In this document: positions 1-22,290 of the stretch, one piece after another
Layout of the letters: each line of letters begins with the position of its first letter
Numbering within the stretch: the stretch's first letter is position 1
IMG/VR virus record: IMGVR_UViG_3300020201_000102
Span: 1-22,290 of that record
Reading direction: 5' to 3' (one strand)
Length of the DNA stretch: 22,290 bases
DNA from: a virus
Notes under the pieces: generated by a model
The model's input: only the letters and a program-made list of their open reading frames with translations
Databases searched by the model: none
Told to the model about the DNA's origin: nothing
Program-made: the position numbers and the translations under genes

Positions 1-1
1 T

Positions 2-2083
2 GGCCACGATGATGGTACTACGACTGCGAACGGAATGAACGCTGCCGGCGGCCTCACGGCGATTCAGGCGATTAGCGACGTCTCCGCCTCTCTCGGAAAG
101 GCTCTGGCCGTTCTCCACCACACTGGAACACTCGCCGCCCTGACGATCACTGGTGTCGCGCTCGACGCCAACAACTTCGTCGTCAAGCTGACCGGCTCGT
201 CTGGTGTGATCTTCGCCGCCACTGCCTCCTTCAGCAAGAACTCCTCGAATTACATTGAGAAGGTCCTCAATACAGATCCGACAAAGTTCACCACGTACGG
301 ACACTACCTCTACCAGAACTTCAGCTACGCCGTTCCAGCGACCTCGGCCTCTTGGTCAGCGGTAGGAATCAGTGGTTCGACGACAGCTTTCACCAGGAAC
401 TTCGAAGGTGGTCTTACAGCCTGGGTCAAGTCTCAGCCGATCGGTGGAATGGAATTCAACCTCTTCCGGTTCCACACCCTCTCGCACGGAAAGGCGACAA
501 ACGACGACATCAAGGTGATGGTCGCCAACGTTAAGCCCTCCCCGTCGCCACTGGCTACCGCCTATGGCACGTTCGATCTGGTCGTCCGTCGGTTCTCCGA
601 CACAGATCAGAAAGTGATCACCCTCGAGACCTTCGTGGGTTGTAACCTTGATCCTTCCTCCAAGAACTTCCTTCCACGCAAGGTCGGAGAGGTCAACGAG
701 GTCTTCGACACGGCCCAGCGAAAGTTCGTCGTCCAGGGAAACTTCCCCAACAAGTCCAAGCACATTCGTGTCGAGCTTGATACCGCAGCCAATGCTCCGG
801 CCGAGGCTCTTCCATGGGGTCACCGTGGTTACGAGAAGGAGCTCTTCACTGGCCCTCTCGCCGACGTTCCTGACATGGTGCTGACGATCAACCAATTCGA
901 TCGGAACGGAAACCTCGATCCGAACATCTCGTTCGGAATTTCCTTCGTGTCTGGTGGTATCGACGACAGGATGAAGGCGTTCCCGAACAACACTCAGACC
1001 CTGCGCGGAGCTGATGCCGACTTCTCGCTCGCCTTCCTCACCTCTTCCTACTTCAACGGGAAGCAGGTCTGGTCGTACAACCCGGCCGTTCCCGCTTCAC
1101 AGCAACACCAGGCCGTCTTTGCCTCGGCCTCGCTCTACCGGTTCAATCTACCGATGATCGGTGGGTTCGACGGATTTGACATCCGCGTAGCAGACTCCCT
1201 CTACCTGACCAACGTGGCAGATGACACAGACATCGGCGTCGTTTCTGCTAAGCGAGCCCTGGATACAGTCGCTAACCCTGACGCGTTCGATATGAACATC
1301 CTGGCGGTTCCTGGAGTCCACAATCTCAAGGTCACAGACAAGGCTCGCTCGGTCGTTAACGATCGTCGGGACACCATGTACGTTATGGACGTCACCGGAT
1401 CGACCGTTGCCGAAGTCATCGGTCAGCTCTCCTCCCGGGAACTGGACGACAACTACTCAGCCTGCTACTACCCTGATCTGAAGCTGAATGACAGGACGAA
1501 CAATAAGATCATCAGGGTCGCCCCGTCGATAGCCATTCTCGGAGCGATCGCATTTAGCGACCGTGTCGGGCAAGTCTTCTTCGCACCGGCCGGTCTCAAC
1601 CGCGGTGGTCTCGGACAGTTCGACATCATTGACGTCGTCGATCGCCTGACTTTCAGCGAGCGGAATGACCTGTACGACAGCAGGATCAATCCGATCGCCA
1701 CATTCCCGAACGAAGGGATCGTGGTCTTCGGACAGAAGACACTCCAGGCGCTGCCGTCTGCCCTTGATCGGATTAACGTCCGTCGGCTCCTCATCTTCGC
1801 CAAGAAGACGATCGCAGCAGCCGCTAAGCTTCTGCTCTTCGAGCCGAACAACCCCCAGACCTGGCAGCGGTTCCTGAACGCAGTCAACCCGATCCTGGAG
1901 AAGATCCGCCAAGACCAGGGAATCAACCGGTTCAAGGTTGTCATGGACACCTCGACGAACACCAACGACTTGATCGACCGGAACATCATGACTGGAAAGA
2001 TCTTCCTGGAGCCGACCAAGAGCGCTGAATTCATCGACCTCTCGTTCATCATCACGAACGCAGGCGTTAGCTTCGGCGAGTAA
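2..2083 (+). CDS. Contractile tail sheath protein (T4 gp18-like); probably 5'-truncated by the window edge
   Basis: The reading frame is open from nt 2 and the first ATG is at 35. The C-terminal half carries sheath-like blocks: NILAVPG, YYPDLKLND, APSIAILGAIAFSDRVGQVFFAPAGLNRGGL, RINPIATFPNEGIVVFGQKTL and INVRRLLIFAKK...FEPNN..TWQRF. It ends in TAA. The visible N-terminus lacks the usual sheath N-terminal block, which suggests the gene starts upstream of the window. Confidence 0.9.
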   Translation, partial: GHDDGTTTANGMNAAGGLTAIQAISDVSASLGKALAVLHHTGTLAALTITGVALDANNFVVKLTGSSGVIFAATASFSKNSSNYIEKVLNTDPTKFTTYGHYLYQNFSYAVPATSASWSAVGISGSTTAFTRNFEGGLTAWVKSQPIGGMEFNLFRFHTLSHGKATNDDIKVMVANVKPSPSPLATAYGTFDLVVRRFSDTDQKVITLETFVGCNLDPSSKNFLPRKVGEVNEVFDTAQRKFVVQGNFPNKSKHIRVELDTAANAPAEALPWGHRGYEKELFTGPLADVPDMVLTINQFDRNGNLDPNISFGISFVSGGIDDRMKAFPNNTQTLRGADADFSLAFLTSSYFNGKQVWSYNPAVPASQQHQAVFASASLYRFNLPMIGGFDGFDIRVADSLYLTNVADDTDIGVVSAKRALDTVANPDAFDMNILAVPGVHNLKVTDKARSVVNDRRDTMYVMDVTGSTVAEVIGQLSSRELDDNYSACYYPDLKLNDRTNNKIIRVAPSIAILGAIAFSDRVGQVFFAPAGLNRGGLGQFDIIDVVDRLTFSERNDLYDSRINPIATFPNEGIVVFGQKTLQALPSALDRINVRRLLIFAKKTIAAAAKLLLFEPNNPQTWQRFLNAVNPILEKIRQDQGINRFKVVMDTSTNTNDLIDRNIMTGKIFLEPTKSAEFIDLSFIITNAGVSFGE

Positions 2084-2165
2084 CGGAAAAGTCTAGTTGT
2101 GACAGTTTCAAAGATGGTGGCCGACATTGGCTATCCTTACAGCATGAGAGGGGAGAGAAAACAAA

Positions 2166-3185
2166 ATGCCTATTCATTCAATAAACGTGGATCCACAGAA
2201 CGTAACTGGATCTGTATCCCTCTCTGAAGCTGCTGACGTAAACGTATCAAATTTCCCGGCAACTCAAAACGTCCTGGCGCTGTCGGGATCAGTGGCCGGT
2301 CTCCTCGTGGGTGGGCAGCCAGTTTCATCTGCCAATCCTATTCCGATCTCAGGTTCGATTGGAGTGTCATTCGTAGATCAATACTCTGGTGGCGTCAGCG
2401 GTTCAATTCCTGTCTCGGCCTCTCTAGCGGGCTTTAGAGATCCTGGTGGTCTCCTCAAATACGCGAATGTAGATAATTTCGGCAACCAGATCATTACTGG
2501 CTCTGTAGGTATTAGTGGCGTTGTCAACGTATCCGTCATTAGCTCCTCGCATGCCGGAGGACTGAGCGGAAGTCTGCCGGTATCTGCATCGCTGGCAGGA
2601 TTCATCGGCGCAGATGGTACACTTCAAGCTGCCCATGTAGATGCATTTGGTAATCTGATTGTTACTGGTTCTGTCGGAATTGCTGGTGTAGTTAATGTCA
2701 CAGGTTCTACTTCGACGATCGTAACGAACGTCGTAACGATCACCGGAAGCGTCAACATTGACGGCGTCAGTACTGTCTCTGGTGCCCTTCAGGTAACTGG
2801 TTCTGTAATCTCTCAGCAGGGTACTACGCCGTGGATTGTATCTGGCTCTAACTGGATCCCGACAGTAACAGGTTCGATCGTTGTAACCAACAAGGTTGAC
2901 ACGAAGATCACTGCGCTCTCAGCCTCAGTATCATTTGTATCGGCAAGTGCAGGCGCCAGCGTCATACTCGTTTCGGCAAATCCGAATAGACTAGGTATTA
3001 CTCTGTACAATGATACGAATAAGAATGTCTATGTAAAGTTGGGGGTTTCTGCTTCTCTCAATGACTATACGACGCAACTCGCAAAAGACGACTATTACGA
3101 GATCCCGTTTGGATACCAGGGAAGGATTGATTCGTTCTCTGCGGTTTCCGTTACTGGCGTGGTTAGGATTACAGAGATCTCGTAA
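2166..3185 (+). CDS. Repeat-rich fibre-like virion protein with a C-terminal ~85-aa conserved domain
   Basis: ATG follows a purine-rich SD (gagaggggagag). The protein is Gly/Ser/Val-rich with (V/I)TGSVG and NFPATQNV motifs and an internal ~56-aa tandem duplication. It shares the blocks GLLVGGQPVSS.NPIPI.GS.G and QGT.PW..SGSNWIPT.TGS with the next gene. The C-terminal domain (aa ~255-339) is paralogous to 5755..6201 and 6783..7073. Confidence 0.8.
   Translation: MPIHSINVDPQNVTGSVSLSEAADVNVSNFPATQNVLALSGSVAGLLVGGQPVSSANPIPISGSIGVSFVDQYSGGVSGSIPVSASLAGFRDPGGLLKYANVDNFGNQIITGSVGISGVVNVSVISSSHAGGLSGSLPVSASLAGFIGADGTLQAAHVDAFGNLIVTGSVGIAGVVNVTGSTSTIVTNVVTITGSVNIDGVSTVSGALQVTGSVISQQGTTPWIVSGSNWIPTVTGSIVVTNKVDTKITALSASVSFVSASAGASVILVSANPNRLGITLYNDTNKNVYVKLGVSASLNDYTTQLAKDDYYEIPFGYQGRIDSFSAVSVTGVVRITEIS
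2388..2714 (+). repeat. In-frame tandem duplication (~168 nt / 56 aa, 2 copies) inside the fibre-like gene
   Basis: Copy 1 reads GGVSGSIPVSASLAGFRDPGGLLKYANVDNFGNQIITGSVGISGVVNVS. Copy 2 reads GGLSGSLPVSASLAGFIGADGTLQAAHVDAFGNLIVTGSVGIAGVVNVT. Confidence 0.8.
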
Positions 3186-3197
3186 AGAAACGGGTGA

Positions 3198-3380
3198 ATG
3201 ATGAGTCGCGGGAATGGACCGAGATCAGTAATCTATGATTCCGATGGTGACATTCCGCTGATCGGACAGCAGGCATCCAGTGGTTCACTTCCTGTAACAA
3301 TAGCGAATGATCAGACACCCGTTCCAGTAACGGGTTCAGTACTGACTATTTCGGGATCTGTAACGACAGTCGTCACTTGA
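3198..3380 (+). CDS. N-terminal segment (60 codons) of a fibre-like protein, ending at an in-frame TGA
   Basis: ATGATG start follows GGGTGA. It is in the same frame (mod 3 = 0) as 3456..4643. Its motif SSGSLPVTIANDQTPVPV recurs as TSASIPVVIASDQSNLKI in the downstream ORF. Its end, VLTISGSV, aligns with VLALSGSV of the paralogue 2166..3185. Confidence 0.55.
   Translation: MMSRGNGPRSVIYDSDGDIPLIGQQASSGSLPVTIANDQTPVPVTGSVLTISGSVTTVVT
3378..3380 (+). other. In-frame TGA interrupting a homology block (candidate readthrough site, split gene or nonsense mutation)
   Basis: The 25 codons after the TGA (SVIGLLVGGQPVSSLNPIPITGSVG) contain no ATG or GTG, yet they match GLLVGGQPVSSANPIPISGSIG of the paralogue at both protein and DNA level. 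Confidence 0.6.
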
Positions 3381-3455
3381 TCTGTCATTGGTCTCCTTGT
3401 CGGTGGACAGCCAGTTTCGTCACTGAATCCTATTCCGATCACGGGAAGTGTTGGG

Positions 3456-4643
3456 TTGAGTGGTCCCGTCGCCATCTCAAACTTCCCAGTAATTCAAACA
3501 ATCACTGGATCAGTAGGTCTCAGCGGTCCGATTACTGGAACAGTCGGGCTATCAGGTCCAGTTGCTGTCTCGAACTTCCCCGCGACGCAGAGTGTCACCC
3601 AGGGAACTTCCCCGTGGGTAATTTCAGGGTCAAACTGGATTCCAACCATAACAGGTTCTGTGGGTCTCAGTGGTCCTGTAACTATTTCTAACTTTCCGTC
3701 TGTGCAGACAGTCACAGGCTCCGTTGGAATCGAGGCTCCTATCTCGATCGGACAGTGGTTAGGATCTTCAACTCCGACAGTCGGACAGAAGGCAACGTCA
3801 GCGTCAATTCCAGTTGTGATCGCGTCTGATCAGTCAAATCTTAAAATCATAGGGGCGCATGTTACCGGTACGCAAGGTACTACAAATCCAGTATTGATTG
3901 GTGGCGTAACAACATCTGGCGACGTACAATATTTAAATCTTGATTCAAATGGAAATATTGGCGTTGTCATCGCAGCTAATCAACAAGCGCTTCCGCTTAT
4001 TATTAACATGAACTTCGAAAAGTCTGATGGGGCAATTCTGGAAAACGCGTATAAGCGTGTGATGGAGTACACTGTCCCTGCTGGTTTTAACGGATGGCTG
4101 ATTAGGTTCAGTTCGTTTCAGAACGAAGATTCAAAGTCGCGAATTGTTTCCGTGAAAAAACTTGGATCGTACAATGTCTTAACTGGTGTATACACATTTG
4201 ATGAATCATACGAGTATCCGCAGTGGAGTGGCGTCGCTGAAGCTGAAGTAACGACGGCCTTCAGCTCTGCCGGAGCATCCGTCGTGATTACTGTGACGTA
4301 TACGAACGAGAAAAGCGTGGCGGGACGTATCGGAACGTTCTCCATTCCAAAGAGTTCGATAGTTGGTAGTCGCTTCCGATTTACGTTTCAAAGCGGAGAT
4401 CTTGGACTCACTTCAATCCAGAGTATCACAGATAATTCTCCGAATACTGGCGTTGTCGATATTCTTGGCAATATCCAGCTTGCTTATCACAACGACATCT
4501 CTAATAAGAATCAGCTTGAGACAAACTATCAACCTGGCGCCATCGCATTTCCGTCCGGAACACTATTGGCAGTTGAGTACTCCGGCGGTACGGTGTCTAA
4601 GGATAGATTGTTCGACTTACTTATACAGTTGGTGACCCCATGA
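3456..4643 (+). CDS. Fibre-like or receptor-binding-like virion protein; coding signal actually begins at 3381
   Basis: The ORF-track start is a TTG. The N-terminal part has SGPV..SNFP..Q.VTGSVG repeats and QGTSPWVISGSNWIPTITGS. The C-terminal ~250 aa is a non-repetitive beta-rich region. The TGA stop overlaps the next ATG (ATGA). Confidence 0.8.
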   Translation: MSGPVAISNFPVIQTITGSVGLSGPITGTVGLSGPVAVSNFPATQSVTQGTSPWVISGSNWIPTITGSVGLSGPVTISNFPSVQTVTGSVGIEAPISIGQWLGSSTPTVGQKATSASIPVVIASDQSNLKIIGAHVTGTQGTTNPVLIGGVTTSGDVQYLNLDSNGNIGVVIAANQQALPLIINMNFEKSDGAILENAYKRVMEYTVPAGFNGWLIRFSSFQNEDSKSRIVSVKKLGSYNVLTGVYTFDESYEYPQWSGVAEAEVTTAFSSAGASVVITVTYTNEKSVAGRIGTFSIPKSSIVGSRFRFTFQSGDLGLTSIQSITDNSPNTGVVDILGNIQLAYHNDISNKNQLETNYQPGAIAFPSGTLLAVEYSGGTVSKDRLFDLLIQLVTP

Positions 4644-5728
4644 CGATTAGGATAAATGACGGCGTCATCATTGATATGACGTCGACTGGTTGGGACGAGT
4701 TCAAAAAGTGGATCAATGGTACAAACGCGAATTTGCGATTCGTGTGGGAAGATGAGGGACAGTCATATAACATTGTCGCCATTGACGGTTCAGTGTACAG
4801 AACTTTTGGAATCAACAAGGAAGATGCGTCTGAGTTTGAAGCGGTATACAAATCTATTGTCACGACAATTCAATCATCTAACATAGATGGCAGACAACGT
4901 GTGACTGCGGAAAAGTCCAACATACCCAAGAAAACGTTCATATCTCACGACTGGACAGACAAGACGACATGGACCGAAGCCTCAGCACGCATTGTTGACG
5001 AAGTGGCTAGCGGTTCAGGTAATGGACTGAACTATTCACTGTCGTTTATTGATATCATCGATACGTACCACGGCAAGATTACGCATGAAGATTACCTCAC
5101 AGATGGAAGCAACAGCTACAGAGTTGTCGTAAAGGTAAACGGTGTTCCCAAAGCAGAACAAGATCCTCATGTCGGCGCGGGTGGTGACTACGTTGTAAAT
5201 TACAATTCTGGTACGATCACGTTTAATTCTCAGCTAAGTGGAAGTGATCAGGTACAGGTGACGTATCATCATGCGTCCAGTAGTATCTTCACTATAAGAC
5301 CAGATTCTGGCAATGTTATTCGATTAGACTTCGCCGAAGTACAATTTTCGAGCAACGTGATAGTAAAAGATAGCGTTATTTTCCAACCATACGGTTTTGT
5401 CGATGTCTTTGCTCCGCAATTGCTCACGACAAATGGCGGACCACTGCCGCCAGGAACAAAGATACCTCTCGGAAATCCAGTAAAGTACAAGACTATGAGA
5501 GACTACCAGAACGAAGCTGTTAAGTCGTATCCTGCATACGACGCAATTGGTGGTTCTGGATGGAGAGGAACGCCATTTGGCGTCGTCGTTTTAGATTGGG
5601 ATTACGTTTCAAGTACGGTCCTTAAATCAAGCTGCGGAATGGAAATTCGCATTTATCTTGAACATAATGAGCCTTTTGGAGGTAGCTACGCAACCGCTAC
5701 GTTCTATTGTACATCGGAAAAAGAATGA
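4640..5728 (+). CDS. Hypothetical protein, probably virion or fibre-associated by context
   Basis: A 362-aa ORF whose start overlaps the upstream stop (ATGA). It shares the low-GC, A/T-ending codon style of 2166-4643. I recognised no motif. Confidence 0.75.
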   Translation: MTIRINDGVIIDMTSTGWDEFKKWINGTNANLRFVWEDEGQSYNIVAIDGSVYRTFGINKEDASEFEAVYKSIVTTIQSSNIDGRQRVTAEKSNIPKKTFISHDWTDKTTWTEASARIVDEVASGSGNGLNYSLSFIDIIDTYHGKITHEDYLTDGSNSYRVVVKVNGVPKAEQDPHVGAGGDYVVNYNSGTITFNSQLSGSDQVQVTYHHASSSIFTIRPDSGNVIRLDFAEVQFSSNVIVKDSVIFQPYGFVDVFAPQLLTTNGGPLPPGTKIPLGNPVKYKTMRDYQNEAVKSYPAYDAIGGSGWRGTPFGVVVLDWDYVSSTVLKSSCGMEIRIYLEHNEPFGGSYATATFYCTSEKE

Positions 5729-5754
5729 ATTGTTTGGAGGTGAAAGGATAATCA

Positions 5755-6201
5755 ATGTCATGGTTCGCGGACTCGATGATCAACCGACCTCCACGGTCGG
5801 ACGAAATCGGGCTGATAGTCAGGCCAATCTTCTCTGGTTCCGACCCCGGGGTGCTAACGGTTCAGTTCGCGTCAGGCGCATTCAATCTAGGCGCCATCTC
5901 CGGATCGTTTTCCACACCGCAGCCGAATACTGGCGACCTTCAAGCAATCCCGAATTCCACGTCGGCAGTCATCATCGCCAGTGGAAACTTGACCAGGATG
6001 GGACTGACGATCTTCAACGAATCTACTGGAACCCTTTACCTCCGTTGCGGCACCGGGGCTGCCACCAATATGTTCACAGTGAAGCTCTCTGCACAGGACT
6101 TCTGGGAGCTGCAGCCTCCGACCTATACGGGTGTCGTGACTGGTCTCTGGAACGTCTCGGATCCAGCTGGAAACGCCCTCGTCACTGAGTTCACCCCTTG
6201 A
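5755..6201 (+). CDS. Hypothetical protein carrying the shared ~85-aa C-terminal domain
   Basis: ATG follows GGAGGTGAAAGG. Residues ~66-148 (VIIASGNLTRMGLTIFNESTGTLYLRCGTGAA..FTVKL..QDFWEL.PPTYTGVVTGLW) align with the C-terminus of 2166..3185 and with 6783..7073. Confidence 0.8.
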   Translation: MSWFADSMINRPPRSDEIGLIVRPIFSGSDPGVLTVQFASGAFNLGAISGSFSTPQPNTGDLQAIPNSTSAVIIASGNLTRMGLTIFNESTGTLYLRCGTGAATNMFTVKLSAQDFWELQPPTYTGVVTGLWNVSDPAGNALVTEFTP

Positions 6202-6725
6202 TCGATGTCACCGGCGACCTCCGCCCGTTCTTCCAGAGGTTGCTGGCTGAGTCACTCCGAGACCTCAAGATGACTGTGGAGCCTTCCGTCGAAGTCTACA
6301 TTGTCTTCCTCCTCGACGAGATGGGCAAGGTCCCGTACGAAGAGGAACCTCTAGGAGTGAGGATGCTCCAGAGCGCGTACCAAGAGAGAACTATCGTCCT
6401 AAAAGATGTCGGCGACCGGTCCCTCTTCGTCTCCGGCTTCTTCGAGGAGAGGATGAAGAAGAGAGGGATCTCCTCTTCCTACTATGCAGGTCTGAGCTCC
6501 TCTGCATACTCAGAATTGTCCCGCAGGTATCCGGATCCATACGGCTTCCTAGCTACCAACGTAGTCCTCCTCCAGAGGGCGCTGAGGGGTGTCAGAGAGG
6601 CCTGCGACGCGTTGGGGTTGGATGCCTGGTCTGTCCACCAGGCCTGGCTCCAGAACAGGTCTCCGGCTCTTGAACGTCGCATGGCTAGACTTGGTATGTT
6701 CGTCCTTCCGGACGGAGAAGCCTGA
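6198..6725 (+). CDS. Hypothetical, predicted helical protein; start uncertain (TTG 6198 or ATG 6270)
   Basis: A 175-codon open frame with a high-GC codon style. TTG 6198 overlaps the upstream TGA. Neither candidate start has a clear SD. No motif recognised. Confidence 0.65.
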   Translation: MIDVTGDLRPFFQRLLAESLRDLKMTVEPSVEVYIVFLLDEMGKVPYEEEPLGVRMLQSAYQERTIVLKDVGDRSLFVSGFFEERMKKRGISSSYYAGLSSSAYSELSRRYPDPYGFLATNVVLLQRALRGVREACDALGLDAWSVHQAWLQNRSPALERRMARLGMFVLPDGEA

Positions 6726-6782
6726 AAGTCTGGCCCAAAGCTCTGGTTCGCCTCTAATTCTATATGAACTTGGAGGAAGATT

Positions 6783-7073
6783 ATGCCCGCTGATATGCTA
6801 TATGCGAACTCGGTGTCTGGATCGTCGATCGCCGCTTCGGCCACGACTGTCACCCTGCTTACACCCAATCCAGAACGAAATTCATTCTGGATCTTCAATA
6901 ACTCGTCTTCCGAGCTCTACGTGAAGATTGGGGCATCCGCCTCATTGACGGATTTTTCTTTCAAGATGCTATCCGGAAGCTTCCAGCTGATCCCTCCTCC
7001 GTGCCCGATCGTGCAAGTCACAGGCATCTGGGTTGTAGCGGTCGGGAATGCGAAGGTCACGAGCATCGACTGA
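6783..7073 (+). CDS. Small stand-alone copy of the shared ~85-aa domain
   Basis: ATG follows GGAGGAAG. The sequence TVTLLTPNPERNSFWIFNNSSSELYVKIGASASLTDFSFKML...VTGIWVV aligns across its whole length with the other two copies. Confidence 0.75.
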   Translation: MPADMLYANSVSGSSIAASATTVTLLTPNPERNSFWIFNNSSSELYVKIGASASLTDFSFKMLSGSFQLIPPPCPIVQVTGIWVVAVGNAKVTSID

Positions 7074-7080
7074 GGCTTCG

Positions 7081-7120
7081 TAGAGGTACAACTGGCGAAC
7101 GCACTTATCGAGTACCTCTA
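7081..7120 (+). promoter_or_regulatory. Perfect 9-bp inverted repeat (TAGAGGTAC...GTACCTCTA, 22-nt spacer) in the 153-bp gap upstream of the tube gene
   Basis: Read directly from the sequence. No U-tract follows it. An 8-bp palindrome, TTCTAGAA, lies at 7140-7147. Confidence 0.25.
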
Positions 7121-7226
7121 GAACCGAGCGACCCACGAAATTCTAGAAATGAGACCCAAAAGGAATCTTCCCGATACTTAGAACTGGGTCGGTGTGATTC
7201 AGGTCCAGAAATGAGGAGAAAAGAAA

Positions 7227-7718
7227 ATGCCAGCTGAAACGCTTGAAGTTGCACAGTTGCTCGCGAATACATACGAGCCGAAGAGGAAGTTCCGCTGGAT
7301 CCTACAGATCGATGGCCTCGACGCCTTCGTCATGAAGACCACGGCCCGCCCGCAGGCCACCTTTGAAGAGACGGTGGTCGACTACGTTAACGCCAAGCGC
7401 TACCTGGCTGGCAAGATGGCGTGGAATCCGATGGCTGTCACCATGCACGATCCTGTCGCCCCTTCGGCAGCTCAGAAGGTCATGGACTGGCTTCGCCTCA
7501 ACTACGAGCCTCTCACTGGCCGCATGGGCTACGCCTCCTTCTACAAGAAGGATTTCACCCTCAAGCTCCTGGATCCGCAGGGAACTGTTGTCGAGTTCTG
7601 GGACATCAAAGGTGGTTGGCCGCAGGACATCAACTGGGGAGACCTGGACTACGCCTCGAGCGACAACGCCGAGATCGCGTTCACCCTCCGCTTCGACAAC
7701 GCCACCCTCCAGTACTAA
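7227..7718 (+). CDS. Tail tube protein (T4 gp19-like)
   Basis: It is 163 aa, the same length as T4 gp19. The C-terminal block DIKGGWPQDINWGDLDYASSDNAEIAFTLRFDNA parallels the gp19 block IKGLWPTNVGELQLDWDSNNEIQTFEVTLALDYW. The SD is GAGGAGAAAAG. Confidence 0.9.
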   Translation: MPAETLEVAQLLANTYEPKRKFRWILQIDGLDAFVMKTTARPQATFEETVVDYVNAKRYLAGKMAWNPMAVTMHDPVAPSAAQKVMDWLRLNYEPLTGRMGYASFYKKDFTLKLLDPQGTVVEFWDIKGGWPQDINWGDLDYASSDNAEIAFTLRFDNATLQY

Positions 7719-7728
7719 GAGGTAGCAC

Positions 7729-7956
7729 GTGCCACTCCTCACGGAAGTATTCATCCTCAAAGAAGCCGTGGAACAGCCGAACGCGGCTGTTGAGAAGCTT
7801 CTGAGCAGTGGTGCCGTCAACAGCTTTACCCCTGAAGATTGGTTGGCCCTGGGCATCGCTGCCCTGGACCAGGCTGGACTTCCCGCTTCTGCCACCGCCG
7901 CCATCGAGAAGATGGCGCAGAAGAGCATGCCAATGGCACCTGGAACTGGAATATGA
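7729..7956 (+). CDS. Hypothetical small helical protein
   Basis: GTG start follows AAGAGGT, 10 nt after the tube gene stop. The product is 75 aa and Ala/Leu-rich. Confidence 0.55.
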   Translation: MPLLTEVFILKEAVEQPNAAVEKLLSSGAVNSFTPEDWLALGIAALDQAGLPASATAAIEKMAQKSMPMAPGTGI

Positions 7957-13345: not shown

Positions 13346-15481
13346 ATGGCTCATGAAGTAGAACTACTCGGTAAGTTCCTCGGCACTCGGGCGAAGAATC
13401 CCGACACTGCCGCTTCTCCGTATGACCCGGTCAAAGAGAGTCCACTTGAGCTGGACCTGCCGAACCACGACCTTACCTTCTCCAAGCCTGCCCCATTGCC
13501 ACCTCCACCCAAGGTGGAACTGAGCGCACCGAGCGCCCTCCCGCCTCCTCCAGCGGTGGTCCTAGACCCGATCGATCCCATCCCGGATCCTCCAAAGGTG
13601 ATCCTCTCCGTTCCGGCGGTCCTTCCGCCGGAACCACCGCCGCCAGCTTCCATCCCAGGGATCCTTCCGCCTCCTCCGGCGACCGTCAATATTCTGCCGA
13701 CTCCGCTTCCACCACCGCCGGCGACCGTCAATCTCTTGCCGCATGCGTTGCCACCACCGCCGGCGACCACGAATCTTCTGCCTCACGCGTTGCCACCTCC
13801 TCCGGCGACCGTCAATCTTCTGCCTCACGTACTTCCCCCGCCGCCGGCGACCGTGCGGAGCATCCCCGGACTGCTTCCTCCGCTCCCGTTGACTACAAAG
13901 TCGATTCCGGCCGCGCTTCCTCCTCCTCCAGCGTTCGTGATTCCTCCTTCGAATCAAATCATCATGCCGAAGCCTGCGCCACCGGGTCCACCGCCGTTCG
14001 TAGAACCTCCAGACTTTGAGGTGAAGTACGGACCACTCGACAACAAGCTTGACTGCACTCCTCAGGAAGCTCCAGATCCGAAGCTGGTCAATCCACTGGC
14101 GACACCGAATTCTGGTTACTCTATCCTGGGAGAGACGTACTCTCCACTTCTTGGAGCGGCAGATCCAGGTACGCTCTCTGGCGATCCATTCATGTACGCC
14201 CGCCAGGTGGAACGCCAGCTCCGCATCAGTCCAGGCAAGATCACCCTCCACGCACTCACACAAGTAGGTCTCTTCGCCCAGAACGTCTACGGTACCGTCT
14301 GGAATCCAGCGTTGATGGCTCCCCCTCCGGGAAGCAGTGAGTTTCTTCTGCCGGCTCTGGACCTCGGCGGTGGTGGTATCGGGGCGTTCGACAAGACGAA
14401 CAAGGACAACCAGGAAGGGAAGACAGAGGAGCGCCAAGTCCAGATCGGCGAACTCGTTGATGCCGTCCTTGACAAGACGTTTGAAAAGGGGAACACCACT
14501 GGCAAGAACCTCGTGGGACCGAATCCGGGGTACGGTCCGAACAACGATGCCATCGCCCGCATCGCTCCGAGGCAGAGTCTCTCGCGAGGACTTTCTGCGG
14601 CCTTCGACAATGTCGCCGCAACCATCAGTTCAGTCGCCAAGAACGGTCTGAATCCTCCAAAGTCAAAGGAAGACCTGCTCAAGAAATGGGGGATGGCATT
14701 CGAGAATGGTGTCATGCCGATGCGTCTACGTGGAGATAATAAGTTCGGTTTCCGGACGTTCCAGGGTGGTCCAGGTGGAGGGCCGGGGGATGAGACGTCT
14801 CCAGATTCAGTGTACCTGCCTCTTTGCTTTACGGACCTCCGTCCCGTCGGGAATGTCTACAGGACAGTGTACTTCAGACCGATAATCACGAGCCTGACAG
14901 AAGGTCTTGCTCCTGAGTGGAACAAGGCGCAGTACTACGGACGTGTCGATCCTGTCGCTACGTATATGTCGACCACGCGCACGATCAACATGAGCTTTGA
15001 GCTACACGCGTTTGGTCCAGAAGATGTGAGGACTATTTATCAGAAGCTGCACTGGCTTTCTTCGATGGTATACCCTGAGTACGACAACAATCTTGTGTAC
15101 AAGTCTGGACCGGTCGTTCGTATGCGAGTCGGTGATCTTGTCAACGCTGTCGGTCCCGAGGGTGGACGTGGTTTACCCGGGATCATCGAGAGTCTCGACT
15201 ACGATTACTCAGAGTCACTCTGGGAACTCAAAGAAAACTACAAGCTTCCTCGACAGGTCAAGGTCACTCTTACGTTCACCGTCCTGCACGATCTCCCAAT
15301 CGGCCGTGGAGCTGAGGGAAGGTTTGGCGGTATGGGTCTGATCAATAGCGATGGATTGTACGAGGCTAACCAGATTGATGGTGAGGTCCTTGTTGATTCG
15401 ACGGCCTTCCGGCAGTTCGGCACGGGTGCACCTGTTCGATACAACACTCTGGCTAAAGCCAAAGACGAGACAGAGGAGTAA
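13346..15481 (+). CDS. Baseplate or tube-junction protein (possibly T4 gp48/gp54-like tube cap or initiator) with an N-terminal proline-rich repeat extension
   Basis: The SD is GAGGAT and the product is 711 aa. The C-terminal ~250 aa reads YLPLCFTDLRPVG..VYFRPIITSLTEGLAPEWNKAQYYGRVDPVATYMSTTRTINMSFELHAF..EDVRTIYQKLHWLSSMVYPEY...GPVVRMRVGDL. That resembles the tube-fold cap or initiator pattern as I recall it. The position directly after the tape measure fits this role. Confidence 0.45.
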   Translation: MAHEVELLGKFLGTRAKNPDTAASPYDPVKESPLELDLPNHDLTFSKPAPLPPPPKVELSAPSALPPPPAVVLDPIDPIPDPPKVILSVPAVLPPEPPPPASIPGILPPPPATVNILPTPLPPPPATVNLLPHALPPPPATTNLLPHALPPPPATVNLLPHVLPPPPATVRSIPGLLPPLPLTTKSIPAALPPPPAFVIPPSNQIIMPKPAPPGPPPFVEPPDFEVKYGPLDNKLDCTPQEAPDPKLVNPLATPNSGYSILGETYSPLLGAADPGTLSGDPFMYARQVERQLRISPGKITLHALTQVGLFAQNVYGTVWNPALMAPPPGSSEFLLPALDLGGGGIGAFDKTNKDNQEGKTEERQVQIGELVDAVLDKTFEKGNTTGKNLVGPNPGYGPNNDAIARIAPRQSLSRGLSAAFDNVAATISSVAKNGLNPPKSKEDLLKKWGMAFENGVMPMRLRGDNKFGFRTFQGGPGGGPGDETSPDSVYLPLCFTDLRPVGNVYRTVYFRPIITSLTEGLAPEWNKAQYYGRVDPVATYMSTTRTINMSFELHAFGPEDVRTIYQKLHWLSSMVYPEYDNNLVYKSGPVVRMRVGDLVNAVGPEGGRGLPGIIESLDYDYSESLWELKENYKLPRQVKVTLTFTVLHDLPIGRGAEGRFGGMGLINSDGLYEANQIDGEVLVDSTAFRQFGTGAPVRYNTLAKAKDETEE
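13487..13945 (+). repeat. Degenerate in-frame 42-bp (14-aa) tandem repeats encoding LPPPPATVNLLPHA-type units
   Basis: About 10 units: PLPPPPKVELSAPSA / LPPPPAVVLDP.. / ILPPPPATVNILPTP / LPPPPATVNLLPHA / LPPPPATTNLLPHA / LPPPPATVNLLPHV / LPPPPATVRSIPGL / LPPLPLTTKSIPAA / LPPPPAFVIPP. Confidence 0.85.
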
Positions 15482-15484
15482 TCG

Positions 15485-15799
15485 ATGGCTAAGAGTCGCC
15501 ACAGCGATACTGGATTGGTCGATGGGAAGCACTACAAGAGCTTCATCCTTCCCAAGGCGGCCGCGGGATTAAAGAATGTCGACCTCCTCCAAGGGGTCAA
15601 GACGACTGAGTACGTCTACAAGGCTGCCGATCGACTTGACCATGTTGCTGCCAAGTTTCTCGGTGATGATCAATACTGGTGGGTGATCGCCCTCGTCAAC
15701 GGAATCAACTATCCATTCGCGTCTGGTGGTCTGGTACCAGGACGTGTGCTTAGGATCCCTGTCTTTGTGAAGGACGTCCTTGATAAGCTGTTGGGGTGA
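15485..15799 (+). CDS. LysM-like tail or baseplate protein (P2 gpX / T4 gp53 LysM type)
   Basis: YVYKAADRLDHVAAKFLGDDQYWWVIALVNGINYPFASGGLVPGRVLRIP fits the LysM/gpX pattern Y.V..GD.LD.IA....G....W..I...N......L..G..L.IP. The SD is GAGGAG. Confidence 0.75.
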   Translation: MAKSRHSDTGLVDGKHYKSFILPKAAAGLKNVDLLQGVKTTEYVYKAADRLDHVAAKFLGDDQYWWVIALVNGINYPFASGGLVPGRVLRIPVFVKDVLDKLLG

Positions 15800-15802
15800 T
15801 GC

Positions 15803-17563
15803 ATGCCTTACGAAAATCCAGAACATTTTCAGGTTCAGGGGAAGGATGATAAGCCGTTCGCGCTCGTCTCTCAGGCGGCCGTTGAACTTCTTGAAGGGAT
15901 CCTTCCGGCTGAGAAGGCTCAGTCTGTCCCGTACATCTTGATCTGGCAGATCGATCCGTCGACAGGGAAAGCCAAAAACAGTCCATTGTCCAATGGGTAT
16001 TCCGAATTCCCCCTCAGCCTTGCATACGTCGAGCCACCGAAATTCGGAGCACAAGTGGGTGCCGAATTCAGGTTCCGGGAGCGTCCCCCAGTGTCGCTGG
16101 AACGCATCTCTATCAAGTCACAGAACCCACGTGGACTGATCATGTACCGGTTGGTAGAACTCAACTTCACGGTCCACCGTCCCGACGTTGTCTTTGGCGA
16201 ACCAGCAGTTGACGGACATGATGCTTGGTCTTCCCTAGTCAACCTCGGTACAGTACACGCGCTTGAATACGGTTGGTCATCATCCCAAGGAGTCAAGAAC
16301 GGTATTCTGAATGGTGAGGGATTCTCCGATCCCAACAAGGATGTTGCCATCACCGGAAGACAACAGGTCAGATTCGTCGTGACGAGCTATACGTTTACCA
16401 TCCAACCGGACAATCAGATCAAGTTCGTCATCAAGGGATTTGAAGATGGTGAGTTCAACTTGCGTCAGGCAGAGATCGCGAAGAACCCGGCCACCGATGC
16501 TCAGAAGAAAGAATCTGGGAAGATAAAGATCAAAGAGAAGACCGATCCAAACTCCTACGACGGAAAGCCAATTAAGGATTTGATAAAGAAGCTTCAGGAC
16601 GACGTGGCCGGAAACGCCACTAATGACAGGAAAAAAGGTGGTAAGGTCGTGTTCTTTGGAAAGCTCTTCGACGTCGTCTTTGCTAAGAAGATCGAAGAGG
16701 CGTACAAAGAGTTGGGCTATGAGCTTGAAGGAATCTTCATGGGGAGATTCAACGGTCGCTGCGGCACTCCGGCTCCGAAGTATGGTTCGACCAGCATGAA
16801 GGACGCTCCTATCTCAGACTTTACGTTCCCGCTTGACGACATAGAGAAACACTTTCGGGAACTCATCAAAGCTGGAGCTCAGTTGACGCTTCATAACTTC
16901 ATTAACTCGTTCCTTCGTTTGTTCGAACAGCAACACGTCTGGGACAGGAAGGATGGAAAGAACGACAAGGACACGACCGTCCCTCAGATCCACATGCGAA
17001 GTATCCAACGTCGGGACCGCGGTGGCAAGTTGAAGGTGTCGTTTCATATTTTCGATGCGACCAGAGAGTTTACCAAGTTTACCAAGGACGATTCTCAAAA
17101 GCTTCCGAAGGAGAACCAGACCAGGGCAAACATTAAGAAGATCGTTCAAGACAAGGGAATCCCGTTCGTCTCTCTTGTACGCGCCAACTCGTTTGTCAAA
17201 GACTGTAACTTCGACACAGTGATGGATGAGCAGCAGGCCGGTATTCTCATGCGTCGGGCTCTGACCGAATCTTCGACACGGCAGGCAAAGGTTGAGAACG
17301 CCGACCTGGCATCAAAGGAGAATAGGCTCGTCGGGGCTGTACAACTCTTCTCCCCCGTCATCAACGGGAATATCACGATGATTGGGAACTTCGTCTTTGA
17401 TGTCTTCGCCCTCATTTGGATAGAGTTTGGAGTCAGGCAGTGGGATGGTCCTTTCAACATCGCCGAGAAGGAAGACCTCATCACGCGTGGTGATTTCACC
17501 ACGACTCTCAAGCTTTACTCCGCCGGTACTGACCCACTCGGGACCAAGGCGTCCAAGAAGTAA
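15803..17563 (+). CDS. Large virion protein; candidate baseplate hub (gp27/gpD-like) by position only
   Basis: A 586-aa ORF that starts 4 nt after the LysM gene. Tape measure, tube initiator, LysM, hub is the order seen in other contractile-tail modules. I recognised no diagnostic motif. Confidence 0.35.
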   Translation: MPYENPEHFQVQGKDDKPFALVSQAAVELLEGILPAEKAQSVPYILIWQIDPSTGKAKNSPLSNGYSEFPLSLAYVEPPKFGAQVGAEFRFRERPPVSLERISIKSQNPRGLIMYRLVELNFTVHRPDVVFGEPAVDGHDAWSSLVNLGTVHALEYGWSSSQGVKNGILNGEGFSDPNKDVAITGRQQVRFVVTSYTFTIQPDNQIKFVIKGFEDGEFNLRQAEIAKNPATDAQKKESGKIKIKEKTDPNSYDGKPIKDLIKKLQDDVAGNATNDRKKGGKVVFFGKLFDVVFAKKIEEAYKELGYELEGIFMGRFNGRCGTPAPKYGSTSMKDAPISDFTFPLDDIEKHFRELIKAGAQLTLHNFINSFLRLFEQQHVWDRKDGKNDKDTTVPQIHMRSIQRRDRGGKLKVSFHIFDATREFTKFTKDDSQKLPKENQTRANIKKIVQDKGIPFVSLVRANSFVKDCNFDTVMDEQQAGILMRRALTESSTRQAKVENADLASKENRLVGAVQLFSPVINGNITMIGNFVFDVFALIWIEFGVRQWDGPFNIAEKEDLITRGDFTTTLKLYSAGTDPLGTKASKK

Positions 17564-17596
17564 ACCTCTCGTCACATCATATGATAAGATGGTGGC

Positions 17597-18976
17597 ATGT
17601 ACAAATTCATCGATGGGTACCTCGATCGCTCCCATCATTACGAGATCTTTCAGGACGGAATCGTTACTTCTGGCAAACATGATCCTCTTATCCGAGTTAG
17701 AGTTCCGGAACGTATAGTCTGTTTCGATTCACGGAAGATCTTCGCTCTCGGTGTAGAACAGGACTCTCTTTACCCTAGTCCTGTATACGACATTAAGCTA
17801 CTATACAGCCACGATGGAGAGCTCTCTCGCCTGGTTCGTAGCATCGATATCCCGATCCGTGGGGATTACCTTGAGCTGGAGAAACGCTTCTCTGCGCACA
17901 CCAAGGCCATTGTTGCAGGTAAGGTGGATGTGGAGACGATCCCACTCCGAGAGTTGATCCCTGATGATCTTCGCCACGAGTATATGTACGCTCGACTCTC
18001 GGCGATGAGACAGCTTTGGGAGAGGTTGACCGAGAAGGACTTGGTCAACTACGAAAAGAATGTGTATCCGATCTACCAGGACATTCTCATCATCGAGAAA
18101 GCTGGGATAAAGATCGACGAGACGTATGTCGCCTCACAGCTTAAGAGGAATGACTTGGCCTCTCATGAGGACAGTTTTTTCAAGAACATTATTGGAAACA
18201 CGAAGAACGGCTTCGCGAAGACGAAGATAAGTCCAGTCGGTTCGAAGACTTGGCGGCTTCGTGTGGAGGGTGGATTCAATTGCATGGCGATCCCACATGG
18301 CGTATGCCGCAAGGCGATCGTTAGCAGGTTCGATGGAGGTACAATCACTACATTTGATTTCAATGCTATTGACTACCGTTGTCTGGTAAGGGCGACAGGC
18401 GATGACAAGTTGAACGAATTCTACGGTGGGTGCCGAGACTTTCACACTCGGACCGCGTCAATCCTGGGGGAAGTGACGCCAGAACTGCGAGTGTCAACAA
18501 AGAAGATCGCCTACACACACATCTACGGTGGATCGACCGAGACCCTCCAGAAACAGACGCTTCTTCCCAGAGCAGTCCTCGCCGAACGAATACAGAAACT
18601 AGACGTGCTGTTCGCCCCAATCACCGACTTCAGGAAGCGCTTGAGCGACCAATCGAGGATCGACGGCTTCCTCATCACTCCTGGCGGTCACGTCGTGAAG
18701 ATTGAGAAGGGAGACCACGATGGCAAGATCATCGGACTTTTCGGCCAGACATACAGTTCGTCAATCTTCAATGTGGCGGTGAAGGTTGTCAACAACATTT
18801 TGAAGATTAGGAATAGACAGAGTCGGATAATCTTCACTGTGCACGATGAGATCGTGCTTGATCTCCACCCTGACGAACGGGAGCTATTGAAAAATCTGGC
18901 AGATGCAATGGAAGTGGCGACAGGATTCGTGGTCAAGGAAAAGGAAGGGAAAAGCTATGGCGAAGCAACCGACTGA
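17597..18976 (+). CDS. Family-A (Pol I-like) DNA polymerase, polymerase domain only, with no recognisable 3'-5' exonuclease motifs
   Basis: Motif A is TTFDFNAIDYRCLV (canonical DYSQIELR). Motif B is RVSTKKIAYTHIYGG, with R...K...Y...YG spacing. Motif C is IIFTVHDEIVLD. Also present are TWRLRVEGGFNCMAIP (canonical TGRLS..PNLQNIP), IIEKAGIKIDETY (canonical ME..G..VD) and DFHTRTA (canonical DIH..TA). The product is only 459 aa. Confidence 0.85.
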   Translation: MYKFIDGYLDRSHHYEIFQDGIVTSGKHDPLIRVRVPERIVCFDSRKIFALGVEQDSLYPSPVYDIKLLYSHDGELSRLVRSIDIPIRGDYLELEKRFSAHTKAIVAGKVDVETIPLRELIPDDLRHEYMYARLSAMRQLWERLTEKDLVNYEKNVYPIYQDILIIEKAGIKIDETYVASQLKRNDLASHEDSFFKNIIGNTKNGFAKTKISPVGSKTWRLRVEGGFNCMAIPHGVCRKAIVSRFDGGTITTFDFNAIDYRCLVRATGDDKLNEFYGGCRDFHTRTASILGEVTPELRVSTKKIAYTHIYGGSTETLQKQTLLPRAVLAERIQKLDVLFAPITDFRKRLSDQSRIDGFLITPGGHVVKIEKGDHDGKIIGLFGQTYSSSIFNVAVKVVNNILKIRNRQSRIIFTVHDEIVLDLHPDERELLKNLADAMEVATGFVVKEKEGKSYGEATD

Positions 18977-19550
18977 AGAAGAGATCATCCAAGCTGCCGA
19001 ACGTCTCACGGGATTTTTCGACTTCCTTCCCGAACCGCGAAGGGACCTGGTTCGAAAGATGATGGATGGTCCCGTCGGTCAGCAGTATTCGACGTGTCCA
19101 GCCTCCTCGAGGGATGACTACCACAGCTGCTTCCCAGGTGGTCTCCTTATCCATTCTCTGAACGTAATCAGAAACTTGAACAAACTGTCAAAGGCACTCT
19201 GCCCAGGGAAGTACACTGATTCTACCCTCATATTCGTCGGGGCGTTCCACGATCTCGGGAAGGTGGGAGATGGTGAACAGCCGTACTACGTCCCGAATCC
19301 GTCAGATTGGCACCGGCAAAAGGGCATGCTCTATGAGGTAAACAAAGAGTGCGTCTGGATGCCGACCTCTGAACGAGGCCTCTATATCCTCCAGAAGCAC
19401 GGGATTGAGGTCACTTCTGACGAATATCTGGCGATCCGACTGAACGACGGACAGTATGATGAAGCTAATCGTGGATATCGGATGAAAGAACCAGGGCTTG
19501 CGTTGTTGGTCCACTGGGCTGACATGTGGTCGTGTCAGCAAGAGAAATAG
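18957..19550 (+). CDS. HD-domain metal-dependent phosphohydrolase (YhaM-type HD-like)
   Basis: ATG 18957 follows AAGGAAGGGAAAAG and overlaps the polymerase gene by 20 nt. PASSRDDYHSCFPGGLLIHSLNV...LIFVGAFHDLGKV matches the pattern PA....HH...GGLL.H.L.V...L..G..LHDI(G/A)K. Confidence 0.75.
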   Translation: MAKQPTEEEIIQAAERLTGFFDFLPEPRRDLVRKMMDGPVGQQYSTCPASSRDDYHSCFPGGLLIHSLNVIRNLNKLSKALCPGKYTDSTLIFVGAFHDLGKVGDGEQPYYVPNPSDWHRQKGMLYEVNKECVWMPTSERGLYILQKHGIEVTSDEYLAIRLNDGQYDEANRGYRMKEPGLALLVHWADMWSCQQEK

Positions 19551-19627
19551 TCACTTCAAGTCTAAACCCGAGAGGTGGGGCTACTTAAGTTGAGAAGTTC
19601 CGTCCTCTATATCTACGGGAGTCCAGG

Positions 19628-20137
19628 ATGAAAATCAAGAGATCAGTTTTGGAGAGAATCATCCGCGAGGAGCTCGCCAATCACATTCACGAGATGATGG
19701 AGGCTGCCCCAAAGGACAAAGAGGACACCGAAGTCGTCGACGCTTCTGCCGAAAAGAAGAGTAAGGAGAAGCCTGGCGGGAAGGGCGAAGAGAACCCGAC
19801 AAAGCCACAAGGCTCCACCGGCGTGAAGCAGCCAGGTGGAAACGTACCTCCGGAAGTTCAGGTGGCTGACGAGCCAGAAGCTGACGATGAGCTCGCGACC
19901 GACGTCGCCACTCCTGACGAAGAGGAAGATCCAGCAGAGATCACCGGAGGCAAAATCTCCGACGAGATCGCTGGTAAGACTATCCAGTCCATCTCTATGG
20001 AACCGAAGTCCAAGCTCCTGCCAGGTGCTATGGAGATCGCCATGACCTTCAGAGAGATCCCGGATCCGCTCAAGATCCTGATCACGAAAACGGGGCAGGT
20101 GAAATTCCATTTCAAATGGCTTCACAACGAGCTCTGA
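19628..20137 (+). CDS. Hypothetical acidic protein with a disordered, charge-rich centre
   Basis: The SD is GGGAG. The protein starts MKIKRSVLERIIREEL, followed by ~90 aa rich in Lys, Glu, Asp, Pro and Gly, then a short folded-looking C-terminus. Its TGA overlaps the next ATG. Confidence 0.7.
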   Translation: MKIKRSVLERIIREELANHIHEMMEAAPKDKEDTEVVDASAEKKSKEKPGGKGEENPTKPQGSTGVKQPGGNVPPEVQVADEPEADDELATDVATPDEEEDPAEITGGKISDEIAGKTIQSISMEPKSKLLPGAMEIAMTFREIPDPLKILITKTGQVKFHFKWLHNEL

Positions 20138-20928
20138 TGCCGTTTAAGTCTGATCAGCAGAGGAAATGGATGTTTGCGAACGATCCCGAGATGGCAAAGC
20201 GTTGGGCAAAAGATGAAGCTGAACGGAACGGCCACGAAGGATTTGAGGTACAGGACGCCTGCCACGATATGGACCCGCTCGACATTCGAGAGATGCCGCA
20301 TCTTCAAGCCGATATAGAAGCGGGTGGCAAAAAGCTGCATATCGTCGATCTTCGGATCGAGCGGTATCCGATCACACAGGTTGAAAAGCAACGGATGATG
20401 CGTGCATTCGCCAAGACGGGACTAGTTGGTGACTTCAACGGGGAACTTCTTCACTTTCGTCCGGACGGTTCGGCTGACGTCATCGACCAATCTGCCGCTG
20501 CGCAACTTCCGAAGTTGCCAAACGGATGGGACAAGATCATGAAGTTTGTCTCTGAGGCTCACGTCGGTAACCGGTTCATTCCTGACGATGACGAACCGAT
20601 GCTAGAGCCGCTAGCTGTCGCCGGAGATGGTCCCAGCATCCTCAAGGTCTTCATCCGGGAGAACGATGGTAGCATCCCGAAGAATCAAGATCTCCCGGAT
20701 CCAAAGAAGGATGGACAGGAGTTCAAGAAGGTCGGCGTGACATATGCGGTTCAGATGGACGAGCCGTTCACGGTCAAGACCATCGAGAACGACACGGCTG
20801 AAGCCAAAGCTGGAGACTTCCTATGTAAGGGACCGAATGGTGACATGTGGCCCGTCGACCAAGAAGTCTTCAAGCAGACCTACAAGCCTGCCTCACCCAA
20901 GCTGGAAAATGTCTTCAAAAGGAAGTGA
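20137..20928 (+). CDS. Hypothetical protein with a DUF3008-like N-terminal motif (KS.QQR.WMFA..PEMAKRWA)
   Basis: ATG 20137 overlaps the upstream stop (TGATG); the ORF-track start at 20116 is less likely. The N-terminus is MPFKSDQQRKWMFANDPEMAKRWAKDEA. The C-terminus contains GDFLCKGPNGDMWPVDQEVFKQTY. Confidence 0.7.
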   Translation: MPFKSDQQRKWMFANDPEMAKRWAKDEAERNGHEGFEVQDACHDMDPLDIREMPHLQADIEAGGKKLHIVDLRIERYPITQVEKQRMMRAFAKTGLVGDFNGELLHFRPDGSADVIDQSAAAQLPKLPNGWDKIMKFVSEAHVGNRFIPDDDEPMLEPLAVAGDGPSILKVFIRENDGSIPKNQDLPDPKKDGQEFKKVGVTYAVQMDEPFTVKTIENDTAEAKAGDFLCKGPNGDMWPVDQEVFKQTYKPASPKLENVFKRK

Positions 20929-20931
20929 TAC

Positions 20932-22290: not shown

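Follow-up and report, generated by a model that had tools for sequence, protein, structure and literature searches.

In the coat gene of phage Qbeta, programmed readthrough of an in-frame UGA produces the minor protein A1, and this UGA is both fixed and essential. Other phages reportedly have TAG or TGA reassigned in their late genes, often with suppressor tRNAs; recoded genomes of this kind hold many in-frame stops across the late genes and avoid the reassigned codon as a terminator. A third kind of interruption is plain breakage: the lesion in the stf gene of lambda PaPa is a frameshift that was fixed during laboratory passage. Breakage has also been described in the kayvirus host-range mutant 812K1/420, in which a premature stop divides a gene of the tail-fibre complex into two ORFs.PMC6445280 That mutant was selected in the laboratory on resistant hosts and owes its split gene to a 77-bp deletion; it carries few changes from its parent, and the split has been linked to altered host interaction.PMC6445280

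Here we compare with these systems a fibre-like structural gene at positions 3198..4643 of a 22,290-nt stretch of viral DNA (IMG/VR record IMGVR_UViG_3300020201_000102, hereafter the window; the gene, its parts and its two neighbours lie on the plus strand). The gene comprises 481 codons (480 when counted from ATG 3201) and is interrupted by a premature TGA at 3378..3380, where Gly61 of an intact allele is replaced by a stop through a single variable base (3378; T in the window, G in the intact allele). As in lambda PaPa (Hendrix & Duda 1992, cited in PMC8594841), a point lesion in an accessory fibre gene has turned one ORF into two, in a phage that is viable and has intact alleles in close relatives. 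The present lesion differs from that of lambda PaPa in being a substitution to TGA that segregates naturally beside an intact and a second nonsense allele, and the two proteins have no sequence relation. In contrast to the deletion in 812K1/420, it is a single SNP in environmental metagenomes, known from sequence alone. The likeness to Qbeta lies in an in-frame UGA followed by a long open frame encoding the extension of a virion protein, but the UGA described here is missing from identical sister genomes and from orthologues, has a poor readthrough context, and falls early, at codon 61, not after a complete protein. The gene resembles those of recoded phages in having an in-frame stop within a structural gene of a large, tRNA-carrying phage, but the window has one such TGA and ends 73% of its ORFs at TGA.

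Translation of the window bears out the interruption. The first-pass annotation had described an in-frame TGA at 3378-3380 that splits one ORF, with homology continuing on both sides, and we find 3198-4643 to be a single frame of 481 sense codons whose sole internal stop is codon 61. The translation around it reads SGSVTTVVT, the stop and then SVIGLLVGGQPVSSLNPIPITGSVG, and the frame past the TGA remains open for 420 codons. The 481-codon ORF proposed in that annotation stands, with an amended start: gene callers applied to the intact allele use the second ATG, at 3201 (MSRGNG...), and not 3198. Upstream of the stop lies an N-terminal remnant of 60 codons (3198..3377) bearing the conserved N-terminal module of the family (MSxGxGPRxVxYDxxGxxPLxGQ), which we infer to be the virion-attachment end. 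Downstream, the ORF list contains a 395-codon ORF with a TTG start (3456..4643), equivalent to the Logan gene call P0001 on a TGA-bearing contig. As had been noted, neither ATG nor GTG occurs among the 25 in-frame codons at 3381-3455, and the first start listed after them is TTG 3456; a weak Shine-Dalgarno-like GGGAAG is located 8-13 nt upstream of this TTG, and the downstream ORF could only be expressed through re-initiation or internal initiation.

The preceding gene (2166..3185, 339 aa) is a paralogue that, as previously reported, is uninterrupted; its translation reads ...VLALSGSVAGLLVGGQPVSSANPIPISGSIG... through the corresponding region, and it is 100% identical in 7 contigs. Both genes contain the blocks SGSVxGLLVGGQPVSSxNPIPI and QGTxPW(I/V)xSGSNWIPT. 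The similarity claimed at the DNA level is also real, with 2287-2353 matching 3379-3445 at 78% over 67 nt and a second block (2817-2875 versus 3600-3658) matching at 76%.

Sister assemblies supplied the intact form of the gene. A Logan contig from SRR6448207 (13,860 nt, corresponding to window 784-14643) shows one mismatch to the window, 3378 T>G, so that codon 61 is GGA (Gly) and the contig encodes an intact 480-aa protein (P0104). This is the allele predicted if a nonsense mutation is segregating, with the stop codon as the only change. GGA61 was also found in contigs from SRR6448212, JGI 3300020057 and JGI 3300020213 (L004, L005 and L006), again with no other differences. The observation is more than chance, given the 420 open codons after the stop and the existence of an allele that has a sense codon at this very position and whose 480-aa product is the same before and after it. 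TGA61 is shared by two contigs from SRR6448214 (L002 and L003), with 100% identity to the window over 14,643 nt; the start points of the window and the SRR6448214 contig lie no more than 5 nt apart, and the same reads may have been assembled twice. The T allele is thus backed independently by one library, together with a gene call, inferred to be truncated, on a 187-kb JGI contig, where a 275-aa call is all that represents the fibre-like gene. The SNP context, searched as an exact pattern, had no match in IMG/VR or in JGI metagenome contigs, collections that do not include these samples.

The same gene carries a second stop in other sister contigs. The Trp300 codon (4095..4097), which is TGG in the window, is TGA there (4097 G>A), and this is the sole difference over 5.1-6.0 kb in two contigs from JGI 3300020213 (L014 and L021) and two from SRR6448211 (L015 and L020). 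This allele (W300*; translation AGFNG, stop, LIRF) also occurs in ENA ERZ505514 (L016), making three assemblies in all, with one of the W300* contigs at a low coverage of 2.4x. W300* is a second nonsense allele, independent of that in the window (G61*), and three haplotypes are seen: intact (GGA61/TGG300), G61* and W300*. Only 4 sites vary in about 14.6 kb, and 2 of them are nonsense changes in the fibre-like gene, an enrichment with an uncorrected P = 8e-5 (about 0.01 after allowing for the first hit having flagged the window).

Homologues indicate which state came first. Gly occupies this position in 43 of 43 copies of the repeat (S/T)GSVxGLLxGG among 17 homologues, and the homologous codon is GGA in the in-genome paralogue and GGC in the orthologue P0002. 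Two syntenic orthologues, P0002 (812 aa) and P0025 (497 aa), are intact; their N-termini align to the 60-codon remnant and run unbroken into the GLLVGG block, and the N-terminal motif YDxxG occurs in other homologues too. The comparison of orthologues proposed at the outset therefore gives a sense codon, Gly, at this position in P0002 and P0025, and the TGA is not conserved. Gly at codon 61 is thus the ancestral state, and the stop is derived.

We consider it likely that the TGA at 3378-3380 is genuine and arose recently, when a G-to-T change turned GGA (Gly61) into a stop within one gene of 480/481 codons, whose product is an accessory fibre-like structural protein of an uncultured T4-like myovirus, and that G61* is one of several alleles segregating in a phage population that is otherwise almost clonal and is represented in a set of sister metagenomes. 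Among the options raised in the first-pass annotation, a recently split or pseudogenised fibre gene is thus the one upheld, with an intact GGA allele on otherwise identical contigs and an invariant Gly. Near-identical sister phages have an intact gene and a second stop mutation arose independently, so we read the TGA as ordinary breakage of the gene, which selection may have favoured, and not as a programmed decoding device.

An artefact at 3378 is conceivable: oxidative damage to libraries typically yields G-to-T changes, the gene has internal repeats and a paralogue 1.1 kb upstream, several sister assemblies break within it, and the window and L002 may share reads. If the true base were G, the window would simply contain the intact gene. 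Two different assemblers nonetheless agree on T (possibly both from one library), in 14.6 kb that is otherwise error-free against three other samples; collapse onto the paralogue, which has GGA, would yield G rather than T; no full-length gene was called on the separate 187-kb JGI contig either; and an independent nonsense SNP in other libraries demonstrates that such alleles do occur. A sequencing or assembly error, one of the possibilities first put forward, is therefore improbable. A genuine stop might instead divide the gene into two working pieces, a 60-aa peptide and a 395-aa protein from TTG 3456 that assemble non-covalently. Bacteria are known to re-initiate after nonsense codons, and GGGAAG is suitably spaced before TTG 3456, much like AGGAAGTGAT upstream of the gene at 20932. 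Such an arrangement would nevertheless lose codons 3381-3455 with the conserved block GLLVGGQPVSSxNPIPITGS; no relative has this split; a single base separates the split allele from the intact one, and no further change compensates for it; and W300* cuts through one folded domain, beyond rescue by re-initiation. We regard a functional two-piece gene as quite improbable.

Readthrough of the UGA, by which most ribosomes would end at codon 61 while a set proportion went on to make a 481-aa minor isoform, has in its favour that UGA is the leakiest bacterial stop codon, that homology continues beyond the stop into a frame open for 420 codons, and that the longest contigs (22 kb, and probably the 187-kb one) carry the TGA haplotype, which is evidently viable and probably abundant. 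A stop used for programmed readthrough would be expected to be conserved among relatives, but contigs identical elsewhere have GGA, and the orthologues and the paralogue have Gly. The stop stands in the context ACU UGA U, and a U at +4 lowers readthrough, or favours termination, in bacteria according to PMC5289835. No downstream structure was detected, the RNA at 3360-3460 folding no better than shuffled sequences (z = 0.03). Furthermore, the 60-aa short isoform has no plausible role, Trp would most likely be inserted at an invariant Gly, and a differently placed nonsense allele, W300*, fits damage rather than design. The earlier suggestion of two isoforms made by readthrough is accordingly not borne out, given the population variation, the +4 base, the lack of structure and W300*, and we judge it as doubtful as the two-piece gene. 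Still more remote, to the point of being negligible, is decoding of UGA as an amino acid, whether by code 4 (Trp), code 25 (Gly), late-gene recoding or selenocysteine. UGA is Gly in code 25 and Trp in code 4, and the sense alleles at the two sites are indeed GGA (Gly) and TGG (Trp), but no single reassignment renders both changes synonymous. The several odd tRNAs in the window might also be taken to favour recoding; however, the three tRNAs and the weak tRNA-like sequences at 8615-9098 in the window include no UGA suppressor with a TCA anticodon. The 22 ORFs of the window (22 kb) contain one in-frame TGA, and TGA ends 16 of them: 15 other genes, as originally counted, and the fibre-like gene itself. 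The homologue C-termini end within about 3 residues of the fibre-like gene's own TGA, and this TGA terminates the gene, since the ATG of the next gene (4640..5728, 362 aa) overlaps it (ATGA); elsewhere, genes restart after TGA with a Shine-Dalgarno sequence and an ATG. Selenocysteine insertion finds no footing in an Rfam search near TGA 3378-3380 (no match, SECIS included), in the RNA fold, or in homologues, which have Gly and not Cys. The initial view that global UGA reassignment is unlikely is consequently well founded, both on terminator usage and on the agreement of homologue C-termini.

Two other origins for the variation were set aside. A diversity-generating retroelement is expected to leave adenine-templated clusters, whereas the changes here are single-site G>T and G>A; no template repeat was found beyond the 78%-identical paralogue block, and the large ORFs scanned included no reverse transcriptase. 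Selection for losing a GGATC restriction site was likewise rejected, as other GGATC sites are present nearby (judged by eye) and a synonymous change would suffice.

The identity of the protein is indicated indirectly. Searches of Pfam and PHROG with the fibre-like protein gave no match, megablast of 2100-4700 against GenBank phages also gave none, and tblastn of the intact protein against phages returned one weak partial match and nothing more. Looking for related loci in viral contigs with the single protein as query likewise turned up none. The C-terminal all-beta domain (about 220 aa, 3975..4640) is the part common to most homologues, with 45-67% identity in about 25 metagenomic proteins. 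AlphaFold2 modelled it confidently (mean pLDDT 94.5, pTM 0.87), with Trp300 inside the confidently folded region, and a fold search against the PDB gave only weak, jelly-roll-like matches (TM 0.24 or less). The shaft consists of repeats and is predicted to be disordered as a monomer. In P0025, the C-terminal domain is swapped; one homologue carries the N-terminal domain of the PRD1 P5 spike; and weak BFVD matches include collagen-, Stf- and C1q-like fibre proteins. The gene sits between the sheath and tube genes. Taken with the gene's place in the tail module, the repeats, the swapped domain and the weak similarities in BFVD suggest a phage fibre-like protein. The family combines the repeat (S/T)GSVxGLLxGG...NPxPxTGS with the confidently folded C-terminal beta domain.

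The cassette between the sheath and tube genes appears to be accessory. Judged by sheath identity (37%), the nearest isolate is Microcystis phage Mel-JY01, where the tube gene directly follows the sheath gene and the cassette is absent. Given this absence from the nearest isolated relative, the fibre-like protein is probably dispensable for plaque-level viability.

In carriers of G61*, translation would end at codon 61 and yield an N-terminal peptide of 60 aa, with the other 420 codons left untranslated or reached by low-level re-initiation at TTG 3456, the product of which would lack the conserved N-terminal module. Virions would then have little or none of the fibre-like protein, and polarity may affect downstream genes of the cassette. 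Loss of function is predicted for both alleles, through loss of the N-terminal module in G61* and, from the structural model, through truncation of the folded domain in W300*. Some function could persist through basal readthrough of the UGA or through re-initiation at TTG 3456.

Loss of the fibre may be favoured, by analogy with lambda PaPa and its side tail fibres, and the recurrence of nonsense alleles points that way: two UGA alleles, G61* and W300*, have reached consensus in different sister samples of an otherwise clonal population. That knocking out or strongly down-tuning an accessory fibre is adaptive in situ is a tentative proposal, which we hold to be possible but on balance doubtful; a conceivable cause is that the fibre binds a decoy (e.g., mat exopolysaccharide) or triggers host defence. 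The stop context of W300* is UGA-C, and near-cognate readthrough by tRNA-Trp at this codon would restore the wild-type protein at a low dose. If the adaptive reading is true, the population may be polymorphic for fibre dosage, beyond mere presence or absence.

For annotation, these data call for a single gene at 3198..4643, with a nonsense SNP disrupting it, rather than two genes or a recoding site. The locus would provide a compact natural example of the recurrent loss of a host-interaction protein in a nearly clonal environmental phage population, a phenomenon known mainly from laboratory phages (lambda PaPa) and host-range mutants, and it makes this protein family a candidate target of phage-host conflict.

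A TGA also separates in-frame ORFs at 15797 and 20926. These were considered as further recoding sites and rejected, because each downstream ORF has a Shine-Dalgarno sequence and an ATG 4 nt past the stop. We treat both pairs as ordinary adjacent genes; the tubulin domain of the ORF after 20926 starts near that ORF's own N-terminus.

Translation of the window's plus strand gave a fibre-like ORF running from ATG 3198 (or 3201) to TGA 4641–4643, with TGA 3378–3380 (codon 61) as its sole interruption. The 25 codons directly 3′ of this stop contain no ATG or GTG, and the next listed ORF opens at TTG 3456. In the upstream paralogue (2166..3185) the homologous block is read through without a stop, and DNA similarity continues past the stop (2287–2353 versus 3379–3445, 78% over 67 nt). 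Since the split ORF, the stop, the start-free gap, the uninterrupted paralogue, the DNA-level similarity and the 15 other genes ending at TGA (16 of the window's 22 ORF ends in all) were each confirmed, the first-pass annotation described the locus accurately. We consider it likely that this real feature has an ordinary explanation, a nonsense SNP that segregates in an accessory fibre-like gene.

Contigs from sister samples reveal the nature of the stop. The downstream ORF belongs to a six-member protein cluster (90% identity), one of whose members, P0104 (480 aa), reads ...VTTVVTGSVIGLL.... The contig carrying P0104 (L001, Logan SRR6448207) has exactly one mismatch to window positions 784–14643 (13,860 nt), and it falls at position 3378 (G in L001, T in the window); because L001 differs there only and encodes an intact protein, the earlier option of a split or pseudogenised fibre gene was borne out. 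Three short contigs (L004, SRR6448212; L005, JGI 3300020057; L006, JGI 3300020213) likewise have GGA at codon 61 and no other difference. TGA at codon 61 is common to the window and one contig, L002/L003 (SRR6448214), which matches the window at every base over 14,643 nt (100% identity). The start of this contig lies 5 nt from the window's end, and the two may therefore be assemblies of the same reads. On a 187-kb JGI contig the gene call is truncated (275 aa), which suggests that the gene is disrupted there as well. Five short contigs from five assemblies (L004–L008) all start inside a 29-nt stretch between the sheath gene and the paralogue (2117–2145), suggesting an assembly-graph branch, e.g. 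a co-occurring strain with different upstream sequence; at their other end they stop within the fibre gene's repeats (3300–3870).

Comparison of orthologues at the stop, as proposed in the first-pass annotation, found a sense codon for glycine and no conservation of TGA. The homologous codon is GGA in the paralogue and GGC in the orthologue P0002. A second orthologue, P0025 (497 aa), lies on L019 (SRR20217197), from a related phage whose tube protein is identical to the window's; it reads MSGGKGPRSVIYDPDGHNPLIGQQASSGSLPV...VTGSTGLLVGGQPVSS, and this continuous sequence places the GLLVGG block in one polypeptide with the N-terminal module. Glycine also precedes the motif S[VIA]xG[LIV][LIV]xGG in 43 of 43 copies from 17 homologous proteins. 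On these sequence comparisons, TGA is the derived state, arising from GGA and destroying an invariant repeat glycine.

Sister samples also revealed another, independent nonsense allele, which adds interest to the locus. In contigs retrieved via the downstream gene, 4097 G>A turns Trp300 (TGG, 4095–4097, as in the window) into TGA. The carriers (L014/L021, JGI 3300020213; L015/L020, SRR6448211; L016, ENA ERZ505514) show no other difference from the window over 3.7–6.0 kb, except that L016 has an additional 6250 A>G, which lies between ORFs or gives Glu18Gly if a TTG start at 6198 is used. In L017 (JGI 3300020057) the codon at 4097 is TGG, and a missense T>C at 6080 gives Val109Ala in ORF 5755..6201; 6080 and 6250 are the only further variable sites among the sister contigs. 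JGI 3300020213 also has GGA at 3378, and though the two sites lie on separate, unphased contigs, this is consistent with a haplotype with the W300 stop only. The contigs support at least three alleles: one intact at both sites, as L001 shows within a single contig; one with the codon 61 stop and TGG at codon 300 (window and L002); and one with the codon 300 stop. All of these alleles are base calls from assembled contigs.

Two of the four variable sites in the 14.6 kb covered are thus nonsense changes in the 1.4-kb fibre-like gene. Among all possible single substitutions in this stretch, 3.0% create a stop codon and 0.37% create one in the fibre-like gene, giving P = 8e-5 for at least two of four sites being of the latter kind, a value that does not allow for ascertainment of the first hit; allowing for the first hit having flagged the window, the chance of a further nonsense hit there among the remaining three sites is ~0.01.

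The alternative is that UGA is decoded, for which we found no evidence in the window. Codon reassignment, which the first-pass annotation held to be unlikely, does fail: TGA terminates 15 other ORFs and the fibre-like gene itself, where it shares bases with the start codon of the following gene (ATGA) and matches the C-termini of ~25 homologues (...LIQLV, then 0–5 more residues), and no TCA anticodon occurs among the tRNAs and tRNA-like sequences at ~8615–9098. Programmed or leaky readthrough, also raised earlier, fails on conservation and on context: the stop is followed by U, a context that lowers readthrough in bacteria (PMC5289835), and the RNA fold of the surrounding 100 nt was no more stable than that of shuffled sequences (z = 0.03). 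With that fold, and no Rfam family match near the stop, selenocysteine insertion fails too.

The plus-strand tRNA cluster has irregular anticodon arms: it comprises two tRNA-Ile(AAT) (8939–9017, with loop TGAATAG lacking U33, and 9024–9098), a poor tRNA-Gly(TCC) (8695–8770; Rfam 44 bits, ARAGORN at relaxed threshold only, two anticodon-stem mismatches) and weak tRNA-like sequences at ~8615–8690 and ~8784–8853, the latter called Phe(GAA) at relaxed threshold. The remaining ORF ends use TAA (5) and TAG (1), and TGA is unusually frequent at 52.7% G+C. Two further in-frame ORF pairs are parted by TGA plus one codon (15485..15799/15803..17563, at 15797–15802; 20116..20928/20932..22122, at 20926–20931). 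Their upstream TGA falls within the next gene's Shine-Dalgarno-like GGTGAT or AGTGAT, respectively, and from sequence we judged them to be probably ordinary coupled genes.

AlphaFold2 modelled the N-terminal 260 residues of the intact protein as disordered and repeat-rich, a result to be expected when a fibrous shaft is modelled as a monomer, and the C-terminal domain as confidently folded and all-beta. Modelled alone, this conserved domain (3975–4640, ~220 aa) had a mean pLDDT of 94.5. In PDB fold searches viral jelly-roll capsid proteins resembled it only weakly (TM at most 0.24) and no match was convincing; it may be an undescribed fold variant. It is common to ~25 or more metagenomic proteins. 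Pfam and PHROG returned no match for the protein; in BFVD, uncharacterised proteins from phages matched (TMt 0.57), as did fibre proteins of collagen, Stf and C1q type, and the N-terminal domain of the PRD1 P5 spike occurs in one homologue. The label of putative fibre-like accessory tail protein is reasonable. P0025 shares the N-terminal module and repeats but has an unrelated C-terminal domain, and receptor-binding proteins typically show modular swapping of this kind.

In carriers of the codon 61 stop, translation would end after 60 residues, the family's conserved N-terminal module and probably its attachment end. The remainder would go untranslated or be weakly re-initiated at TTG 3456 (GGGAAG lies 8–13 nt upstream), and a re-initiated product could not include that module. 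The codon 300 stop would cut the folded C-terminal domain mid-way, so either allele should abolish or greatly reduce functional protein. Because nonsense recurs with no other change in the gene, our data suggest that its loss is tolerated, perhaps favoured. Among known cases, this locus most resembles lambda PaPa with its defective side tail fibre (PMC8594841, which cites Hendrix & Duda 1992) and the kayvirus host-range mutant 812K1/420 with its split fibre gene (PMC6445280).

The window derives from a T4-like myovirus, with genes for tail sheath (35..2083), tail tube (7227..7718), baseplate hub (9207..10016), a tape-measure-like protein (10211..13336) and family A DNA polymerase (17597..18976). 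Beside the replication genes lies a gene for a TubZ/PhuZ-like tubulin (20932..22122; Pfam Tubulin and TubZ-like C-terminal domains). This gene and the 187-kb sister contig are in keeping with a large phage with a tubulin-based cytoskeletal system. In the nearest isolate by sheath protein, Microcystis phage Mel-JY01 (37% identity), the tube gene directly follows the sheath gene, and the ~5 kb between them here (2166–7073) is therefore a lineage-specific insertion. It holds six genes, the two fibre-like paralogues and ORFs of 362, 148, 151 and 96 aa, the latter four lacking Pfam or PHROG matches. A more distant metagenomic relative (L009) keeps the order sheath, paralogue, fibre-like gene (P0002, uninterrupted, 812 aa), at least three small genes, tube, and the L019 cassette has an additional 578-aa gene.

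Follow-up and report, generated by a model that had tools for sequence, protein, structure and literature searches.

Our analysis identified a conserved two-gene locus in the DNA of an uncultivated phage, in which the gene for a small family-A DNA polymerase with no recognizable catalytic exonuclease is overlapped at its 3′ end by the gene for a stand-alone HD-domain protein. Our leading explanation, which is still tentative, is that the two genes form an accessory module for DNA synthesis in a myovirus of roughly 200 kb whose genome is copied by a DnaE-type Pol III alpha of its own; most likely they serve repair or the filling of gaps, and do not provide the main replication enzyme. The window, i.e., the whole stretch of DNA that we analyzed, comprises 22,290 nt (positions 1 to 22,290 of the virus record IMGVR_UViG_3300020201_000102), or about 11% of one genome, and the DnaE and FEN genes discussed below are therefore seen in relatives only. 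The polymerase gene (17597..18976, + strand) encodes 459 aa, and the HD gene (18957..19550, + strand) encodes 197 aa, with both open reading frames located where the first-pass annotation of this DNA had placed them. No variation was seen in the catalytic residues across 32 to >70 sequences, which rules out a pseudogene or a chance open reading frame.

The 459-aa protein belongs to the family-A polymerases, and all of its polymerase catalytic residues are conserved. The profile and structure searches that the first-pass annotation had called for confirm this assignment: the protein matches Pfam DNA_pol_A (PF00476) with E = 2.4e-21 and 76.6 bits (cut-off 34.3), over residues 236-439 only, and a PHROG DNA polymerase with E = 1.4e-21, and an AF2 model with a pLDDT of 94 has a predicted Klenow-type palm/fingers/thumb fold, with Foldseek matches to Klenow (1kfd), Bst and Mycobacterium smegmatis Pol1 (6vdd) at E values of 1e-19 to 1e-17 and TMq of 0.67-0.72. 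It is not a bacterial DNA polymerase I as defined by the NCBIfam equivalog models, scoring 68.1 bits against a cut-off of 720 for PRK05755 and 53 against 600 for TIGR00593. Our search returned 61 homologues of 272-496 aa (most of them 410-496 aa) that bear PF00476 alone, and no cultured relatives; the best match in the phage database is 24-27% identical, in the polymerase part only. We class the protein, together with its closer homologues, as group 1 of the HD-paired small PolAs.

The three polymerase motifs proposed from the sequence, and the two substitutions noted within them, were all upheld by alignment with Bst and M. smegmatis Pol I. Motif A (DFNAIDYR, 18356..18379, + strand) contains the catalytic D254 and has an Asp (D259) where M. 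smegmatis (6vdc) and Bst Pol I (DYSQIEMR and DYSQIELR) carry the steric-gate Glu. Motif B (18488..18529, + strand) contains R298, K302, Y306, Y310 and G311, with Y306 occupying the Phe762 position (“B3”), where it aligns with the Phe of Bst at the residue that governs ddNTP discrimination; Tyr at B3 is typical of T7-like replicative PolAs (PMC10201439). Motif C (VHDE, 18839..18850, + strand) contains the catalytic D417. D254, D259, R298, K302, Y306, Y310, G311 and H416-D417-E418 are invariant in 32 family members, and the combination of Asp at the steric gate and Tyr at B3 would, judged from sequence, suggest a relaxed sugar selectivity.

Upstream of the polymerase domain, the Exo motifs that the first reading had failed to find are indeed missing. 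Neither Pfam nor NCBIfam gave a match to PF01612 or to any other exonuclease in the 459-aa protein, hhalign against a full exo+pol PolA aligned residues 206-445 alone, and only two residues of the N-terminal domain, R46 and D65, are invariant. The first-pass annotation had counted about 140 aa before the thumb and fingers; this region is small, as proposed, but the AF2 model divides it into a β-rich mini-domain of residues 1 to about 85 (17597..17851, + strand), which does not contain the DEDD tetrad, followed by helices from about residue 88. In this model, the mini-domain consists of strands at residues 2-9, 14-19, 22-27, 34-36, 39-42 and 53-55 and helices at residues 45-50 and 66-69. Foldseek alignments span about 590 columns of exo+pol targets of 560-600 residues, and would therefore place the mini-domain over the exonuclease domain, so that these ~85 aa are probably a vestige of the 3′-5′ exonuclease domain; a hidden exonuclease within residues 1-140 was found by none of Pfam, NCBIfam and hhalign, and the fold search suggests a shrunken vestige instead. 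Related records were searched for an exonuclease encoded elsewhere, another check that had been proposed: the separate DEDD exonuclease PF01612 was present in 0 of 9 records, and PF00929 (RNase_T) in 1 of 5 (G010).

Among solved structures, the HD protein is closest to the HD domain of YhaM, both by sequence profile and by predicted fold. The protein itself matches Pfam HD weakly (E = 0.04), and a profile of its family matches YhaM with E = 8.7e-6 (9h3f) and E = 0.0057 (9o7t), with HMMER aligning the N-terminal half only; the next profile matches after YhaM are Cas3 HD nucleases. The AF2 model (pLDDT 94) contains no β-barrel, i.e., no OB fold, and its sole PDB match below 1e-3 in Foldseek is YhaM 9h3f (E = 1.3e-4, TM 0.63/0.59; others E > 0.03), with the whole 197-aa protein matching YhaM residues 103-314 by fold at 13% identity. 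These profile and structure searches bear out the YhaM-like signature that had been read from the sequence. In the same Foldseek search, SAMHD1 and dNTP triphosphohydrolase structures gave E values of at least 0.035 and TMq of only 0.34-0.44, no dNTPase-type sequence match was present in the PDB, and no DatZ- or Dmp-like viral structure occurred among the BFVD matches, so that a DatZ- or dNTPase-like identity finds only weak structural scores. The protein matches PHROG 5889 and 28876, its family has 268 representatives at E ≤ 1e-30, and the best matches in cultured phages are to Flavobacterium phage immuto (35% identity) and to gp21 of Streptococcus phage Dp-1 (32%).

H56, H66, H98-D99 and K102 form the N-terminal half of the predicted active site (19122..19262, + strand) and are invariant in our alignment (A2) and in 71 wider relatives, whether paired with a PolA or not. 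H66 and H98-D99 align with H163 and H193-D194 of YhaM (PMC12107432), and the motif block PA..H..GGL..H ... HDLGKV agrees with YhaM by profile. The HH doublet of the YhaM motif H..HD..HH..D is absent. Four residues of the C-terminal part, E156, D164, H186 and D189 (19422..19523, + strand), are candidate metal ligands from their conservation in A2 and in the 71 relatives, and together with H56 they could supply the metal site. By analogy with YhaM, the protein is probably a 3′-end processing enzyme.

Examination of the junction between the two genes is consistent with translational coupling (18941..18976, + strand). The HD open reading frame can also be read from an ATG at 18903, and since 25 homologues begin at the Met of the ATG at 18957, we place the start there. 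This start gives the 197-aa protein and the 20-nt overlap with the polymerase gene that had been claimed for the pair, with the polymerase stop (TGA, 18974-18976) lying within the HD gene; the purine-rich, Shine-Dalgarno-like run AAGGAAGGG is located 7 nt upstream of the HD ATG. The overlap is 14-20 nt in three relatives (L006, L008 and L114). On the + strand between 15400 and 20300, no promoter or terminator match was found, with counts no higher than in shuffled sequence. We infer that the HD protein is produced in step with the polymerase.

The pairing, whose lack of conservation had been named beforehand as grounds for rejecting a functional link, is conserved across deep divergence. Of 59 informative viral contigs, 37 have a small PolA gene immediately before the HD gene, mostly within ±55 nt, and two further loci carry more divergent PolAs in this position. 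The pairing spans two very divergent polymerase groups: group 2 polymerases keep Glu at the steric gate and have at most ~25-40 aa before the polymerase domain. Since group 2 retains the HD partner but has no N-terminal vestige, the vestige is not the docking site, and since its Glu occurs with the same HD partner, the Asp of group 1 is independent of the pairing. Members of the HD family are also found with no PolA next to them, for example beside ClpP or glycosyltransferases in PolB phages and beside clamp-loader genes in Dp-1, and HD activity is therefore not dependent on the polymerase. No PolA-HD fusion was present among 66 polymerase homologues or the best 150 HD representatives (all 121-287 aa). 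On one same contig, the polymerase is 38% identical to ours versus 63% for the HD protein; the polymerase evolves faster, which fits an accessory enzyme.

The first-pass annotation had considered the pair to be oddly placed. Its account of the neighbors was accurate: upstream are sheath, tube, baseplate hub and tape measure genes, of which the last tail/baseplate genes (15485..17563, + strand), encoding a 104-aa gp53/LysM-like protein and a 586-aa protein, end 33 nt before the polymerase, and a tubulin/TubZ-like gene (20932-22122) lies downstream. The oddness did not stand, as the order of tail genes followed by the pair is repeated in the three relatives L006, L008 and L114. Relatives also encode giant CTP_transf_like proteins downstream of the pair, and in L006 RecA lies 10 kb downstream. 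The pair thus marks a conserved transition from the tail module to a DNA-metabolism block on the same strand with RecA, FEN and DnaE downstream.

Our survey of relatives showed that the small PolA, which had been taken to be the phage's polymerase, is a second polymerase. DnaE was found in all six pair-bearing records (G005, G006, G008, G009, G010 and G012) and in 0 of 4 records with an HD gene but no adjacent PolA. It is a full-length Pol III alpha with PHP, finger and HhH domains, and its PHP motifs (HNH, DHG, E, H, C, DSH) have apparently intact metal ligands. DnaE homologues lie on contigs of 198604, 195649, 176819, 218858 and 195088 bp, the same values as for contigs with polymerase and HD homologues, and a further one has the value 75297 bp, which is that of the contig encoding a 94%-identical HD protein; these matches link DnaE to the nearest relatives of the pair. 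A stand-alone FEN was present in all four relatives searched, 3-18 kb downstream and on the same strand. Because relatives carry a full DnaE with PHP and a separate FEN, we consider the small PolA to be an accessory polymerase. PolB was absent from three pair-bearing records (G005, G006 and G008), and we reject it as the replicase on this basis; it was present only in G007, where no PolA adjoins the HD gene. A beta clamp (PF00712) was not found in five relatives; such a clamp could have diverged too far, or these phages could rely on that of the host. In one relative, DnaE is adjoined by a thymidylate-synthase-like gene and an RGP-type glycosyltransferase.

In the accessory module that we tentatively propose, DnaE would copy the genome, probably with its own PHP proofreading; the separate FEN would remove primers, and the small PolA would fill the resulting gaps, as Pol I does in bacteria, and may also carry out repair or recombination-associated synthesis. 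The HD protein would act as a metal-dependent 3′ exonuclease on 3′ ends, i.e., on primer termini that are mismatched or blocked, on 3′ flaps or on the ends of RNA. Because it does not have the OB domain of YhaM, it would need the polymerase, or an oligomer of its own, to gain access to DNA.

Several alternative readings of the pair can be weighed against this module. The first, which is possible but on balance doubtful, is that the HD protein is a co-expressed nucleotide-pool enzyme, i.e., a (d)NTP pyrophospho- or triphosphohydrolase or a dNMPase like YpgQ, DatZ or T5 Dmp, that clears damaged or unwanted (e.g., canonical) nucleotides, perhaps in a modified-base phage, and leaves DNA ends untouched. 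Such an enzyme would agree with the makeup of the protein, which is one HD domain of ~200 aa and has no domain for binding nucleic acids, and with the presence in other phages of family members that have no PolA neighbor; YhaM is itself grouped with binuclear HD enzymes that include the nucleotide hydrolases YqeK, YpgQ and SpoT (PMC12107432). In addition, the thymidylate-synthase-like gene, the RGP-type glycosyltransferase and the CTP_transf_like proteins of relatives hint at nucleotide or base modification. However, in both sequence and fold the protein comes closest to a nuclease, YhaM, with Cas3 HD nucleases next by profile, and the SAMHD1/dNTPase scores and the BFVD result given above point away from a pool hydrolase, which moreover would not need tight translational coupling to a polymerase across such deep divergence.

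A further reading, which we regard as unlikely, makes the HD protein an editing subunit dedicated to the polymerase and acting in trans, i.e., a metal-dependent HD-fold 3′ exonuclease that functionally replaces the lost DEDD proofreading domain in a conserved two-gene enzyme of a large uncultivated phage clade; if true, it would be the third proofreading fold of DNA polymerases after DEDD and PHP. More improbable is a polymerase of relaxed sugar selectivity working on RNA-containing substrates (RNA primer extension or ribonucleotide insertion), with the HD protein trimming RNA 3′ ends. This would be in keeping with the replacement of the steric-gate Glu by D259 throughout the 32 group 1 sequences, with Y306 at the ddNTP-discrimination position and with the degradation of ssRNA as well as ssDNA by YhaM, but group 2 keeps the canonical Glu with the same HD partner, and the Asp carboxylate could still gate the 2′ position. 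Finally, the picture implicit in the first-pass annotation, in which the small PolA acts as the main replicative enzyme with the HD protein as its proofreader, is highly improbable, since the invariance of the polymerase catalytic residues, the replicative-type Tyr at B3 and the position of the pair at the head of a DNA-metabolism block are outweighed by the presence of a full-length DnaE in each pair-bearing relative searched, by the far better conservation of DnaE (48-80% identity, 120 matches listed) than of PolA (33-61%, outside its two nearest relatives), and by the published precedent of treating divergent small PolAs as extra to the regular polymerase (PMC11348598).

Exonuclease-dead second PolAs of large phages, divPolA1 and divPolA2, are already published, and adjoin replication genes in phages of 155-190 kb (Yutin et al. 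2024, Virol J 21:200, PMC11348598). As here, they are small divergent PolAs beside a regular replicase, with palm residues kept and the 3′-5′ exonuclease lost or dead, and the 441-aa divPolA1 of Flavobacterium phage immuto heads a block of SSB, RecA, FEN and DnaB; RecA and FEN also lie downstream of our pair. Our polymerase is not a member of the divPolA1 sequence family: hhalign of its profile against immuto divPolA1 (E = 6e-11 over 265 columns, polymerase part only) is no better than to an ordinary PolA (1e-11), and motifs A and C differ. Immuto-like phages carry a homologue of the HD protein (35% identity), but ~77 kb from divPolA1; no HD gene is described beside divPolA1, and the word “phosphohydrolase” is absent from that study (PMC11348598).

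Polymerase-only PolA genes that adjoin a presumed partner gene are also known from the split T7-like exo/pol of S-SBP1 and from SCCmec CCPol-MP (Czernecki et al. 2023, PMC10201439). In S-SBP1 a frameshift has separated the DEDD exonuclease from the polymerase, so that the neighbor is the missing domain itself, and CCPol keeps an exonuclease-domain remnant and has as its partner MP, a β-barrel protein; in contrast, the neighbor described here is downstream, overlapping and of an unrelated HD fold. No HD partner is described in the 19 PolA clusters of that study (PMC10201439). The best structural matches, Taq, Bst and M. smegmatis Pol1, likewise have an inactive exonuclease-like N-terminal domain and work beside a Pol III replicase, but their vestige is 130-190 aa versus ~85 aa here, and our polymerase has no fused 5′-3′ exonuclease, with FEN being separate. 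YhaM/Cbf1 of Bacillus subtilis and staphylococci (9h3f, 9o7t) degrades ssDNA and RNA from the 3′ end in a Mn-dependent manner, and its OB domain binds the substrate (PMC12107432). Enzymes of the YhaM family are also hexameric. The phage protein, known here from its sequence and a model, shares the HD domain with its preceding helices; unlike YhaM, it has no N-terminal OB domain and no HH doublet, is 13% identical, and is coupled to a polymerase. In the literature that we searched, we found no coupling of an HD gene to a small PolA.

Exonuclease-dead second PolAs have been recognized only recently, and a conserved, coupled partner gives a testable idea of how they work. An HD protein that edits 3′ ends for the polymerase, or makes them ready for it, would represent a new type of accessory nuclease, and the pair would then offer a compact two-protein system for enzymology and biotechnology, with a polymerase of ~50 kDa and unusual Asp and Tyr sugar-selectivity residues. 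If the HD protein proves to hydrolyze pool nucleotides instead, the locus would suggest that control of the nucleotide pool is linked to repair synthesis. Either way, these phages of ~200 kb divide the labor as bacteria do, among a replicase of the DnaE type, a Pol I-like polymerase and a FEN encoded separately.

The + strand ORF at 17597-18976 encodes a 459-aa polymerase whose residues 236-439 match Pfam DNA_pol_A well above threshold (E = 2.4e-21), and its confident AF2 model (pLDDT 94.2, pTM 0.90) is matched by Foldseek to the Klenow, Bst and M. smegmatis Pol1 large fragments (E ~1e-19, TMq 0.67-0.72). In alignments with solved Pol I structures, motif A (DFNAIDYR) lines up with DYSQIE(L/M)R, its D254 falling on the catalytic Asp and its D259 on the steric-gate Glu; Y306 of motif B (R298, K302, Y306, Y310) takes the Phe762-type position, and motif C reads VHDE. 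These motif residues, including the unusual Asp259, are invariant across 32 aligned family members that are 32-86% identical to the window protein, which bears out the Asp at the steric gate and the Tyr at the Phe762-equivalent position reported in the first-pass annotation. With Asp259 and Tyr306, the enzyme may be less selective for the sugar. The same annotation called the polymerase exonuclease-less, and this holds in that neither Pfam nor NCBIfam detected an exonuclease family in it, and in that profile-profile comparison with a 649-aa PolA containing both exonuclease and polymerase domains aligned only its residues 206-445; the domain is, however, better described as vestigial than as absent. 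In the model, a small N-terminal domain is built of strands at residues 2-9, 14-19, 22-27, 34-36, 39-42 and 53-55 and short helices at 45-50 and 66-69, with long helices from residue 88 on, so that there is room for about 85 aa before these helices, where a DEDD domain requires ~170-200 aa. The model suggests that this mini-domain overlies the exonuclease domain and is its remnant, because the Foldseek alignments run to ~590 columns against exonuclease-plus-polymerase targets of 560-600 residues, and a TMq of ~0.7 would be hard to reach from the ~320-residue polymerase part alone. R46 and D65 are the sole invariant residues of the mini-domain in the 32-member alignment, in which the Exo I-equivalent positions vary.

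Homologues of the downstream HD protein begin at the Met encoded at 18957, giving a 197-aa product (18957-19550, + strand) whose gene overlaps the polymerase gene by 20 nt, with AAGGAAGGG located 7 nt 5′ of the ATG. Searched alone, this protein has a weak Pfam match (E = 0.04); a profile of 26 homologues matched B. subtilis YhaM (9h3f, E = 8.7e-6) and staphylococcal YhaM/Cbf1 (9o7t, 0.0057), followed by Cas3 HD nucleases at ~0.01. YhaM was also the sole PDB match below 1e-3 to the AF2 model of the HD protein (pLDDT 94.1; E = 1.3e-4, TM 0.63/0.59 over 211 columns), with SAMHD1 and other dNTPases at E >= 0.035 and TM 0.34-0.44. YhaM is a Mn-dependent 3′ exonuclease acting on ssDNA and RNA, a D3 hexamer with a binuclear H..HD..HH..D site and an N-terminal OB domain that is required to bind ssDNA (PMC12107432). 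The phage protein is equivalent to the HD part of YhaM alone and conserves H56, H66, H98-D99, K102, E156, D164, H186 and D189; it is YhaM-like, but lacks two features that define the YhaM family, since both the OB domain and the HH doublet are missing.

The pairing of the two genes is conserved far past close relatives. We found 61 homologues of the polymerase, on contigs as long as 219 kb; PF00476 is their only Pfam domain, and most measure 410-496 aa. An identical gene order (baseplate hub, tape measure, ~650-aa protein, 104-aa protein, ~600-aa protein, PolA, HD) is present in the related loci L006 (polymerase 49% identical), L008/L009 (38%) and L114 (on the contig of the 94%-identical HD protein), with PolA/HD overlaps of 14-20 nt. 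At least 592 loci in IMG/VR matched the HD profile; of these we retained the best 80, and in 37 of the 59 retained loci with enough upstream sequence a PolA-like ORF lies directly upstream of the HD gene, mostly within +/-55 nt; two further retained loci have still more divergent PolAs there. The pairing on which the first-pass annotation relied is thus confirmed by both the survey and the shared order. The HD-paired polymerases form two groups: group 1, to which the window's belongs (440-495 aa, motif A DFNAIDYR, Tyr at the B3 position, motif C VHDE, mini-domain present), and group 2 (about 400 aa, DFxALEAR, an aliphatic residue, LHDA, mini-domain essentially absent). Because group 2 keeps the Glu with the same HD partner, the steric-gate Asp is not tied to pairing.

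Conservation is much stronger in the HD protein than in the polymerase, e.g., 63% versus 38% identity on the same contig. Its family numbers 268 representatives at E <= 1e-30 and 3,753 at E <= 1e-3, and the best 150 include no HD-polymerase fusion, all being stand-alone proteins of 121-287 aa. Members also occur without an adjacent PolA, beside ClpP or glycosyltransferases in other large phages, and in the Flavobacterium phage immuto. In Streptococcus phage Dp-1, the 414-aa Gp21 (locus L091, 13160-14404 of HQ268735.1) has an N-terminal HD domain and its gene immediately follows three clamp-loader genes, an independent link of this family to replication genes; the best BFVD fold match, A0A1U9WR93 (434 aa, TMq 0.73), is similar in size to Gp21.

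The window is a viral contig of 22,290 bp, put by CheckV at ~11% of a genome, implying a phage of roughly 200 kb; all long genes of the window are on the + strand: tail sheath (to 2083), tail tube (7227-7718), T4-type baseplate hub (9207-10016), tape measure (10211-13336), immediately after it a 711-aa proline-rich protein (13346-15481), a 104-aa gp53/LysM-like protein and a 586-aa protein, with the polymerase ORF beginning 33 nt past the last. The N-terminal half of the 711-aa protein is long and proline-rich, with near-tandem units of the type LPPPPATVNLLPHA; Pfam and PHROG give no match to it, and a same-size counterpart is kept in relatives. After the HD gene come an acidic 169-aa protein, a PGDYG-domain protein and, three genes after the HD gene, a 396-aa tubulin/TubZ-like protein (20932-22122; Pfam Tubulin E = 1.5e-10, TubZ-like C-terminal domain 1.4e-4, NCBIfam ftsZ 8.5e-16). 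This protein, also encoded in L114, the closest relative, may form a phage cytoskeleton of the PhuZ/TubZ type. The position once described as odd is a conserved junction of the tail module and a DNA-metabolism block, and between the tail genes and the pair there is no match to a + strand promoter or terminator. A few genes downstream of the pair, relatives encode giant CTP_transf_like (cytidylyltransferase-like; Pfam) proteins of 1318, 2301 and 1554 aa (L006 13708-17664, L008 13982-20887, L114 13607-18271), and after these comes a small gene that Pfam labels as an ATLF-type metalloprotease.

The small PolA is not the replicase, as a reading of it as such is contradicted by a DnaE-type Pol III alpha in all six pair-bearing records searched whole (G005 and G009 of group 1; G006, G008, G010 and G012 of group 2). 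DnaE was found in none of four records with an HD gene but no adjacent PolA, one of which, G007, has PolB instead. The G009 and G005 enzymes are full length, with PHP, NTPase and finger domains (HhH also in G009), and their PHP domains read FASLHNHS...DHG...E...H...C...DSH, which we take to be the intact metal-ligand set of PHP-proofreading DnaE enzymes. Further DnaE homologues lie on contigs of sizes matching those of polymerase/HD contigs (198604, 195649, 176819, 218858, 195088, 48605 and 32371), and one on a contig (75297) equal in size to that of the 94%-identical HD protein. A stand-alone FEN is present 3-18 kb downstream on the same strand in all four relatives searched; of the related records searched, none of nine gave a PF01612 exonuclease, and of five only G010 gave an RNase_T exonuclease. 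Since DnaE and FEN are found in pair-bearing relatives, the lineage has a bacterial-style set of DnaE replicase, separate FEN and polymerase-only PolA.

In group 2 relatives (G006, G008 and G010; loci L101-L106) the match to Pol III alpha is split over two or three open frames, and some ~1400-aa DnaE homologues (P0286, P0297, P0301) have an intein Pfam domain; part of this clade thus has a DnaE broken up by inteins, introns or gene fission. In G009 (L112, G009:C1:9000-16500) DnaE is flanked by a 326-aa thymidylate-synthase-family protein and a 362-aa RGP-type (reversibly glycosylated polypeptide) protein, and in G005 an RNA_ligase-family gene lies directly upstream; such neighbours may point to nick sealing and to modification of nucleotides or bases. 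A few homologues come from metagenome bins labelled Isosphaeraceae, Planctomycetes or Acidiferrobacterales, a weak hint to the host, as phage contigs may be mis-binned.

The polymerase active site is intact, the DEDD proofreader is lost, a YhaM-like HD protein is translationally coupled, and the pair is deeply conserved and co-occurs with DnaE and FEN. The small PolA is, taken alone, probably an accessory enzyme, which would act as a Pol I-like polymerase in gap filling, repair or recombination. The HD protein, produced in step with it, would process 3′ ends, and would bind DNA via the polymerase or its own oligomer, since the OB domain of YhaM is missing. That the HD protein is a 3′ nuclease is by itself a tentative assignment, and the combined proposal falls a little short of an even chance. 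The main alternative, in which nucleotides and not DNA ends are the substrate of the HD protein, draws on the nucleotide hydrolysis known for related binuclear HD enzymes and on the hints of nucleotide or base modification among relatives' genes, and we consider it less likely. The pair itself is real and conserved, and putative proofreading in trans by the HD protein, as first suggested, is plausible, although the underlying assumption that the PolA is the replicase is wrong.

Among exo-less PolAs, Czernecki et al. 2023 describe a T7-like kind, whose DEDD exonuclease has been split off as a separate gene, and CCPol, which has MP as its partner (PMC10201439), and Yutin et al. 2024 describe divPolA1 and divPolA2, divergent exo-dead or exo-less PolAs that are additional to a regular polymerase, with divPolA1 occurring in 155-190-kb phages at the head of a replication gene block (PMC11348598). 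PHP-bearing Pol III alpha jumbo phages form one replication type (Iyer et al. 2021, PMC7824862). No cultured phage close to the pair was found by phage-database comparison, and in the literature searched we found no paper connecting a phage polymerase with an HD protein of the YhaM type. The present family is of the same kind as divPolA1/2, i.e., an accessory exo-dead phage PolA, but is not divPolA1: in profile comparison the two match (E = 6e-11) over the polymerase part only, no better than with an ordinary PolA, and their motifs are different. The immuto-like phages that carry divPolA1 have a homologue of the HD protein too, elsewhere in the genome. Accessory exo-dead phage PolAs have been recognised recently, and what distinguishes this family is its conserved HD partner.
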